64,000 nt of DNA from a virus. The stretch is from the IMG/VR virus record IMGVR_UViG_3300027418_000370; one strand, written 5' to 3'. The translations under genes were made by a program, and so were the position numbers. Below are positions 1 through 64,000 of the stretch, one piece after another. Under the pieces are notes generated by a model. That model had not been told where the DNA came from, ran no database searches, and saw only the letters and a list, made by a program, of their open reading frames with translations. Each line of letters starts with the position of its first letter. Position 1 is the first letter of the stretch.

Positions 1-1
1 T

Positions 2-2164
2 GAAGTAGGTAGAGTGTTTGCTCAACTAAAAACCTCTGCAGATAACGTTGCTAAAGTACAACGAAGTATTCAAGAGAGTTCTGCCGGTACTGCTAATGCT
101 ATTAAGGAACAAAAAGCTAACCAGGATAAAGCTACTCAGTTAGCAAAACAAGCTGGTGAGTTTTATATTCAAGCTCAGACAGCAACCGGTAAAACAAAAG
201 ATAATCTTCTACAGCAATCAGAAAACCTTTATAGAGCTTCAGGAGAAGCTAGAGTACTTTCTGAATTATATAAAGAAATTGCAATACAGGCAGCTAAACT
301 AGACTCCTCCACAAAGTTCTTTAGAGCAGCAAGCACATTTATATCCAGTATACCTGGATTTAAAGCATTCGCTGAACCTTTCCAGCAAGCAGAAAAAGCA
401 GCCAGAGAAGCTGTAGCTAAGACAGGTAGTACTATATCAGGCTTTGGAGCAGGTTTAAAAGCTCTAGGTAAAGGTTTATTTGATATGCTATCTCTTCCTG
501 CTTTAATTGCAGGTACATTACAGCTTTCAAAGAATACTAAGGACTTAAGTACTAACTTAGGTATTAGCATGAGTGCTGCAAGAGATATTGAAAGAAGTTT
601 CGATAGGTTTGCACTAAGTACAGAAGATAGCAGAGTAACTACTCAGAAACTACTACAGGCACAGAATACATTATCCGGTCAATTAGGTTTAGCAGTACAG
701 TTTAGTGGGGAGACTCTACAGAACTTTATCATGCTTACCGAGTATATGGGAGTAAGCACAGAAGCTGCTGCTAAACTCACCCTACTCACAGAAGGACTTG
801 GAGATAACTCTAAGAAATTCACAGATAATATAGCTGAGTCTGTAACTCTAGCTGGACAGGCATTAGGAGTTAATATACCTCTAAAAGAAGCTTACGAGAC
901 TATCGGTAAGATGTCTTCAACTACGCTAGTTAATCTACAGAGAAACCCAGAAGCATTAGCCAGAGCAGTAGCAGAAGCAAAAGCATTAGGAGCTACCTTT
1001 GAACAGTTAAGCAGTGTTTCAAGTAGCTTACTTAATTTTGAGACCTCTATCGAGAATGAGCTTCAAGCTGAACTTCTAGTAGGACGTCAGCTTAATCTAG
1101 AAAAAGCTAGAGCAGCAGCACTGACTGGTGATCAAGCAAGCTTAGCAAAAGAACTGAGAACTCAGATCGGCTCGATTAACGAGTTCGAAAAGATGAACGT
1201 AATTCAAAGAGAATCTCTAGCACAGGCCTTTGGATTAAACGTTGAGCAGTTGAGTGAGATGCTTCTAAAGCAAGAAGCATTAAATGCTAATGCTAAATCT
1301 GCCAGAGACCTAACAACAGAGCAGATCAGTCAAGCTAGAGCGTTAGCTAAAGAGAAGAACATAGGATTTGGAGATGCACTATCTCAGATTCAAGAAGAAA
1401 GAGATGCTGCTAAAGCTTTTGAAGATGCATCTAAAAAACTACTAGGTACATTCCAGAGATTATTTATCGAGCTATCTCCTGTACTAGAAAAGATTGCTAA
1501 TATTGCTGGTGATCTAGCTGCTAATCCATTCTTCAAAGGACTTACTCTTGTAGGAGCTGGAACAATGGCTTTATCCTCTATTGCTAAATCTCTAAACCTT
1601 ATGCCTCAAAAGGTGTTTGTTGTTAACCAAGCAGGTGGAACAGGAGCAAGCGGAGGAGGTATGCTAGGTACATACGGAGCCGGAAGCAACGCTTCAGCAC
1701 TATCGGCAGCTAGAGCAAAAGGACTTTCAAATAAGCAAATTGCTGCAGGCTTTGGAGGTAAAGGAGCTATGCAAGGACTAAAGAGCAGTAGAATGGTTAC
1801 CAGAGGAGCAGGAATTGCTGCTATAGGAGGACTAGCTGGCGCTGCAATGATGCAATCTGAAAACGAAGGAATGCAGATCGGTGGAGCAGCTCTATCTGGA
1901 GCAAGTACCGGAGCGATGGTCGGTGGTATGTTCGGCCCAGCCGGTATGGCAGTAGGAGCAGGATTAGGAGCAGCTATTGGAGGTCTTACAGCCTACCTTA
2001 ATAAGAAGGATAAGGATGATGAGAAAGCAAAAGACACTGGTGCTGAAAAATACGATAAGATGATTAAGCTGCTCGAAGAGCAAGCTAAGAAAGATACTAA
2101 GATATTCATGGATGCCAATCAGGTCGGTATCTCTATGGCTTTAGGTAACCCAAGATTGAATTAA
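2..2164 (+). CDS. Tail tape-measure protein (5'-truncated by window edge)
   Basis: Frame is open from position 2. Long Ala/Leu/Gln-rich helical protein with a Gly-rich hydrophobic C-terminal region (GAALSGASTGAMVGGMFGPAG), upstream of baseplate-like genes. Confidence 0.8.
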   Translation, partial: EVGRVFAQLKTSADNVAKVQRSIQESSAGTANAIKEQKANQDKATQLAKQAGEFYIQAQTATGKTKDNLLQQSENLYRASGEARVLSELYKEIAIQAAKLDSSTKFFRAASTFISSIPGFKAFAEPFQQAEKAAREAVAKTGSTISGFGAGLKALGKGLFDMLSLPALIAGTLQLSKNTKDLSTNLGISMSAARDIERSFDRFALSTEDSRVTTQKLLQAQNTLSGQLGLAVQFSGETLQNFIMLTEYMGVSTEAAAKLTLLTEGLGDNSKKFTDNIAESVTLAGQALGVNIPLKEAYETIGKMSSTTLVNLQRNPEALARAVAEAKALGATFEQLSSVSSSLLNFETSIENELQAELLVGRQLNLEKARAAALTGDQASLAKELRTQIGSINEFEKMNVIQRESLAQAFGLNVEQLSEMLLKQEALNANAKSARDLTTEQISQARALAKEKNIGFGDALSQIQEERDAAKAFEDASKKLLGTFQRLFIELSPVLEKIANIAGDLAANPFFKGLTLVGAGTMALSSIAKSLNLMPQKVFVVNQAGGTGASGGGMLGTYGAGSNASALSAARAKGLSNKQIAAGFGGKGAMQGLKSSRMVTRGAGIAAIGGLAGAAMMQSENEGMQIGGAALSGASTGAMVGGMFGPAGMAVGAGLGAAIGGLTAYLNKKDKDDEKAKDTGAEKYDKMIKLLEEQAKKDTKIFMDANQVGISMALGNPRLN

Positions 2165-2165
2165 G

Positions 2166-3581
2166 ATGCCTTTACTAGACTTAAAAACTAAATTAAAAGA
2201 TCTAAAGTTTGGTACTTTAGCACCTTATATCCAAAAAGATATAAACAATCCGGGTGTACCTTCCTCTAATCAGATTCAAGCCAGAGCCGAAGATCTAGAA
2301 CGTCTTACTAAAATGCTAGCCGATAGACCGGGTGTAGAATTTGCTACTAAACAAGTAGTACTTGAGGCCAGTAAAGCAGATACTTTAATAGATATCTTTA
2401 ATAAGAATACTGTCGTAAACCCGGCCTTAAGAATCGGTAACATACTTCTACAGATTCCTGTTAATAGAACAGGTACGCATTTCTCTGCATTAGGAGGAGG
2501 ACCTCTCACTAACTACTATACTAGAAATAATAATGCTGCTAGTGAAGCGCTTGCCGGTAAGACAATACGTATTGAGAAACGCTCTCAATTACGTACTAAA
2601 ATAAGTGAGTTAGGTAAGCCTGAGAGATTTAGCACAGTATTAACTAGAACTCAAGCTAGTGCTCAAGCTAAAAACAATAAAAAGGTTGTTCTTGGAGTTA
2701 AGCCCGACTTAGTAGACACACGGTCAACTGATTCTGTTAACCTACTAGACGTAGGAGGAACTCTTAAAGACGATTTACTGATGGGAGTAACCTTCAACGT
2801 ATTTGGAAAAGCAACTACTACGATGAATACCTTCAGGGGCTTTGTTCAGAACATCTCAGATAACTATACAGGTAACTGGCAATCAGTTAACTACGTAGGT
2901 AGAATGGAACAATTCTTTACATATACAGGGTTTACTCGAACGTTTAACTTTCAATTAGTTATTCCAATATTTTCTGCTGCCGAGCAACCAAGAGTCTTTA
3001 ATAAAATTAACTCTCTAGTATCCTATACTGCTCCTACTTATGTGGATAACTTACCTCAAGGTACTATTGTCTATATGACAATGGGTAACTACCTACGTAC
3101 TGCCGGAATAATAAACTCAGTATCTATTACTGTCGCCAACGATGTACCATGGTCTTACAGTCAGAAGAGTGCATACGGAGATAATAAAGCAAGACTACTG
3201 CCTCAAGTTATTACCGCTAATATCCAATTTACTCCAATCCACAGCACAGTACCTCAGCTCTTTACATCCCCATTCAGCAAAGCTACACCAGACGGACAGT
3301 ACATCAATCAAGGAAGTAAGGTAGTTGACAGAGATTTTGCAAGAGAAGAGACATTAGCTACTCTAGGAGATATGGAAGCTCTACAGTTAGATGAAATTGA
3401 CCTTCTTCAAGGCGAATTAGTGCCGTTAATTGATAAATTAACTTCTGCTATTTCAACTGAAGCAGAAGATTTCGCTGCTCTATTTGCTAATAGGTCAAGC
3501 AGATTTGGTGGTTTAACGCCGTCAATTGAAGTAGGAGAAGGATTCTTTAGTGATATTGAAGATCAAGACACTTACTTATGA
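2166..3581 (+). CDS. Putative baseplate/tail-tube initiator-like structural protein
   Basis: FRGFVQNISDNYTGNWQSVNYVGR..FTYTGFTRTFNF segment typical of contractile-tail tube-initiator proteins; follows the tape measure gene. Confidence 0.6.
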   Translation: MPLLDLKTKLKDLKFGTLAPYIQKDINNPGVPSSNQIQARAEDLERLTKMLADRPGVEFATKQVVLEASKADTLIDIFNKNTVVNPALRIGNILLQIPVNRTGTHFSALGGGPLTNYYTRNNNAASEALAGKTIRIEKRSQLRTKISELGKPERFSTVLTRTQASAQAKNNKKVVLGVKPDLVDTRSTDSVNLLDVGGTLKDDLLMGVTFNVFGKATTTMNTFRGFVQNISDNYTGNWQSVNYVGRMEQFFTYTGFTRTFNFQLVIPIFSAAEQPRVFNKINSLVSYTAPTYVDNLPQGTIVYMTMGNYLRTAGIINSVSITVANDVPWSYSQKSAYGDNKARLLPQVITANIQFTPIHSTVPQLFTSPFSKATPDGQYINQGSKVVDRDFAREETLATLGDMEALQLDEIDLLQGELVPLIDKLTSAISTEAEDFAALFANRSSRFGGLTPSIEVGEGFFSDIEDQDTYL

Positions 3582-3877
3582 AAAGATACGAAGACATACC
3601 GGTACGTAATGTAGGAGCTAAACCTTACAGGGGAGCAACTATCTATCCAGAAGTACCAGCTTCAGAGCAAGACTACTATGTAGTTACTTCTGTAGGCGAT
3701 AGGTTTGATATTTTATCTAAGCAATTCTACGGCGATCAACAGTACTGGTGGGTAATTGCTTCTGCTAATCCCAATGTTAGAAGAGATACTATGTACATTG
3801 AACCAGGGTTACAGTTGCGTATTCCACCTCTAAGAGCTATATTAAACAGTTACGAACAGTTAAATGCTTCTAGATGA
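3578..3877 (+). CDS. LysM/tail-X-like baseplate wedge protein
   Basis: GDRFDILSKQFYGDQQYWWVIASAN...PGLQLRIP LysM-like signature. Confidence 0.8.
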   Translation: MKRYEDIPVRNVGAKPYRGATIYPEVPASEQDYYVVTSVGDRFDILSKQFYGDQQYWWVIASANPNVRRDTMYIEPGLQLRIPPLRAILNSYEQLNASR

Positions 3878-5112
3878 ATTATCTTGTAGGTACACCTATA
3901 GCAGGATCCGTTGCTAAAAGCATCGAAGATCGTCAAAACATCTTTGAAGCTAACGATGGTTCTTTACGTCAAGCTTATATACAGTACCAGTCCCTAGCAC
4001 CTTGGGTAAGACTAAGCTCAGCCGTTAAAATTAAAGCAGGTACTAAGACAGCTGAAAAGTTTGGTACCGGTACTGAACTAGCTAAGAATAACGTACTCTT
4101 TACTCTCTTTAATAAAGAGACAGATGGACTTCCAGGCTATGAAAGAACACAGCTCGGATACAGACCTGCTCCCGGTATACAGGACATGCAGATTCATTCC
4201 CATAATAGATTTGGATCTTTAAGAACAGCTGTAGTAAAGTACCAATGCTGGAGTAGAGAGCAACTAGATGTATTAGAACTCCTTTATATGAGACCCGGGT
4301 TTAACGTGTTCTTAGAATGGGGATGGTCAGGCTACTTAGCTAACGATAACGGCAACTATAACGTTGATACGTTGGTAGAACCTATTGATTTTACAGCCTA
4401 TAACACCAGAGAAGCTGCACAAGCAGCTATGGTTACCAAACGCAATAAGTATACGTACCATTATGATGGTATAGCAGGAGTAGTAAAAAACTTTACCTGG
4501 TCTCTAAGAAACGATGGCGGTTATGATTGCTCTACATATATTGTAACAGCAGGCGATGTAGCAGAGTCCTTAAAAATTAACTTCTATGTCTCTAATGCGG
4601 ACATTAAAAAAGCAATAACAAAAGCAACCAATGCTGTAGATACCGCTGCCCTCGCAGTAACTTCTAAAACAGTTACAGTTCAAGGGATAGACAAACCTGT
4701 AACACTCACAGACATTCAAGCAAAAGCTAAGATTACCCCGCAATTCCCCGACGTTAACGAAATACGGTATAAAAGCGCTATCGCACCACCAGACTTTAAT
4801 AGTGCAGCAGATCCTGAAGCCGGTCAAACATTATCTAAACTTTACGAAGAATATAAAGCAAGAGTGAATGACGCGTTAAAAGTTACTAGACAGACAAGTA
4901 TTGTTAAAGACCCGAAAGACAAGGGCCTCTATATAAATCTAAAAGAAGGTACATTTGGCTTTGAAGGAAGCTACTACCAGCTTAACAATGTCAACGGTCT
5001 TATTGCTCAAGCAGAAAAGTTCGTACAGGATAATCCTGCAGTTGAAATCTTAGTCCGACCAACCCGAATAAATGAAATGGTAGTAATGCGATTTAAAGAT
5101 TATACAATCTAA
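3874..5112 (+). CDS. Putative baseplate hub/structural protein
   Basis: Position in the tail module; LYMRPGFNVFLEWGWS and GVVKNFTWS..GGYDC motifs resembling phage hub proteins. Confidence 0.5.
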   Translation: MNYLVGTPIAGSVAKSIEDRQNIFEANDGSLRQAYIQYQSLAPWVRLSSAVKIKAGTKTAEKFGTGTELAKNNVLFTLFNKETDGLPGYERTQLGYRPAPGIQDMQIHSHNRFGSLRTAVVKYQCWSREQLDVLELLYMRPGFNVFLEWGWSGYLANDNGNYNVDTLVEPIDFTAYNTREAAQAAMVTKRNKYTYHYDGIAGVVKNFTWSLRNDGGYDCSTYIVTAGDVAESLKINFYVSNADIKKAITKATNAVDTAALAVTSKTVTVQGIDKPVTLTDIQAKAKITPQFPDVNEIRYKSAIAPPDFNSAADPEAGQTLSKLYEEYKARVNDALKVTRQTSIVKDPKDKGLYINLKEGTFGFEGSYYQLNNVNGLIAQAEKFVQDNPAVEILVRPTRINEMVVMRFKDYTI

Positions 5113-5118
5113 TTAACT

Positions 5119-7017
5119 ATGGCGTTTACTCAAGAATATAAGACAAAGATCCACGAAGCGCTGCTGGTAAAGGTATGGTCAGAAAATACTACAGCCCCAG
5201 GCACCGGCTATATAATTCTTCCTGATGATACGCTTGATGATATTATTTCATCTAAAGATAAGGAAACAGTAAAAAGCAAACTATACCACCAGACATTCGT
5301 ATACAAAGCCAGTACTGTTGAGCAGACTCAAAACGGAAACTCTGCTCAAGATGCTACTCAGGTATTTGTAAAACTTGGATTATTTCTAGCTATACTTAAT
5401 AAGCAGTTAAAAAAAGCTACCGCTCCTTACATATCTTTTGAAATAGACTCAGGTGATAACTTCTACAGAACTATTGATGGACACATCTCTATAGATCCTC
5501 AAGTATGTTTACTACCAAGCACACTACAGTCACTACTAGACGGACAGGAAGGTTTTGATCCTCCTCTTGTCTACGATGTATTACTTAACATTAATGCTAT
5601 AACTCGTATACTTGATGAACATACCAGCAGAGATGCCTCAGTAGCCTTATTAGACTTCTTTGAAAGCTTATTTAGTGAGGTTGAAAGAGTAACTGGAGTA
5701 ATAAACAAATATGAATTACAGTACTACGAAGAGTCTTCAACGTTTACAGTTGTAGATCGAAATCATTTAAGTACAGTACCTAAGTCAAAGCTCCCACAAA
5801 TAAACATTTTTGGTCTAAACAGTATTGTTAAAAACGTAGGGCTTGTAAGCAAGATATCTCCAAAGATTTCGAGCATGATAGCCATCTCAGCTCAAGATTC
5901 ACCGTTCACTACCAATATGGAAGGAACAGGTTTTAATGCCTTAAGTAAAGATTTAGAACAAAGTATTACTAACACTATAGAAGACGACAGCGGTACTATT
6001 GACTCTGTTAAAATTGAAGCTGCTACTACCACATATGAGCAGATGTTAGAAGCTTTTGAAAAAGATATGATTGTAATCTTCGCTCACGTAAACGCAATCT
6101 ACGGAGTAGCAAAAGTACTAAACCTAACAGACGCTTATACAGTATCTAGTTTGTACCAAAACTACTGTAATATGGTTATAGGTAAGAAGCAGGATCCTGC
6201 ATATTCTTTTATTATTCCTTTTGAGCTTAACTTAGCTCTCCATGGAATGTCAGGATTTAGAGTACTAGAGAGCTTTAGAATTGATAAAAGAGTGTTACCT
6301 AGTACATACGGCGGTACTCGAGGTACAGATATTGCTTTTGTAATCACAGGAGTAGAACATCAGGTAAACAGAGGTCAATGGGTAACAAATATAAAAACTC
6401 AGATCTATAATGTAAACGACGCAGGCACTATTAACGATGGTAAAAATTACCAAAAGTTCTGGAAGCTAGGAGTTGATATTGGAGCTACTGGAGCTTCCTC
6501 TAGCCCCGGTTCTGGTGCAGATGTTATTTCAGGAGCCTACTCTACATCAACCGATAATAACCCCTACAATATACGTCCGATAGGAACATCAGTTAATTTT
6601 AACGGAGTGACCGGACAAAAAGAGGGCTTTAGAGGAAATACTTCGATAGGGTACTTCTTAGTCTTTGATACCCTAGATAATGGAGTACGAGCAGGAATGA
6701 AGAACCTTCTCAACGGATACTTTAAAGCAAACATAAACACAGTCTCTAAAATTATTAATAAGTACGCTCCAGCATCAGACGGAAACGATACAGCAAACTA
6801 TATTGCCAACGTTACATCTCGAATGAAGACAAATTTGAGTGGTACATTCTATTCTAATATTACCAAAGATACTGTACTAGCATTTGCAGGCGCTGCAGAA
6901 ACTAAACCAGATAACATAAAGATGTTTAAAGAACTCAATAAAGCAATACTTATATCAGAAGGAGGAAGCTTTGCTACAGCAACAGTAGATTCTTTCCAAA
7001 TATCTAATTTAGCTTAA
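5119..7017 (+). CDS. Tail/baseplate protein with C-terminal lysozyme-like domain
   Basis: Hub-like C-terminal part (FVITGVEHQVNRGQWVTNIKT), then a Gly/Ser linker and NNPYNIR...IINKYAPASDGNDTANYI, a motif of virion-associated lysozyme-like domains. Confidence 0.6.
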   Translation: MAFTQEYKTKIHEALLVKVWSENTTAPGTGYIILPDDTLDDIISSKDKETVKSKLYHQTFVYKASTVEQTQNGNSAQDATQVFVKLGLFLAILNKQLKKATAPYISFEIDSGDNFYRTIDGHISIDPQVCLLPSTLQSLLDGQEGFDPPLVYDVLLNINAITRILDEHTSRDASVALLDFFESLFSEVERVTGVINKYELQYYEESSTFTVVDRNHLSTVPKSKLPQINIFGLNSIVKNVGLVSKISPKISSMIAISAQDSPFTTNMEGTGFNALSKDLEQSITNTIEDDSGTIDSVKIEAATTTYEQMLEAFEKDMIVIFAHVNAIYGVAKVLNLTDAYTVSSLYQNYCNMVIGKKQDPAYSFIIPFELNLALHGMSGFRVLESFRIDKRVLPSTYGGTRGTDIAFVITGVEHQVNRGQWVTNIKTQIYNVNDAGTINDGKNYQKFWKLGVDIGATGASSSPGSGADVISGAYSTSTDNNPYNIRPIGTSVNFNGVTGQKEGFRGNTSIGYFLVFDTLDNGVRAGMKNLLNGYFKANINTVSKIINKYAPASDGNDTANYIANVTSRMKTNLSGTFYSNITKDTVLAFAGAAETKPDNIKMFKELNKAILISEGGSFATATVDSFQISNLA

Positions 7018-7018
7018 T

Positions 7019-7609
7019 ATGTATCTGCCTAAGTTTAAACATACTGCTGCTCTGTATACTTTTGGAGAAGAATTTGCAATTGCTAGTACCGGAGAACTAT
7101 ATACAGGTTTCTACATTAGAACTTCAAAAGGAACATTCTACACAGGTACGGAGTTTAAAAAAAATCAAAGCCAGGAACTTATTAAAACCTCGGCACTCTC
7201 TACATCTACCTACCGAAATGTAGGAAGAGAGAAGTACGACGATGCTGCTAAAGTTACAATTAACCAACTACTGCTTAAAGAAACTCAACCAGTACCTTCC
7301 TACACTTATATACCAGACTACGAATTAAAAATTAATCGAAGATTCTTTGCTAAGAGTAAGATCACTGGAAGTATTATTGAGATAGACAGAGACACGTATA
7401 AAGAACTTTACAGTAAGTCTAATAAATACCACCACCCTTCCTATGAAGTTATTCTGATAGACTGGGATTTATCATCTCCAGTTGACGATTCGGTAAATGG
7501 TTCGTATATTGTAGAAGGAAGTAAGACTAAGAATAAAAAGCAGGTTTTGAAATTAGATAAGACCCTCCCTGGGTTACACGATTACCTAACTCAAACCAGC
7601 CAGTTATGA
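7019..7609 (+). CDS. Hypothetical phage protein
   Basis: 196-aa ORF coupled to the tail module; no recognised motif. Confidence 0.5.
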   Translation: MYLPKFKHTAALYTFGEEFAIASTGELYTGFYIRTSKGTFYTGTEFKKNQSQELIKTSALSTSTYRNVGREKYDDAAKVTINQLLLKETQPVPSYTYIPDYELKINRRFFAKSKITGSIIEIDRDTYKELYSKSNKYHHPSYEVILIDWDLSSPVDDSVNGSYIVEGSKTKNKKQVLKLDKTLPGLHDYLTQTSQL

Positions 7610-7619
7610 TAAATGAGTT

Positions 7620-8960
7620 ATGTTTTATATCGTTGAAAGCGACGAACAGTTAAATTATCTTTGTGCACTAGGACGAAATGAAGCGTACGTTGAAATTATT
7701 TCGGGTAATGACCGTTTCCATAGTCTACTTACTGGGACTGTTGCTGCTTATGTACGCCCTATCGGCCACCGTGAAGGATACATTATTCCAGTAAATCACT
7801 CGGAAGGACTTAATGTCTCAAAGGATCGCATACAAGACCTCTTAAAATGTTACGATACACTGTATACGTTTAATAAGAAGGCGTTCTTATATCATTTCTC
7901 TCACGGTAATATCAACGATATTAACCTGATGTACTCTATGAAAGAGTACGAAAGCTTACAGCTTCCTGACCCTCCTCATAGTATTCAATGGTTTTATAAT
8001 AGGTTAAACGAGAAAGAAGATCTAAACACGATCATTCCTCTACCTAAGCTCTTCGAAAAATGTGAACGTAACTACAGAGCTCTAGTAGAGACTATTGAGG
8101 AATATAGGTTTATGACTGAAGATCCTAGCTGGAAGTTCTATAATAACTTAGCAGTAGGAGTTTTCTATTTATCTGAACAATCAGGAATAAGAGTAGTATA
8201 TGATCAGTTTGTCGAAAAGTTTACCCCTACAAATCCTCGCTTTAGTATTGCGAATAATATTGCTTATACTAATTACAATCTTTATAATCCCACTAGTCGC
8301 CCTACTAGTGCCTTTAATGCTGTCAACTTCGCTGCAATCCCCAAGAAAGAAGAATATCGAAAGTGTTTCATCCCGCAAGGAGACAAATTTATAGAGTTTG
8401 ACTTCGATGGCTACCATATTCGCTTGATTGGCGAGGTAGTTGGCTATGAGTTTACGCCTGAAAGCGTGCATACACAGCTAGGAAGGATGTATTTTAGCAA
8501 GAATGAACTTACAGAAGAAGAATATAAGCTATCTAAACAGACTACCTTCCAGATTATGTACGGAGGAGTGCCGGATAAGTACCGCCACATCGAATTCTTT
8601 GATAAAGTAGCAGGGTTTATCAATAAACTGTGGAAAGAGTTTGCTGAAACCGGTATTGTACGTGCTCCTATCTCAAATAAGCCGTTTTTCTCTAACTTAA
8701 GAGATATGAACCCACAGAAATTGTTTAATTATGTGATTCAGTCGTTGGAAACCTCAAGAAACGTTCTTATATTAAGAGAAGTACTGAGCTACCTCAGAGA
8801 TAAGAAATCAAAGGTTACGTTATACACTTACGATGCTATCCTATTTGACTTCTATTTGGAGGACGGCAAAGATACCCTGGAAAATTTAGTAAAAATCCTT
8901 GATCAGGGAGGAAAATACCCTGTAAAATATAAACACAGTAATAATCTAGTTTTAGACTAA
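7620..8960 (+). CDS. Short, divergent family-A DNA polymerase-like protein
   Basis: Motif A-like FIEFDFDGYHIRL, motif B-like SKQTTFQIMYGG, motif C-like LYTYDAILFD; only 446 aa. Confidence 0.75.
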   Translation: MFYIVESDEQLNYLCALGRNEAYVEIISGNDRFHSLLTGTVAAYVRPIGHREGYIIPVNHSEGLNVSKDRIQDLLKCYDTLYTFNKKAFLYHFSHGNINDINLMYSMKEYESLQLPDPPHSIQWFYNRLNEKEDLNTIIPLPKLFEKCERNYRALVETIEEYRFMTEDPSWKFYNNLAVGVFYLSEQSGIRVVYDQFVEKFTPTNPRFSIANNIAYTNYNLYNPTSRPTSAFNAVNFAAIPKKEEYRKCFIPQGDKFIEFDFDGYHIRLIGEVVGYEFTPESVHTQLGRMYFSKNELTEEEYKLSKQTTFQIMYGGVPDKYRHIEFFDKVAGFINKLWKEFAETGIVRAPISNKPFFSNLRDMNPQKLFNYVIQSLETSRNVLILREVLSYLRDKKSKVTLYTYDAILFDFYLEDGKDTLENLVKILDQGGKYPVKYKHSNNLVLD

Positions 8961-8967
8961 TAAATTC

Positions 8968-8975
8968 TATTTATA
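8968..8975 (+). promoter_or_regulatory. Recurrent TATTTAT(A) motif, putative late promoter (representative)
   Basis: Also at about 13814, 16601, 35388, 38590, 45153, 45923, 52117 and 55336, all intergenic and upstream of + strand genes. Confidence 0.55.
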
Positions 8976-9428
8976 ATGGAAGTAATGGAACCACAATTTG
9001 GTTACGACTTTGTCACAGATACGGCAATTTGGAACGACGATATGAGTAATAAACTATTCTGTACATTCACCACAGAAGAGAATATAGATAACTTAGTAGA
9101 GACGATCAAAGGTAAGTACGACATCATGTACAATAAAATCTTTGTCCTCCATGCTAAAAGTAATGACGAGTACGTATGCACGTATAACGTTGACTTTGGC
9201 AATGTCGCTAACTTCCTAGATAATACTATTCTTGTACATCGCAAGAAAGAATCTAATACGCTTTATACAATTAATGCTCTTAATACACTCATCAAAGAGC
9301 TAAATGGCGGAGTAGCTGATTCAAGCTACCGGGTAGACTGGAATGACTACCGTAATTGTATTCTCCTCACTCGAGGAAACGAACTCAAGCGTATCAATAC
9401 CCGCCTTCACAAAATTATCGAGCTCTAA
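8976..9428 (+). CDS. Hypothetical phage protein
   Basis: 150-aa ORF immediately after a TATTTATA motif. Confidence 0.55.
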   Translation: MEVMEPQFGYDFVTDTAIWNDDMSNKLFCTFTTEENIDNLVETIKGKYDIMYNKIFVLHAKSNDEYVCTYNVDFGNVANFLDNTILVHRKKESNTLYTINALNTLIKELNGGVADSSYRVDWNDYRNCILLTRGNELKRINTRLHKIIEL

Positions 9429-9458
9429 GTTGGAGCAATGAAAACTTTTTCGTATATT
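9429..9458 (+). promoter_or_regulatory. Bacteroidota-type promoter (representative of about 17 copies)
   Basis: (G)TTG-N15/16-TTC(G/T)TAT(A/C)TT; further copies near 7481, 8744, 12260, 17237, 18271, 22824, 28213, 30936, 32448, 32996, 35930, 38795, 39087, 41947, 44587 and 53672. Confidence 0.75.
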
Positions 9459-9505
9459 GTATACGGAAACATATTCTATTAATCAGTTATTTAATCAGTT
9501 GTAGT

Positions 9506-10318
9506 ATGGATTTATCCGCTATTAAGCAAAAGCTCGCCTCCATGCAGAGTAATGGACGTGAGGAACGAGAGAAGATCGACTATGAAGCGGTGTTCTGGAA
9601 GCCAAGTATTGGCAAACACCAAATTCGTATCGTACCTTCAGCACTCAACCCTGAATACCCTTTCAGTGAGTTGTATTTTCACTACGGTATTGGAAAATAC
9701 CCTATGATCGCTCTAACCAATTTTGGTGAGCAAGATCCTGTTGTTGACTTTGTCAATGAGCTTCGTAAGACTTCCGATCGTGACAATTGGTCATTGTCTG
9801 GAAAGCTTGCACCTAAGATGCGAGTATTCGCACCTGTAGTAGTTCGTGGTGAGGAAGATAGAGGAGTACGTTTGTGGGGCTTTGGTAAGCAGGTTTACAA
9901 CACCTTGCTTCAATTAGCCGCTGATGAGGATGTCGGTGATTTTACTGACGTAATGAATGGCTTCGATATCGTTGTCGAGATGGTACAGGGTAATCCTTAT
10001 CCACAGACTTCGGTTCGTATCAAGCCTAAGCAGTCTACTTTGAGTGATAATAATACTCATGTAGATACTTGGTTGAAGACTCAACCAGATCCTTTGAAGT
10101 GCTTTACTAAGTACGACTTTAACTTCGTTAAGAAGCAATTAGAAGGTTGGCTTTCTGGTAATGAAGAAGGTGATGAAGCTCCTGCACCTGTTGCAGCTGC
10201 TCCTGCCGCTGTTCAAGCACCTAAGCAGTCGTTTACTTTGGAGACTCAAGCTCCTAAAGCAGCCGATACTGTTAGCCAATTCGACGATTTGTTTAAGGAC
10301 GACGATCTACCCTTCTAA
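9506..10318 (+). CDS. Single-stranded DNA-binding protein (T4 gp32-like)
   Basis: FWKP..GKHQIRIVP, GVRLWGFGKQVY, DFTDVMNGFD and acidic tail DDDLPF. ATG at 9506 lies downstream of the promoter at 9429-9458. Confidence 0.8.
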   Translation: MDLSAIKQKLASMQSNGREEREKIDYEAVFWKPSIGKHQIRIVPSALNPEYPFSELYFHYGIGKYPMIALTNFGEQDPVVDFVNELRKTSDRDNWSLSGKLAPKMRVFAPVVVRGEEDRGVRLWGFGKQVYNTLLQLAADEDVGDFTDVMNGFDIVVEMVQGNPYPQTSVRIKPKQSTLSDNNTHVDTWLKTQPDPLKCFTKYDFNFVKKQLEGWLSGNEEGDEAPAPVAAAPAAVQAPKQSFTLETQAPKAADTVSQFDDLFKDDDLPF

Positions 10319-10320
10319 GT

Positions 10321-11412
10321 ATGGCCAAAAGAAAAGGAGTTTCTGAGAGCGCTCAAGTAGCGATCAAGAAGAGTTTTAGCCTGGATAAGTTTAAGAAGAA
10401 TAAAGGGCTTGCTAACACGAGCATTAAGTTCAAGGAGCAACGCTGGATTCCACTATCCAAAGCCTTCCAGGAGATTACTTCTATCCCAGGTATTCCCGAA
10501 GGTCATATTACACTACTACGAGGTCATAGTGACACTGGTAAGACCACCGCTCTATTAGAGGCAGCAGTCTCTGCACAGAAGATGGGAATCTTGCCGGTGT
10601 TCATTATCACCGAGATGAAATGGTCTTGGGAACACGCCCGTGAGATGGGTCTAGACTTCCAAGAGGTTGTAGACGAGAGTACAGGTGAGATTGTAGACTA
10701 CGAAGGCTTCTTTATCTACACAGATAGAGGTCAGATGAATACCATCGAAGACGTAGCTGCATTTATCCTCGATCTTATCGACGATCAAAAGAAAGGCGAT
10801 CTACCTTATAACCTTTGTTTCTTCTGGGATTCTATCGGTTCAGTACCATGCGACCTATCAGTACGTTCTAATAAGAACAACAACGAATGGAATGCAGGTG
10901 CTATGTCTACACAGTTTGGTAATAACGTGAATCAGAAGATTCTTCTTTCTCGTAAGGAAGGTTCTCCGTACACCAACACGTTAGTATGTATCAACAAGGT
11001 ATGGACTATGAAGCCTGAATCACCAATGGGTATGGCTAAGTTGCAGAACAAAGGCGGTATGTCGATGTGGTATGATGCAACGTTAGTAGTAACGTTCGGT
11101 AATATTACTAACCCAGGTACCTCTAAGATCAAAGCGATCAAGAGCGGTCTGCAAGTAGAGTTTGCTAAACGTACTAATATTCAGATTGAGAAGAATCACA
11201 TCAACGGTATTCAGTCACGAGGTCGTATCGTCATGACTCCTCACGGATTCATCTTCGACGATAAAAAGGCAATTGACAAGTATAAGGATGAGCATAAGGA
11301 TCGCTGGTTAACCCTCTTAGGTACAGTAGACTTTGACCTTGTCGAAGAAGGAAGCATGGAAGAAGATATCCGAGACATCGGAGTAGACTTCGACCTTAAT
11401 ATGGATATGTAA
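10321..11412 (+). CDS. RecA/UvsX-like recombinase
   Basis: Walker A GHSDTGKT, Walker B FFWDSIGS, GG...YDATL RecA-type motif. Confidence 0.85.
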   Translation: MAKRKGVSESAQVAIKKSFSLDKFKKNKGLANTSIKFKEQRWIPLSKAFQEITSIPGIPEGHITLLRGHSDTGKTTALLEAAVSAQKMGILPVFIITEMKWSWEHAREMGLDFQEVVDESTGEIVDYEGFFIYTDRGQMNTIEDVAAFILDLIDDQKKGDLPYNLCFFWDSIGSVPCDLSVRSNKNNNEWNAGAMSTQFGNNVNQKILLSRKEGSPYTNTLVCINKVWTMKPESPMGMAKLQNKGGMSMWYDATLVVTFGNITNPGTSKIKAIKSGLQVEFAKRTNIQIEKNHINGIQSRGRIVMTPHGFIFDDKKAIDKYKDEHKDRWLTLLGTVDFDLVEEGSMEEDIRDIGVDFDLNMDM

Positions 11413-12434
11413 TGGGCAAATACGACGACTTACTAAATAAAGTACAGCCGTCGGCACCCCGCAAAGTTAACGATCACATTCTGGTTATAGATGCGCTGAA
11501 TACGTTCATTCGCAGCTTTACCATGATTAATATGATGAACCCTCAAGGGGCTCACGTAGGCGGCATGGTCGGATTTTTAAAGTCATTAGGTTTCTTAACC
11601 CGTACTTTTAATCCAACCAGAGTAGTGATCGTCTTTGACGGACCAGGGTCGTCGGCAGCAAGAAAGAATATCAATTCGGATTACAAAGCTAACCGAGATA
11701 TTACTAGAATCACCAACTGGGAGATCTTTGATAAGAAGGACGATGAGTACGCTTCTATGTCAGCACAGATTGAACGTCTGGTTGAATACCTTCAGATGCT
11801 ACCGGTAGATATGATCTCTATGCCTAAAGTAGAGGCTGATGATGTTATTGCATATATCGGTCAACAGTTTGGAGATAACAACAAAGTAACTATAGTATCA
11901 TCAGATAAGGACTTTCTTCAGATTGTCGATGAAAATGTAGAGGTATACTCTCCTATTAAGAAGAAAATATACGGACCTGCACAAGTAAAAGAAGAAGTAG
12001 GTGTTCTTGCAGAGAACTATTTAGTAATGAAGTCGCTTTTGGGAGATAATTCAGACAACCTCCCAGGTGTTAAGGGCCTCGGACCGAAAGGAATCTTCAA
12101 ACACTTCCCGGACTTGATAGACAAGCCTGGTACTGATTTGGAGTATGTTTTTGAGATCTGTGAAGCAGGTGTTGAGAAGACTAAGATCTTTCAGAAGATA
12201 CTTACAAACTACGACCGAGTGTGGCAGAACCATGATTTAATGAATTTAATGGAGCCAAGGTTGTCTGATACCCAAAAAGTTCTTATATTGGATTTAATGG
12301 ATAACTGCCCATCACAGTTAAATGTAATGGCGTTCCTCTTAATGCTCAAGCAAGATAACATCGAGCACGGCATTACAAAGAACACAGAAAGTTGGCTAGA
12401 AAATTTTAGATATTTACTTACAGTTAAAAAATAG
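11412..12434 (+). CDS. 5'-3' exonuclease / flap endonuclease (T4 RNase H-like)
   Basis: VIDALN, VFDG, YKANR, EADD, SSDKDFLQ, GDNSDNLPGVKGLG motifs. Confidence 0.9.
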   Translation: MGKYDDLLNKVQPSAPRKVNDHILVIDALNTFIRSFTMINMMNPQGAHVGGMVGFLKSLGFLTRTFNPTRVVIVFDGPGSSAARKNINSDYKANRDITRITNWEIFDKKDDEYASMSAQIERLVEYLQMLPVDMISMPKVEADDVIAYIGQQFGDNNKVTIVSSDKDFLQIVDENVEVYSPIKKKIYGPAQVKEEVGVLAENYLVMKSLLGDNSDNLPGVKGLGPKGIFKHFPDLIDKPGTDLEYVFEICEAGVEKTKIFQKILTNYDRVWQNHDLMNLMEPRLSDTQKVLILDLMDNCPSQLNVMAFLLMLKQDNIEHGITKNTESWLENFRYLLTVKK

Positions 12435-12439
12435 GTTAT

Positions 12440-13804
12440 ATGACGCTTACAAAGCTATCGCAGTACGGCAAGCCCTTCCAAGTTAAGGTACTAGGCTCTC
12501 TACTTACAGACAAGGCATTTCTACTTAACGTACGTGATACTATACAAGAAGATTACTTTGATGCTGATTCACATAAGTGGATCTTAAAGAACATCGTTCA
12601 ATACTTTGATAAGTACCATACCGTCATTACGATGGACGTACTTAAGATCGAGCTTGTAAAGATCGAGAACGAGGTACTAAAGACTGCAATTAAAGAAGAG
12701 CTTCGTAACTCTTATCAAGCTTCCCAGCAAGATCTAGAGTACGTACAGGAAGAGTTTACTACCTTCTGTAAGAACCAAAAGCTTAAACAAGCTTTGATGG
12801 ACTCTGCTGATCTGCTTAACGCCGGTGATTATGATTCTATTCGAGGTATGATCGAAGCAGCTCTAAAAGCCGGTATGGATAAGAATATCGGTCACGAGTA
12901 TCTCAAGGATATTGAAAGTCGTTACCGAGAGAACTACCGCCCTACTATTCCTACACCCTGGCCAGTACTTAATGAAGGCTTCCAGGGAGGCTTTGGACCT
13001 GGTGATCTAGGAATTGTATTCGGTAATCCTGGAGGTGGCAAATCTTGGATGATGGTAGCTATTGCAGCTCATGCGGTACAGCAAGGCTTTAACGTTATCT
13101 ACTATACTCTTGAATTAGGAGAGGATTATGTAGGAAAACGCTTTGACTGCTACTTTACAGGCTACTCTATCGACGAAGTTAATAAGCATCGTGCTAAGGT
13201 AGAAGATATTGTAACTAAGCTACCCGGTAAATTAATTGTAAAAGAGTATCCTCCTAAGGCAGCTACTGTAACGACTATTAAGTCTCATATTCAGAAGTGT
13301 GAAGATATGGAGTTTAAGGCTGATCTAGTTGTCATCGACTATGTTGATTACTTGCGAGGACCTTCAAGGAAATTCGCTGAGCGTAAGGACGAGATTGATG
13401 ATGTATTCGTAGCTGTGAAAGGATTGGCTAAGGAGCTGAAAATTCCTATCCTAACACCTTCTCAGGTTAACCGAATGGGTGCTAAAGATCAAGTCATTGA
13501 AGGAGATAAAGCAGCAGGCTCGTATGATAAGTTGATGGTAGCAGACGTAGCAATCTCTCTGTCACGTCAGAAAGAAGACAAGGTAAATGGTACTGGACGT
13601 ATTCACATCATGAAGAATCGATATGGAATGGACGGTATGACTTATAATGCTAAGGTAGATACCAATAACGGACACATCGAAGTCTCAAATGATATCATGC
13701 TCGAAGATATGTCACCAGTACAGCCTACTAATGTAGCTGGAGTTGATACGCATGATCGAGCACTTTTAGCAAAAAAATTCTTTGAATTACAGCAAGGAAG
13801 TTAA
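12440..13804 (+). CDS. Replicative DnaB/gp41-like helicase
   Basis: GNPGGGKS Walker A, YTLEL, VVIDYVDYL, SQVNR, KNRYG. Confidence 0.9.
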   Translation: MTLTKLSQYGKPFQVKVLGSLLTDKAFLLNVRDTIQEDYFDADSHKWILKNIVQYFDKYHTVITMDVLKIELVKIENEVLKTAIKEELRNSYQASQQDLEYVQEEFTTFCKNQKLKQALMDSADLLNAGDYDSIRGMIEAALKAGMDKNIGHEYLKDIESRYRENYRPTIPTPWPVLNEGFQGGFGPGDLGIVFGNPGGGKSWMMVAIAAHAVQQGFNVIYYTLELGEDYVGKRFDCYFTGYSIDEVNKHRAKVEDIVTKLPGKLIVKEYPPKAATVTTIKSHIQKCEDMEFKADLVVIDYVDYLRGPSRKFAERKDEIDDVFVAVKGLAKELKIPILTPSQVNRMGAKDQVIEGDKAAGSYDKLMVADVAISLSRQKEDKVNGTGRIHIMKNRYGMDGMTYNAKVDTNNGHIEVSNDIMLEDMSPVQPTNVAGVDTHDRALLAKKFFELQQGS

Positions 13805-13826
13805 CGCTGGCCGTATTTATAAAACA

Positions 13827-13860
13827 CGGCCCGAGAGTACAAAACTCAAGGGCTGTTTTT
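13827..13860 (+). terminator. Putative intrinsic terminator after the helicase
   Basis: cggccc-ga-gagt-acaaa-actc-aa-gggctg followed by ttttt. Confidence 0.5.
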
Positions 13861-13889
13861 GTCTAACATATTAAGGATTATATAAAGAT

Positions 13890-14873
13890 ATGAGTATATT
13901 ACAAGAAAGAGTGGTTTACAAGCCATTTGAGTACCCTAAAGCTCACGAGTATTGGTTAAAGCAGCAGCAAGCACACTGGTTACATACCGAAGTGCCGATG
14001 GCAAATGACATCACGGACTGGAAATCAAACTTAAAAGATCACGAAAAGAACGTTATAGGGGGTATCTTAAAAGGCTTCGCTCAGACAGAAACAGTAGTAA
14101 ATGATTACTGGACTGGTCTTGTAACAAAATGGTTCCGTAAGCCAGAAATTATTATGATGGCCACTACGTTTGGTGCCTTTGAAACTATTCACGCCGAAGC
14201 TTATTCTTTATTGAATGAGCAATTAGGTCTGGATAACTTCGCAGAGTTCTTAGAAGATGAAGCTACTCACGCTAAGATTGAATCTCTTATGAATGTAAGA
14301 GACGGTCACAACGGAGAACTCGATTACCAAGAAGTTGCTCGTAGCCTTGCGATCTTCTCTGCCTTTACAGAAGGTGTTAACCTATTCAGTTCCTTTGCTG
14401 TACTCCTTTCATTTAAAATGAGAAACAAGTTAAAGGGCGTAGGTCAGATCGTAGAATGGTCCGTTAGAGATGAATCTCTTCACTCTGAGGCAGGCTGCTG
14501 GTTATTCAAACAGTTAATGAAAGAACATCCAGAACTTAAGACAGATAAGCTTGTTGCTGATATTGAAGAGGCAGCTAGAATGGCTTTGAAGTTAGAGTTC
14601 GATTTCATCGATAAAATCTTTGAGATGGGTGATCTAGAGAACTTAGGTAAGGAAGAGCTTAAGAATTTTATTAAGCACCGTGTAAATACTAAGATGGGTG
14701 ACCTAGGTCTTAAGCCTTTGATCCCTTCCTCAGAGATTGACAAGGGCGCAATCAAGACTATGAAGTGGTTTGATATGGTAATTGCAGGTAAGCAGCATAC
14801 TGACTTCTTCGCAAACAGAGTAACTAACTATAGTAAAGGTCATATGGAGTGGGATTCCGCTTCAATCTTCTAA
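13890..14873 (+). CDS. nrdB: Class I ribonucleotide reductase beta subunit
   Basis: ETIHAEAY, TEGVNLFSSF, RDESLH di-metal ligands; DFFANRVTNY. Confidence 0.95.
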   Translation: MSILQERVVYKPFEYPKAHEYWLKQQQAHWLHTEVPMANDITDWKSNLKDHEKNVIGGILKGFAQTETVVNDYWTGLVTKWFRKPEIIMMATTFGAFETIHAEAYSLLNEQLGLDNFAEFLEDEATHAKIESLMNVRDGHNGELDYQEVARSLAIFSAFTEGVNLFSSFAVLLSFKMRNKLKGVGQIVEWSVRDESLHSEAGCWLFKQLMKEHPELKTDKLVADIEEAARMALKLEFDFIDKIFEMGDLENLGKEELKNFIKHRVNTKMGDLGLKPLIPSSEIDKGAIKTMKWFDMVIAGKQHTDFFANRVTNYSKGHMEWDSASIF

Positions 14874-14884
14874 AATAAACTAAA

Positions 14885-16600
14885 ATGAATAACAGTATCT
14901 ATGTAGATACCTCCTTATGGGAGGCAGGAAAGGATTTTCCTGAATGGATGAACGAGTTATCCTTAGCAACTATCTCAAAAGGTTATTTGCTTCCAGGAGA
15001 AACTCCTAAGAAAGCTTACCAGCGAGTGTCCACTGCTGTTGCTAACAGGTTAAAGCGCCCTGAATTAGCTGCTAAATTTTATAAGTACATGTGGAAAGGC
15101 TGGTTAAACTTAGCTTCTCCTGTACTATCTAACACAGGTACTGATAGAGGTTTACCTATCTCATGCTTTGGCATCGATACACCTGATAGCATTAGAGGAA
15201 TAGGTCTAACAAATGCAGAGCTGATGAGACTCTCTTCATTAGGTGGTGGTGTAGGTATTAGCTTATCCCGTGTTAGAGAAAGAGGAACAGCTATCACCGG
15301 TAACGGTAACTCAGAAGGTGTAGTGCCATGGGCTAAGATTTACGATTCAACTATTATTGCAACCAACCAGGGTGCTGTACGTAGAGGAGCAGCCTCTGTT
15401 AACTTAGATATCAATCATGGAGACATCAAAGAATTCCTCCAAATCAGACGTCCAAAAGGAGACCCAAATAGACAGTGTCTCAACCTACACCAATGCGTTG
15501 TGGTGGATGATGAGTTCATGCGCAAGCTTGAACGACGAGATCAAGAAGCGGTCGAACTCTGGGTTGAAATCCTCAAATCAAGAGTAGAGACTGGAGAGCC
15601 TTATCTTATGTTTAAGGACAACGTTAACAACGATAATCCTCAGGCATACGTTAAGAACAACCTAGACGTTAGTATGACTAACATCTGTACTGAGATTACT
15701 CTACATACAGACGAAGAGCATTCATTTATCTGCTGCTTAAGTTCAGTAAACTTAGCTAAGTATGATGAATGGAAAGACTCAGACTTGATTGAAACTGCTG
15801 TTTACTTCCTAGACGGAGTAATGGAAGAGTTTTTATATAAGACCGACGGTAAGGATTCACTTGCCCGCTCACATCGTTCAGCTAAAAAAGGTCGTGCAAT
15901 CGGACTAGGAGTTCTAGGATGGCATACTTTCTTACAGCAAAAAGGATTGCCATTCGTATCTGTTGCTTCTACGGCATGGACAAACCGAATCTTCTCACAG
16001 ATCAGAACACAAGCCGAAGCTGCTTCAAGAAAATTAGCTGAAGAATATGGAGAACCAGAATGGTGTAAAGGCACGGGAATGCGCAACACGCATTTGCTCG
16101 CGATTGCTCCGACTGTTAGCAATAGTTCTATTTCCGGAGGTGTATCTGCTGGTATCGAGCCGTTACCTGCTAACATCTATACGTTCAATAGCGGTAAGGG
16201 TACGTTCATTCGTAAGAACCCGGTGCTCGAACAATACTTAGAAGACAAAGGTCACAATACTGATGAGGTATGGGACATCATTATGAAGGATAGAGGTTCA
16301 GTTATCAACGTACCTGAAGCTGTTATGCCCGCAGCTGACAAAGAGATCTTCTACACCTTTACCGAGATCAATCAGCTAGCATTAGTAGAGCAGGCTGCCG
16401 TACGTCAGAAATATATCGACCAGACTCAGTCATTAAACTTAGCTTTTGATCCTACAGACAGTCCTAAGTTCATCAACTTAGTTCATCAGACAGCTTGGAA
16501 GTTAGGTATCAAGACCCTTTACTACCTACGTACCGACTCAGTAATTAACGGCGATATTGGCTCTAGAACTAACGAGGATTGCTTAAGCTGTGATGGGTAA
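14885..16600 (+). CDS. nrdA: Class I ribonucleotide reductase alpha subunit (no ATP cone)
   Basis: PISCF, TNICTEI (NxCxE), ICCLSS, AIAPT, KTLYY, C-terminal CLSC. Confidence 0.95.
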   Translation: MNNSIYVDTSLWEAGKDFPEWMNELSLATISKGYLLPGETPKKAYQRVSTAVANRLKRPELAAKFYKYMWKGWLNLASPVLSNTGTDRGLPISCFGIDTPDSIRGIGLTNAELMRLSSLGGGVGISLSRVRERGTAITGNGNSEGVVPWAKIYDSTIIATNQGAVRRGAASVNLDINHGDIKEFLQIRRPKGDPNRQCLNLHQCVVVDDEFMRKLERRDQEAVELWVEILKSRVETGEPYLMFKDNVNNDNPQAYVKNNLDVSMTNICTEITLHTDEEHSFICCLSSVNLAKYDEWKDSDLIETAVYFLDGVMEEFLYKTDGKDSLARSHRSAKKGRAIGLGVLGWHTFLQQKGLPFVSVASTAWTNRIFSQIRTQAEAASRKLAEEYGEPEWCKGTGMRNTHLLAIAPTVSNSSISGGVSAGIEPLPANIYTFNSGKGTFIRKNPVLEQYLEDKGHNTDEVWDIIMKDRGSVINVPEAVMPAADKEIFYTFTEINQLALVEQAAVRQKYIDQTQSLNLAFDPTDSPKFINLVHQTAWKLGIKTLYYLRTDSVINGDIGSRTNEDCLSCDG

Positions 16601-16622
16601 TATTTATAATAAATCTTTGAAT

Positions 16623-16934
16623 ATGAAATTATCTGATATTATCCTAGAAGGAACCTACGACGTTGAAGGAATTACAGCTGACAACGTAGAAAAAGTAGAT
16701 ATTACTTTTGTAGACGGCAAGACCATGTTATACGGAGTATACGTCTACCTAAAAGACGGAAGCGGTACAAACTGGGATAAGAAACTTCATAGTAAAGAAG
16801 CTCAAAGGATGCTAGACATCTTAGGAATTGACATTGACTTTCAGTCAGATCCTTATGAAGCTCACGGTGCAGTAATTAAAGCACTAAAAGAAAAAGGAAT
16901 TAAAGCAGATACATCAGAGTTCGATGTAAGTTAA
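16623..16934 (+). CDS. Hypothetical acidic protein, possibly an internal virion protein
   Basis: Likely start MKLSDIILEG, preceded by TATTTATA at 16601. Confidence 0.45.
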   Translation: MKLSDIILEGTYDVEGITADNVEKVDITFVDGKTMLYGVYVYLKDGSGTNWDKKLHSKEAQRMLDILGIDIDFQSDPYEAHGAVIKALKEKGIKADTSEFDVS

Positions 16935-16963
16935 AAAAGAAAGGGCCTAACGGCCCTTTTTTT
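16933..16963. terminator. Bidirectional intrinsic terminator
   Basis: A-tract, aaagggcc-taac-ggcccttt hairpin, T-tract, between convergent genes. Confidence 0.8.
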
Positions 16964-17183
16964 ATTTGTTTAAGTCTCGATTGTTTCGAGTCTTTTCTAA
17001 CATTAACGCATACTCCATTGGAGTCAGTGTGGTTCGAGTTACGATTACTACCTTATCTTCGTAGATAAGAGCCTGTCTTTCTCGATTTAGCTCTTTAGAG
17101 ATGTGCTCTGTAGCTAAAGCCTGAGGGGCTGAACATGATGCCATCAAGATCAACCCTGAAATGAATAAGAGTGCTTTTTTCAT
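16962..17183 (-). CDS. Small lipoprotein
   Basis: Signal peptide with lipobox LMAS-C; has its own minus-strand promoter and terminator. Confidence 0.65.
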   Translation of the reverse strand: MKKALLFISGLILMASCSAPQALATEHISKELNRERQALIYEDKVVIVTRTTLTPMEYALMLEKTRNNRDLNK

Positions 17184-17285
17184 GGGTCTTAATATTATAT
17201 TAATACATAGTTAAACTTCTCTTAATATACGAAAAAGTTGTTTAAATGCAAACTAGTTCTTATATTTATAGAAACGAAAGAGGTT

Positions 17286-17480
17286 ATGAAAAGAAAAGAG
17301 TTATTAGAACACAAACGAGCCGAACTGCTCAACGAACTATTTGATGTCGTTGACCAACTGCACTCTTCTATCTTTGAGACAGTAGAGCAGATGACCGGAC
17401 TGGCCGAGCGCCAGGTATCTTTAGAGAGAAACCTCTCGAAGATTAACGAAAGTATTGCTAGACTTAATTCTGAAAAATAA
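17286..17480 (+). CDS. Small coiled-coil hypothetical protein
   Basis: ATG at 17286, downstream of the promoter at 17237-17266. Confidence 0.5.
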   Translation: MKRKELLEHKRAELLNELFDVVDQLHSSIFETVEQMTGLAERQVSLERNLSKINESIARLNSEK

Positions 17481-17481
17481 T

Positions 17482-18048
17482 ATGCTTTATACTTACGACA
17501 AAAAGAACTTGCAGTTTAAGAAGTTAGATCGCAAGAAAGCTCTAATGCTTATAGGAGGAATCTTTGCGATACTAGCCTTTAGTACAAGCATTACCCCGGG
17601 TATACGTACATCCAAAGAAACTATCACAATAGTTGAACACGATACTGTATATACTCAGAAATTCTCAGAAGAGAACTTAATTCGTTATATGAAGGAACTA
17701 AACATTAAGTATCCTCATATTGTATTAGCTCAAGCACGAATTGAATCAGGAACGTATACTTCGAACATTTTCAAAGAGAATAACAACCTCTTTGGTATGA
17801 AGAAAGCTTATCAACGAGCTACTACAGCCATAGGACGTAATCGAGGTCATGCTCAATACGATCATTGGACTCATTCGGTAATCGATTATGCTTTGTGGCA
17901 GAATAAGTACCTAAGTAGAGCTAGAAACGAAACTGAATACTACCAGTACCTAGGTAAGCACTATGCAGAAGCAGGTCATTACATTGCTTCTTTAAAAGCA
18001 AAGATAAAGAAAGAAGGTTTGGAAGATTTAGTAGAATATACTCATTAA
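17482..18048 (+). CDS. Membrane-anchored glucosaminidase-domain (GH73-like) peptidoglycan hydrolase
   Basis: N-terminal TM segment; IVLAQARIESG, NNNLFGM and YAE motifs. Confidence 0.8.
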   Translation: MLYTYDKKNLQFKKLDRKKALMLIGGIFAILAFSTSITPGIRTSKETITIVEHDTVYTQKFSEENLIRYMKELNIKYPHIVLAQARIESGTYTSNIFKENNNLFGMKKAYQRATTAIGRNRGHAQYDHWTHSVIDYALWQNKYLSRARNETEYYQYLGKHYAEAGHYIASLKAKIKKEGLEDLVEYTH

Positions 18049-18269
18049 TGAGATTCAGATCAGGTAAATATAAGGATTACACATACCAAGAGGTATGGGA
18101 GATTGATCCGGGTTATATGTATTGGGTGCAGGAGAACAGACCTGAGATGTTTCGCACTCCTAAACCTAAAGCAGTACCTCAAAAAGCTCCTCAAATGTCT
18201 GAGGAAGATCTAGAGAGCTACAACTACAATAAAAATATTCGTCCGGCAACTTTAGATGAAGCATTTTAA
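18048..18269 (+). CDS. Hypothetical protein
   Basis: FRSGKYKD...DPGYMYW small-domain motif. Confidence 0.5.
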   Translation: MRFRSGKYKDYTYQEVWEIDPGYMYWVQENRPEMFRTPKPKAVPQKAPQMSEEDLESYNYNKNIRPATLDEAF

Positions 18270-18324
18270 AGTTGTAGATCTGAAAGATAGTTCTTATATT
18301 TAGGTATAAAGTGATTAAGGTTAT

Positions 18325-18777
18325 ATGAAGTACACAAACAGATACGGAGACGTTTATACATTTACCAAACAGGAAGATGGTAATGTATTGTGGGAAGGTA
18401 GTTTTAAATGGTGCCGATATGGTTGGCCTAACGTCTATAAAGACGCTTATCAGCAATACCGCAAGGACGGAGGTGATATGCATATTCAGGACTTTGAGAA
18501 GGAAGTACACAGGTATGACGATGTCACATTTGAGTATTCTGAAATCTCTAAGAAGTACCAATCACTAGTATATTCAGATACAAAAAACATCAGTATGGTT
18601 GATCCATCTGGCGGTCCTTATTTGACCAGAGGTATTGATCTTGGAGAGTATTTAGGTAAAGAATTTGAAAACAGAATTGTAAGTTCATTTGAACCCGTAA
18701 AAACTGGTTATTTGATTAAGACTTATGGTAAGTTTGATCATTTACAAGACAGAGATATTATAGGAGGTATTATATGA
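18325..18777 (+). CDS. Hypothetical protein
   Basis: ORF after the promoter at 18271-18300. Confidence 0.55.
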   Translation: MKYTNRYGDVYTFTKQEDGNVLWEGSFKWCRYGWPNVYKDAYQQYRKDGGDMHIQDFEKEVHRYDDVTFEYSEISKKYQSLVYSDTKNISMVDPSGGPYLTRGIDLGEYLGKEFENRIVSSFEPVKTGYLIKTYGKFDHLQDRDIIGGII

Positions 18778-19292
18778 GGACTAAATTTAAAATAAAAGAA
18801 AATAAAACATTTAGCCAAAAAGCTAAATCGTTCGGTCAATCTATGTTATTCTGGAAAGGTCGTAAGAAAGGTATGATTCATACTCGTGACTTAGAATGGG
18901 ATGATTTACGTTACATTTTCTTTCCTAAAGGATATGAAAAATATGGCTACTTAGGTATGATACCTTACGATAAAGATAGTGATATTGGTAAAGCAATGTT
19001 CCCTCTAATACTAGCAATGGATTATGAAGCGAAACCGAAATGGTGTCCAAGATGGTTTCTACGTTTTTTAGAAGTGTTTGGAAATGATAAAAGTATTGTG
19101 AGGGTTCGTAATCGTAAATTATCAAACCTACATCGTAAACTAACTAAAGGTATACTGATGTGGGATTATAAAACTAAATGGTATCACTATGATTTAAGAA
19201 TCTCAATATCAGCACCAAAACATTTACAAAATCTTGCGTCGGACATTGAGCACGGATTTTACAGACGAGGACAAAAACAAGAAGAGGAATGA
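18774..19292 (+). CDS. Hypothetical basic protein
   Basis: ATGA overlap with the upstream ORF. Confidence 0.55.
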   Translation: MRTKFKIKENKTFSQKAKSFGQSMLFWKGRKKGMIHTRDLEWDDLRYIFFPKGYEKYGYLGMIPYDKDSDIGKAMFPLILAMDYEAKPKWCPRWFLRFLEVFGNDKSIVRVRNRKLSNLHRKLTKGILMWDYKTKWYHYDLRISISAPKHLQNLASDIEHGFYRRGQKQEEE

Positions 19293-19471
19293 ATAAAGCA
19301 GAAATAGTTCAAAGATTATTGGAGAATAATCATATTACAGCAGAAGAAGCAGTAATACTCCTTGTAGAAAACCAAGTAACACAAGTAACGCTACCACCTT
19401 ATTCTCCAAATAGTACCAAGAATCCATACGAACCACCATTTGAAATAACTTGTAACACCAAAGAGAAATGA
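19289..19471 (+). CDS. Hypothetical protein
   Basis: Translationally coupled small ORF. Confidence 0.5.
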   Translation: MNKAEIVQRLLENNHITAEEAVILLVENQVTQVTLPPYSPNSTKNPYEPPFEITCNTKEK

Positions 19472-19815
19472 GCAAGTTAAAACAAACCAAAATCCCAATG
19501 ACATTAGAAGATAATGTCTTGAAGGTTGCTCTTGAACAAAATGTAATTGAAAACGAATTCAATTGGAAACTGGTTCGTGAACGAGACGGACTAACCAATG
19601 AATCTAAGGAAGTAATGTGGGTTGAATGGAATGAAGAAGGTAAGTTTAAATCCAAACACGATGAACCAGCAGTAGAACGTTCATTGATTATGTCTCCATT
19701 CAATCAGTTTTTTACTTGGCAAACAACTCCTATTACAGAGGTGTTGGAAAAACGAGAAAATTTTCTTAAATTTAAGACTAAGAACTCAGTATACGAATTA
19801 TGGAAGCTATCTTAA
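19468..19815 (+). CDS. Hypothetical protein
   Basis: Coupled ORF with WQTTPITEV...FKTKNSVYEL. Confidence 0.55.
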   Translation: MSKLKQTKIPMTLEDNVLKVALEQNVIENEFNWKLVRERDGLTNESKEVMWVEWNEEGKFKSKHDEPAVERSLIMSPFNQFFTWQTTPITEVLEKRENFLKFKTKNSVYELWKLS

Positions 19816-20036
19816 AATTTAATCTGCCTGAAGACAATCAAGAGTTTGAACTTGCAACTAAAGCTCAAGATTGGTGGAATGTTTGTTGGGATATGGATCA
19901 ATGGCTAAGAGCTCAGTATAAGTATATGCCTGATGAAGGATTTAGCAAAGATAAGTACGATGCTTATGTTCAAGCTAGAGAAAAGTTATTTGAGTTTATG
20001 AGTGAGCATGGTGTAAGTTTAGATGATGTATCGTAG
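19800..20036 (+). CDS. Hypothetical protein
   Basis: MEAILKFNLPED-type small phage ORF. Confidence 0.55.
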   Translation: MEAILKFNLPEDNQEFELATKAQDWWNVCWDMDQWLRAQYKYMPDEGFSKDKYDAYVQAREKLFEFMSEHGVSLDDVS

Positions 20037-20289
20037 TGTTATGACAGAAGAAATTTTTAAAGAGCTAGGCTTTCAGCGTAACGAAGTCACTCCAGAAGAA
20101 TCAGGTTACGAATACACCTTTTACTACTACACCGCTGATATCGGGGATATCTGTATAATGTCTAACTCAGATGATGAAGCGGCAAAGAACGGCTGGGAAG
20201 CTATGATCTTTGACTCTAGAACCCTAAGTATCAAAGGAGAAGGAGATCTAAAAGATTTAGTTCGAATTCTAAAAAATAATACGTTATGA
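20023..20289 (+). CDS. Hypothetical protein
   Basis: Small acidic ORF in the same run. Confidence 0.5.
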   Translation: MMYRSVMTEEIFKELGFQRNEVTPEESGYEYTFYYYTADIGDICIMSNSDDEAAKNGWEAMIFDSRTLSIKGEGDLKDLVRILKNNTL

Positions 20290-20808
20290 AAAAAGCTGAA
20301 CGAATAATGAAGTCGGAAGCTGCTCGTAAGCGCCGTCGATCTATTAAAGAACTGCGTCAGGCAGTTCAAGAGCGGTTATTTAGTATATTACGTAAAAAAC
20401 GCAAAAAGAAGTGAAGCGAGGACACCATATGTCAAGAGATAGAAAAGTAGAGATCGTTAGAACTGTACTGGGTAGAGCTAAAGGATTGACTATGCTTCAT
20501 GGAGAGAAGCTAGTACAGCACGTAGCAAATTCAATTACACTATACGAAAAACACATACCAGAAAATGATTGAGCTTATTAAGCACTCGTTAGGTTTTTGT
20601 GGAGAGCACTGGCATCCAAATCTTTTTACAATTTCAGCATCAGGAGTTGGAATCCTGCCAGCTTTTTCATATATTAAGTATAAATTAAAAAGAACAAAGT
20701 AATGGACAGTTTTATGGCTATTGTGCCTTTTATTGCAATCGGAACTATGGCGTTCCTATTCTTGCAGTTTATTGTGGATGTAATCCGCGGTAAGTACCGT
20801 ACCGAAAA

Positions 20809-21258
20809 ATGAAAAAATTAATCTTAGGTCTATTTGTTACCTTAACCGCTCTTAGCGCTTACGGTCAAAAGCCTACTGAGGAACCGAGTGTACTAATCAC
20901 TCGCAATACTTCCACCCAGCGTATGGTTTGGAGTGATGTAGAAGACGAATGGATGTTCTTCGATTTAGTCGATCGTCATTCAGATAATAATGTTTGGCTT
21001 TCGTACTTCAACGATAACGGAAGCGGTTACATGAAAATGGTCCGAGTATCAACCGGTGAAGAGTTTGCATTTACTATTTACGATTATGAGATGCGAGAAA
21101 ATGACCAAGGCCAGTACCTCTGGATTGATGCTCTTCAAGTACACGATGGACAAAAGGTTACTATCCTGGTACAGGAATACGGTCAGGGAATAAAGATGGT
21201 TACTATCTTTATGCCTACTAGTAAAGTAGTTTTATATTTTGATACTGAAAAGCTTTAA
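20809..21258 (+). CDS. Secreted hypothetical protein
   Basis: Sec signal peptide ending AYG-Q (Bacteroidota-style Gln after the cleavage site). Confidence 0.55.
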   Translation: MKKLILGLFVTLTALSAYGQKPTEEPSVLITRNTSTQRMVWSDVEDEWMFFDLVDRHSDNNVWLSYFNDNGSGYMKMVRVSTGEEFAFTIYDYEMRENDQGQYLWIDALQVHDGQKVTILVQEYGQGIKMVTIFMPTSKVVLYFDTEKL

Positions 21259-21260
21259 TT

Positions 21261-21446
21261 ATGGCTAAATTAATTAGAGTAGAAACAGACTACCGTTACT
21301 ACGCAGTAGAGCTAACTGAAGAACAGTTACAGCGGTATAACTCAGGCGACGATGATCTCGTAGATGAGGTAATGGATGAAGTTTACGATGAAATGGAAAA
21401 TGTTCGTACTAAAGATGGTGGAACTGAATATTATATTGAAGAATAA
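21261..21446 (+). CDS. Small acidic hypothetical protein
   Basis: ORF track; coupled to neighbours. Confidence 0.5.
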   Translation: MAKLIRVETDYRYYAVELTEEQLQRYNSGDDDLVDEVMDEVYDEMENVRTKDGGTEYYIEE

Positions 21447-21943
21447 TGGCAAATACTTGTAGAACAGATGTAAAAATTGTTGCTTCAAAAGAAGCAGTTG
21501 ACTTTTTGTATGGAAAGTTTGAAAATATGAATGATGGGAAGTATCCAAATGAAAAGGAAACTCCACATATTGTAGATGTATTTGGTGCTGATGCTGAATT
21601 ATTTATTGATAAAGTAGGTTCAAAGTGGATTACAATTTACGATTATAGCACCTATGAGAATGAATTTGAAGTTAGCTTTGAATCAGCTTGGTATCCACCA
21701 TCAGATCTATTGAAAGAAATGCATCGACAGTTGATGGCTATTGATCCGGATGCTACATTTACAGCACGTTATTGGGATGAAGCATACGATCCTATTGGAG
21801 TAATTAAGATTACAGATGCCGGCCAGTACCTAACTGTTGAGACCGAACCTGAGCCTGAAGACGAATTCGAAGGTGAGTACTACTGGGATGATGTAATCGA
21901 TCCAGAGTTTGCTCGACTAGAAAGAAAATTAGGAATAGCGTAA
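21446..21943 (+). CDS. Hypothetical protein (DUF1281/YubB-like C-terminal motif)
   Basis: MANTC...GSKW...FESAWYPP...YWDE pattern. Confidence 0.5.
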   Translation: MANTCRTDVKIVASKEAVDFLYGKFENMNDGKYPNEKETPHIVDVFGADAELFIDKVGSKWITIYDYSTYENEFEVSFESAWYPPSDLLKEMHRQLMAIDPDATFTARYWDEAYDPIGVIKITDAGQYLTVETEPEPEDEFEGEYYWDDVIDPEFARLERKLGIA

Positions 21944-21987
21944 GCCTATACGCTTAAAATACCTGGCAGTTATAAATTATATTTAAA

Positions 21988-22812
21988 ATGGCAAAACACG
22001 TTGTTGTTAGTCTTTCAGGAGGGATGGACTCCTCTACGTTACTTCTAAAAGCTCTTAAAGAGTTTGATACAGTAACAGCAATGTCTTTTGATTACGGTCA
22101 AAAGCACAGAGTAGAGCTTGAAAGAGCTCAAGAGTTGGTAAAGTACTTGAGTGATAACGGTCACTCTGTTAATTACCGAGTAATCAAACTAGACGGCTTG
22201 GTTGACCTGCTCAACTCGGCTCTAGTAACAGGTGGTGCTGAAGTACCTGAAGGTCATTACGCAGAAGAGAATATGAAAGCTACTGTTGTACCGAACCGAA
22301 ACAAAATCTTCAGTTCAATTTCTCAAGCTGTAGCACTTTCTATTGCAAATGAAACTCAGGAAGAAACTTCCATTGCGTTGGGCATTCATGCTGGTGATCA
22401 TGCGATCTATCCGGACTGCCGACAGGAATTTCGGGATGCAGATGACGCTGCTTTCCGCACTGGTAACTGGGACGCTGAGCGCGTATCTTATTGGACTCCT
22501 TATCTTGAAGGCGATAAGTTTACTATTCTAGAAGACGGACTGGTATTATGTGAGAAGCTAGGAATAGACTTTGATGAAGTTTATAAGCGTACTAACACCT
22601 CTTATAAGCCAATCAAGTACTATCACCGTCCAGAGACTAATGCCTGGACTTGGTACTCAGACTACAAATCAGCTTCTTCAGTAGAGCGTATTGAAGCTTT
22701 TATTAAGCTAGGACGACCTGATCCTGTAGCGTACGCTGATGAGACCGGCCCAGTGAGCTGGGAGGTAGCACGTGAGCATGTTGAAAAAGTTTTAGCAGCA
22801 CACGCAAATTAA
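21988..22812 (+). CDS. queC: 7-cyano-7-deazaguanine synthase
   Basis: SLSGGMDS, FDYGQKH, VPNRN, YPDCRQEF. Confidence 0.95.
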   Translation: MAKHVVVSLSGGMDSSTLLLKALKEFDTVTAMSFDYGQKHRVELERAQELVKYLSDNGHSVNYRVIKLDGLVDLLNSALVTGGAEVPEGHYAEENMKATVVPNRNKIFSSISQAVALSIANETQEETSIALGIHAGDHAIYPDCRQEFRDADDAAFRTGNWDAERVSYWTPYLEGDKFTILEDGLVLCEKLGIDFDEVYKRTNTSYKPIKYYHRPETNAWTWYSDYKSASSVERIEAFIKLGRPDPVAYADETGPVSWEVAREHVEKVLAAHAN

Positions 22813-22813
22813 T

Positions 22814-22843
22814 TAGGGGGGAGCTTGTCTCCCTCCCTATTTA
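22814..22843 (+). terminator. Putative terminator hairpin after queC
   Basis: taggggggag-cttgt-ctccctcccta followed by ttt. Confidence 0.55.
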
Positions 22844-22856
22844 TTCTTATATTAAG

Positions 22857-22886
22857 AGTGTCGGAGCACCACTATAAAAACACCGG
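22857..22886 (+). ncRNA. Candidate preQ1 class I riboswitch aptamer (copy 1)
   Basis: P1 AGUG/CACU, loop UCGGAGCAC, tail AUAAAAACACCGG directly abutting ATG 22887; located just after a promoter. Confidence 0.6.
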
Positions 22887-23480
22887 ATGAAAAAGTTACT
22901 ACTATTATTACCTCTGCTCTGGGCTTGTGAAACGATTGAGCCCTATGTTCCTGAACCTTGTCAGGAATGTACTACTATTCATAGAGTAGATACTATTCAA
23001 CATCCTGGAACTTATTATCAAGACGGATACTGGCATTTACAATATTCAGGTATAAATTACTTCCAGGTTATCGGTCAGTTAGATTCCCTACATCCTCAAT
23101 ATGTTATAAATGGAGTACCGCTACTTCAAGTAGTATATGATAGCGATACCTGGTATGTATTTGATACCATTGCTATGCAAATACCTCTGTACTCTCCATT
23201 TACTTCCCAATATACTTCCCCAAGCTTTAATTACCCTATCTCAACAGGAGATACTACAATCTATATTACAAATCCTAACTACATTATAAATGCAGTAGGT
23301 TATACGTTTGGAAGTACAAACTTTGTGAATGCTATGCACACATACCAGCCCCGGTGTGAAGTACTGGTGTTTGAAGAGATGGTGGGAGATACGATTAATG
23401 TCTTCACAAGAACGCGTTATAACTACGATCTAGGTACTCAGATAATAGTAAACGATACAATTAAAGTTATAGTAGAATGA
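22887..23480 (+). CDS. Hypothetical lipoprotein
   Basis: MKKLLLLLPLLWA-C lipobox. Confidence 0.6.
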   Translation: MKKLLLLLPLLWACETIEPYVPEPCQECTTIHRVDTIQHPGTYYQDGYWHLQYSGINYFQVIGQLDSLHPQYVINGVPLLQVVYDSDTWYVFDTIAMQIPLYSPFTSQYTSPSFNYPISTGDTTIYITNPNYIINAVGYTFGSTNFVNAMHTYQPRCEVLVFEEMVGDTINVFTRTRYNYDLGTQIIVNDTIKVIVE

Positions 23481-23683
23481 AAAAACAGTTATTAGTAGAG
23501 CCTGTTCTTCCGAAAAGTAAGAACATTGAAAAGATGCCTGATCAGAAATGGCATCAAATTATCTCATTTATTAAATCCGGAGTCCGTATTCTTGGTTACG
23601 CACTGCTTATTGTTGATATCCCAACAGCAATGGTGGTACTGGTCTTGAGTGAGGCAGTCGGCATAATCGAAGAATTAGTATGA
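23477..23683 (+). CDS. Small membrane protein
   Basis: Hydrophobic C-terminal half. Confidence 0.55.
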   Translation: MKKQLLVEPVLPKSKNIEKMPDQKWHQIISFIKSGVRILGYALLIVDIPTAMVVLVLSEAVGIIEELV

Positions 23684-23940
23684 AGTATTTGTATTTCTCA
23701 GCACCTTGGTGCGGTCCTTGTAGAATGTTAGGTCCAACAATGGAAAAAGTAGCAGCAGAAGGAATTGCTGTAGAAAAAATTAACATCGATACGGAAGAGC
23801 TCCTAACGATGGAATACACAGTCCGCAGTGTACCTACTGTAGTACTGATTGATGATTCTGGAAAAGAATTTGCTCGTACAGTTGGCGCTAAGCCATTAAG
23901 TCACTATATTGAACAATATAATAATTTTACAAATGTATAA
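23680..23940 (+). CDS. Thioredoxin
   Basis: WCGPC active site, SVPT cis-Pro motif. Confidence 0.9.
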   Translation: MKYLYFSAPWCGPCRMLGPTMEKVAAEGIAVEKINIDTEELLTMEYTVRSVPTVVLIDDSGKEFARTVGAKPLSHYIEQYNNFTNV

Positions 23941-24391
23941 GTCAAGAAAGAAGTTTGATGGCTTTAGTACTTGCTTCCGTCAATGGAAAGCGAATACTAC
24001 ACACTGTCAGTACCTACACGGCTATGATGTAGAGTTTGAAGTAACGTTTGAAGGAGATCTCGATCACCGTAACTGGGTATGGGACTTCGGAGGTATGAAG
24101 CGAGCTAAGAACCTGATCGACGGTATGCAACCTAAAGAATGGATGGAGCATATGTTCGATCATACTGTAGTTGTAGCAGAAGACGATCCTGAACTAGATA
24201 ACTTCAGAGATATGGCCGACAGAGGCGTTATTCAGTTACGAGTAGTAGAGGCAGTAGGTGCAGAGAAATTTGCTGAATTTCTTTACCACAAGCTAAATGA
24301 CTTCGTACAGACAGAGACAGACGGCCGAGTTAAGGTCATTAAAGTTAAATTTATGGAGAACCACAAAAACTCAGCAATCTATGGCGCTTAA
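23933..24391 (+). CDS. queD: 6-carboxy-5,6,7,8-tetrahydropterin synthase
   Basis: CQYLHGY, WVWDFG, FDHT, AE motifs; ATG at 23933. Confidence 0.9.
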   Translation: MYKSRKKFDGFSTCFRQWKANTTHCQYLHGYDVEFEVTFEGDLDHRNWVWDFGGMKRAKNLIDGMQPKEWMEHMFDHTVVVAEDDPELDNFRDMADRGVIQLRVVEAVGAEKFAEFLYHKLNDFVQTETDGRVKVIKVKFMENHKNSAIYGA

Positions 24392-25157
24392 GAGAATTGA
24401 AGATTATAATAAGGTACTGCCGATTGTAGAGCTTTACCGATGTGTACAATCAGAGGGTAGTCGTTTTGGACGTCCTACTATCGCTGTACGTACTACAGGA
24501 TGTACTCACCGCTGCTACTTCGGTGAAGGAGGTTGGTGTGATAGCTGGTATACCTCTATCCATCCAGAGAAAGGTGGTTATTCATTTAACGATATTATTA
24601 AGATTTACGATGAGAATCCTCACGTAAAGGAGATGATGCTAACAGGAGGTAGCCCAACAATGCACCCAGCCTTAGTAAATGAGATTACTCACTTTGCTAA
24701 AGAAAGAGGTATTATTGTTACTATTGAGACTGAAGGTTCTCACTTCCTTGAGACGGACTATCCTCTTGATCTTATCTCTCTATCTCCTAAGTTCTCTAAT
24801 AGCGTACCCGTAGTAGGAGCTGTTACACCTCAAGGCGCTATTGCAGATGAGAAGATGATTAAGCAACATAACAAGTTCCGTATCAACAAAGATGCTATCC
24901 GTCAGACTTTGGACTATCATACTGATTACCACTTTAAGCCGGTATGGGACGGTAGCGCAGCGAATCTAGTAGAGATTGAAGCATTTAGGGTTGAGATGAA
25001 TATTCCTAAAGACAAGACTTTTGTTATGCCTGCAGGTGATACTCGTGAGACTTTAATTGAAATGTACCCAATCGTATTTGAGATGTGTGCCGAGCACGGT
25101 TACAATATGACCGGACGTGATCACATCATTGCCTACGATACTAAGAGAGAAGTATAA
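24381..25157 (+). CDS. queE: 7-carboxy-7-deazaguanine synthase (radical SAM)
   Basis: VQSEG..GRP, GCTHRC-x7-CDS, LTGGSP, IETEG, SLSPK. Confidence 0.92.
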   Translation: MALKRIEDYNKVLPIVELYRCVQSEGSRFGRPTIAVRTTGCTHRCYFGEGGWCDSWYTSIHPEKGGYSFNDIIKIYDENPHVKEMMLTGGSPTMHPALVNEITHFAKERGIIVTIETEGSHFLETDYPLDLISLSPKFSNSVPVVGAVTPQGAIADEKMIKQHNKFRINKDAIRQTLDYHTDYHFKPVWDGSAANLVEIEAFRVEMNIPKDKTFVMPAGDTRETLIEMYPIVFEMCAEHGYNMTGRDHIIAYDTKREV

Positions 25158-25339
25158 TGCCAAACGGATACTTAGGAGCTTTATGGTTGATGTGGAGTAA
25201 TAGCGCTATCGAACCAGCACACGTTATTAAAGCCCTAAGTATCTACGGCTATAAATTAGATGCATTAACCAAACAGGGCTTAGTAGCCTCAAATGAAAAT
25301 ACACGTTTTGAATATAAAGAGTATACTTCTTGGAGCTAG
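25157..25339 (+). CDS. Hypothetical protein
   Basis: Small ORF coupled to queE. Confidence 0.4.
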   Translation: MPNGYLGALWLMWSNSAIEPAHVIKALSIYGYKLDALTKQGLVASNENTRFEYKEYTSWS

Positions 25340-25655
25340 TCTGTTCTTTCTAGGACAAGTAATAACCTTCTACCAGCTTAACGGACAGTTTATCTGGAGC
25401 TGGTTTAAAAAGTACGAATGGGCTGTTGCTCTATTTGGTATACCTATTTCGTTCATTTTTATCTGGGCTACCAGAACAGCAGTCGCTGGCTTTGACGGTT
25501 TACTATGGCCTGCTCGTTTTATAGGATTCGGTACAGGAATGATAGTTTATGCCTTCTGCGTATGGTACTATATGGGAGAGCCGATATCCACTAAGACTGC
25601 TATTAGTCTCCTTCTAGCTCTAGTATTAATCTGTGTTCAAGTACTCTGGAAATGA
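25293..25655 (+). CDS. Small multi-pass membrane protein (SMR/DMT-like)
   Basis: About four TM helices; YYMGEPISTKTAIS resembles the DMT/SMR C-terminal motif. Confidence 0.55.
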   Translation: MKIHVLNIKSILLGASLFFLGQVITFYQLNGQFIWSWFKKYEWAVALFGIPISFIFIWATRTAVAGFDGLLWPARFIGFGTGMIVYAFCVWYYMGEPISTKTAISLLLALVLICVQVLWK

Positions 25656-25903
25656 GTTATATTATAGGTTCTAAGTGTATAGATGTTAAAGACAGTGGAT
25701 GTATGGATGTATGTCCTGTTGACTGTATATACGAGGACCTACAGCAAATGTTCATTAACCCAGATGAATGTATTGATTGCGGAGCTTGCATTCCAGCTTG
25801 CCCAGTAGAAGCTATTTGGGACAGTGAAGAATGGGCTATTAGGATGGGTGATCAAGCATCTGTACATGCTAACTATAAGCATTTCGGATTAGAATATAAA
25901 TGA
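25652..25903 (+). CDS. Ferredoxin (7Fe/dicluster type)
   Basis: CIDVKDSGCMDVCPVDC and CIDCGACIPACP. Confidence 0.9.
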   Translation: MSYIIGSKCIDVKDSGCMDVCPVDCIYEDLQQMFINPDECIDCGACIPACPVEAIWDSEEWAIRMGDQASVHANYKHFGLEYK

Positions 25904-26085
25904 GAAGAAAAGATATAATAACATTAAATGATGACTGGTATGAAGTTCAGAGAGTACTTAGAGAGGATCGTCAATGGGATGTTGAAATTCTTAAACAGTA
26001 CTGGTCTTGTACACATACCTTCCGTAAAGACGGTCTACTCTATTTTTGTAGAGAGATCCCAAAAATTGAATATCAACAAATATGA
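25900..26085 (+). CDS. Hypothetical protein
   Basis: ATGA-coupled small ORF. Confidence 0.5.
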   Translation: MRRKDIITLNDDWYEVQRVLREDRQWDVEILKQYWSCTHTFRKDGLLYFCREIPKIEYQQI

Positions 26086-26729
26086 AAGTAACCCTAAATC
26101 ATGTAACTCCGGACGCGGAGAATGCAATTGTAAAAATTGCTAGAGTATCCTCTAAACGTACCGACAAGGTAGAGAAGCCTGAAAGGCTACTACACTACCT
26201 TATCAAGCATAAGCATTGGTCTCCATTCGAGCACGGATATATGTCTGTAGAGATTGAGACTTCTAAAGCTATTGGTATTCAGTTAATTCGTCACCGCTCT
26301 TTTACCTACCAAGAGTTCTCACAACGTTACCAGGATGTAAGCTTAATTGACGGTATGTTTGAGAGTGTAGAGCTAAGAAAACAAGCTGAAGATAATAGAC
26401 AAAGCTCCACTGAAGTATTTAACCCAGACGTATTCTATGCCGGATACAGTACTGCAGCTTCAGCTCAGATCGGTAAACACTTTAGAGCTTCCCAAGATCT
26501 TTATAAGCGACTCCTTGATGAAGGTGTAGCAAGAGAAGTAGCTCGAATGGTATTGCCACTATCTACTAAAACTAAGATTCACATGACCGGTTCTATTCGT
26601 TCATGGATCCACTTCTTAGATCTCAGAGATGATGCTCATGCTCAGAAAGAGATTCAAGATGTAGCAAAAGAGATCAAGAAGATCTTTATCGAACAATTCC
26701 CAGTAATCTCAAAATCACTAAACTATTAA
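26082..26729 (+). CDS. thyX: Flavin-dependent thymidylate synthase
   Basis: HWSPFEH, QLIRHRSFTYQEFSQRY, HAQKEI. Confidence 0.95.
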   Translation: MKVTLNHVTPDAENAIVKIARVSSKRTDKVEKPERLLHYLIKHKHWSPFEHGYMSVEIETSKAIGIQLIRHRSFTYQEFSQRYQDVSLIDGMFESVELRKQAEDNRQSSTEVFNPDVFYAGYSTAASAQIGKHFRASQDLYKRLLDEGVAREVARMVLPLSTKTKIHMTGSIRSWIHFLDLRDDAHAQKEIQDVAKEIKKIFIEQFPVISKSLNY

Positions 26730-26731
26730 TT

Positions 26732-27355
26732 ATGAAAAAATGGCAGCACTTTACTTTCTTGTTATGGGTGGCATTCTCGGTTTACTCCTTTACAGCCTCT
26801 GGTCAGAAATCTTTAAGAGACAGCGTTGAATGGAACACTCCTTACTTTAGAATCTGGTATTCAGAACCTCTAGAGAATCCTTTATCAGTACGTTACGGTG
26901 TAGCTTGTCCTACAGGTACTGCTTCTAGATCAGGAATGGACTTCCACAAAGAAAAAGGAATTCATACTTCCGATAACGATGACTATGTAGCCAACGAATG
27001 GGACAAAGGTCATATGGCTCCTGCCGCAGACTTTAACTGTACCCGTGAAATGCTATTGGAGACATTTACATACGTTAACTCTTCCTTGCAGCACCAATCT
27101 CTCAATAGAGGTGTATGGAAGAAGCTAGAGACTCGAGAAAGAGAATTAGCATTAGGACACGAAGTACAAGTCTTTATCCGAGTAGAATTCTCAACTAATC
27201 CTGAAAGAGTACCTGGCGGTGCTGCTATCCCTTCCGGATACTATAAGGAACTAAAAGTTGCAAATCGCCGAGAATGTTACTATTTTAAGAACGAGAAACC
27301 TGTAACATCAGAGCTCTCAGATTATAAATGTCCTTGCAGAAATGCAATTAATTAG
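26732..27355 (+). CDS. Secreted DNA/RNA non-specific endonuclease (NucA/EndoG family)
   Basis: Signal peptide; DKGHMAPA, QHQSLNRGVWKKLE. Confidence 0.85.
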   Translation: MKKWQHFTFLLWVAFSVYSFTASGQKSLRDSVEWNTPYFRIWYSEPLENPLSVRYGVACPTGTASRSGMDFHKEKGIHTSDNDDYVANEWDKGHMAPAADFNCTREMLLETFTYVNSSLQHQSLNRGVWKKLETRERELALGHEVQVFIRVEFSTNPERVPGGAAIPSGYYKELKVANRRECYYFKNEKPVTSELSDYKCPCRNAIN

Positions 27356-27734
27356 TACGCATCCTATTAAGAAATCTGACCTCGGCTTTCATGCTAACCT
27401 CTTTGGAGGTAAGCTGTTAGCCTGGTTGGATGCTGCTGGAGCAGCTATGGCAATGGAGGTAGCTGATACTCCTAGAATGGTTACTATCAAGATAGACGAA
27501 TGTCTTTTTAAGAAACCAGCCAAAGAAGGTCAGTTGTTAAAAATTTATGGAAAGGTAGCAGAAGTTGGAAATACGTCTTTAACTCTCTATCTTGAAGCTA
27601 GAGCACATAACGTATACTCAGGAAGTCAGTCGGTAATACTCTCCACTAAGATTAAGTTTGTACGTATTGATGAAAATAATGAACCAATTCCAATCTCAGA
27701 TAGAATTAGATTAAAGTATGCAACAGTTAATTGA
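27342..27734 (+). CDS. Hotdog-fold acyl-CoA thioesterase
   Basis: NLFGGKLLAWLD..AA, FKKP, VGNTS, FVRID. Confidence 0.85.
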   Translation: MQLISTHPIKKSDLGFHANLFGGKLLAWLDAAGAAMAMEVADTPRMVTIKIDECLFKKPAKEGQLLKIYGKVAEVGNTSLTLYLEARAHNVYSGSQSVILSTKIKFVRIDENNEPIPISDRIRLKYATVN

Positions 27735-28224
27735 CGCAAAGGATATTGATATCCAAACTAAGATCATCGCTAAGAAGATCTCAGCAGAGCACAATGGAGA
27801 TAAAACTCCAATCGTTATGGTAGGGTTATTGAATGGAGCATTTATGTTCTATGCAGACCTAGTACGCAACATTACAGTAGACGTAGAATGTGATTTTATG
27901 AGAATAAGATCATACGTCAGTAAAAAGAAACAAGGTGATATTCAGATCACCAAAGACTTAGAGACGCCTGTTAAAGGAAAGCACGTCTATATCGTAGACG
28001 ACATTTACGATTCGGGTAATACAATGGATGCTGTGATTGAATACCTTCAGGTCAAACACCCAGCCTCGATTAATATTGTTACTCTACTGACTAGAGAAAC
28101 TTCTAGGATACCCCCAGTACCTTCCTATCATGCATTCACTATCAAGGATGAATGGGTAGTAGGCTTTGGAATGGATAACGATAAAGGTTATGCAAGAAAT
28201 TACAGAAGTGTGTTTGCACTCTGA
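27718..28224 (+). CDS. hpt: Hypoxanthine-guanine phosphoribosyltransferase-like protein
   Basis: GLLNGAFMFYADL, PRPP motif IVDDIYDSGNT, WVVGFGMD. Confidence 0.9.
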   Translation: MQQLIDAKDIDIQTKIIAKKISAEHNGDKTPIVMVGLLNGAFMFYADLVRNITVDVECDFMRIRSYVSKKKQGDIQITKDLETPVKGKHVYIVDDIYDSGNTMDAVIEYLQVKHPASINIVTLLTRETSRIPPVPSYHAFTIKDEWVVGFGMDNDKGYARNYRSVFAL

Positions 28225-28247
28225 AATAGTTTTCGTATATTAATAAG

Positions 28248-28277
28248 AGGTGTCGAAGCACCACCTAAAAAAACAAA
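28248..28277 (+). ncRNA. Candidate preQ1 class I riboswitch aptamer (copy 2) upstream of folE
   Basis: P1 AGGUG/CACCU, loop UCGAAGCAC, tail AAAAAAACAAA; lies between a promoter (28213-28241) and the folE ATG (28282). Confidence 0.7.
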
Positions 28278-28281
28278 TTAT

Positions 28282-28992
28282 ATGGCAGATAAAAAACGTT
28301 ATGATGTAGAACTCGCTCAAGCCGGGTTCGCTAATGGTGTCTCTTCTCAACTGGCTGAGAAGTTTAAAGTTCATTCTATGAACTCTATGCACTTAACAGA
28401 TCAAGAGAAGCATACTATTATTGAGAATGCTGCAAAGGCATTCGGAGAATTCCTAGATGCTCTAGGATGTGACTGGCGTGATGACCCTAACTCATCTGAT
28501 ACTCCTCGTCGAGTAGCTAAGGCTTATGTAAACGACTTATGGGCAGGACGATTCAATCCTATGCCTGAGATCACAGCCTTCCCTGCTGATGGTTATGATG
28601 GTATTGTATTTGAGGGTAATATTCCTTTGACCTCGATGTGTTCGCATCACCACCAGACTATTCAAGGTCGAGTTCATATTGCTTACATTCCAGGTCCTGG
28701 AGGTAAGGTAATCGGTCTATCTAAGCTCAATCGTATTGTAGAGCATTTCGGACGTAGAGGTGCTATTCAAGAGCAGCTTACTGTTGCTATTCATAATGCA
28801 GTTCATACTGTTTGTGAAGGTAATGTAGGTGTAGCAGTTATGGTAGAAGCTACTCACAATTGTGTATCATGCCGCGGTACTAAACACGCTGGTGCGTCAA
28901 TGAAGACTTCTAAGCTATCAGGTAGCTTTATGTACGAAGACTCAGCACGAGCAGAATTTTATGAATTTGTTAAAGGTTACGCATGCAAATGA
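28282..28992 (+). CDS. folE: GTP cyclohydrolase I
   Basis: DTPRRVAK, SMCSHH, IGLSKLNRIV, QEQLT, HNCVSCRG. Confidence 0.95.
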   Translation: MADKKRYDVELAQAGFANGVSSQLAEKFKVHSMNSMHLTDQEKHTIIENAAKAFGEFLDALGCDWRDDPNSSDTPRRVAKAYVNDLWAGRFNPMPEITAFPADGYDGIVFEGNIPLTSMCSHHHQTIQGRVHIAYIPGPGGKVIGLSKLNRIVEHFGRRGAIQEQLTVAIHNAVHTVCEGNVGVAVMVEATHNCVSCRGTKHAGASMKTSKLSGSFMYEDSARAEFYEFVKGYACK

Positions 28993-29495
28993 AACGAGCA
29001 AAAAGTGTCCCATTTATCGACGAAGTAGAGATCTTCAACGATACGTTCGGTAAGCCGAACAATTACACTCCTATTATTCCTAATGATAAGAAACTTACTA
29101 ACTTCGTAGTAGATTTTATTAAAGAAGAGACTGACGAACTAGCACACGCTATTGAAGAGAAAGATATTGTAGAAGTACTAGATGCTATCTGCGATCTACT
29201 TTACGTAGCTATTGGAAATGCTACCATGGTGTTTGGATTGAAGAATAAGATCGTACCAGCTTACCGAGAGGTACAGGCATCGAATATGTCTAAGAGCTGT
29301 GCGACTGTAGAAGAAGCAGAAGAGACTATTGCTCTCCGTTCTCAACAGCACGGCGAGTGTTACTTCCGTAAGGTGGGAAACCGTTATGTTGTTTATCGCA
29401 AAGCGGACGATAAGGTTATGAAATCTATTAACTACTTCGCTCCTAATCTTGAGCAGTTCTTTACTCCAGAAGAAATCGAAAACGCTAAGCAATGA
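28983..29495 (+). CDS. MazG-like/PRA-PH nucleoside triphosphate pyrophosphohydrolase
   Basis: IKEETDEL, EVLDAICDLLYV, VQASNMSK. Confidence 0.85.
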   Translation: MQMKRAKSVPFIDEVEIFNDTFGKPNNYTPIIPNDKKLTNFVVDFIKEETDELAHAIEEKDIVEVLDAICDLLYVAIGNATMVFGLKNKIVPAYREVQASNMSKSCATVEEAEETIALRSQQHGECYFRKVGNRYVVYRKADDKVMKSINYFAPNLEQFFTPEEIENAKQ

Positions 29496-29689
29496 GTCCA
29501 AAAGAACTGGTAGAACAAAATAGTATCTTCTTAGAAGACCTACAACGCTGGGTTGTACCTTTAGAAGTAGTAGAGGAAGCCTTGCAGATCAAGAGCGCTA
29601 AAGAGCTTGAAGATAATTTAGGTAAACTTCAAGATAGTATGTTAGAATTAAACAAGTTATTTAACGATTTAGGAAACGCCAATGGTTAA
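29492..29689 (+). CDS. Hypothetical protein
   Basis: Small coupled ORF. Confidence 0.5.
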   Translation: MSPKELVEQNSIFLEDLQRWVVPLEVVEEALQIKSAKELEDNLGKLQDSMLELNKLFNDLGNANG

Positions 29690-30509
29690 GATTGCACACG
29701 AGAGTCCTATTGCTAGCTTTGACACTATTCAGCAGTATACGGATTATGATTACGCTTTAGTACATCTCTTTGAAGAGAACGAAACTTATTTAGATAAGTT
29801 TGTAGAAGCACGAGATAAAGGACGAGAGATTATTCTCGATAACTCTATCTTTGAATTAGGAAAAGCTTTTGATTCAGAACGCTTTGCTTTCTGGATTGAT
29901 TATTTAAAGCCTACCTGGTACATCGTACCTGATGCATTAGAGAATGTAAAGCGTACTTGTGCTAATATGGCTGAGTGGAACTTTAAGTATGCAGATCATC
30001 TAGCAGCACCTAGTAAAAAGATTGGAGTACTACAGGGAAAGACTTACTCTGAGCTTATCAATTGCTATGACTACATGATTAATATAGCAAAGGTAGATAT
30101 GGTGGCTATCTCTTTCGATTACAGTTATTACGAACAGCTCGTACCACACCCTAACAAGTATGTTAGCTGGATGCTAGGCAGAGTTGTGCTCTTAGGTAAG
30201 ATGTTACGTGATGGAGTAATCAACCCAGATATCCCTCACCACCTACTAGGCTGTGGACTTCCTCAAGAGTTTGCTTTCTATAAAGACTACGATTGGATCT
30301 ACTCACTAGATACTTCTAACCCAGTAGTACACGGTTTGTTGGGAATCGAGTATAAAGATCAAGGGTTGTGGGATAAGGCATCAATCAAGTTATTTGAGAT
30401 GATTAATATGACTCCTACCTCTGAGCAGGTTACTTCAGCAGTTTATAATGTTCAACGCTTTAGATGGTTCGCACATGGTAGCAACTCGTCCGTGGATAGC
30501 ATTCTTTAG
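29682..30509 (+). CDS. dpdA: DpdA-like 7-deazaguanine transglycosylase (TGT fold, probably DpdA3-type)
   Basis: TGT-barrel motifs ILDNSIFE, IVPD, GVLQG, HHLLGCG, SLDTS; no Zn-binding CxCxxC of tRNA TGTs; sits among que genes. Confidence 0.75.
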   Translation: MVKIAHESPIASFDTIQQYTDYDYALVHLFEENETYLDKFVEARDKGREIILDNSIFELGKAFDSERFAFWIDYLKPTWYIVPDALENVKRTCANMAEWNFKYADHLAAPSKKIGVLQGKTYSELINCYDYMINIAKVDMVAISFDYSYYEQLVPHPNKYVSWMLGRVVLLGKMLRDGVINPDIPHHLLGCGLPQEFAFYKDYDWIYSLDTSNPVVHGLLGIEYKDQGLWDKASIKLFEMINMTPTSEQVTSAVYNVQRFRWFAHGSNSSVDSIL

Positions 30510-31035
30510 TCAGACTGGATCTGAGATTGTTCAGGTTAGTAAGCAGTTAGGTCGCTGGCCTGACCTTATTATTACTAATATCAGGCCTTCTCATTTACGT
30601 ACTATACATCCTGAGATTCCTACAGACCTATTAAAGTATACTCAGAATAGACCTGAGGAGCATGAGCTTGTATGGCTGATGAGTGCAATAAGTGATAACC
30701 CTGTTGTAACTTTACACGGATGGTTAAGAGTAATGCCTGCTTCTATCTGTAATCGCTATGAAATCTATAACGGACATCCAGGATTGATTACTAAATATCC
30801 AGACCTAAAAGGAAAAGATCCTCAATATAGAGCCTGGGAAGGTAACTATAAGACTGCTGGCTGTGTTATTCACAAAGTAACTGCCGGAGTAGATGAAGGA
30901 GAAGTTCTAGTGGAGCGAGAAAGTATACATAAGATGTTGCCTAAGAACGATATTTTTCGTATCTTACATGACACATCAGTAGAGATGTGGATAGAATTTT
31001 TACATAATAAACTATGGTTAGACGAATTGCATTAG
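30475..31035 (+). CDS. PurN-like formyltransferase (DpdN, putative dPreQ1 formyltransferase)
   Basis: FFSQTGS, LHGWLRVM, NGHPG, GCVIHKVTAGVDEG formyltransferase motifs; overlaps the dpdA-like gene. Confidence 0.8.
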   Translation: MVATRPWIAFFSQTGSEIVQVSKQLGRWPDLIITNIRPSHLRTIHPEIPTDLLKYTQNRPEEHELVWLMSAISDNPVVTLHGWLRVMPASICNRYEIYNGHPGLITKYPDLKGKDPQYRAWEGNYKTAGCVIHKVTAGVDEGEVLVERESIHKMLPKNDIFRILHDTSVEMWIEFLHNKLWLDELH

Positions 31036-31532
31036 TAGGAGCTAGTAGTACTGGTAAGACTACTGTGTATGAGTTATTGAAAGCTAAACTACCTAAGTAT
31101 GAGTTTATTAACGAAAGTACTCGTACGGTAGCTAAGTTTGGCTTTCCTATTAACGAAGCAGGTACTACTGAGACTCAGTTAGCTATTTCTTCTTTTCACT
31201 TAGAGGCTTTGCTTAAGCCTCATAGTTTGATTCTAGATCGTTGTTATCTAGACTTAGTTGTATACTCTAAGCATATGCCTGCTTTATCTTCTCAAGGCTT
31301 AGACTTTATTGAAGATACTTGGACTAGAGTGCAGGATGAGTATACGCACTATATTTATTTCCCTATTGAATTCGATGCTGTGGATGATGGTCAGCGCAGT
31401 GTAGATGAAGCTTGGAGAAAGATTATTGATGAAGAGTTTAAGTATCAACTCGATTTAACTGACCGTCATTATTTAACTGTTACTGGCTCACCATTGCAGC
31501 GAGTAGATCAAATTTTAAAATACATAAAGTAA
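31014..31532 (+). CDS. P-loop nucleoside/nucleotide kinase-like protein (AAA_28/NadR type)
   Basis: IALVGASSTGKTT, LILDRCYLD, DDGQR. Confidence 0.75.
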   Translation: MVRRIALVGASSTGKTTVYELLKAKLPKYEFINESTRTVAKFGFPINEAGTTETQLAISSFHLEALLKPHSLILDRCYLDLVVYSKHMPALSSQGLDFIEDTWTRVQDEYTHYIYFPIEFDAVDDGQRSVDEAWRKIIDEEFKYQLDLTDRHYLTVTGSPLQRVDQILKYIK

Positions 31533-32447
31533 ATGGAAGAAGTAAAGAACTACAATGCAGTCGTTGAGATTGCTGGTAAACACCTCGGTAAGGTAGGTGG
31601 AGAAGGTTACTCAGATCAGTACAATGCTGAGTTGCTAGTAGCAGTACCTCGTTATTTAAACCGAGAAGCTTACGGAATTGAGGAGAGTAATCTTCCATTC
31701 GTAGGAGTAGATGCTTGGAACGCTTATGAAGTTTCAGCTATTACTAAAAAAGGTCAGCCTGTAGCAGGTATGTTAAAGATTGTATGCCCAGCTAATACAG
31801 AGTTTCACGTTGAGTCAAAGTCTATCAAATTATACTTGAACTCTTTGAATATGACTCCGATGGGTCAGACAGCTAAGGAGTGTATCAAGGAGATTGAAAC
31901 AACAGTAGCTAAAGACCTAACTGACCTACTAGGAGGAAATGTAACCTGTACCTTCTTCGGCAATACATACACTCCAGAGTTTGAGTTTGATGGCTTTACA
32001 GACTTAGGTGCAACAGTAAACCTTGACAACATTGAGTTTACAGCCTTTAAGTCTGATGCAGGTCAGCTTGAGATTGGCGGCAATCTTCCAATGTCTGTTA
32101 CAACTAAAGTAAGTTCTAACTTGCTACGTAGTAACTGCCGAGTAACTAACCAGCCTGACTGGGGTGATATCTACATCCATATGCAAGGTCATAACTCAAT
32201 TAAGCTTGAGTCACTAGCCAAGTATATCGTTAGTCACCGTACAGTATCTCACTTCCATGAAGAGATCTGTGAGATGGTATTTACTCACCTTCAGCAAGCC
32301 TATCAACCTGAGAAGCTTATGGTAGCATGTTTATATACACGTCGTGGTGGATTGGATATTAATCCTATTCGAGCTACACATAAAGATATGATCCCAGGAT
32401 GGTTTACTGATTCGGGTAAACGAATGAGAAAAACTTTACGTCAATAA
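31533..32447 (+). CDS. queF: NADPH-dependent preQ0 reductase (bimodular type)
   Basis: VESKSIKLYLNS, RSNCRVTNQPDWG, FHEEIC, YTRRGGLDINP. Confidence 0.95.
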   Translation: MEEVKNYNAVVEIAGKHLGKVGGEGYSDQYNAELLVAVPRYLNREAYGIEESNLPFVGVDAWNAYEVSAITKKGQPVAGMLKIVCPANTEFHVESKSIKLYLNSLNMTPMGQTAKECIKEIETTVAKDLTDLLGGNVTCTFFGNTYTPEFEFDGFTDLGATVNLDNIEFTAFKSDAGQLEIGGNLPMSVTTKVSSNLLRSNCRVTNQPDWGDIYIHMQGHNSIKLESLAKYIVSHRTVSHFHEEICEMVFTHLQQAYQPEKLMVACLYTRRGGLDINPIRATHKDMIPGWFTDSGKRMRKTLRQ

Positions 32448-32450
32448 GTT

Positions 32451-32473
32451 GGAGCCTACGGGCTCCTTTCTTA
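32451..32473 (+). terminator. Terminator after queF, overlapping the next promoter
   Basis: ggagcc-tacg-ggctcc followed by tttctt. Confidence 0.65.
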
Positions 32474-32502
32474 TCTTTATAGAGTATTAAAAAGTAACGG
32501 TT

Positions 32503-33027
32503 ATGAGTAAGACTGAAGTAGTAGAGCTGATTGAGACGCTTAATAAATGTAGAGAGCTAGCATCAAAGCTTAAACTTGACCCTGATCAGCTAAGTGGCCT
32601 GTACGGTGAAGCAGTAGCCTTGTTAGTTATAAAAGAAATTATTGGAGATAAAGAATACACACCAGCACCACCTCGTGAAAATAATATCGACGGTACAGGT
32701 AAGCTTGGAAGGTATTCTACAAAGTATCTTAGCCCTAAGATGCACGTACCTAAATCTTCAGAACGAAATCTTGTAACTCTACATTCAGACTTAGATTTTG
32801 ATTTTCTACTTATCGTCTGTGATACAGGAGAAGTATTTAACGTACCTCGTCAGGTAATAGTTAACCAAAGCGCATTTAATCTACACGAACGCCGTGAGCG
32901 TAAAATGATTAATTGGATGACGATGGGTAGTCGCAAGAAGCGTGCAATTCGTCCGACTAATGATAACTGGAATACTCTGGTAGAAAACTACCTAGTTTGT
33001 AATCTAAATGAAATTTCTTATCTTTAA
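32503..33027 (+). CDS. Hypothetical protein, possibly PD-(D/E)XK nuclease fold
   Basis: GLYGE..., NNIDG...YSTKY, DFDFLLIV pattern; weak. Confidence 0.4.
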   Translation: MSKTEVVELIETLNKCRELASKLKLDPDQLSGLYGEAVALLVIKEIIGDKEYTPAPPRENNIDGTGKLGRYSTKYLSPKMHVPKSSERNLVTLHSDLDFDFLLIVCDTGEVFNVPRQVIVNQSAFNLHERRERKMINWMTMGSRKKRAIRPTNDNWNTLVENYLVCNLNEISYL

Positions 33028-33030
33028 TAT

Positions 33031-35373
33031 ATGTCGATAGAAAAAAAGTATTATACGGTTACAGATAAGGAAACTGTTAACCTACTCATCCAGCACATTA
33101 ACGAATCAAACGTTATTGCGTACGATACCGAGACCGACTCCCTTAACATGCGTAAGGGTAAAGTAGTCGGCTTCTCCGTCTCAGGTGATATTGGTATTGG
33201 TTTCTATATGCCAACTATGGCTTGGAATCACGCTACTGAGACTCTAGATGAACTTCAGATCGAAGGCATCGGTTGTCATACCTTAGCTAAGAAGATCTTA
33301 AGTATGCTAGTCGGTAAGAAGCTTGTGATGCACAACGCATCGTTTGACTGCCGATTTACTAAGAACTTCTACGGTGTTAACTTACTAGATAGTCTCTGGG
33401 TTGATACTGCTCTGCTAGTACATACCGTCCAAGAAGAAGGAGCAGGTATGGGAGTATTCGGTCTTAAGCCTCTAGCTATTTCTATTCAAGAGCACATCGG
33501 TCTAGATGTAGAGAAGGCTGCTAACGAAGAGCAGATCGAACTGAAAGAGTCTATCAAACGTAACGGAGGCTCAGTAACTAAGGAAAGCTTTGAGATCTAC
33601 AAAGCAGACATGGACGTACTATCAAAGTATGCCGCTGCCGATACTGACTTAACTCTCCGAGTATGTACTTACTTTATTCAGAAACTTAAAGAAGAGAACT
33701 TAGAGCAGTTCTTCTTTGAAGAGGAAGTTATGCCTCTGTACCGTGAAGTAACTATTCCTATGGAAGAGATGGGAGTAGATTTAGACTTAGAGCTACTAGA
33801 AGAGACTAAGAAAGAGATTATTGAAGATCTTCAGAAGAATAAAAAGATTGTACTTGACTCTATTCTAGCTCTACCAGCCGGTAAAGAATGGGTTGTAGAT
33901 ACTGCTCTAAAAGAGTTCCCACCTTCTCATAAAGGAACATGGGCACAATACTTAGCTATGCGTTACTCTTTACCTCTGCCTAAATCTGAGAAGACCGGTA
34001 AGTACTCTATTACTCAAAAGACTGTAGGAGAGCTAGAAGATTCTCCTGCTAAAGAGTACCTCTTAACTGGAAACTTAGATGTGCTGAATGAAATGGAGGT
34101 ACTTAAAATCTCTATGGCATTATGGAAAGAGAAGAATGATGGGGAGTATATCAACATTCAATCTAAGAAACACTTAGGTGAACTTGTATTTGACTATATG
34201 GGTATTAAACCTCTTGTATCAGGAGCTAATACTAAGTCCGGTCGTGATAAGTTTGACATGGATATGATTGAAGAGCTCTCTAAAGACTACGAATGGGCTG
34301 AGAATCTTCGTATCTATAACAAGCTACTTAAGATTAAGTCTACTTATATCGATCGCTTTGTAGATAATCACGAAGACGGACGTTACTACTTCTACTTTAA
34401 ACAGAACGGTACTGTATCAGGCCGTTATGGTTCAGATGCTCAGCAACTACCTAAGCCTAAAGAGGAAGGAGAAGATGCTCCTATCATCGTCAAGTATACT
34501 AATATCGTCCGTGCTTTCTTAACCTCAGGACCAGGACGTAAAATTATCGATGCTGACTACGAGTCATTGGAACCTCACTGCTTTGCTTCTGTATCAGGAG
34601 ACATTAACCTTCAGGAGATCTTTAACAACGGATGGGACTTCTACTCTACTGTTGCTATCAGAACTGAGAAGCTAGATGAGCAGCGAGATAAGTACCCTGA
34701 CGGAGTATCAGCTGATAAGAGAGCTCCTAACTACCTTAAGAAGTTAGACCCTGTTAAGCGTAACCAAGCTAAGGCTTACTCCCTCGGTATTGCATATGGT
34801 ATGGAAGCTTACGCTCTAGGAATGACACTAGGCATCTCTCAGAAAGAAGCCGAAGTACTTGTAGATGGTTACCTAAATGGATTTCCTCAACTTAAGCAGT
34901 GGCGTATTAACTCTCGTAAGCAGGTTAAAGAGCATGGCTTTATTAAGAATAAGGTAGGCCGTATCCGTCACCTACCTAAAGTTAAAAAGATGTACGATAC
35001 TTTCGGAGACCAGATCATGGACTGGAAGTTCCGGAAAGACCTTTCAGAACGTTATGGCAAGGATCAAGTACTACAATGGTACCGTGACTACCGAAACGGA
35101 CTGAATAACTGTTTGAACTACCAACTGCAGAGCCTTGCAGCGGCTGTCGTAAACCGAGCGGCAGTACAGATCAATCGCAAGCTGAAAGAGCTTGGGATCG
35201 ACGGCCGTGTTCAAGCACAGGTACATGACCAGTTGATCATTAACGTACCAGAAGACCAGGCAGAGTTTGTAGCTCCTATCGTAAAAGAGATTATGGAGAG
35301 TACTACCAAGCTTGAAGGAGTAACTCTAAAAGCACCTCCTGAGATTTCTTATAACTGGAGAGACGGCCACTAA
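33031..35373 (+). CDS. polA: Family A DNA polymerase with 3'-5' exonuclease
   Basis: Exo I YDTETD, Exo II HNASFD, Exo III YAAAD; motif A DADYESLE, motif B RNQAKAYSLGIAYG, motif C QVHDQ. Confidence 0.95.
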   Translation: MSIEKKYYTVTDKETVNLLIQHINESNVIAYDTETDSLNMRKGKVVGFSVSGDIGIGFYMPTMAWNHATETLDELQIEGIGCHTLAKKILSMLVGKKLVMHNASFDCRFTKNFYGVNLLDSLWVDTALLVHTVQEEGAGMGVFGLKPLAISIQEHIGLDVEKAANEEQIELKESIKRNGGSVTKESFEIYKADMDVLSKYAAADTDLTLRVCTYFIQKLKEENLEQFFFEEEVMPLYREVTIPMEEMGVDLDLELLEETKKEIIEDLQKNKKIVLDSILALPAGKEWVVDTALKEFPPSHKGTWAQYLAMRYSLPLPKSEKTGKYSITQKTVGELEDSPAKEYLLTGNLDVLNEMEVLKISMALWKEKNDGEYINIQSKKHLGELVFDYMGIKPLVSGANTKSGRDKFDMDMIEELSKDYEWAENLRIYNKLLKIKSTYIDRFVDNHEDGRYYFYFKQNGTVSGRYGSDAQQLPKPKEEGEDAPIIVKYTNIVRAFLTSGPGRKIIDADYESLEPHCFASVSGDINLQEIFNNGWDFYSTVAIRTEKLDEQRDKYPDGVSADKRAPNYLKKLDPVKRNQAKAYSLGIAYGMEAYALGMTLGISQKEAEVLVDGYLNGFPQLKQWRINSRKQVKEHGFIKNKVGRIRHLPKVKKMYDTFGDQIMDWKFRKDLSERYGKDQVLQWYRDYRNGLNNCLNYQLQSLAAAVVNRAAVQINRKLKELGIDGRVQAQVHDQLIINVPEDQAEFVAPIVKEIMESTTKLEGVTLKAPPEISYNWRDGH

Positions 35374-35480
35374 AAATAAATCGTATATATTTATATGAAA
35401 GAGCAGGGAGCCGCTCATAAGATGACTCACCGAATGGGAGTCGGGTTACATAAATTACTAACTAAATAGATCTAAGGACT

Positions 35481-35921
35481 ATGACACAAATCAACTACAA
35501 GTTGTGGGATAATAACGTATCCTCAACATTTGATATCCTTTTCAAGGATTTCTTCAATCAGAACTCTACCTTTAATTCTCCGGTAGACAACAAGATCGGA
35601 CACCCGGTCGACATTTACGAAACACAACACGGACTATTTTTCGAGATTGCCTGCACAGGTCTTAGCAAATCAGATGTTGAGATTAATGTGGAAGGTGACG
35701 TACTCCGTATTGTACATAACTCAGAGGACAGGCTTAAAAAAGATCCTGAGAACCTCAGAGTGTATCACAAAGGAATTGCCAAACGTTCCTTCAATTTAGG
35801 TTATAAGATTGCTCGTAGATTTGACATGGAAGCTATCGATGCTAAGATGCAGGATGGTCTCTTAACAATTAATATCCCTCACACTGAGGAAAATAAACCT
35901 ACGAAAGTTAAAATTAAATAA
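35481..35921 (+). CDS. Small heat-shock protein (Hsp20/IbpA family)
   Basis: PVDIYE, HKGIAKRSF, AKMQDGLLTINIP. Confidence 0.9.
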   Translation: MTQINYKLWDNNVSSTFDILFKDFFNQNSTFNSPVDNKIGHPVDIYETQHGLFFEIACTGLSKSDVEINVEGDVLRIVHNSEDRLKKDPENLRVYHKGIAKRSFNLGYKIARRFDMEAIDAKMQDGLLTINIPHTEENKPTKVKIK

Positions 35922-35981
35922 GTTATAGAGTTGGCTCCCTGTACTCTTTTTCGTATATTAAGAGTATAATCAAAACAAGTT

Positions 35982-36263
35982 ATGGCAAGAGGAAAAAAGG
36001 CTGGGCATGTAAAGCCCCAAGTAACAATCAAAGACGATATGTTAACACCGTACTATATTAGTATGGATGAAACTCAGTACACTTTAATGATCGAAGGTTC
36101 TACTTTACCTTTAGGTTATTATAGCAGTCTAGAAGGAGCAATCAAAAGAGCAGCTCGATACCTTACAGTTGAAAGTCTTAATCAACAGACAGTAGATCTT
36201 ACAGACTTTCTGAAGGCCTATGATAATGTAATCACACAATTAAATAATCGCATCCCAGTATGA
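35982..36263 (+). CDS. Hypothetical protein
   Basis: ORF after the promoter at 35930-35959. Confidence 0.55.
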   Translation: MARGKKAGHVKPQVTIKDDMLTPYYISMDETQYTLMIEGSTLPLGYYSSLEGAIKRAARYLTVESLNQQTVDLTDFLKAYDNVITQLNNRIPV

Positions 36264-36586
36264 AAAGATTAGTACCTATGAATGACCGCTTGGTCGTTAA
36301 ACCTATAGAAGAGACTGAGCAGATGTACGGTAACATCATCATCGCTGATATGGGTAAAGAACGTCCTGAGATGGGCGAAGTTATTGCTGTAGGACCTGGA
36401 CGTATGTCCGAATACGGTAAATTTATCCCAGTTAACTTTAATGTAGGTGATATTGTATTGCTACCTAAGATTGGAACCCTCCGAGTAGAGTTTGAAGGCG
36501 AAGAGTTCTACATTGCTCAATCTCGAGAAGTTCTCTGTAAAGTACAAGAAACATATAATCCAGAATCAGATCACGAATTACTATGA
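36260..36586 (+). CDS. groES: Co-chaperonin GroES
   Basis: PMNDRLVV, GEVIAVGPG, VGDIVL. Confidence 0.92.
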   Translation: MKRLVPMNDRLVVKPIEETEQMYGNIIIADMGKERPEMGEVIAVGPGRMSEYGKFIPVNFNVGDIVLLPKIGTLRVEFEGEEFYIAQSREVLCKVQETYNPESDHELL

Positions 36587-38205
36587 GTAAACGTATAGAA
36601 TTTTCAAATGATGCCCGTAAAGGTCTTCTTAACGGTGTAGAGAAACTTTCAAATGCTGTAACAGCTACGCTAGGTCCTAACGGACGTAACGTTATTATCG
36701 AACAGCAGCAAGGTAACCCTATCTCTACTAAAGACGGTGTTACAGTAGCTAAGGCTGTTGAATTAGAAGATACAGTTGAGAATATGGGTGCACAGCTTGT
36801 TAAGCAGGCATCTATTAAAACAGCAGACGGTGCCGGTGACGGTACTACTACATCAACTCTGCTAGCAGCTGAGATTTACAAACACGGTTTAGGTTCTTTA
36901 GACTTCCATAATGCTACTGATGTCAGTCGCGGTATTGCTAAAGCTACTACAGCCGTTGTAGATTACTTAGAGAAGAATGCTAGAGAGATTACAGATGAGA
37001 ATCAGTTGCGTCAAGTAGCAACTATCTCAGCTAACAACGACCCAGAAGTGGGAGAGCTTATCGCTTCATCGATGGACAAGGTGGGACGAGAAGGCGTAGT
37101 GACGATTGAGGAGTCTCGCACAGGTGAGACTTACCTCGAGGTTGTTGAGGGTATGCAGTTTAATCGAGGATACAAGTCTATATACTTTGTCACGGATAAC
37201 AATTCCATGACTGCCGTTTTGAGCAACCCTCTCGTTTTGATTACAGATAAGAAAGTCACTGCCGCAAAAGAGCTACTGCCAATCCTTGAGGCTTGCTCTT
37301 CACAGAACAAACCATTGCTCATCATCGCTGATGACATCGATGGCGAGGCTCTCTCCACTTTGGTCGTTAATAAGATGCGAGGCATCCTTCAAGTAGTAGC
37401 AGTTAAAGCTCCAGACTTTGGAGATCGTAAGAAAGCTATGCTAGAAGACATTGCTGTGTTAACAGGAGGTCAAGTAGTAAGTACTGAGAAAGGTATGCGA
37501 CTTGATAAATTCAACCCAGACTGGTTAGGTTCTTCTCGTAAGATCACTATCGGTAAAGACGATACTACGATTGTAGACGGTAAAGGAGACACGGAAGCTA
37601 TCAGTGCTCGCATTGAGGAGATTAAAGCTCTTATCGATAATAGTAAATCACCTTTTGAAAAGGAGACCCTACAGGACCGCTTAGGACGATTGATCGGAGG
37701 CGTGGCTATCGTACACGTAGGAGGTCAGTCTGAACTTGAGATGAAAGAGAAGAAAGACCGAGTAGAGGATGCCCTTCACGCTACTAAAGCAGCTCTAGAA
37801 GAAGGTATTCTACCCGGAGGAGGTATTGCACTCCTTAATGCAGCACAGGTACTAACGATACCAGAAGGCTTAAACTCCTCAGAAGTAGAAGGTTATAGAA
37901 TTCTAATGAGCGCTATTGGAATGCCTTTTGATACTATTTTAAGCAATGCAGGCTTTACAAAAGATAGAATCGAGAGTATTCTAGAAAAGATTGTTGAATC
38001 GGATAACTTCTGGCAAGGATTTAATCTCCGTACTGAAGACTATGTAAATATGTTCGACGAAGGGATTATCGATCCTGCTAAGGTAACACGCCTAGCATTA
38101 GAGAATGCTTCTTCTATCGCACGTACTATGTTGACTACCGAGTGTATTATCAGCAACGTTAAAGAAGAGAACAAACAAGAGATGGACTTTAATCAATTTA
38201 TGTAA
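36583..38205 (+). CDS. groEL: Chaperonin GroEL
   Basis: TLGPNGRNV, TKDGVTVAK, GDGTTT, EGMQFNRGY, GIIDPAKV. Confidence 0.97.
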   Translation: MSKRIEFSNDARKGLLNGVEKLSNAVTATLGPNGRNVIIEQQQGNPISTKDGVTVAKAVELEDTVENMGAQLVKQASIKTADGAGDGTTTSTLLAAEIYKHGLGSLDFHNATDVSRGIAKATTAVVDYLEKNAREITDENQLRQVATISANNDPEVGELIASSMDKVGREGVVTIEESRTGETYLEVVEGMQFNRGYKSIYFVTDNNSMTAVLSNPLVLITDKKVTAAKELLPILEACSSQNKPLLIIADDIDGEALSTLVVNKMRGILQVVAVKAPDFGDRKKAMLEDIAVLTGGQVVSTEKGMRLDKFNPDWLGSSRKITIGKDDTTIVDGKGDTEAISARIEEIKALIDNSKSPFEKETLQDRLGRLIGGVAIVHVGGQSELEMKEKKDRVEDALHATKAALEEGILPGGGIALLNAAQVLTIPEGLNSSEVEGYRILMSAIGMPFDTILSNAGFTKDRIESILEKIVESDNFWQGFNLRTEDYVNMFDEGIIDPAKVTRLALENASSIARTMLTTECIISNVKEENKQEMDFNQFM

Positions 38206-39136
38206 TGAGTAAGATCACAGGACGTCAACGCTACTTAGCTTTTACCGAATGGTATAACTGGGCACAGACTAAGTACCCTATCCTAAAGAAGAAAAAGAAA
38301 CCACAACCTCAAAACTCTAACAATAATGAGCTTTAAATCAGGAGATGTTGTTCGTAGTATCGATCCTCGATGTGTGGGTAAGAACTTGAAGGTCTTAGAA
38401 GACAAAGGAGAGTTTCTAATCCTAGAAGATACTCAAGGAGAGATGTACAACGTATTTAAGAAGGACTGCCACAAGCAGATGTTGTTTGGTTAAGCCGAAG
38501 GGGCGGGCGAGGGGGCGTGTCTCTCTCCCCGCACCGAAGGTGCCACGCGCATTTTCTCTCAAAGTCCCTACCGGGCCTTGCTCCCGGGCTATTTATTAAA
38601 GTATTACTTGTCGTTTAACTGTCTATTACTTCCCAAGCATGAGTGAGAAGAGAATTGAGGAGTTGGGTCACCTCGCTTTCAATGAAGGTTTTTTTACACA
38701 ATGGCACGATACTGCCTCCCTTTATATGAAGGAAAATCCCAAAGTAGAGAGAGTCGAAGCGTACGAACAAGCATACAAAAAGTATTCCCGAACAGTTGTA
38801 AATAAGTAATAAAGTTCTTATCTTTAAGTTATGAGCGAATTTAGATTTTTGTATTGGGACGACTATGGAACGCCGGAGGGAGACAAAACAGGAGAGACAC
38901 CTAGCACAGCTAATACGCCGGAAGATGATTCAAAAGGATCACGGAAGTCAAAAGGAGTATAAGCGAGTAAACAAGAGAGTGTGGGATGACGAAGATTGAT
39001 TGGACAGACGAATACGATAATTGGTCTCCCGACCTCCCGTTAAGTTGGCACTCGGTAGAAAAAAATAAAGAAAGTTTTCCCGAAGAGTTGTCCGAACAGT
39101 AAAACGTTCGTATCTTTATAGAGTTAATAAGAGGTT

Positions 39137-39328
39137 ATGAGTAAAGAAGAAGAGTTGAGTTACGTAAGCGAAATACTGGCACAGGCGATGTATCACGGAT
39201 TAGAAGCCGAGATAGTCTTAGACGCCTTAGAATTAATCAAAGAAAATCCGAATACCGATCCAATCCTTGCGCTGCAGCTTGCAGCTGCGGACTGGGATGT
39301 GTATGTCGAAACAAAGCAGCACGACTAG
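39137..39328 (+). CDS. Hypothetical protein
   Basis: Follows the promoter at 39087-39116. Confidence 0.5.
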   Translation: MSKEEELSYVSEILAQAMYHGLEAEIVLDALELIKENPNTDPILALQLAAADWDVYVETKQHD

Positions 39329-39338
39329 TGCTAAACTT

Positions 39339-39424
39339 GCTACTGTGGTGAAATAGGTAGACACGAGGGACTTAAAATCCCTTGGCCAGTGATGGTCGTG
39401 CCGGTTCGATTCCGGCCAGTAGTA
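39339..39424 (+). tRNA. tRNA-Leu(TAA)
   Basis: Acceptor gctactg/cagtagt, anticodon arm aggga-cttaaaa-tccct, long variable arm, ggttcgattcc. Confidence 0.92.
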
Positions 39425-39442
39425 CACGGAAACCCATATACG

Positions 39443-39453
39443 GTTCTTTGACA
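39443..39453 (+). promoter_or_regulatory. boxA-like antitermination site
   Basis: GTTCTTTGACA in the first tRNA spacer. Confidence 0.5.
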
Positions 39454-39470
39454 TGTTGGATAGATAGAAT

Positions 39471-39552
39471 GCGGATGTGGTGTAATTGGTAGCCACGCCA
39501 GACTTAGGATCTGGTGCTTAATCGCGTGGGGGTTCGAGTCCCTTCATCCGCA
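39471..39552 (+). tRNA. tRNA-Leu(TAG)
   Basis: Acceptor gcggatg/catccgc, anticodon arm ccaga-cttagga-tctgg, ggttcgagtcc. Confidence 0.92.
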
Positions 39553-39669
39553 CATAATGAGAGGAGGAAAAGGTAAAATCCAAAGGTACGGTCGACGGGT
39601 CGTTTAAAACCTGAGGTACGGACTCTGATGCTGTAAGCGCGCTAAAGGAGTGAAGCCTCTCTATAATAT

Positions 39670-39743
39670 GGTCCGATAGCTCAGCTGGATAGAGCAACAG
39701 CCTTCTAAGCTGTCGGTCGAAGGTTCGAATCCTTCTCGGATCA
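39670..39743 (+). tRNA. tRNA-Arg(TCT)
   Basis: ggtccga/tcggatc, acagc-cttctaa-gctgt, ggttcgaatcc. Confidence 0.93.
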
Positions 39744-39835
39744 CTACGCAGTCAGATGCATCTGGTTTCTCTATTCCATTTAAAGATAGAGTGGAGCTAC
39801 AGTGGCAGGTTATGGTTGTCCTCTAACAACCAGCT

Positions 39836-39908
39836 CGGGATGTGGCGCAAGTGGTAGCGCACCTGGTTTGGGACCAGGGGGTTGGAGGTTCGAGTCCTGT
39901 CATCCCGA
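39836..39908 (+). tRNA. tRNA-Pro(TGG)
   Basis: cgggatg/catcccg, cctgg-tttggga-ccagg, ggttcgagtcc. Confidence 0.92.
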
Positions 39909-39930
39909 CTAATTATTAAATGTTTTAAAC

Positions 39931-40095
39931 ATGAAAACAATCATTAAGTACTTCTTTCCGGTAATGTACCTGCTTTACATTGTAGGTATTGGTTTAAACG
40001 TATCAGTTGGCGACTATTCAGATGCTGGCTGGATCTTCAGCGCACTACTCTGGATGTTTAACTACCATATGCTTTACCTAAAGATTACTAAATAA
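39931..40095 (+). CDS. Small membrane protein (54 aa) within the tRNA cluster
   Basis: MKTIIKYFFPVMYLLYIVGIG...WIFSALLWMF; two hydrophobic stretches; below the ORF-track cutoff. Confidence 0.5.
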   Translation: MKTIIKYFFPVMYLLYIVGIGLNVSVGDYSDAGWIFSALLWMFNYHMLYLKITK

Positions 40096-40224
40096 AGAAC
40101 CCAGACGTGTGCAAAGAGACTGAGTCTAGCCTCTAAATCCACTTCGGTGGTTGACTTTCGGGAAAAGATAGTGAGTGGGGAGTACGCCTACCGGACGGCG
40201 TCTCATTGATAACCTCCCCTATAA

Positions 40225-40297
40225 GCCTCCTTAGCTCAGTTGGTAGAGCCACTGATTTGTAATCAGTAGGTCGTTGGTTCGAGTCCGACAGGAGGCT
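40225..40297 (+). tRNA. tRNA-Thr(TGT)
   Basis: gcctcct/aggaggc, actga-tttgtaa-tcagt, ggttcgagtcc. Confidence 0.92.
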
Positions 40298-40392
40298 CAG
40301 AGAGTAGGACTAATAGTTCAGCATACCGCTGCAGCGGTAAAAGTAAGTTGCTGTTAATAGGACGCCGAATCCTAACGCCTATTCTTTTTTAC

Positions 40393-40475
40393 TGGAAGGT
40401 GGGTGAGTGGTTAAAACCGGCAGACTGTAAATCTGCTCCCTTACGGGTACGGCAGTTCGAATCTGTCCCTTCCAA
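40393..40475 (+). tRNA. tRNA-Tyr(GTA)
   Basis: tggaagg/ccttcca, gcaga-ctgtaaa-tctgc, variable arm, agttcgaatct. Confidence 0.9.
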
Positions 40476-40481
40476 CAAATT

Positions 40482-40555
40482 GCGCTTATAGCTCAGTTGG
40501 TTAGAGCATCCGACTCATAATCGGCAGGTCCTAGGTTCAAACCCTAGTAGGCGCA
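40482..40555 (+). tRNA. tRNA with CAT anticodon (probably Ile2/lysidine, otherwise Met)
   Basis: gcgctta/taggcgc, ccga-ctcataa-tcgg, ggttcaaa T-loop; overall resemblance to bacterial Ile2 tRNAs. Confidence 0.85.
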
Positions 40556-40568
40556 CTAATTATTATAA

Positions 40569-41264
40569 ATGAAGTTATTTGTACCTTTAATCTGTTATAA
40601 TCATACTGCCAATACAGAGTGGATGATGTCCACTATGAAGTTATTAAACTTTGTCAAGGATCAAAGTATACCTTGCACCTTCTATCCAATATTCTTTGAG
40701 AGTTTAGTTTCACGAGCACGCAATGCAGCAGTAGCACACTTCCTTCAAGATGAGGAAGCAACTCATTTATTGTTTATAGATTCCGATATCATCTTCGAAC
40801 CTGAGGATGTTGTTAAGCTTATTCAAGCTAAGAAAGAAGTAGTAGGGGGTATGTACCCTAAGAAGTATATTAAGTGGGATCATATTAAAAAGTATCCTGA
40901 AGCTCAAAGAGTAGACTTTCCAGTTGGTACTTCTACAATCAACTCAGAAGGTTTTATTGAGACTAAATACGCTCCTACAGGCTTCTTGATGATAGCTAAG
41001 ACAGCAATCAATAGACTAATTAAAAGCAATCCCCACCTCAAATATAGAAACGATATCGATGGATATGGAACAGGAGATACCTTCTATGATCTATTCCATG
41101 TAGGTATTAAAGGCGGTATCTATGAGAGTGAAGACTGGGGATTTAGTTCTCTATGGAGAGAAGAAGGTGAAGCAGTTTATATCCATCCTGAAGTAAACTT
41201 AAAGCACGTCGGATGGCATGAGTACGAAGGCAATTTAAAGAAATATATTTTAGAAAATCGATGA
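40569..41264 (+). CDS. GT-A fold glycosyltransferase-like protein
   Basis: ESLVSRARN, HLLFIDSDI (DxD), YPKK, SEDWGF. Confidence 0.75.
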   Translation: MKLFVPLICYNHTANTEWMMSTMKLLNFVKDQSIPCTFYPIFFESLVSRARNAAVAHFLQDEEATHLLFIDSDIIFEPEDVVKLIQAKKEVVGGMYPKKYIKWDHIKKYPEAQRVDFPVGTSTINSEGFIETKYAPTGFLMIAKTAINRLIKSNPHLKYRNDIDGYGTGDTFYDLFHVGIKGGIYESEDWGFSSLWREEGEAVYIHPEVNLKHVGWHEYEGNLKKYILENR

Positions 41265-41926
41265 AGAAAGTTATATTTGCTCTCCCAGGTAGAGAGTTTT
41301 CCGGAAAGTTCTTACAGTCCTGGACTGAGTTAGTGTATGCCTGCCTACAGAATGGCATCCAACCTATTATGTCTCAGCACTACTCACCTCTATTGTACTA
41401 CGTACGCAATATGTGCTTAGGAGGAGATAACTTAAGAGGAGTAGATCAAAAGCCTTTTGGCGGTCAATTTGACTACGATTACATTATGTGGATTGATTCC
41501 GATATCGTCTTTACTCCTGAGCACTTCTTTAAGCTTTTAAATCACGATAAAGATATCGTATCAGGTCTTTACATGATGAACGATAATGTTCACTATGCAA
41601 CAGTTGAGGATTGGGATGATGAGTTCTTTTTGAAGAACGGACACTTTCAGTTTCTTAATCGAGAGATGGTCCAAGCTAAAGAAGGAAAGCTCTTTACAGC
41701 CGACTACACAGGCTTTGGATGGGTGCTTACTAAGAAGGGAGTATTTGAATCTCTAGAGTATCCTTGGTTCCAACCTATGTGGACTGAATATAATATTGAC
41801 GGTAAACTCGTTAGAGACTTTACAATGGAAGATGTTGCCTTCTGTAAAATGATTAAGGAGAAAGGTTTTGATGTATGGATTGATCCGACTATCATTGTAG
41901 GTCACGAAAAGATGATGGTACTCTAA
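41261..41926 (+). CDS. GT-A fold glycosyltransferase-like protein
   Basis: YIMWIDSDIVF, TGFGWVL, EDVAFC, VGHEK. Confidence 0.75.
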   Translation: MKKVIFALPGREFSGKFLQSWTELVYACLQNGIQPIMSQHYSPLLYYVRNMCLGGDNLRGVDQKPFGGQFDYDYIMWIDSDIVFTPEHFFKLLNHDKDIVSGLYMMNDNVHYATVEDWDDEFFLKNGHFQFLNREMVQAKEGKLFTADYTGFGWVLTKKGVFESLEYPWFQPMWTEYNIDGKLVRDFTMEDVAFCKMIKEKGFDVWIDPTIIVGHEKMMVL

Positions 41927-42022
41927 TATTAAATTTGTATTAAGAGCTTGTATGTTTAAATTAAGTTCGTATCTTTATTACCAACGGTTGTATTATAATT
42001 TTGTTTAATTAAATTTTATCTT

Positions 42023-44560
42023 ATGAAAAAAGGTAAGTTCTGGATGTTACTTGGAGCAATTGTGTTGTCTTCCAACGTAGCGTTCGCACAAGAGACCCCT
42101 GACTATACAGCTCTCGACTCGCTCTATCAGCTAGACGAAGTAACTGTAACCTCAGGGGTTATTGATATCGCTAAGGTTCGAGAGACACCTGTAGCAGTAT
42201 CGACTCTGTCTTTAGCAGAGATCCAACTAAAGGTGGGTAACTTAGAGTTCCCAGAAGTAATGAACCGCACTCCAGGTGTATACGCTACCAAGCAAGGTGG
42301 TGGTTACGGCGACTCACGAATCAACCTTCGTGGCTTTGACCAGCGTAATACATCTATTCTTATCAACGGCCAGCCGGTCAACGATATGGAGAGTGGATGG
42401 GTTTATTGGTCCAACTGGCAAGGCCTTACTGATGTTGCATCTGGTATTCAGATCCAACGCGGCTTAGGTGCTTCCCGCTTAGCTGTTCCTTCTGTAGGTG
42501 GTACTATCTCCATCTTCACTAAGGCTGCAGAGAAGCAAGAAGGTGGATCTATCTCCCAGACTTCTGGTAACAATGGTTACTCAAAAACATCTGTTGTCTA
42601 TAACACAGGTAAGGATGCTAACGGATGGGCTACATCTGTACTTCTTTCCAAGTGGCAAGGTGACGGATATGCGTACGGTACAGCCGGTGAAGGTTGGACC
42701 TACTTCACAGCATTAGGTTATGCTCCTGAAGGTTCCGATCACGCCCTTAACTTCTCCTTCTTAGGAGCTGGTCAATGGCACCACCAAAGAAGTGCATGGG
42801 TATCTATCCGTGACTATCAGAACTTTGGTGAAGAGGGGATTGACCGTCGTTGGAATACCGATGCTGGTTTCTTGAATGGTGAAGAGTTTAATATGCGTAG
42901 AAACTTCTACAATAAGCCTCTTGCTACTATTAACTGGGACTGGAACATCAACTCCAACTGGAAACTAAACACTTCATTGTACGGTTCAGCCGGACGTGGT
43001 GGTGGCACAGGACCACGAGGCGGTAACTTCCGTAATGGAGATATCGACTTCTATCCTTACAACAAGGACCTTACTGAGCATTACTTAGATAATGGTAGAG
43101 GTACTCGTGACTCAAATGGCTTTATTGATTTCAATGCTGCTATTGCTGTTAACCAAGGTACTACTAATGGTTACGGTACAACTGACTCACTTACTTCATC
43201 TCCGTTCTACGGCTTGTTAGTCGGTTCTAACGGTTACAGAAGTAACGATGTTAACAGAGCTGTATTAGTACGTCGTGCTTCTATGAACTCACACGACTGG
43301 TATGGAGCTATCTCTAACTTAGAAGGTCAGTTCGGTAAGTTAAGAACTTCTATCGGTGTTGATCTTCGTACATACAAAGGTTACCACTACCGTGTTATGA
43401 ATGACTTGATGGGTCTTGACGCTTACTACTCAACTGGTAACAAGAACTCAGAAGGTCAGTTCATCACTACAACTGTTGCTGCTACTCCATTTACAGGTAC
43501 TGGCTTGAACGGTCCTAAGATTGACTACTACAACAATGGTATCGTAGGATGGCAAGGCGTTAATGGTTTACTGGAGTGGGCTGATACTAAGCTTACTGCT
43601 GTAGTGCAAGGTGGATTATCTAACCAATCTTTCCAGAGAGAAGACTTCTTCGACCAGCCGACACTTCCTATCTCAGAAGTTGCTAACCTAGGAGGCGGAT
43701 ACTTAAAGGGCGGTGCTAACTATAACATTAACGAGTACTCTAACGTATTCTTTAATACTGGTTACATCTCTCGTCAGCCTCAGTTTGATGCTGTATTCCC
43801 TAACTATGCTAACCTTATTAACGAAGACCTACAGAACGAAGAGATTACCTCTCTAGAATTAGGTTACGGTTATAACAGCAGCAAACTTACCTTAAATGTA
43901 AATGCTTACTCTACAACGTGGGGTAATCGTTTTATCACTCGTGCATTGTTTAATGCTCAAGGTGATCAGGGTTACGGTCAGTTCCGTAATATCGACGTAC
44001 GTCACAACGGTATTGAAGTTGAAGGTGTATACAACGCAACTCCTAAGTTGAAGTTGACTGCTATGACTTCTATCGGTGATTGGAGATACACTAAAGACTT
44101 TGATGCAGAGTTGTTCGACGATCAACAGCAATCAATCGGTACAGGTACTCTTTACTTAAAGGGTGCTAAGGTTGGTGATGCTGCTCAGTTCACTACTTAC
44201 TTAGCTGCTGACTACCGCGCTAATAAGTGGATTGCTCTTGATTTAGGTTACCGCTTTGTAGATGGTCTTTATGCTGACTACTCTATTGTAGATGCTGTCT
44301 TTACTCAACCAGACAATGCTGGAGCTCTTAAGCTTCCTTCATACGGTTTAGTAGATGCCGGCCTTACTACTCGCTTAGGTGAGAAGTGGTCTTTGAGAGT
44401 AAACGTCAACAACTTATTTGATGCTACTTACATCGCTGAGTCTGAAACAAACATCCACGCTGATGAGAACTCTGTTACCTGGAATGGTATCGACGTTCGT
44501 AACTCAGTATGGTTTGGTTTCGGCCGTACTTGGAACGCTAGCTTGAAGTACAACTTCTAA
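42023..44560 (+). CDS. TonB-dependent outer-membrane receptor
   Basis: Signal peptide, TonB-box-like LDEVTVT, plug motifs INLRGF...ILINGQP...GGTISIFTK, barrel end NVNNLFD...GRTWNASLKYNF. Confidence 0.92.
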   Translation: MKKGKFWMLLGAIVLSSNVAFAQETPDYTALDSLYQLDEVTVTSGVIDIAKVRETPVAVSTLSLAEIQLKVGNLEFPEVMNRTPGVYATKQGGGYGDSRINLRGFDQRNTSILINGQPVNDMESGWVYWSNWQGLTDVASGIQIQRGLGASRLAVPSVGGTISIFTKAAEKQEGGSISQTSGNNGYSKTSVVYNTGKDANGWATSVLLSKWQGDGYAYGTAGEGWTYFTALGYAPEGSDHALNFSFLGAGQWHHQRSAWVSIRDYQNFGEEGIDRRWNTDAGFLNGEEFNMRRNFYNKPLATINWDWNINSNWKLNTSLYGSAGRGGGTGPRGGNFRNGDIDFYPYNKDLTEHYLDNGRGTRDSNGFIDFNAAIAVNQGTTNGYGTTDSLTSSPFYGLLVGSNGYRSNDVNRAVLVRRASMNSHDWYGAISNLEGQFGKLRTSIGVDLRTYKGYHYRVMNDLMGLDAYYSTGNKNSEGQFITTTVAATPFTGTGLNGPKIDYYNNGIVGWQGVNGLLEWADTKLTAVVQGGLSNQSFQREDFFDQPTLPISEVANLGGGYLKGGANYNINEYSNVFFNTGYISRQPQFDAVFPNYANLINEDLQNEEITSLELGYGYNSSKLTLNVNAYSTTWGNRFITRALFNAQGDQGYGQFRNIDVRHNGIEVEGVYNATPKLKLTAMTSIGDWRYTKDFDAELFDDQQQSIGTGTLYLKGAKVGDAAQFTTYLAADYRANKWIALDLGYRFVDGLYADYSIVDAVFTQPDNAGALKLPSYGLVDAGLTTRLGEKWSLRVNVNNLFDATYIAESETNIHADENSVTWNGIDVRNSVWFGFGRTWNASLKYNF

Positions 44561-44584
44561 GTTTCGGGAAATATATTTGAAGAG

Positions 44585-44609
44585 AGGGTGGCTTCGGTCA
44601 CCCTTTTTT
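44585..44609 (+). terminator. Intrinsic terminator after the TonB receptor
   Basis: agggtggc-ttcg-gtcaccct followed by a T-tract. Confidence 0.8.
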
Positions 44610-44623
44610 CGTATATTAAGGTC

Positions 44624-45136
44624 ATGGAAAGTGTTATGAAGTACGACGAAAAGGATCAGTGTCCTTATCAACCTATCCACACCGAAGAGTGGTTAGAGGC
44701 TTTTTTTAAGAAAAACTATTTTAAGATGCCCTATAACCGCTTTATGTGGTGGAAGAGCTATACTCCTAAGACTCGTCCATTGACCGGTAAGGCTTCTCCT
44801 CTAGAGCGAGTTAAGAATGGAGACTTTGATCCTGCTCCTTATAAGTTTGAAGCTCAGTTGGTAGAGCATCGTCTACGCCGTAAGTGGTTTGAGCTTCAAG
44901 GAGACTGGCAGAAGTTCTTAGAGGTGTGTGCTGTAGATCTAGCTCGACGTAAACGTCTCTTAGAAGATCATGAGAAGGAAGAGAATCGCCGGTTAGAAGG
45001 CTTCTTTAAGTACGTAGGACGTATCTTCGGGATGAACCGGGATGAGATTATGCTTCACTTAGAGAGCTTTGCCGGTGAGACTGTACTTGAATTTTATAAC
45101 TTTCTCCATGAGAAATACGATGATAAACCGTATTAA
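44624..45136 (+). CDS. Hypothetical protein
   Basis: Likely ATG start after the ttcgtatatt promoter element. Confidence 0.55.
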   Translation: MESVMKYDEKDQCPYQPIHTEEWLEAFFKKNYFKMPYNRFMWWKSYTPKTRPLTGKASPLERVKNGDFDPAPYKFEAQLVEHRLRRKWFELQGDWQKFLEVCAVDLARRKRLLEDHEKEENRRLEGFFKYVGRIFGMNRDEIMLHLESFAGETVLEFYNFLHEKYDDKPY

Positions 45137-45184
45137 AACATAATCAGTATATATTTATATAAAAGAACACTAAATTAAATTATC

Positions 45185-45547
45185 ATGTTAAAACGTTTTT
45201 GGAATTGGTTACTAGGTAAAACTACCATTGATGAAAAAGTAATCGAAGTTGTTGAAGAAGTAAAAGAAGACATCCAAGTTATTCGCGAAAGAGCTAAAAG
45301 AGTAGCTGAAGAGACTAGAGATGTACTTGAAGCTGCTAAAGAGGTTGCTAAGCAATCTAAAGATGTTGTTAGTGCTGCTAAAGGCGCTCCTAGAAAAGGA
45401 CGTAAGCCTGCTAATAGAAAGCCAGCTAACAAACCAGCTACCGCTCCTGCTCCTAAAGTAGAAGCTCCTAAAGTTGAAGTAGTAGAAGCTGCTAAGAAAC
45501 CTACCCCACGTCGTAGAAACAATCGTAAGCCAGCAGCTAAGAAATGA
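45185..45547 (+). CDS. Lys/Ala/Pro-rich basic protein with N-terminal amphipathic segment
   Basis: RKPANRKPANKP and APKVE repeats; histone-H1-like tail. Confidence 0.55.
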   Translation: MLKRFWNWLLGKTTIDEKVIEVVEEVKEDIQVIRERAKRVAEETRDVLEAAKEVAKQSKDVVSAAKGAPRKGRKPANRKPANKPATAPAPKVEAPKVEVVEAAKKPTPRRRNNRKPAAKK

Positions 45548-45786
45548 ACCAACCTAACGTAAACGTAAGTTTAGATCAAACATCACCAGTATCGTGTGAT
45601 GAATGCGGACACTTGTATTTTGAGCAAGCGCTCCATATCCGCAAAGTATCAGGCCTACTCACAGGTACAGGACAAACTTCGTACCTTCCTATCCCAGTCT
45701 TTGCATGTACCGCTTGCGGTCATATCAATACAGAATTTTTACCTAAAGAAGTTAAAGACCTGGGAAATGAACAAACCGCTGATTAG
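45544..45786 (+). CDS. Zinc-ribbon protein
   Basis: CDEC...CTACGH. Confidence 0.6.
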   Translation: MNQPNVNVSLDQTSPVSCDECGHLYFEQALHIRKVSGLLTGTGQTSYLPIPVFACTACGHINTEFLPKEVKDLGNEQTAD

Positions 45787-45888
45787 TATTCACTTCAACG
45801 AGCCTGTTTGGATGTATGATGGTATTCAAGAATCCATCTACAACGAGCACTCGGAAGAAGAGGAGTAAGTTTAAAGAAAGAATAAATT

Positions 45889-45921
45889 AGGGAAAGGGAC
45901 TACGGTCCCTATTCCTGTTTC
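45889..45921 (+). terminator. Putative terminator
   Basis: aggga-c-tacg-g-tccct core with an extended ggaa/ttcc stem and T-rich tail. Confidence 0.55.
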
Positions 45922-45983
45922 TATTTATTAAAGAATTGTTACAGGTAATTGTTTTCGTTAGTTCTATTAAACTATGACGACTT

Positions 45984-47906
45984 ATGAAAAAATTATTTGT
46001 AGCATTAGCTGCATTAATCAGCCTAACTGCCTTTGGACAGAATGGTAAGCTTGAAGTACTCACAGCTCCAAATTCCAACAGTCCTTACATCTTAGTAGAT
46101 ACCCTCTTCACATTAGAGGATACTTCTGTAACGACAGACATCTACATCCACTTTGCTAACCCTACAGCAAATGATGTCAAAGCTGTTCAGTTCAGATTGT
46201 TCTACGATGCTGTTAGATTCTCCAACGCTCAGATTTACTGGGGACCAACAGCCACTCCTGTAGCAGACAAATACGGCTCTTACTTTAAGAGCGGAGATTA
46301 CATTAACGTAATCGCTTCTTACACAGGAACATCCTCTAACTTTAACTGGGCTGACGGAGCAATGTTTAAATTAAGATTGACTCACTCTTCAGCTTATGCT
46401 GGTATTGCTGACTCAATTGCTATTGCAGGCTCTACTTCCTATAACAACTTAGCTACAACTGGCAACGGTACAGACGTTGCTTTAGGAATGTATAACTACG
46501 GAGGTAACTTCCAGATGCAGCCTCAATCATTCCCAATCAAAGTTAGAAACGCTGATGGATCAAATGCATTAGGAGTTTGGTTTACAGCTTCTAAGAGATT
46601 AAAAACAGATACTCAAGGTTCATGGACAACTATCGTATCTGATTCTACAGATGCAACTGGCCTTATGGTTGTTACTCACCCAATCGATACTGCTTACTGG
46701 CATTTAAGATTAGTAACTCAGACTGACACAATGTCTGACGGCTCTGCTATCTCTATTGTAGATGCTTATAAATTAGCTAATGCTGCTTCAATGCAAGATA
46801 CTTTAACAGGTATTGAATTATATGAAGGTGATATCAACGAGAGTGGTGATGCTACTATCTCTGATGCATTCGCAGTCTTTAACAGATTAGCTCTAGGAAC
46901 TACTAACTGGAACTCTTTATTCACAGGCGTTAATAACGTAGCTGTACTATGGCCTTCAGAATGGCAATCAGCAGTAGCTGCTACTTCTTTCCCTGCTTGG
47001 ACTAGTGCTCCTAGGAGATATGCAATCGATACGTTAGTAAACGGAATGGATAGCTTAAAGCCTTACATCTATGTAATTGGTGACGCTACTACAACTGGCT
47101 ATAACAACCCAGCTGTACTAGTAGGTAAGATGGCTAACCCAGGTACAGGTACTGAGTACATCTTAGACCCAGCTGTCTATATGCAGAACATCGACGATAC
47201 AGTTCAGTTTAGAATTCCTAAGCTAGTAATGACTCAGGATTATGAGATGCAAGTTCCTGTTGTAATGTTTACTTACGGCAACAGTATCGGAGCAGCTCAA
47301 ATGGCTATCGAGTATGATACTAATATCTTTAGATTTACTTCTATCGATATGGGTGATGCACCTTCTAAGTGGACTTCAATCCTATCAGTAGAGAAAGGAA
47401 AAGTATTCTGGGCCGGTCACGAAGACAAGCTTAACCCATCTGTGATTACAGACATGACTACAACCTTTACTTTCAACTTCGAAGTTATTCAACCTCTAGG
47501 TTGGCAGACATCTCCTCTAAAGATCAGCCAGAAGTTTGCTGGTGATGAGAATGCTTATGACTTAAACATCAAGCCTTCACCTAACGATGGTTCAGTTGTT
47601 AATAAGATGTCAATCGAGCCAGGCTTGTTAGAGCTTATTGAAGGCTTTAAAGTATATCCTAATCCAACATCAGCTGATTATGATAACTGGGTCTTCATTG
47701 AGCACCACAACGATTACGAAGGTAGCACTTTACGCGCTGCAGTTTACAATATGTACGGCCAGCAGGTTATGTACTGGGAAGATCAAATTCAACAGAAAGG
47801 TTTCCAATTCCAAGGCTTCCAATTAAGTAACCTTCCAAAAGGTACATACTTAATCAAGCTAGTTGCTCATGATAGAGAAAAAGTTTATAGAATAATTAAA
47901 TACTAA
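45984..47906 (+). CDS. Secreted cohesin/dockerin-like protein with T9SS type-A C-terminal sorting domain
   Basis: Signal peptide; cohesin-like AVQFRLFYD and AAQMAIEYDTN; dockerin-like GDINESGDATISDAF; CTD KVYPNPT...VYNMYGQQV...LSNLPKGTYLIKL...RIIK. Confidence 0.8.
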   Translation: MKKLFVALAALISLTAFGQNGKLEVLTAPNSNSPYILVDTLFTLEDTSVTTDIYIHFANPTANDVKAVQFRLFYDAVRFSNAQIYWGPTATPVADKYGSYFKSGDYINVIASYTGTSSNFNWADGAMFKLRLTHSSAYAGIADSIAIAGSTSYNNLATTGNGTDVALGMYNYGGNFQMQPQSFPIKVRNADGSNALGVWFTASKRLKTDTQGSWTTIVSDSTDATGLMVVTHPIDTAYWHLRLVTQTDTMSDGSAISIVDAYKLANAASMQDTLTGIELYEGDINESGDATISDAFAVFNRLALGTTNWNSLFTGVNNVAVLWPSEWQSAVAATSFPAWTSAPRRYAIDTLVNGMDSLKPYIYVIGDATTTGYNNPAVLVGKMANPGTGTEYILDPAVYMQNIDDTVQFRIPKLVMTQDYEMQVPVVMFTYGNSIGAAQMAIEYDTNIFRFTSIDMGDAPSKWTSILSVEKGKVFWAGHEDKLNPSVITDMTTTFTFNFEVIQPLGWQTSPLKISQKFAGDENAYDLNIKPSPNDGSVVNKMSIEPGLLELIEGFKVYPNPTSADYDNWVFIEHHNDYEGSTLRAAVYNMYGQQVMYWEDQIQQKGFQFQGFQLSNLPKGTYLIKLVAHDREKVYRIIKY

Positions 47907-47909
47907 ATT

Positions 47910-48284
47910 ATGTCAGAAGAACAAGAAGGAGGAATGTCAACTCTTAAGAAGACTATCCTCGGTATCGGTACAACAATCATCACAGGCGCCGGCGCTTATG
48001 TAACAACTCACATCGACGCTTTGTTCGGTATAGAGGAAGAAGCTGCTACAGAAGTAGCTGCACCTGTACAGAACAACCAACAGAGTGTTAATGTGACTGG
48101 TCCAGAGATTATTATTAATATGCCAGAACAGAAAGCTGCGCCATCTCAGACAACTATCATCAGAGAGACTGTTAAGGAAGTTCCTGCAGCACCAGTTGAG
48201 GTAGTTGAAGAGAAGCCGGAGACAAATGCTGAAAGAATGGCTCGTCTAAAGAAAGCAAAAGAAGAACGTAACGCAGGTAAGTAA
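47910..48284 (+). CDS. Single-pass membrane protein
   Basis: N-terminal TM segment, Pro/Glu-rich linker. Confidence 0.55.
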   Translation: MSEEQEGGMSTLKKTILGIGTTIITGAGAYVTTHIDALFGIEEEAATEVAAPVQNNQQSVNVTGPEIIINMPEQKAAPSQTTIIRETVKEVPAAPVEVVEEKPETNAERMARLKKAKEERNAGK

Positions 48285-48286
48285 TC

Positions 48287-49027
48287 ATGAGAACAAGAAG
48301 AGATGAAGTTTTAGAGCTTATATTTGCTCCACTAGGTTTAGTATTAGTTGTATTTAGTTTGCTCTTTGTAGGAGGAATGGCTACGTCTTGTAGCTCTTCT
48401 ATTGGAGTAGTTCAATATCAAGCTGAGTTTGAGAAGGCAGAAGAGTTAAATACTCTACCAATCTACACAGGTGAAAGACAAGTAGTACAGTTATCTAAAC
48501 TAAACGTTAATAAAGAGCTGTGGGATATGTTTCCTGAGCTTAGAGACAAGAGAGTTGGTTTAGGAGTATCAAATAGAATTATTGAGAACTTTGAGATGAC
48601 AGGCCGCTTTAGCTATGCTGAAGAGAAAGATGCTATTGTATCTCAGATGTTAGATGCATGGGAGACAGAGTTAGAAGGTATGTCCAACGGTCAAACAGAA
48701 CTTACCATGGAAGGTATAGCTGTACCAAAATACATTGTCTATGCTGAAATTTACGACTTCGCTGTATCATACGGAGAAGATTATAACAAAGGTAAAGTCC
48801 AAAAGACTAACACTACCATCATCGGTATTCAAATCAGAATGGTTAATGTAGACAACTCACAGTACATTGTAGCATCAGGACAAGGAACAGCTACTCAGAT
48901 TGGTGAGGGTATGTTTAAAGATCCTAAAATGGGATTCGATCAGTCTACAGTCGGTATTGCTACACAACGTGCTCTTGAGGTCGCTACAGTGAACCTTGTC
49001 AAGCGCATGGAGGCTTATGGATGGTAA
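48287..49027 (+). CDS. CsgG/HfaB-family lipoprotein
   Basis: Lipobox ATS-C; TGRFSYAE, YIVYAEIYDF, IQIRMVNVDNSQYIVASGQG resemble the CsgG fold. Confidence 0.7.
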   Translation: MRTRRDEVLELIFAPLGLVLVVFSLLFVGGMATSCSSSIGVVQYQAEFEKAEELNTLPIYTGERQVVQLSKLNVNKELWDMFPELRDKRVGLGVSNRIIENFEMTGRFSYAEEKDAIVSQMLDAWETELEGMSNGQTELTMEGIAVPKYIVYAEIYDFAVSYGEDYNKGKVQKTNTTIIGIQIRMVNVDNSQYIVASGQGTATQIGEGMFKDPKMGFDQSTVGIATQRALEVATVNLVKRMEAYGW

Positions 49028-50531
49028 ATGGTGGAAAGTATTAATTTTACTGGTACTCGGATTCAGTAGCTACGGACAGTACGTTTACACCTACACCGAT
49101 CCTTGTACCGGAATACTTAATGCTGTCACTATTACCCAGCCATCAGGCAGTGTAACCTTATTCTATGCAGGACAATACAACACCTTTACTCAGGCCCAGC
49201 TTCAAGCCGGAGCATTCGAGCTTTGGGTACAAAGTGTTAACGCAACTGCTCCTCCAGGAAGTAACCCCTGCGCTGGAGCAGGAGGAACTCTCTCTACAGG
49301 ATCAAATGCAACTACTGGTACTAATACAGCCACTAATATCTCAGGCATAGTAGGTGTAGCAGCTAATATAGGAGGGAGTTTAGGAAGTGGAGCAGCATCA
49401 TCAACAGGAGGAGCAACAGGAGGGTCGACCAGTAACAATGACAACAACGGAAGCGGTTCGAACAATTCTACTGGTGGAAGTACTTCTACTGGCGGTAGCG
49501 GTTCTGGATCCGGCTCATCAGGGTCCTCTGGTAGCTCTGGCGGTAATGCTGGGACTGGTGGCGGTTCCGGTGGCTCTACTGGCTCGGGCGGAGGCTCAGG
49601 CTCGACTGGAGGATCTGGAGGCTCAGGTTCAGGAGGCGGTGCTACAGGAGGATCTGGAGGAGGTCAAGGAGGAGACAATTCAGGAAACGGAATAGGTGGC
49701 GGAGGTGATGCCGGAGGAGTAGATACAGGAACTAATACTGGAGGTACTTCTGATGGTGGAACTGATGCTGGTGCTGTAGGAGGTACAGAGAATACTTCAA
49801 CAGCCTCAGGAGGAGACTCTGAATCATCTTCCTCAGAAGGAGATGGAGGAGGAGGATCTGGTGGAGGTAAGAAGCAGAAATCTAAACAAGAGAAGATTGG
49901 TAGAGGTGCTTTAATTGGTGCCGGTGACTTTGTTATTGTTAGAAACTCTTCTGATATTAAACAGAGTGGAATGGACAACTTTAAGTTCAATATGTCTCTT
50001 ACTCACGTTAATACTAAACAGACTTTCATCAAAGGTATTAACTTTAACTTTACCACAGGAGAGAATGTATTGAATAGTACTTTGTACGGTTCATATAAGA
50101 AAGAAGGCTTCATGGGAGTATTCTCTAACTCTACTATGACTAACTTTAAGACTGATATCTTCAATACAACTACAGCGTTAGTAGCTCAAAAGGTTTGGAT
50201 AGTAACTCCTATGTTAGGAACTAACTTTACGTTAGGTAAGATAGGTGATAGCGACTTCCAGAACTGGTCTATTGTAGCAGGAGGCTATACAAACTTTAAA
50301 GGTATTCAAGCTCTATCAGGTAACGTAATGTTACTTGGTATCTATTCTCCGTACATATTTTATTATGAAGGACAGTGGTATAAGTCTGGACTCCTATTTG
50401 TTCCTCTAGCGAACGTTGATTTTAAAATCACAAGTACGTTTAAGTGGAGTATTTCTTTTGGAGGAGCTTACCAGTACAATGCAGATATATTAAACTACCA
50501 GCTATCAACTGGAACAAAAATTATGTTATGA
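49017..50531 (+). CDS. Secreted protein with long Gly/Ser/Thr-rich linker and C-terminal beta-barrel-like domain
   Basis: Signal peptide ending SYG-Q; about 170 aa of low-complexity G/S; amphipathic beta-strands at the C-terminus. Confidence 0.65.
   Translation: MDGKWWKVLILLVLGFSSYGQYVYTYTDPCTGILNAVTITQPSGSVTLFYAGQYNTFTQAQLQAGAFELWVQSVNATAPPGSNPCAGAGGTLSTGSNATTGTNTATNISGIVGVAANIGGSLGSGAASSTGGATGGSTSNNDNNGSGSNNSTGGSTSTGGSGSGSGSSGSSGSSGGNAGTGGGSGGSTGSGGGSGSTGGSGGSGSGGGATGGSGGGQGGDNSGNGIGGGGDAGGVDTGTNTGGTSDGGTDAGAVGGTENTSTASGGDSESSSSEGDGGGGSGGGKKQKSKQEKIGRGALIGAGDFVIVRNSSDIKQSGMDNFKFNMSLTHVNTKQTFIKGINFNFTTGENVLNSTLYGSYKKEGFMGVFSNSTMTNFKTDIFNTTTALVAQKVWIVTPMLGTNFTLGKIGDSDFQNWSIVAGGYTNFKGIQALSGNVMLLGIYSPYIFYYEGQWYKSGLLFVPLANVDFKITSTFKWSISFGGAYQYNADILNYQLSTGTKIML
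49380..49868 (+). repeat. Low-complexity Gly/Ser-coding repeat
   Basis: Imperfect GGx/TCx codon repeats encoding GGSGSG units. Confidence 0.7.
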
Positions 50532-51718
50532 AAAAGCTACTGCTGTTATTTCTTCCCTTATCCACTCTAGCACAGACTATAACCTTTGCTACTGTTGGTG
50601 TACAGGACATGACCGGCATTAGTGTTGAAGTAGAACATTATGTACCAGGAGGTACTTCAGGAACTATTACAGCTTTAGGTACAACTGTACCTACGGATAG
50701 AGGACAAGCCTCTAATGTAGTTTTCTCAACAGCTAACTCAGACCAAGGAAGCGTTTTAATTAACTTCCCTACAGGGTATAGCTATACAATTGGAGCTACT
50801 ACTCACACAACAGGTACCCTTCATGCTAATGCCTGGATGGCATTCCCTTCTACTACATATAATAGTTACAATAGCTCTGCTACAGCTCCTAACGTACCAA
50901 CACTTCACTTCACTTCAGTCGACAACGGCTCTACAGATAATAATATGTCTCATGTATCTTGGGAGACGTACACTGATGTTACATACGGAGATGTATTTAG
51001 GATAAGGTACGAAGGAAGCTATAAATACAATGTGAGTGGCATTAATACTAAAATAGATTTATACTTCTTTAAAAACGATCCTGCTAAATGCTTTGTAGTA
51101 CTTAGAACATTCCTAGCTGATGGATCTAATCAAGAACAAATCGGACTATCAAACGGAAGTACTTGGTTAGCTTCTAACTTAATCAGTAACGCAACATACT
51201 CTTCAGGAGTAGGCTTTCAAATAACGAACGCAGTATCTAATTCAATCTGGTCTTCACAAGGAGTACAGACAACTACATCAACAGGTTCAGTAACATTCTC
51301 TAACCCAAACAGCTATCAATATAGAGTAATTGTAAACGTAAGCGGAATAGACAATACATTTACAGAGTCAGAGATGAACTACTTAATGTATCTAAGAATG
51401 TTTCCTACTGAGATAGCATCATGGGATTACCATACAATGAACTTCTACGCACCAGACAGTTCTGATATTGTAACTTACTCAGATGTATTCTCTGCTTACC
51501 AAATATACAAATGGGGACAGAACTTTGGGTACACTTACAATAACAACTGGGTGTACTCTCAAGCAGAGAAGGATGATATAGAAGTAAATGCTAATAGTTT
51601 AACATACCATCTGAAGTATCCTCAAGCAGCAGTACGAACATTTAACAATCTTAACAGGTTTTATATTGTATCACTTGGTAAACATCGCCAAACTAAACCA
51701 GTAAATAAAATCCAATGA
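50528..51718 (+). CDS. Secreted beta-rich protein with degenerate dockerin-like C-terminal motif
   Basis: MKKLLLLFLPLSTLA-Q signal peptide; DIVTYSDVFSAYQ. Confidence 0.55.
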   Translation: MKKLLLLFLPLSTLAQTITFATVGVQDMTGISVEVEHYVPGGTSGTITALGTTVPTDRGQASNVVFSTANSDQGSVLINFPTGYSYTIGATTHTTGTLHANAWMAFPSTTYNSYNSSATAPNVPTLHFTSVDNGSTDNNMSHVSWETYTDVTYGDVFRIRYEGSYKYNVSGINTKIDLYFFKNDPAKCFVVLRTFLADGSNQEQIGLSNGSTWLASNLISNATYSSGVGFQITNAVSNSIWSSQGVQTTTSTGSVTFSNPNSYQYRVIVNVSGIDNTFTESEMNYLMYLRMFPTEIASWDYHTMNFYAPDSSDIVTYSDVFSAYQIYKWGQNFGYTYNNNWVYSQAEKDDIEVNANSLTYHLKYPQAAVRTFNNLNRFYIVSLGKHRQTKPVNKIQ

Positions 51719-52113
51719 ACCCAATCGTATGTTACTTCGTCGCTAGTGTAATGTCTCTAGCATCAATCAATGGAATCGAACAAGAGAAATTTACGTTCGG
51801 TGTAAGACAAATCACAGAAGAGATCGTAGGACAGCAGGCTCCTTTATGTCCTGATGGCAGTCCTATCTATGTTGTAGTAGAAGAGATTAAAGCTCCTACT
51901 CAAGGTATTCGTGTAGGTCCTTTTGAGTTTAAACAAAAGAAAACCTATGTTACTGTTAAGGTAACTAAGGATGGTAAAGAGTCTGTAGGAGTAGGAACAG
52001 CTAAGATGAATGTAGCAGCTACTCTACTTCAACTTCAGGATGAAAATCTTCCATTCGAACAAACAGAATTTTCTATTGCAATCAAGAAAGCTATTGTGGA
52101 TGCGTTAGACTGA
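51715..52113 (+). CDS. Small protein, possibly a second CsgG-like fold
   Basis: FTFGVRQITEEIV...GVGTAK...FEQTEFSIAIKKAI parallels the 48287 protein (GLGVSNRIIE...GQGTA...FDQSTVGIATQRAL). Confidence 0.45.
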   Translation: MNPIVCYFVASVMSLASINGIEQEKFTFGVRQITEEIVGQQAPLCPDGSPIYVVVEEIKAPTQGIRVGPFEFKQKKTYVTVKVTKDGKESVGVGTAKMNVAATLLQLQDENLPFEQTEFSIAIKKAIVDALD

Positions 52114-52154
52114 GCCTATTTATCTGAAAGAAGTTTCACTTAATTTGTTGTGCT

Positions 52155-52427
52155 ATGTTAAATTATATTAAAAAGAAATTTATGGCGTTTTCAGACATTT
52201 TTAAGGATGATAACTCATACAATGAAAAGAACATTGTAGGGTTTGCTTCTTTTGCAGTAATGAGTATCTTTGCTGCTGCCGATATCGTAACAGGTATCTT
52301 AGGTATGGACTTAGTAATCTCTGATACTATCTTCAACTCATTCGTAATTATCGTATTGGGTTCATTTGGTATCGATGGTGCTACTAAGATCTTCAGCAAA
52401 GAGAATAAAGAAGAAGAACAAGGTTAA
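52155..52427 (+). CDS. Two-TM membrane protein, holin-like
   Basis: Two hydrophobic helices, charged C-terminus, directly upstream of the endolysin. Confidence 0.55.
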   Translation: MLNYIKKKFMAFSDIFKDDNSYNEKNIVGFASFAVMSIFAAADIVTGILGMDLVISDTIFNSFVIIVLGSFGIDGATKIFSKENKEEEQG

Positions 52428-52438
52428 AATAGTTTACA

Positions 52439-53254
52439 ATGGTATTAAGAAAAGGTGACAATAACGAAACCGTAAAGAAGATCCAAAAGGTCTTAGGTGT
52501 CGAGCAAGTAGGTAACTTTGGTCCTAAGACTGAAGCTGCTGTTAAGGAATGGCAGAAGAAGAACGGACTAGCTGCCGACGGTATTGTTGGCCCTGCTACT
52601 CTAGCTAAGATGGGCATTGTAGTAGAGGCAGCACCAGTTAAAGCTCCTAACAACACTCCTACAGCTGATGCAAAGTATAGCAAAGAGAAGATCGAAGCTA
52701 CTATCAAAGCAAAAGACTATCAATGGTTCGAAGGTGACTACGTACTTAACATTGTAGGTGTTCGTAATTCAGACACAGGTACAGCCGTAACAAATGCTTT
52801 CGATGATAAGATTACTTTATCTTATATGGCTGAAGGCAAATGGGTATACAAGGAGTGGATGAATACAACTGACCCTGGTACAAAAGGAGTTAAGGAGTAT
52901 CACAACGCTGCCGGAGTAGCTAGATTAGTTCCTGGTCAATACATCAACTCACACTTCTTAGGTAAGCACCAAGGTAAGTATGAAGCTCTTAAGCAAGGCG
53001 GTAAAGTAAAAGTATACCGTGATGCTAACAGAGATATGAATTATGATGAGAAAGTTATCCAAGAGGGTGTATTCGGAATCAATATTCACAAGGCCGGAGC
53101 CAATTCTACTTATGTAGAGAACTGGTCTGAAGGATGTCAAGTTTTCAAAAGAGCAGCTGACTTCGAAGAGTTCATGACTATCGTGAGAGCTTCAGTAGCA
53201 AAGGGTCACACTAAGTTTACTTATACTCTAATTGAATCTAAAGACATCGCATAA
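52439..53254 (+). CDS. Endolysin with N-terminal peptidoglycan-binding domain
   Basis: PG_binding_1 motif FGPKTEAAVKEWQKKNGLAADGIVGPAT; C-terminal GINIH...WSEGCQV. Confidence 0.8.
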   Translation: MVLRKGDNNETVKKIQKVLGVEQVGNFGPKTEAAVKEWQKKNGLAADGIVGPATLAKMGIVVEAAPVKAPNNTPTADAKYSKEKIEATIKAKDYQWFEGDYVLNIVGVRNSDTGTAVTNAFDDKITLSYMAEGKWVYKEWMNTTDPGTKGVKEYHNAAGVARLVPGQYINSHFLGKHQGKYEALKQGGKVKVYRDANRDMNYDEKVIQEGVFGINIHKAGANSTYVENWSEGCQVFKRAADFEEFMTIVRASVAKGHTKFTYTLIESKDIA

Positions 53255-53257
53255 GCT

Positions 53258-53671
53258 ATGAAATCGACGTCCGTGTTCCTATCGATAACTGCAACCTTAA
53301 CATTCATGTGCACCTACTTTATGGAGCTCACAATGAGTAATGCAGAGCAATACTTAGCATTAATAGCGGTTGTATTTATCGATGGGTTCTTCGGCATCGC
53401 CGCAGGCATCAAAAGAGAAGGTTTTCAAACACGAAAGGCTGTAAGAGTATTACAGAGAGCAATAACGTGGGTAGCTTTCTTAACAGTTATATTAATGGTT
53501 GAAAAAGGTTTTGAAGGAACAGGATGGTTATCAGAAACAATCATCGTACCATTTATCATCCTCCAACTACTCAGTGCATTAAAGAACGCCTCAATGGTAG
53601 GCATCATCAAGAGCACAGACCTTAACAAGATCCTAGACAAGATCGATCTACACAAAGGAGATAGAAGTTAA
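53258..53671 (+). CDS. Phage holin (family 4-like)
   Basis: Three TM helices; IDGFFGI, LLSALKNAS. Confidence 0.7.
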   Translation: MKSTSVFLSITATLTFMCTYFMELTMSNAEQYLALIAVVFIDGFFGIAAGIKREGFQTRKAVRVLQRAITWVAFLTVILMVEKGFEGTGWLSETIIVPFIILQLLSALKNASMVGIIKSTDLNKILDKIDLHKGDRS

Positions 53672-53726
53672 GTTGCTCGTTTAAATTATATTTCGTATCT
53701 TATAGTAAATATAATAGATACGGTAT

Positions 53727-54020
53727 ATGATACACATCCTACAGACCCTTACTGCTTTATTTGTTTTTACTATTCTAGTAGCACCTATCGTGATGCTAAC
53801 CATCTTGCTATTACGAGGTACAAAAACTAAGACAGATACTCCTAAAGTATCAATCGATCAAATTGCTCAACTAGAACAGAACGATAGTATCATTGTAGAA
53901 GATATCAATGAAGCTTTATCTGCTATTGCCGGACGCTTAGAGGCGATTGAAGAGCGTTTAGATCGAGAAGAGAACACAGTAAAAGGTTTTGCTAATAAAA
54001 AGAATCAATCAAACGATTAA
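53727..54020 (+). CDS. Membrane-anchored coiled-coil protein
   Basis: N-terminal TM segment plus heptad C-terminus. Confidence 0.5.
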   Translation: MIHILQTLTALFVFTILVAPIVMLTILLLRGTKTKTDTPKVSIDQIAQLEQNDSIIVEDINEALSAIAGRLEAIEERLDREENTVKGFANKKNQSND

Positions 54021-54027
54021 TAGTTAT

Positions 54028-54387
54028 ATGTCAGAAGAAATAGTTAAGTACGGCCCAAGTGCTACTGAGATCCTCAAGAAAGAATATCCTACCATTTATA
54101 ATGGCTATATGGCTGTCATGGAAGAGCAGCTGGAGCTATTTAGTAAGAAACATCTTGACTACGGTATGCATAATATTACTGCTGGTACTCAGCTTAGTAA
54201 TGAAGAAGAAAGGTCTTTTGCTCTTACAGGGCTTTGGTATCGAATGAGCGATAAGATCAATCGTTGGAAGAATTTAATTATTAAGAATAGAGGAACACAA
54301 AATGAATCTCTATCAGATACCTTTCAGGACATCTGTAACTATGCAATCATCTGCCAGCTGGTAGAGAAAGGATTGTGGAAAAAATAA
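54028..54387 (+). CDS. Nucleotide-modification-associated domain protein (DUF1599-like)
   Basis: KKHLDYG...RMSDKINR...ESLSDTFQDICNYAII. Confidence 0.75.
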   Translation: MSEEIVKYGPSATEILKKEYPTIYNGYMAVMEEQLELFSKKHLDYGMHNITAGTQLSNEEERSFALTGLWYRMSDKINRWKNLIIKNRGTQNESLSDTFQDICNYAIICQLVEKGLWKK

Positions 54388-54390
54388 GTT

Positions 54391-55326
54391 ATGGCTAAAA
54401 AACTCCCAAAGGAGGTTAAAGTAGTACAAGAGTATAAAGCTAGAAAAGTTGACTATAGTGTAGAGAAGAATATCTCTTTCAGTCAGATTCTACTCTATGA
54501 TAGCTGTCAATACAAATGGTACCTAACTTACCCTAAGAAGTTAGCACCTTATACACCTTCCATACATACAGTCTTTGGTACTGCTCTTCACGAGACAGCA
54601 CAAGAGTGGTTAGATGTATTATACAATCAAAGTGTTAAGGCTGCTACTGAGATGGACTTATCTGAGTTACTCTTAGATAGAATGAAGAAGACTTATAAGA
54701 AAGAGCGTTACAATAATGCTCATCAAGACTTCACTACTCCTGAACAGCTTCAAGAGTTTCATACTGATGGGGTACAGATATTAAACTACCTCAAGAAGAA
54801 ACGAGCTATATACTTCAGTACAAAGAATACTTACCTAGCAGGTATCGAAGTACCTATCCTTCAGGAGGTAAAGCCTGGTGTACTATTCAAAGGTTTTATT
54901 GACTTAGTATTCTATAACAGCTTCACTAATAAGTATTTGATTATCGATATCAAAACTTCTACTAGAGGCTGGAGCGATTACGAGAAGAAGGACGAAACTA
55001 AAATAGCTCAGATACTTCTATACAAAGAGTACTTCGCCCAGCAATTCAATACCGATGTAGATAATATAGACGTTGAGTACTTTATTGTTCGTAGAAAGAT
55101 CTTCGAAGGAGGAGAGTTTGTACCCAAGCGAGTGCAAGAGTTTAAACCGGCCTCCGGAAAGGTTAAGCGAAAGAAGGCAATGGAGAAGGTTAATAGCTTT
55201 GTAGCAGATGCTTTTGACGATAATGGAAACTATCTTGAAAGAGAGTATCCTAAACAGCCTTCAAAGAGTAGCTGTATGTTTTGTCCTTTTAAAAATAATC
55301 CTTTGTGTAATGTAGCCATAAAGTAG
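54391..55326 (+). CDS. PD-(D/E)XK exonuclease (RecB/Cas4-like)
   Basis: SFSQ...C, GTALHE, GFIDLV, IIDIKT, QILLY, CMFCPFK...C. Confidence 0.85.
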   Translation: MAKKLPKEVKVVQEYKARKVDYSVEKNISFSQILLYDSCQYKWYLTYPKKLAPYTPSIHTVFGTALHETAQEWLDVLYNQSVKAATEMDLSELLLDRMKKTYKKERYNNAHQDFTTPEQLQEFHTDGVQILNYLKKKRAIYFSTKNTYLAGIEVPILQEVKPGVLFKGFIDLVFYNSFTNKYLIIDIKTSTRGWSDYEKKDETKIAQILLYKEYFAQQFNTDVDNIDVEYFIVRRKIFEGGEFVPKRVQEFKPASGKVKRKKAMEKVNSFVADAFDDNGNYLEREYPKQPSKSSCMFCPFKNNPLCNVAIK

Positions 55327-55367
55327 TCTAGGGTATATTTATATATAGATATATAATACTAAAGGCT

Positions 55368-55550
55368 ATGAGTGATAAAAAGCTAACCAGTGTAAGGGTG
55401 GAGCAAGAGTTATTTGAACAGTTTAAGATACAATGTGTACGCCACAAATTTTCTTTTCAAAAGCTTGCCGACCGAGCAATTTTTCTCTATCTTACAGATG
55501 ATAGATTCCGAGAGAAGGTACACAATCAAAATGATATAAGTATCAAATAA
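55368..55550 (+). CDS. Small ribbon-helix-helix-like protein
   Basis: LTSVRV followed by two helices; preceded by TATTTATA. Confidence 0.5.
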   Translation: MSDKKLTSVRVEQELFEQFKIQCVRHKFSFQKLADRAIFLYLTDDRFREKVHNQNDISIK

Positions 55551-56996
55551 ATGAACAGTAAATTAAGTTACGTTAAAAAAGAAGATCGAAAGAAGATCCT
55601 TCTGTTATCAGATGATATGAGACTACACTCCGGCATCGCTACGATGTCCAGAGAGATAGTAATACAAACCTCACATCACTTCAACTGGGTTAACCTAGGA
55701 GGAGCAATGAACCATCCAGATGATAAGAAAGCATTTGACCTATCGGCAGATGTTAACAAACAAGTAGGTATCGAAGACTCGTACGTTAAGCTATATGCTA
55801 CGTCAGGCTACGGTACTGCTGATATTGTTAGGGAACTTATTAGAGTAGAGAAGCCAGATGCTATTCTACACTTTACTGATCCTAGATACTGGACTTGGTT
55901 GTACGATATTGAAAGAGAGATTAGACAGACTATTCCTCTTCTCTATCTAAACATTTGGGATGATTATCCTACTCCTCTTTACAATAAGAGCTTCTACGAG
56001 TGTTGTGATCTACTGATGGGAATCTCTAAGCAGACTGTTAACATTAACAGAATGGTATTAGATGAGAAAGGGAAAGGTAAAGTTATTAAGTATGTACCTC
56101 ACGGCATCAACACAGACTTCTTCTCACCAGTCACAAAAGACTCTGACCAGTATGCTAAGTACTTAGAGTTTAGAAATAGTATCTTTGAAGGAAGAGATAT
56201 TGAATTCGTTGTCTTCTGGAACTCTAGAAACATCCGACGTAAGTCACCAGGTGATGTAATTCTATCCTACAGACAGTTCTGTGATCAGATCGGACCAGAG
56301 AAAGCTAAGAAGTGTGCACTAGTAATGCATACACAAGCAGTAGATCAGAATGGTACAGACCTATATGCTGTTAGGGAAGCTATCTGTGACCCAAGCTATG
56401 TAAATGTATTCTTCTCTCAGAACAAGCTAGGAGCAGAGCAGATGAACTGGCTCTACAATATGGCTGATGTTACGATGTTGATCTCTTCTAATGAAGGATG
56501 GGGCTTATCTCTAACTGAATCAATGACTGCCGGTACTATGATCATCGGTAACGTTACCGGAGGTATGCAAGACCAAATGAGGTTTGTAGATGAAGCAGGA
56601 GAATGGTATACACCAAACCCATCAGTACCTTCTAATCATATGGGCACTTATAAAGAGCATGGTGAGTGGGCAGTACCTGTATTCCCTTCTAACATCTCAT
56701 TAGTAGGCTCAGTACCTACTCCATACATTCACGATGACAGATGTGACTTCAGAGATGTAGCTAATGCTATTCAAGAAGTATACGAGTTACCTAAAGAAGA
56801 AAGAGATCGTAGAGGTATGCTAGGTCATGACTGGGTACGTTCAGATGAAGCTAAGATGACAGCTGACGCTATGGGAGCTAATATCGCTCAATGTATCGAA
56901 GAGACGTTTGAAAGCTTTGTACCACGTACTACGTACGACCTTATTAAGGTAGAGACTCTACCAGCAAGATATGTTAAACACGCAATGGTATACTAA
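55551..56996 (+). CDS. GT-B (GT4-like) glycosyltransferase
   Basis: VPHGIN, RNIRRK, SSNEGWGLSLTESM. Confidence 0.85.
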   Translation: MNSKLSYVKKEDRKKILLLSDDMRLHSGIATMSREIVIQTSHHFNWVNLGGAMNHPDDKKAFDLSADVNKQVGIEDSYVKLYATSGYGTADIVRELIRVEKPDAILHFTDPRYWTWLYDIEREIRQTIPLLYLNIWDDYPTPLYNKSFYECCDLLMGISKQTVNINRMVLDEKGKGKVIKYVPHGINTDFFSPVTKDSDQYAKYLEFRNSIFEGRDIEFVVFWNSRNIRRKSPGDVILSYRQFCDQIGPEKAKKCALVMHTQAVDQNGTDLYAVREAICDPSYVNVFFSQNKLGAEQMNWLYNMADVTMLISSNEGWGLSLTESMTAGTMIIGNVTGGMQDQMRFVDEAGEWYTPNPSVPSNHMGTYKEHGEWAVPVFPSNISLVGSVPTPYIHDDRCDFRDVANAIQEVYELPKEERDRRGMLGHDWVRSDEAKMTADAMGANIAQCIEETFESFVPRTTYDLIKVETLPARYVKHAMVY

Positions 56997-58258
56997 TGAG
57001 TAAGATAAATGTTACAATAAGCTGTCCGATTGATACGTACAGCGGTTATGGAGCAAGAAGCAGAGACTTAGTTAAAGCTCTTTTAAAGACAGGTAAGTAC
57101 GATGTAAAGATTCTAAGCCAGCGCTGGGGTAATACTCGCTTCGGTTACTTAAAGGATCATAACGAAGTAGAGCTACTATCACTCGTTATACCTAACCTTA
57201 CATCAAAGCCTCAAGTATGGATACAGGTAACTGTACCTAATGAATTCCAGCCTGTAGGTGAATATAACATCGGAGTTACTGCTGGCATTGAGACTACGAT
57301 CTGTGACCCTAGCTGGATTGAAGGACTGAATAGAATGAATCTTAATCTAGTCTCTTCTAATCATGCTAAGGAGACCTTTCAACGCTCTAAGTTTAATGTA
57401 GAAGAAGCTGGCAAAGTAAAAGGTACAGTAGAGTTGCAGAAGCCTATTGAGGTACTGCTTGAAGGAGCAGACTTAGAAAAGTACTTTGTTACTCCTTCTA
57501 ACTTTAACCTATCTGGTGTCGAAGAAGACTTTGCTTTCTTATTTGTAGGACATTGGTTGCAAGGAGACTTTGCACAAGACAGAAAGAATGTTGGCTATAT
57601 GATCAAAGCCTTCTTAGAAGTATTTAAGAATAAAAAGAAACAACCAGCTCTTATTCTAAAGACTCAATCAGCTAACGCTTCCATCTTAGACAGAGATCAG
57701 ATCTTAAAAAAGATAGATGAGATTAGAAGTACTGTTAGCGGTACTCTACCAAACATCTACGTACTTCATGGAGAGATGTCTGATCAAGAAGTTAACGAAC
57801 TATACAACCACAAGAAGGTAAAAGCTATGGTTAGCTTTACTAAGGGTGAAGGCTTTGGACGTCCTCTATTAGAGTTCAGTCTGGTTAACAAACCTATCAT
57901 TGCCACAGGATGGTCAGGACATATTGACTTCTTAGATGGAGAATTTACTACTCTAGTAGGAGGTTCATTAACGAATGTACACCCAAGTGCCGTAGTTAAG
58001 AATATGATCTTGGCAGAGTCACAATGGTTTACTCCTGCAGATAGTGAAGCAGGATTAGCTCTACGTAACGTATTCGAAGACTATAAGAAGTATTCAGAGC
58101 TAGCTAAACGTCAAGGGTATAAGTCACGTAATAACTTTAGCTTTGATAATATGGTAGAGCAATTAGATTCAATTCTATCAAAGAGTCTCCCGGCATTTGC
58201 TCAACAGGTAGAGTTAAAACTACCAACACTTTCACTTCCTAAACTACAAAAGATTTAA
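56996..58258 (+). CDS. GT-B (GT4-like) glycosyltransferase
   Basis: SGYG, DRKNVG, GEGFGRPLLEF, TGWSGHIDF. Confidence 0.85.
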   Translation: MSKINVTISCPIDTYSGYGARSRDLVKALLKTGKYDVKILSQRWGNTRFGYLKDHNEVELLSLVIPNLTSKPQVWIQVTVPNEFQPVGEYNIGVTAGIETTICDPSWIEGLNRMNLNLVSSNHAKETFQRSKFNVEEAGKVKGTVELQKPIEVLLEGADLEKYFVTPSNFNLSGVEEDFAFLFVGHWLQGDFAQDRKNVGYMIKAFLEVFKNKKKQPALILKTQSANASILDRDQILKKIDEIRSTVSGTLPNIYVLHGEMSDQEVNELYNHKKVKAMVSFTKGEGFGRPLLEFSLVNKPIIATGWSGHIDFLDGEFTTLVGGSLTNVHPSAVVKNMILAESQWFTPADSEAGLALRNVFEDYKKYSELAKRQGYKSRNNFSFDNMVEQLDSILSKSLPAFAQQVELKLPTLSLPKLQKI

Positions 58259-58259
58259 A

Positions 58260-58697
58260 ATGGAACAGTTAACTATTTGTAAGCGCTGTGGATCGAATGC
58301 CTGCTACGAACAGCAGGTAAGTGAAGAGGTTAAAACTTGGCTCTGTATGGGCTGTGGCTTTACTACCTCAACAGTAATGACTGAAGGCTCGGAGCCTATT
58401 AAAGCTATCTTAGAATCATCTCCTGAATTGTATAAAGATCTTATGCATACAGATGCCGATGGGTGTATCTGGGTACCTTCTACAATTACTTTACCTAATA
58501 GGGGCATGGTATTTCTAGATGGAACATCAGCAACAGATTGGAAATGGGCAGCAGTTAAAGCAGTACCGCTTCAAGAAGGCGATAAGAAGTTAAGTGAGAA
58601 CCAAACTCATAGAATGGATATGCAGAACGTACAGCATTTTGCTGAACGAGACTTTATGGATGCTCTAGAGGTAATTGGCTTTTTCGAATTGTTATGA
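58260..58697 (+). CDS. Zinc-ribbon hypothetical protein
   Basis: CKRC...CMGC. Confidence 0.55.
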   Translation: MEQLTICKRCGSNACYEQQVSEEVKTWLCMGCGFTTSTVMTEGSEPIKAILESSPELYKDLMHTDADGCIWVPSTITLPNRGMVFLDGTSATDWKWAAVKAVPLQEGDKKLSENQTHRMDMQNVQHFAERDFMDALEVIGFFELL

Positions 58698-59317
58698 AAC
58701 TAAGCTACGCCATTACTGTCTGTAATGAACTAGAAGAAATTAAAAGGCTAGTACCTTTCCTGAAGGAACATAAACGTCCTGAGGATGAAGTCGTTGTACT
58801 CTTTGATCAGAAGAACGGCGATAAAGAAGTTATCGACTACCTAGTAGAGTTTAACAAGTACCCTAACATTCAAACCTGGCGAGGGTTCTTTGATAATGAT
58901 TTTGCTGCTTGGAAGAATAGACTTAACGGCTACTGTACAGGTGACTTTATCTTCCAGATTGATGCTGATGAGATGCCTACAGAGTATATGATGAAGATAC
59001 TTCCTCAGATTATTGAAGCTAATGATGTAGATCTAATTAGAGTACCTCGAATCAATACTGTAGAAGGACTAACAGAAGCTCATATTCAGAAATGGGGCTG
59101 GCAGGTTAACGAACAAGGCTGGGTTAATTATCCTGACTATCAATGGCGTATCTATAGAAACGATCCTAGAATTAGATGGTGGGGTACTGTGCATGAGAAG
59201 ATTCATGGACATGCTAACTTTGCTCACCTGCCAATGGAAGAGACAGAACTAGCACTAAGACATGCAAAGGCAATTGAGAGACAAGAGAAACAAAATAACT
59301 ACTACGATACTTTATAA
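58694..59317 (+). CDS. GT2 glycosyltransferase
   Basis: SYAITVCNE, IFQIDADE, PDYQWR, VHE. Confidence 0.85.
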   Translation: MKLSYAITVCNELEEIKRLVPFLKEHKRPEDEVVVLFDQKNGDKEVIDYLVEFNKYPNIQTWRGFFDNDFAAWKNRLNGYCTGDFIFQIDADEMPTEYMMKILPQIIEANDVDLIRVPRINTVEGLTEAHIQKWGWQVNEQGWVNYPDYQWRIYRNDPRIRWWGTVHEKIHGHANFAHLPMEETELALRHAKAIERQEKQNNYYDTL

Positions 59318-59736
59318 TGGAAAAGATTTATTCAAAAGTAGATCCTAATAAGCTTCTACACATCATTGTACGTAAAGAAGATCTAACACCAGGACGTGTA
59401 GAGGTTGTACCAGAAGATCATTTTATCCAATGTGCACTTCTTAATATGGAAGAAGGTAAGACCTTTAGGCCACATAGGCATATCTGGAAAGAGCGTACCC
59501 GTAATGTGATTGCTCAAGAGAGCTGGATAGTAGTACAGGGGAGTGTACGTTGTACCTTCTTTGATATAGATGATGAAGTAATTGCTGAACCTATCTTATA
59601 CCCAGGTGATGCTTCCTTTACTTTAGAAGGAGGACATACCTATACAATCCTAGAAGACAATACTCTAGTATACGAATACAAGACAGGTCCTTACGAAGGT
59701 CAGGCATTAGATAAAACATTCTTAGATGGACAATAG
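59317..59736 (+). CDS. Cupin-fold protein (WbuC/sugar isomerase-like)
   Basis: PHRH...QE...GGHT...EYKTGPY. Confidence 0.7.
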   Translation: MEKIYSKVDPNKLLHIIVRKEDLTPGRVEVVPEDHFIQCALLNMEEGKTFRPHRHIWKERTRNVIAQESWIVVQGSVRCTFFDIDDEVIAEPILYPGDASFTLEGGHTYTILEDNTLVYEYKTGPYEGQALDKTFLDGQ

Positions 59737-60487
59737 GTTTGTTATCATCACTACATGTTACAATGTAGAGCCGTACATTAGGATGAATATTCATATGAAT
59801 AGATTCCAATCGTATAAAAATGCTCTCTTTATTTACGTTGATGATAATTCAAAAGATACTACTTATAGTACCTTAACTCATTTAGGCTTTGCTGATGATC
59901 GCTTCCTGGTCATTAAAAATAAAGATAACGGAAGTCAAGGTAAGGCATTTATGTATGCATTGAACTACTTAGAGAGTAATAACCTGATACAGGATGAAGA
60001 CATTATTGTCGAAGTAGATGGAGATGATTGGCTCTCAAGTAGCTTTGTACTTCAATACCTAAATGAAGTATACCAGAACGAACACATTTGGATGACCTTT
60101 GGACAATACCAGATGTGGCCTACAGCTCAGTTAGGAGGTCACTTCCAGGCAGATATACATCCAGAAGTAGATAAGCAGAACCTACATCGTCAATATGATT
60201 TTCCTTACTCACACCTAAAGACTTATAAGTACTGGCTACTTAATAAGATAGAGAGGGAAGACCTAATTGATCCTGCTACAGGAGAGATCTTTGCAGCAGC
60301 ATGGGATCATGCTCTATGCTTACCGATGGTAGAGATGGCTGGCAAGGACCATATCTTTAGATGTCCAGAAGTACTCTATGTACTTAATCGAGACCAAGAG
60401 CTACAAAATGAAGGAAAGCTTAGGACAGCTGAGCAGAAGCAAACAGAACAGAGAATTAGAGAAGGAAAAGTATACCAGAGGTTATGA
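59726..60487 (+). CDS. GT2 glycosyltransferase
   Basis: TTCYN, YVDDNSKD, VDGDDWL. Confidence 0.85.
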   Translation: MDNRFVIITTCYNVEPYIRMNIHMNRFQSYKNALFIYVDDNSKDTTYSTLTHLGFADDRFLVIKNKDNGSQGKAFMYALNYLESNNLIQDEDIIVEVDGDDWLSSSFVLQYLNEVYQNEHIWMTFGQYQMWPTAQLGGHFQADIHPEVDKQNLHRQYDFPYSHLKTYKYWLLNKIEREDLIDPATGEIFAAAWDHALCLPMVEMAGKDHIFRCPEVLYVLNRDQELQNEGKLRTAEQKQTEQRIREGKVYQRL

Positions 60488-61923
60488 TAGTATTTGTTGT
60501 TGGTTTATATAAATCAGGTACATCTTTAATAGCTTCTATGCTAGAGGAGATAGGCTGTGAGAGTATTGTCGATAGGGTAGCTACAACTAAAGGACTTACC
60601 AGAGAGTATGACATTAAAGAGTCTTACTTTGTTAATCAACTAAACAATAAGATACTAGCCACCTACTCTAATGCAGAGATCTATTTTAAGAATGAAGACC
60701 TTCCGGAAGTTATTGATGAGGCTTTCACTACACTCATTAGGGATTTCTTAGCACAGCTTAAAGGCAGAACAGTCTTTATCAAAGACCCTCGCTTTATTGG
60801 CACATTAAAGTATTGGATAGATAATATACCAGAAGGAGAGCAGTATAAGATTGTCTATGTAGATAGGGAAGATGGATTAGAAAGCTCCTTTAGAATCGAT
60901 AAATGGTTCAACAATAAGATAGTAGATGGCGATTACAGAAGAGCAATAGACTCTCTAAAGAGCAACTACTATCAAACCAGAAGCCAATTTAAAGGAATAG
61001 AGATTGACTTTGATACTCAGAAAAAGGATCAAGTAAAACTAGGTCACCTACTGTATAATTTTATCACTCAGGACTTTGATACAACTTACAAAGTTTACTT
61101 TCATAACTACTTCCTACCTTCCAAAGAACTAACTGAACTGTTTAGTAAACAGACACCAGGTAGTAGTGGAGTATGGAAGAACCTTATTGCTGTAGATGAT
61201 ATCAATCAAGCTGACTATGAAGTAGCTCAAGATAGAACAGACGGAAAGTATCATGCAAGTAAATTAATCTTCTTTGGAAGAGAGCCAAGACATATATACT
61301 TCCATGATATACCTCAAGCAGCATATAACTTTCATCACGAGAAAGGAAACAGCCATATGCCTCAGACCTGGTGGGTGAATCGAACCTATGATGAGATACT
61401 CTCTAATACGTCTACAGATAAGCCTCACCTACTAAGCATTATTGACTCCGGTAAGTTAGGAGTAAGCGGACATAATAAGAGAGTTGAAGTAGTTGATAAG
61501 CTTCACACTTCCAGTATTGATTTACATATCTACGGAAAGACTACTCGCTATACAGATGAGAAGTATTTAGGAGAGCTTCCAGCTAGAGATAAGACAGATG
61601 GATTAATTCCTTATCGATTTAATTTAGCTATTGAGAACGGACAAACAGACTTATACTTCTCAGAGAAGTTCTGCGACCCTGTACTATGTAATACGTTTCC
61701 TATCTATGTAGGATGTAAACAGATCGATAGATTCTTTCCTAAAGGAAGTTACTTCACAATTGATCTAGACAAAGATGTAATCGCTCAAGTAAGAGACATT
61801 ACAAGCATCCCAGTAGAGCAGTTAGACTACTCAGCTTTATTTGAAGCAAAGGATTTGATACTAAACAAATATAACATCTGGGATACTATCCACAGAGTCA
61901 TTCATACAGGTAAGACATTATGA
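60484..61923 (+). CDS. Sulfotransferase-like + GT10 (alpha-1,3-fucosyltransferase-like) fusion
   Basis: N-terminal GLYKSGTS...IKDPR; C-terminal YRFNLAIEN...YFSEKF...PIYVG. Confidence 0.7.
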   Translation: MIVFVVGLYKSGTSLIASMLEEIGCESIVDRVATTKGLTREYDIKESYFVNQLNNKILATYSNAEIYFKNEDLPEVIDEAFTTLIRDFLAQLKGRTVFIKDPRFIGTLKYWIDNIPEGEQYKIVYVDREDGLESSFRIDKWFNNKIVDGDYRRAIDSLKSNYYQTRSQFKGIEIDFDTQKKDQVKLGHLLYNFITQDFDTTYKVYFHNYFLPSKELTELFSKQTPGSSGVWKNLIAVDDINQADYEVAQDRTDGKYHASKLIFFGREPRHIYFHDIPQAAYNFHHEKGNSHMPQTWWVNRTYDEILSNTSTDKPHLLSIIDSGKLGVSGHNKRVEVVDKLHTSSIDLHIYGKTTRYTDEKYLGELPARDKTDGLIPYRFNLAIENGQTDLYFSEKFCDPVLCNTFPIYVGCKQIDRFFPKGSYFTIDLDKDVIAQVRDITSIPVEQLDYSALFEAKDLILNKYNIWDTIHRVIHTGKTL

Positions 61924-62804
61924 AGTATATTCAGTCAGCACCTATACACTTCACAGACCCAGACGCAGGTCGAAGTAGCTCAGGACATAAGTTCCATAAT
62001 TGGATTACAGGACTATACCTCAGTAAGTTATTTGACTTAGAGTACGTGTACAGTCCTTTTACAGAAGATGCAGAGAGGTATGAAGCATTCCTAAACCTAC
62101 ATACTGCTTATCGTTCAACTGATCAGATTAGTAACACATCAGTTGTTGAGTTAGGTACTCCTGAGCTATGCCATAACGATGAACTAGATCACATACACTA
62201 CTATCAAAGTATAGAACGTATAAGAGAAGTAATAGAGAGTAGTTCAGATGAAACATTATTTAAGTTAGGGCATAATCCATTTCCTGGATTACTTACTCAG
62301 TACTACTCTAAGGTAGTAGAAGAGCTTCAGCAAGCATACTGGAGCTTGGATAGAGGTATTGACTTGAAGTACGATAGCAGTAAAGTATCTATCGCTATTC
62401 ATATTCGTAGAGGAGATATTAATGCAAGTAAGAACCCAGACCGATGGTTGGATCTAGATTACTACGCCGGCATTATCGATAAGTTTAACTCAGAGCTAGG
62501 ATTGGAACTATTAGACATTCATATCTTCTCTGAAGGACAGCCTGAAGATTTTAAAGTACTTGTAAGAGAGAATGTAACACTACAGCTTGGAGGCTCTGAT
62601 CTAGAAGCATTTCACCATATGTGTGCTGCAGATATACTCATCACAGGTCAGAGTAGCTTCTCTATAATGGCAAGCTATTTTAACAGAGGTACAATCATCT
62701 GTACGCCTTTGAAGAACCTCATGTACAAGTGGGAAGATGCTCAACGGATGCATATTGATAGAATAGATTTTAATTCTTTAAGAAGAAGTTTCAATGTTAG
62801 ATAA
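61920..62804 (+). CDS. GT11/GT23-like fucosyltransferase
   Basis: IAIHIRRGD, IFSE, SSFS motifs. Confidence 0.7.
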   Translation: MKYIQSAPIHFTDPDAGRSSSGHKFHNWITGLYLSKLFDLEYVYSPFTEDAERYEAFLNLHTAYRSTDQISNTSVVELGTPELCHNDELDHIHYYQSIERIREVIESSSDETLFKLGHNPFPGLLTQYYSKVVEELQQAYWSLDRGIDLKYDSSKVSIAIHIRRGDINASKNPDRWLDLDYYAGIIDKFNSELGLELLDIHIFSEGQPEDFKVLVRENVTLQLGGSDLEAFHHMCAADILITGQSSFSIMASYFNRGTIICTPLKNLMYKWEDAQRMHIDRIDFNSLRRSFNVR

Positions 62805-63327
62805 GAGTTTTGTATTAGATTACTTCCCTCCACAAAGCAGAGGAGTAGAGATTGGAGTATGGAAAGGAGAGTTCTCTAAAACTATTAACAGTAAAATCTC
62901 TCCAGCAGTACTCTACTTATGTGACCCTTGGCTGTTTACACCTCAGCATCCAGATAGATGGTACGGAGGAACTCAAGCTACCTCACAGGAAGATATGGAT
63001 GGCATCTACAACGATGTAGTAGGAATGTTTAGGAGCAGTCCAAATGTACAGGTGATAAGAGACCTTAGCACAAACTTACTAAGTCATATTGAACCTAATA
63101 GCTTAGATTGGACATACATAGATGGTGACCATAGTTACGAAGCTGTGCTAGAAGATCTTAATATGAGCTACCAGTTAGTTAAATCAGGAGGGTACATAAC
63201 CGGAGATGATTTTGATAACGGTAACGATATTCATCGAGCGTTAGATCAGTTCGTGAATGAACATAAAGACCAAATTAAATCAGGTTTAGTACAAAATAGA
63301 CAATTCATTTTAAAAATAGAGAAATAA
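62794..63327 (+). CDS. Class I SAM-dependent methyltransferase (Methyltransf_24-like)
   Basis: VEIGVWKG, YIDGDHSY, GGYITGDD. Confidence 0.85.
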   Translation: MLDKSFVLDYFPPQSRGVEIGVWKGEFSKTINSKISPAVLYLCDPWLFTPQHPDRWYGGTQATSQEDMDGIYNDVVGMFRSSPNVQVIRDLSTNLLSHIEPNSLDWTYIDGDHSYEAVLEDLNMSYQLVKSGGYITGDDFDNGNDIHRALDQFVNEHKDQIKSGLVQNRQFILKIEK

Positions 63328-63866
63328 TGTTAAAGTTAAATTTAGGTTGCGGCTGGAGAGACTTTGGACCTGATTGGGTTCATATTGATGGAGGAGATTA
63401 TCCTCATCTTAATTCTAAAGACATTGTTAACCTCCCGTATGAAGACAACTCCGTAGACCTTATCTACGCTAGTCACGTTCTTGAGTACTTTGATAGAGAA
63501 GAAGCTAAAGAGCTTCTAACCAAATGGCATAGTAAACTAAAACCAGGAGGTGTAATTAGATTAGCTGTACCTAACTTTGAGGCAATGGTTAAGCTATACC
63601 TTGAAAAAGGATATCCACTATCCAAGTTCTTAGGACCTCTGTACGGAAAGATGCCTATGGGTGAACAAACAATCTACCATAAGACAACTTATGACTTCCA
63701 GGAGTTGGAATCCTTATTAAAAGTTCTTACATTTAGTAATATAGAAACGTACGACTGGGAAGATACAGAGCATGCTCTATTCGATGATCACTCTCAGGCA
63801 TACATTCCTCATATGGATAAAGTAAACGGAACACTAATCAGTTTAAACATACAAGCTACAAAATGA
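63327..63866 (+). CDS. Class I SAM-dependent methyltransferase
   Basis: LNLGCG, IYASHVLEY, LKPGG...AVP. Confidence 0.85.
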   Translation: MLKLNLGCGWRDFGPDWVHIDGGDYPHLNSKDIVNLPYEDNSVDLIYASHVLEYFDREEAKELLTKWHSKLKPGGVIRLAVPNFEAMVKLYLEKGYPLSKFLGPLYGKMPMGEQTIYHKTTYDFQELESLLKVLTFSNIETYDWEDTEHALFDDHSQAYIPHMDKVNGTLISLNIQATK

Positions 63867-64000
63867 GCTTTGAAGTAGTAACACAGTTTGAGAATAAGGT
63901 AGCAGAGTTCTTCGGTGCACCTTATGCTATCGCTGTTGATAGCTGTACCCATGGTATTGAATTAGCTCTCCGTTATACAGAGGTTGATCATATTAGAGTA
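63863..64000 (+). CDS. DegT/DnrJ/EryC1 sugar aminotransferase (3'-truncated)
   Basis: MSFEVVTQFENKVAEFFGAPYAIAVDSCTHGIELAL read from ATG 63863. Confidence 0.75.
   Translation, partial: MSFEVVTQFENKVAEFFGAPYAIAVDSCTHGIELALRYTEVDHIRV

What the first reader, a model, noticed from the sequence alone, without database searches (positions are those of the whole stretch)
45984..52113. Phage-encoded surface/secretion cassette: cohesin-dockerin-T9SS cargo, CsgG-like lipoprotein and Gly-rich beta-barrel protein
Seen: six tightly packed genes, most with export signals, after a terminator and a TATTTAT motif and directly before the lysis genes. They encode a protein with two cohesin-like regions, a dockerin-like motif and a clear T9SS CTD; a membrane protein; a CsgG-like lipoprotein; a G/S-linker beta-barrel-like protein; a second dockerin-like secreted protein; and a small CsgG-like protein. 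Known: T9SS CTDs route cargo to the Bacteroidota surface, cohesin-dockerin pairs assemble complexes, and CsgG forms outer-membrane secretion pores. Inference: the phage uses the host T9SS and its own pore to build a surface complex on infected cells (superinfection exclusion, aggregation, grazer defence or lysis assistance). I know of no characterised phage system like this.
Basis: partly seen in the sequence, partly recalled or inferred. Interest (0 to 1): 0.82.

Follow-up and report, generated by a model that had tools for sequence, protein, structure and literature searches.

The report
Phage envelope module with lectin display
A large uncultured phage of Flavobacterium-type bacteria carries, next to its lysis genes, a widely conserved block of exported proteins that probably mounts sugar-binding proteins on the infected cell's envelope; this has never been tested.

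Summary
The six genes are real, tightly coupled and conserved. P1 is a type IX secretion (T9SS) cargo with two cohesin folds, a dockerin-like two-loop segment and a type-A C-terminal sorting domain. P2 is a single-pass inner-membrane protein. P3 has the CsgG fold, but the segments that form the CsgG membrane pore are shortened and charged, and about half of its distant homologues are not lipoproteins. A CsgG-type pore is therefore not supported. P6 is a minimal paralogue of P3. P4 has a small disulphide-bonded N-domain, a Gly/Ser linker of very variable length and a probable 12-strand outer-membrane barrel. P5 fills a variable slot of 0-3 secreted proteins. These share a dockerin-like C-terminal module; in relatives they carry C-type lectin, PA14 or LamG heads.

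The order P1-P2-P3-P4-[slot]-P6 recurs in 68 of the 80 IMG/VR loci kept (402 matched) and in cultured Flavobacterium phage immuto. A lysis gene lies beside it in 50 of those 68 loci.

Best reading: a cellulosome-like, envelope-anchored lectin display on infected cells. A lysis-related role is the main rival. This scan has already found the same module in other genomes. I found no published description of the whole module.

The parts
45895..45910 (+). Terminator-like hairpin (6 bp stem, 4 GC pairs) with a T-rich tail, ending the upstream unit
   Evidence: sequence read
45922..45929 (+). TATTTATT, a promoter-like motif
   Evidence: 12 of 14 TATTTATW sites are on the + strand. Nine or ten of them lie in short intergenic spacers just upstream of genes (compared by eye with the ORF list). 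The next site downstream is at 55336.
45984..47906 (+). P1: secreted scaffoldin-like T9SS cargo (640 aa)
   Evidence: Pfam Cohesin and Por_Secre_tail, TIGR04183. Of 35 homologues, 35 have the CTD, 34 Cohesin and 5 Dockerin_1. AF2 model pLDDT 80.7.
46068..46520 (+). P1 cohesin 1 (residues 29-179)
   Evidence: VIA Z 14.2, rmsd 2.8, 142 aligned to the CipA cohesin 1aoh_B
46524..46721 (+). P1 small beta-sandwich (residues 181-246), possibly X-module-like
   Evidence: AF2 secondary structure. The Coh-X-Doc fragment 3kcp_A aligns to 33-308 with Z 13.2 but rmsd 8.7, so this is only suggestive.
46725..46898 (+). P1 dockerin-like segment (residues 248-305): two Ca-loop-plus-helix units
   Evidence: Loop 2 is D283-x-N285-x-S287-G288-x5-D294. 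D260, D283, N285 and D294 are invariant in 35 sequences. Helices 258-268, 277-282 and 292-304. Dockerin_1 hits in 5 of 35 homologues, best E 2.3e-4.
47187..47612 (+). P1 cohesin 2 (residues 402-543)
   Evidence: Pfam Cohesin E 2.9e-5. VIA Z 15.5, rmsd 2.7, 138 aligned to 6kgd_A.
47628..47903 (+). P1 T9SS type-A C-terminal sorting domain (residues 549-640)
   Evidence: PF18962 E 6e-9 and TIGR04183 E 9e-11. VIA Z 10.2 to the NucA CTD bound in the T9SS, 8glk_D. It is the only CTD in the 124.6-kb record.
47910..48284 (+). P2: N-in single-pass membrane protein with a low-complexity periplasmic tail
   Evidence: Conserved N-terminal TM segment (motif GLKKTI.G...T.I..GG.W) across loci; distant homologues end in ...SW or ...PW
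48287..49027 (+). P3: CsgG-fold lipoprotein, probably not a CsgG-type pore
   Evidence: 30 of 58 homologues hit Pfam CsgG; the profile hits E. coli CsgG at E 8e-7; AF2 pLDDT 86; VIA Z 13-14.4 to CsgG. The TM1 and TM2 equivalents are short and charged.
49017..50531 (+). P4: signal peptide, ~65-aa N-domain with two invariant Cys, Gly/Ser linker, C-terminal barrel
   Evidence: Total length in homologues ranges from 328 to 737 aa, and almost all the difference is in the linker.
49890..50528 (+). P4 C-terminal outer-membrane beta-barrel-like domain (residues 299-511 of the 511-aa ORF)
   Evidence: ESM Atlas structure search: TM by query 0.72-0.88 over ~200 residues to autotransporter beta-domains, DUF481 and a short protein cluster with TonB-receptor barrel annotation. 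Some homologues end in F. No Pfam or PDB sequence match.
50528..51718 (+). P5: secreted protein in the variable slot; head domain of unknown family
51311..51715 (+). P5 C-terminal module (residues ~262-396) shared by the slot proteins, with a degenerate dockerin-like loop
   Evidence: relatives keep D-x-N-x-D-G-x5-D plus a helix and a terminal GGT.NFYLL.PGY motif; the window copy has DSSDIVTYSD
51715..52113 (+). P6: minimal CsgG-fold paralogue of P3
   Evidence: hhalign of P6 profile A5 against P3 profile A1: probability 97.9%, E 4e-13
52155..53671 (+). Context: lysis cassette of a 2-TM protein (D1), endolysin and holin
   Evidence: A homologue of one of these three genes lies beside the module in 50 of 68 loci, median gap 69 bp.

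Best explanation
The block is a phage-encoded envelope module that assembles in the infected Bacteroidota cell. P1 is exported by Sec and then by the host's T9SS, which is what a type-A CTD specifies. It would end up at the cell surface as a small scaffoldin with two cohesins and one dockerin-like unit. The slot proteins (P5 here; one to three proteins with C-type lectin, PA14 or LamG heads in relatives) share a C-terminal module with a dockerin-like calcium loop. They are inferred to plug into P1's cohesins, which would give a cellulosome-style display of exchangeable glycan-binding heads. P2 (inner membrane), P3 and P6 (two CsgG-fold periplasmic or outer-membrane-associated proteins) and P4 (outer-membrane barrel with a long flexible stalk and a small N-domain) are inferred to form the envelope anchor or export aid for this assembly. 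They are not inferred to form a curli-type pore. The module appears to be expressed together with the lysis genes. The most likely benefit is glycan-mediated adhesion: holding neighbouring host cells or particles, or covering receptors on the dying cell and its debris. Shown here: the folds, the export signals, the co-conservation, the slot variability and the lysis linkage. Inferred: every protein-protein contact, the surface location, the timing and the benefit.
For: P1 domain set: (two cohesins Z 14.2 and 15.5; CTD Z 10.2; invariant Ca-loop residues). Slot family: 60 of 65 distinct slot proteins form one similarity network, and all 65 listed begin with, or shortly after an over-extended start contain, a signal-peptide-like hydrophobic N-terminus. 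Of 28 scanned, 11 hit Lectin_C, 5 PA14 and 3 Laminin_G_3, with single hits to pentaxin, GLEYA and Dockerin_1; none hit the T9SS CTD. They share a C-terminal dockerin-like loop. Co-conservation: the order P1-P2-P3-P4-[slot]-P6 holds with P3 identity down to ~37% and P1 down to ~27%. It is also present in cultured phage immuto. Even the reduced variant keeps a cohesin-plus-CTD protein (hhalign 99.2%), a P4 with a short linker and a P6-like gene. The P3 subfamily is essentially viral: 402 IMG/VR hits against 11 MAG contigs among 185,579 species genomes. The P4 stalk length varies from ~40 to ~450 residues. PA14 and GLEYA are adhesin domains (established knowledge).
Against: No binding has been shown. 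The slot proteins have no CTD, so their route across the outer membrane is unknown. The window's own P5 has a degenerate Ca loop and a head of unknown family. P3 lacks pore hairpins, and P4's barrel is too small to pass folded proteins. P6 of this clade lacks a normal signal peptide. The tight linkage to endolysin and holin fits a lysis role at least as naturally. The membrane orientation of P4's N-domain is unknown.
Confidence: 0.45

Rival explanations
1. Lysis accessory. P2 (inner-membrane tether), P3 and P6 (periplasmic or outer-membrane-associated) and P4 (outer-membrane barrel) form an envelope-spanning complex. It either breaks or permeabilises the outer membrane after endolysin action (a spanin-equivalent for Bacteroidota phages) or times lysis. 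P1 and the lectins would be secondary.
For: A homologue of D1, the endolysin or the holin lies beside the module in 50 of 68 loci (median gap 69 bp). It can lie upstream, downstream or inside the module. D1-endolysin-holin stays together even where the endolysin type is swapped. No promoter-like motif, and no + strand terminator-like site after 50714, separates the module from the lysis genes up to the end of the scan at 54200. The order of P2 (N-terminal TM) followed by lipoprotein P3 resembles i-spanin/o-spanin pairs (established knowledge). No spanin was recognised here by family scans. A lysis-timing role has been proposed for the phage CsgG/CsgF genes of Melnitz (PMC9004378).
Against: P3 is a 210-residue folded CsgG-type domain, not a small proline-rich o-spanin. 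About half of the distant P3 homologues are not lipoproteins. P2's periplasmic part is low-complexity rather than coiled-coil. This reading does not explain the strictly co-conserved T9SS scaffoldin or the hypervariable lectin slot. In immuto the endolysin lies ~6 kb away, beyond small genes and tRNAs.
Confidence: 0.2
2. Superinfection exclusion ring. P3 and P6 form a TraT- or Llp-like outer-membrane-associated ring, held by P4, that blocks adsorption or DNA entry of later phages. The lectin scaffold would mask surface receptors.
For: The P3 model also matches ring- or plug-forming outer-membrane lipoproteins: PelC Z 10.8, LptE 9.8 and the decameric surface-exclusion protein TraT 8.8. Lectin heads vary between close relatives, as expected for parts that track host surface glycans.
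Against: The TraT match is far weaker than the CsgG match and lies in the common-fold range. Exclusion genes are usually early genes, whereas this block sits with lysis genes. There is no experimental hint.
Confidence: 0.12
3. Type VIII-like export system. The two CsgG-fold proteins plus the P4 barrel form a channel that exports the slot proteins or P4's own Gly/Ser segment, as curli CsgG exports CsgA.
For: P3 belongs to the CsgG superfamily by sequence and fold. The slot proteins have Sec signals only and many end in an aromatic residue. Pelagimyophages and Melnitz carry true csgG and csgF genes.
Against: In P3 the TM1 equivalent is about 6 residues shorter than in CsgG and charged (tip motif YGEDYNKGK). 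The TM2 equivalent is about 14 residues shorter (my count). There is no CsgE, CsgF, CsgA or CsgB relative. P3 is not lipidated in many lineages. A 12-strand barrel passes at most an unfolded chain.
Confidence: 0.1
4. The proteins are ordinary virion (tail or fibre) components, and the resemblance to envelope proteins is incidental.
For: Lectin-type and Ig-like domains are common in phage fibres (established knowledge).
Against: P1, P3, P4 and P5 have cleavable signal peptides, P3 fits the lipobox pattern, and P1 has a T9SS CTD. There are no PHROG structural hits. The block lies among replication and lysis genes.
Confidence: 0.02

Closest known systems
Cellulosome-type cohesin-dockerin assemblies (C. 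thermocellum CipA/SdbA, C. acetobutylicum CohA2-Doc0917) and non-cellulosomal cohesins
   Same: P1 has two domains with the type-I cohesin fold (Z 14-15.5). It also has a two-segment Ca-loop/helix unit placed like a Coh-X-Doc arrangement. The partner proteins carry a dockerin-like loop on a constant module with exchangeable functional heads.
   Different: It is encoded by a lytic phage of a Gram-negative host. It is anchored or exported by a T9SS CTD, not by SLH domains or sortase. The cargo is lectins, not glycoside hydrolases. The slot module has one loop rather than the canonical duplicated dockerin. No binding has been shown.
T9SS type-A CTD cargo, including the phage-encoded T9SS cargo reported in 'Cryophage' (Bellas et al. 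2020, PMC7468147)
   Same: Sec signal plus a TIGR04183/PF18962 CTD. Phage-borne cargo genes that vary between variants have been reported before.
   Different: In Cryophage the CTD sits on enzymes and a PA14 protein. Here it sits on a conserved cohesin scaffold, the variable lectins lack the CTD, and the cargo gene is tied to CsgG-fold and barrel genes.
CsgG of the curli (type VIII) system, and the 'curli operon' of pelagimyophage HTVC008M and OM43 phage Melnitz (PMC7029224, PMC9004378)
   Same: P3 and P6 belong to the CsgG superfamily. Those phages also carry a csgG gene of unknown purpose, for which aggregation ('sibling capture') and lysis timing have been proposed.
   Different: HTVC008M gp015 keeps full-length TM1 and TM2 segments and relates to P3 only distantly (hhalign 89.7%). 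Its CsgF, curlin-like gene, gp017 and gp018 are unrelated to P6 and P4. P3 lacks the pore hairpins.
Barrel-plus-lipoprotein pairs of the same fold class: PelB-PelC and LptD-LptE
   Same: A lipoprotein of the CsgG/PelC/LptE fold class is encoded beside an outer-membrane beta-barrel whose N-terminal part lies outside the barrel.
   Different: P4's barrel is much smaller (~210 residues). There are no TPR or LptD-type domains and no polysaccharide or LPS genes. The matches are by fold only (Z 9-11).
Type Va autotransporters
   Same: P4 has a signal peptide, an N-terminal passenger-like domain, a linker and a C-terminal ~12-strand barrel. Autotransporter beta-domains are among its nearest structural neighbours.
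   Different: There is no Pfam Autotransporter match. The passenger is only ~65 residues. The linker is low-complexity Gly/Ser of widely varying length. The topology is untested.
Two-component spanins (lambda Rz/Rz1; T4 PseT.3/PseT.2)
   Same: The gene order is a type-II inner-membrane protein followed by an outer-membrane lipoprotein, next to an endolysin and a holin.
   Different: P3 is a large folded domain and is not always lipidated. P2 lacks coiled-coil character. Four more conserved genes belong to the unit.

Membership tests
Cohesin domain (PF00963) | Sequence match above the Pfam gathering score | tested here: met
   P1 residues 422-538: 24.7 bits against a cut-off of 24.1. 34 of 35 homologues hit, best E 2.4e-12.
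Cohesin domain (PF00963) | Nine-strand jelly-roll fold superposable on solved cohesins | tested here: met
   Residues 402-543: Z 15.5, rmsd 2.7. Residues 29-179: Z 14.2, rmsd 2.8. These are AF2 models, not experimental structures.
Cohesin domain (PF00963) | Binds a dockerin | not testable with these tools
   This needs a binding assay such as ITC or pull-down.
Dockerin (PF00404) | Two duplicated ~22-residue segments, each a 12-residue Ca loop (D-x-[DN]-x-[DNS]-G-x5-D) plus a helix | tested here: inconclusive
   In P1, loop 2 is canonical and invariant. Loop 1 has one extra residue. The window sequence has no Pfam hit, but 5 of 35 homologues hit Dockerin_1. The slot module has a single loop, and the window's P5 copy is degenerate.
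T9SS type-A cargo (TIGR04183 / PF18962) | N-terminal Sec signal plus a C-terminal ~80-residue CTD above the curated cut-offs | tested here: met
   41.6 bits against 23, and 36.4 against 27. The fold matches a T9SS-bound CTD at Z 10.2. 35 of 35 homologues hit.
T9SS type-A cargo (TIGR04183 / PF18962) | Secretion depends on the host T9SS | not testable with these tools
   The host is unknown. The cultured relative infects Flavobacterium, a genus with T9SS (established knowledge).
CsgG curli pore (PF03783, type VIII secretion) | Homology to the CsgG family | tested here: met
   P3 itself gets no Pfam hit. However, 30 of 58 homologues do (best E 1.9e-25). The P3 family profile hits E. coli CsgG at E 8e-7, and the fold match is Z 13-14.4.
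CsgG curli pore (PF03783, type VIII secretion) | Two amphipathic hairpins (TM1, TM2) per protomer that build the 36-strand barrel | tested here: not met
   Alignments to E. coli and HTVC008M CsgG show the TM1 equivalent about 6 residues shorter and charged. They show the TM2 equivalent about 14 residues shorter. The AF2 model shows a polar hairpin tip.
CsgG curli pore (PF03783, type VIII secretion) | N-terminal lipidation | tested here: inconclusive
   The window P3 and many homologues fit the lipobox pattern. About half of the distant homologues, including immuto gp017, lack the Cys.
CsgG curli pore (PF03783, type VIII secretion) | Partner genes csgE, csgF, csgA and csgB | tested here: not met
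   No Pfam or NCBIfam hits at E up to 1-10. P6 is a CsgG-fold paralogue, not CsgE or CsgF.
Outer-membrane beta-barrel / type Va autotransporter (P4 C-terminus) | Closed beta-barrel of ~12 strands with a C-terminal beta-signal | tested here: inconclusive
   The Atlas's own model gives TM by query 0.72-0.88 to autotransporter beta-domains and other barrel clusters. Some homologues end in F. A crude amphipathicity scan gave partial support. No Pfam or PDB sequence hit. I could not fold this domain myself.
Two-component spanin | i-spanin with an N-terminal TMD and a coiled-coil periplasmic domain; small o-spanin lipoprotein; the genes are adjacent, overlapping or embedded within the lysis cassette | tested here: inconclusive
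   Gene order, TMD, lipobox and lysis-cassette position fit. The size and fold of P3, its frequent lack of lipidation and the low-complexity P2 tail do not fit.
Pelagimyophage 'curli operon' (HTVC008M gp014-gp018) | Orthology of the operon's genes | tested here: not met
   Only gp015 (CsgG) relates to P3, and distantly. gp014, gp016, gp017 and gp018 show no relation to P6, P3 or P4.

The most novel reading that the evidence does not exclude
Large phages of Bacteroidota build their own envelope-spanning apparatus in the infected cell, co-expressed with the lysis genes. They hijack the host T9SS to display a cohesin scaffold loaded with exchangeable lectins. The dying cell becomes sticky for host-type glycans. 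This either captures the next hosts (or particles where hosts live) or covers receptors on debris so that progeny are not wasted. The lectin slot would evolve like a second, cell-borne set of receptor-binding proteins.
Probability: 0.3. Interest if true: 0.85.

Novelty: new variant of a known kind. Interest (0 to 1): 0.72.

Why it matters
If the reading holds, this is a previously undescribed class of phage function. The phage would rebuild the surface of its host with a modular, cellulosome-like lectin display that uses the host's own type IX secretion system. The module is common: 402 IMG/VR contigs, marine, estuarine and freshwater. It shows a hypervariable slot typical of arms-race or host-specificity genes. 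It is also present in a cultured phage-host pair (immuto / Flavobacterium sp. LMO8), so it can be tested directly. It bears on two open questions: how phages find hosts in dilute waters, and how Bacteroidota phages, for which spanins are rarely recognised, finish lysis. It would also add a natural, compact cohesin-dockerin set for a Gram-negative surface. Even if the role turns out to be lysis-related, a CsgG-fold, barrel and tether complex would be a new kind of lysis component.

Tried and rejected
1. Complex prediction of P1 (25-545) with the P5 C-terminal module (255-396): score 0.00, no verdict. It says nothing either way.
2. Direct nucleotide search of the block against cultured phages: no match. 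Only tblastn found the immuto phages.
3. Single-sequence Pfam, NCBIfam and PHROG scans of P2-P6 gave nothing useful. P3 was placed only through diverse homologues.
4. PDB sequence searches found nothing for P3 alone, P1, the P6 profile, the P4 barrel profile or the P5 subfamily profile.
5. The idea that this is the pelagimyophage 'curli operon' was rejected. tblastn of P3 or of the reduced-variant P3 finds no pelagiphage.
6. The ~150-aa ORF that follows P6 in distant loci is not a further paralogue.
7. The idea that P1 plus lectins and P3/P4/P6 are unrelated neighbours was weakened. The divergent reduced variant still keeps a cohesin-CTD protein beside P3-P4-P6.
8. TATTTATW is not enriched overall (14 found against 12.9 expected). 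Only its strand and intergenic placement are notable.
9. Sigma-70-type promoter and terminator counts equal those in shuffles.
10. In the RNA run, only four short contigs lie on the stretch. Parts without cover mean nothing.
11. The crude beta-amphipathicity scan of the P4 barrel was only partly informative.
12. Literature searches for a phage cohesin/dockerin/lectin module found no description.

Full report
WHERE IT LIES

The window is part of a 124.6-kb linear IMG/VR virus record, estimated 76% complete. All of its long ORFs are on the + strand. The closest cultured relatives are the Flavobacterium phages vB_FspM_immuto (160 kb, Immutovirus, Baltic Sea). DNA nearly identical to the block occurs in many marine and estuarine metagenomes.

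THE OBSERVATION

The six ORFs exist as described. They are separated by 2-3 nt or overlap: 11 nt for P3/P4, and ATGA overlaps for P4/P5 and P5/P6.

Upstream lie a terminator-like hairpin (45895-45910) and TATTTATT (45922-45929). This octamer is not enriched overall. However, 12 of its 14 copies are on the + strand, and nine or ten sit in short spacers just before genes (compared). It therefore looks like a promoter element.

No further copy occurs before 55336. No + strand terminator-like site follows 50714 up to the end of the scan at 54200. The block may therefore be transcribed together with the genes behind it. These are a 2-TM protein (D1), an endolysin and a holin.

One estuarine metatranscriptome run holds contigs identical to the P2/P3 junction and to D1/endolysin. 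This is only a weak hint of transcription, because DNA can be present in RNA libraries.

P1: THE T9SS SCAFFOLDIN

- Pfam and NCBIfam find a cohesin domain and a type-A T9SS sorting domain.
- Among 35 homologues at 21-74% identity, all 35 keep the CTD, 34 keep the cohesin, and 5 reach Dockerin_1, best E 2.3e-4.
- An AlphaFold2 model (pLDDT 80.7) has two cohesin folds. Residues 402-543 align to a type-I cohesin at Z 15.5, rmsd 2.7. Residues 29-179 align to the CipA cohesin at Z 14.2.
- The CTD aligns to the NucA CTD caught in the T9SS at Z 10.2.
- Between the cohesins lie a small beta-sandwich and three helices (258-304).
- These helices carry two calcium-loop motifs. The second is a canonical D-x-N-x-S-G-x5-D, and its Asp and Asn residues are invariant.
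- P1 is the only cohesin and the only CTD gene in the record.

P3 AND P6: TWO CsgG-FOLD PROTEINS

P3 has no family hit by itself. An exhaustive search found 185 diverse relatives. Thirty of 58 full-length relatives hit Pfam CsgG, best E 1.9e-25. Their profile finds E. coli CsgG at E 8e-7.

The AF2 model (pLDDT 86) matches CsgG best: Foldseek E ~1e-7, VIA Z 13-14.4 with 169-192 residues aligned. After CsgG come Cj1090c, CT253, PelC, LptE, FlgT and TraT.

P3 is unlikely to be a CsgG-type pore, for three reasons.

- In the alignments to E. coli and pelagiphage CsgG, the TM1 equivalent is about six residues shorter and full of charges.
- In the same alignments, the TM2 equivalent is about fourteen residues shorter.
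- The lipobox is present here and in many relatives, but about half of the distant ones, including immuto gp017, lack it.

P6 is a trimmed paralogue of P3 (profile-profile probability 97.9%, E 4e-13). Distant P6 proteins have clear signal peptides and two conserved Cys. In the window's clade the gene starts only five residues before the first Cys. I cannot explain this.

P2 AND P4

P2 has a conserved N-terminal TM helix and a low-complexity periplasmic tail.

P4 has a signal peptide and a ~65-residue N-domain with two invariant Cys. It then has a Gly/Ser-rich linker and a C-terminal ~210-residue domain.

- The linker ranges from about 40 to 450 residues among homologues. It is also length-polymorphic in natural populations.
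- The ESM Atlas model of the C-terminal domain superposes on autotransporter beta-domains and other outer-membrane barrels (TM by query 0.72-0.88). Some homologues end in Phe.
I rate the barrel as probable, not shown.

P5 AND THE VARIABLE SLOT

Between P4 and P6, related loci carry 0-3 genes.

- Sixty of 65 distinct slot proteins form one similarity network. All 65 have a signal-peptide-like N-terminus.
- Their heads differ. Of 28 scanned, 11 hit the C-type lectin family, 5 PA14 and 3 LamG. There are single hits to Ig_7, GEVED, pentaxin and GLEYA.
- Three loci also carry a ~195-residue slot gene outside this network. The one scanned (L061) hits the secreted non-specific endonuclease family.
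- None carries a T9SS CTD.
- The slot proteins share a ~120-residue C-terminal module. It has one dockerin-like loop (D-x-N-x-D-G-x5-D plus a helix) and a terminal GGT.NFYLL.PGY motif.
- The window's P5 belongs to this family. Its loop is degenerate and its head matches nothing.
- In immuto the slot is empty. A C-type lectin gene and a nuclease gene lie just upstream of P1 instead.

CONSERVATION

- A pattern scan of IMG/VR found 402 contigs encoding a P3 relative.
- Of the 80 loci kept, 68 carry at least three core genes in the order P1-P2-P3-P4-[slot]-P6. P3 identity falls as low as ~37% and P1 as low as ~27%.
- Immuto has the same order, with P1 split by a +1 frame change.
- A reduced variant keeps P3, a P4 with a short acidic linker (hhalign 98.1%) and a P6-like gene. 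It also keeps, upstream, a 949-residue protein whose C-terminus equals P1's second cohesin plus CTD (99.2%).
- The cohesin-CTD protein and the CsgG-fold and barrel genes therefore stay together across large distances.
- Among one genome for each of 185,579 prokaryote species, only 11 contigs matched, all from MAGs. The contig with the full module is 254 kb and looks viral.
- Bacteria of the FCB group have tandem CsgG-like pairs next to caspase or cyclase genes. The domain also occurs fused to caspases and kinases. These are distant cellular relatives with other contexts.

LINK TO LYSIS

In 50 of the 68 loci, a homologue of D1, the endolysin or the holin lies beside the module. The median gap is 69 bp and the largest 1851 bp. 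The lysis gene can lie upstream, downstream or inside the module. D1-endolysin-holin stays together even where the endolysin type differs.

WHAT IT MOST LIKELY IS

The parts cover every layer of the envelope.

- Inner membrane: P2.
- Periplasm or the inner face of the outer membrane: P3 and P6.
- Outer membrane: P4.
- Surface: P1, through the host T9SS.

A family of secreted, exchangeable glycan-binding proteins shares a dockerin-like module. The simplest model that uses all parts is a cellulosome-like lectin display anchored in the envelope of the infected cell and made together with the lysis proteins.

PA14 and GLEYA heads are classic adhesin and flocculin domains (established knowledge). 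The rapid turnover of heads is what one expects of parts that must match host surface glycans.

I favour adhesion, either capture of neighbouring hosts or particles, or covering of receptors on the dying cell and its debris. I hold this at 0.45, because no contact, location or timing has been shown. How the CTD-less lectins cross the outer membrane is also unknown.

The main rival (0.2) is a lysis function of the P2-P3-P6-P4 set, either spanin-like or lysis-timing. It fits the gene neighbourhood but not the scaffoldin and lectins. Exclusion-ring and type-VIII-like export readings are weaker. A virion role is very unlikely.

COMPARISON WITH WHAT IS KNOWN

- Phage-encoded T9SS cargo has been reported in a metagenomic 'Cryophage' (PMC7468147).
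- Phage csgG and csgF genes are known in pelagimyophages and in phage Melnitz. Aggregation ('sibling capture') and lysis timing have been proposed for them (PMC7029224, PMC9004378).
- I compared the HTVC008M operon directly. Only its CsgG relates to P3, and distantly. It keeps the pore hairpins that P3 lacks, and the other four genes are unrelated.
- I found no paper describing the composite module.
- Earlier notes of this scan describe the same module in other genomes with similar conclusions. That is a repeat of the idea, not independent evidence.

VERDICT

The module is a new variant built from known kinds of parts, with high interest because it is widespread, modular and testable in a cultured system.

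Noticed in passing
window 42023-44560 (+): The phage encodes a full-length TonB-dependent receptor of 845 aa with a signal peptide, Plug and barrel domains, and a match to PHROG 5687. It lies 1.4 kb upstream of the module. No homologue was found within 8 kb of the module in any of the 80 related loci.
   Followed up: partly
window 8968, 13814, 16601, 17263, 22838, 35388, 45152, 45922, 55336 (+): TATTTATW sits in short intergenic spacers just upstream of genes, and 12 of its 14 copies are on the + strand. It is probably a phage promoter element. Its timing class is unknown.
   Followed up: partly
L002 9001-10825 (NC_055915 gp014/gp015): In all immuto isolates the P1 homologue is split into two ORFs by a +1 frame change. 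The second ORF, with the cohesin and CTD, then has no signal peptide of its own. This could be a real split, a programmed frameshift or a sequencing error shared by the isolates.
   Followed up: no
window 51715-51790: In the window's clade, P6 starts five residues before the conserved first Cys and has no charged n-region. Distant homologues have normal signal peptides. How this P6 reaches the periplasm is unexplained.
   Followed up: partly
window 45544-45786 (+): An 80-aa protein with two CxxC pairs (zinc-ribbon-like) recurs close to the module in several distant loci: L008, L012, L073, L077 and L088.
   Followed up: no
L061 12066-12656, L062 11191-11772, L065 9677-10261; L002 7338-7916: Three loci carry a ~195-aa slot gene of a shared family. 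The one scanned (L061) matches the secreted non-specific endonuclease family, Endonuclease_NS E 4.6e-21. Immuto has a nuclease and a C-type lectin gene directly upstream of P1.
   Followed up: partly
L084 7956-10896; L085 7980-14019; proteins P0275, P0300, P0330, P0301, P0332, P0387: Cellular relatives of P3 occur as tandem CsgG-like pairs beside caspase-domain or CHASE2-cyclase proteins. They also occur fused to caspase or Ser/Thr kinase domains. This is a different, possibly signalling, context for the same fold.
   Followed up: partly
window 52439-53254 compared with L008 12829-13440: The order D1-endolysin-holin is kept while the endolysin is swapped. The window has PG_binding_1 plus phrog_3000, and the relative has phrog_181.
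   Followed up: partly
window 49640-49743: A metagenome contig replaces 102 bases of the P4 Gly/Ser linker with 150 other bases. The linker is therefore length-polymorphic in natural populations.
   Followed up: no
L059 7387-7977, L071 7346-7996, L073 7489-7968, L075 7642-8004, L077 7534-7938: Distant versions of the module carry an extra ORF of 120-216 aa between P2 and P3. In other loci the D1-like 2-TM gene sits in that place. The identity of the extra ORF is unknown.
   Followed up: no
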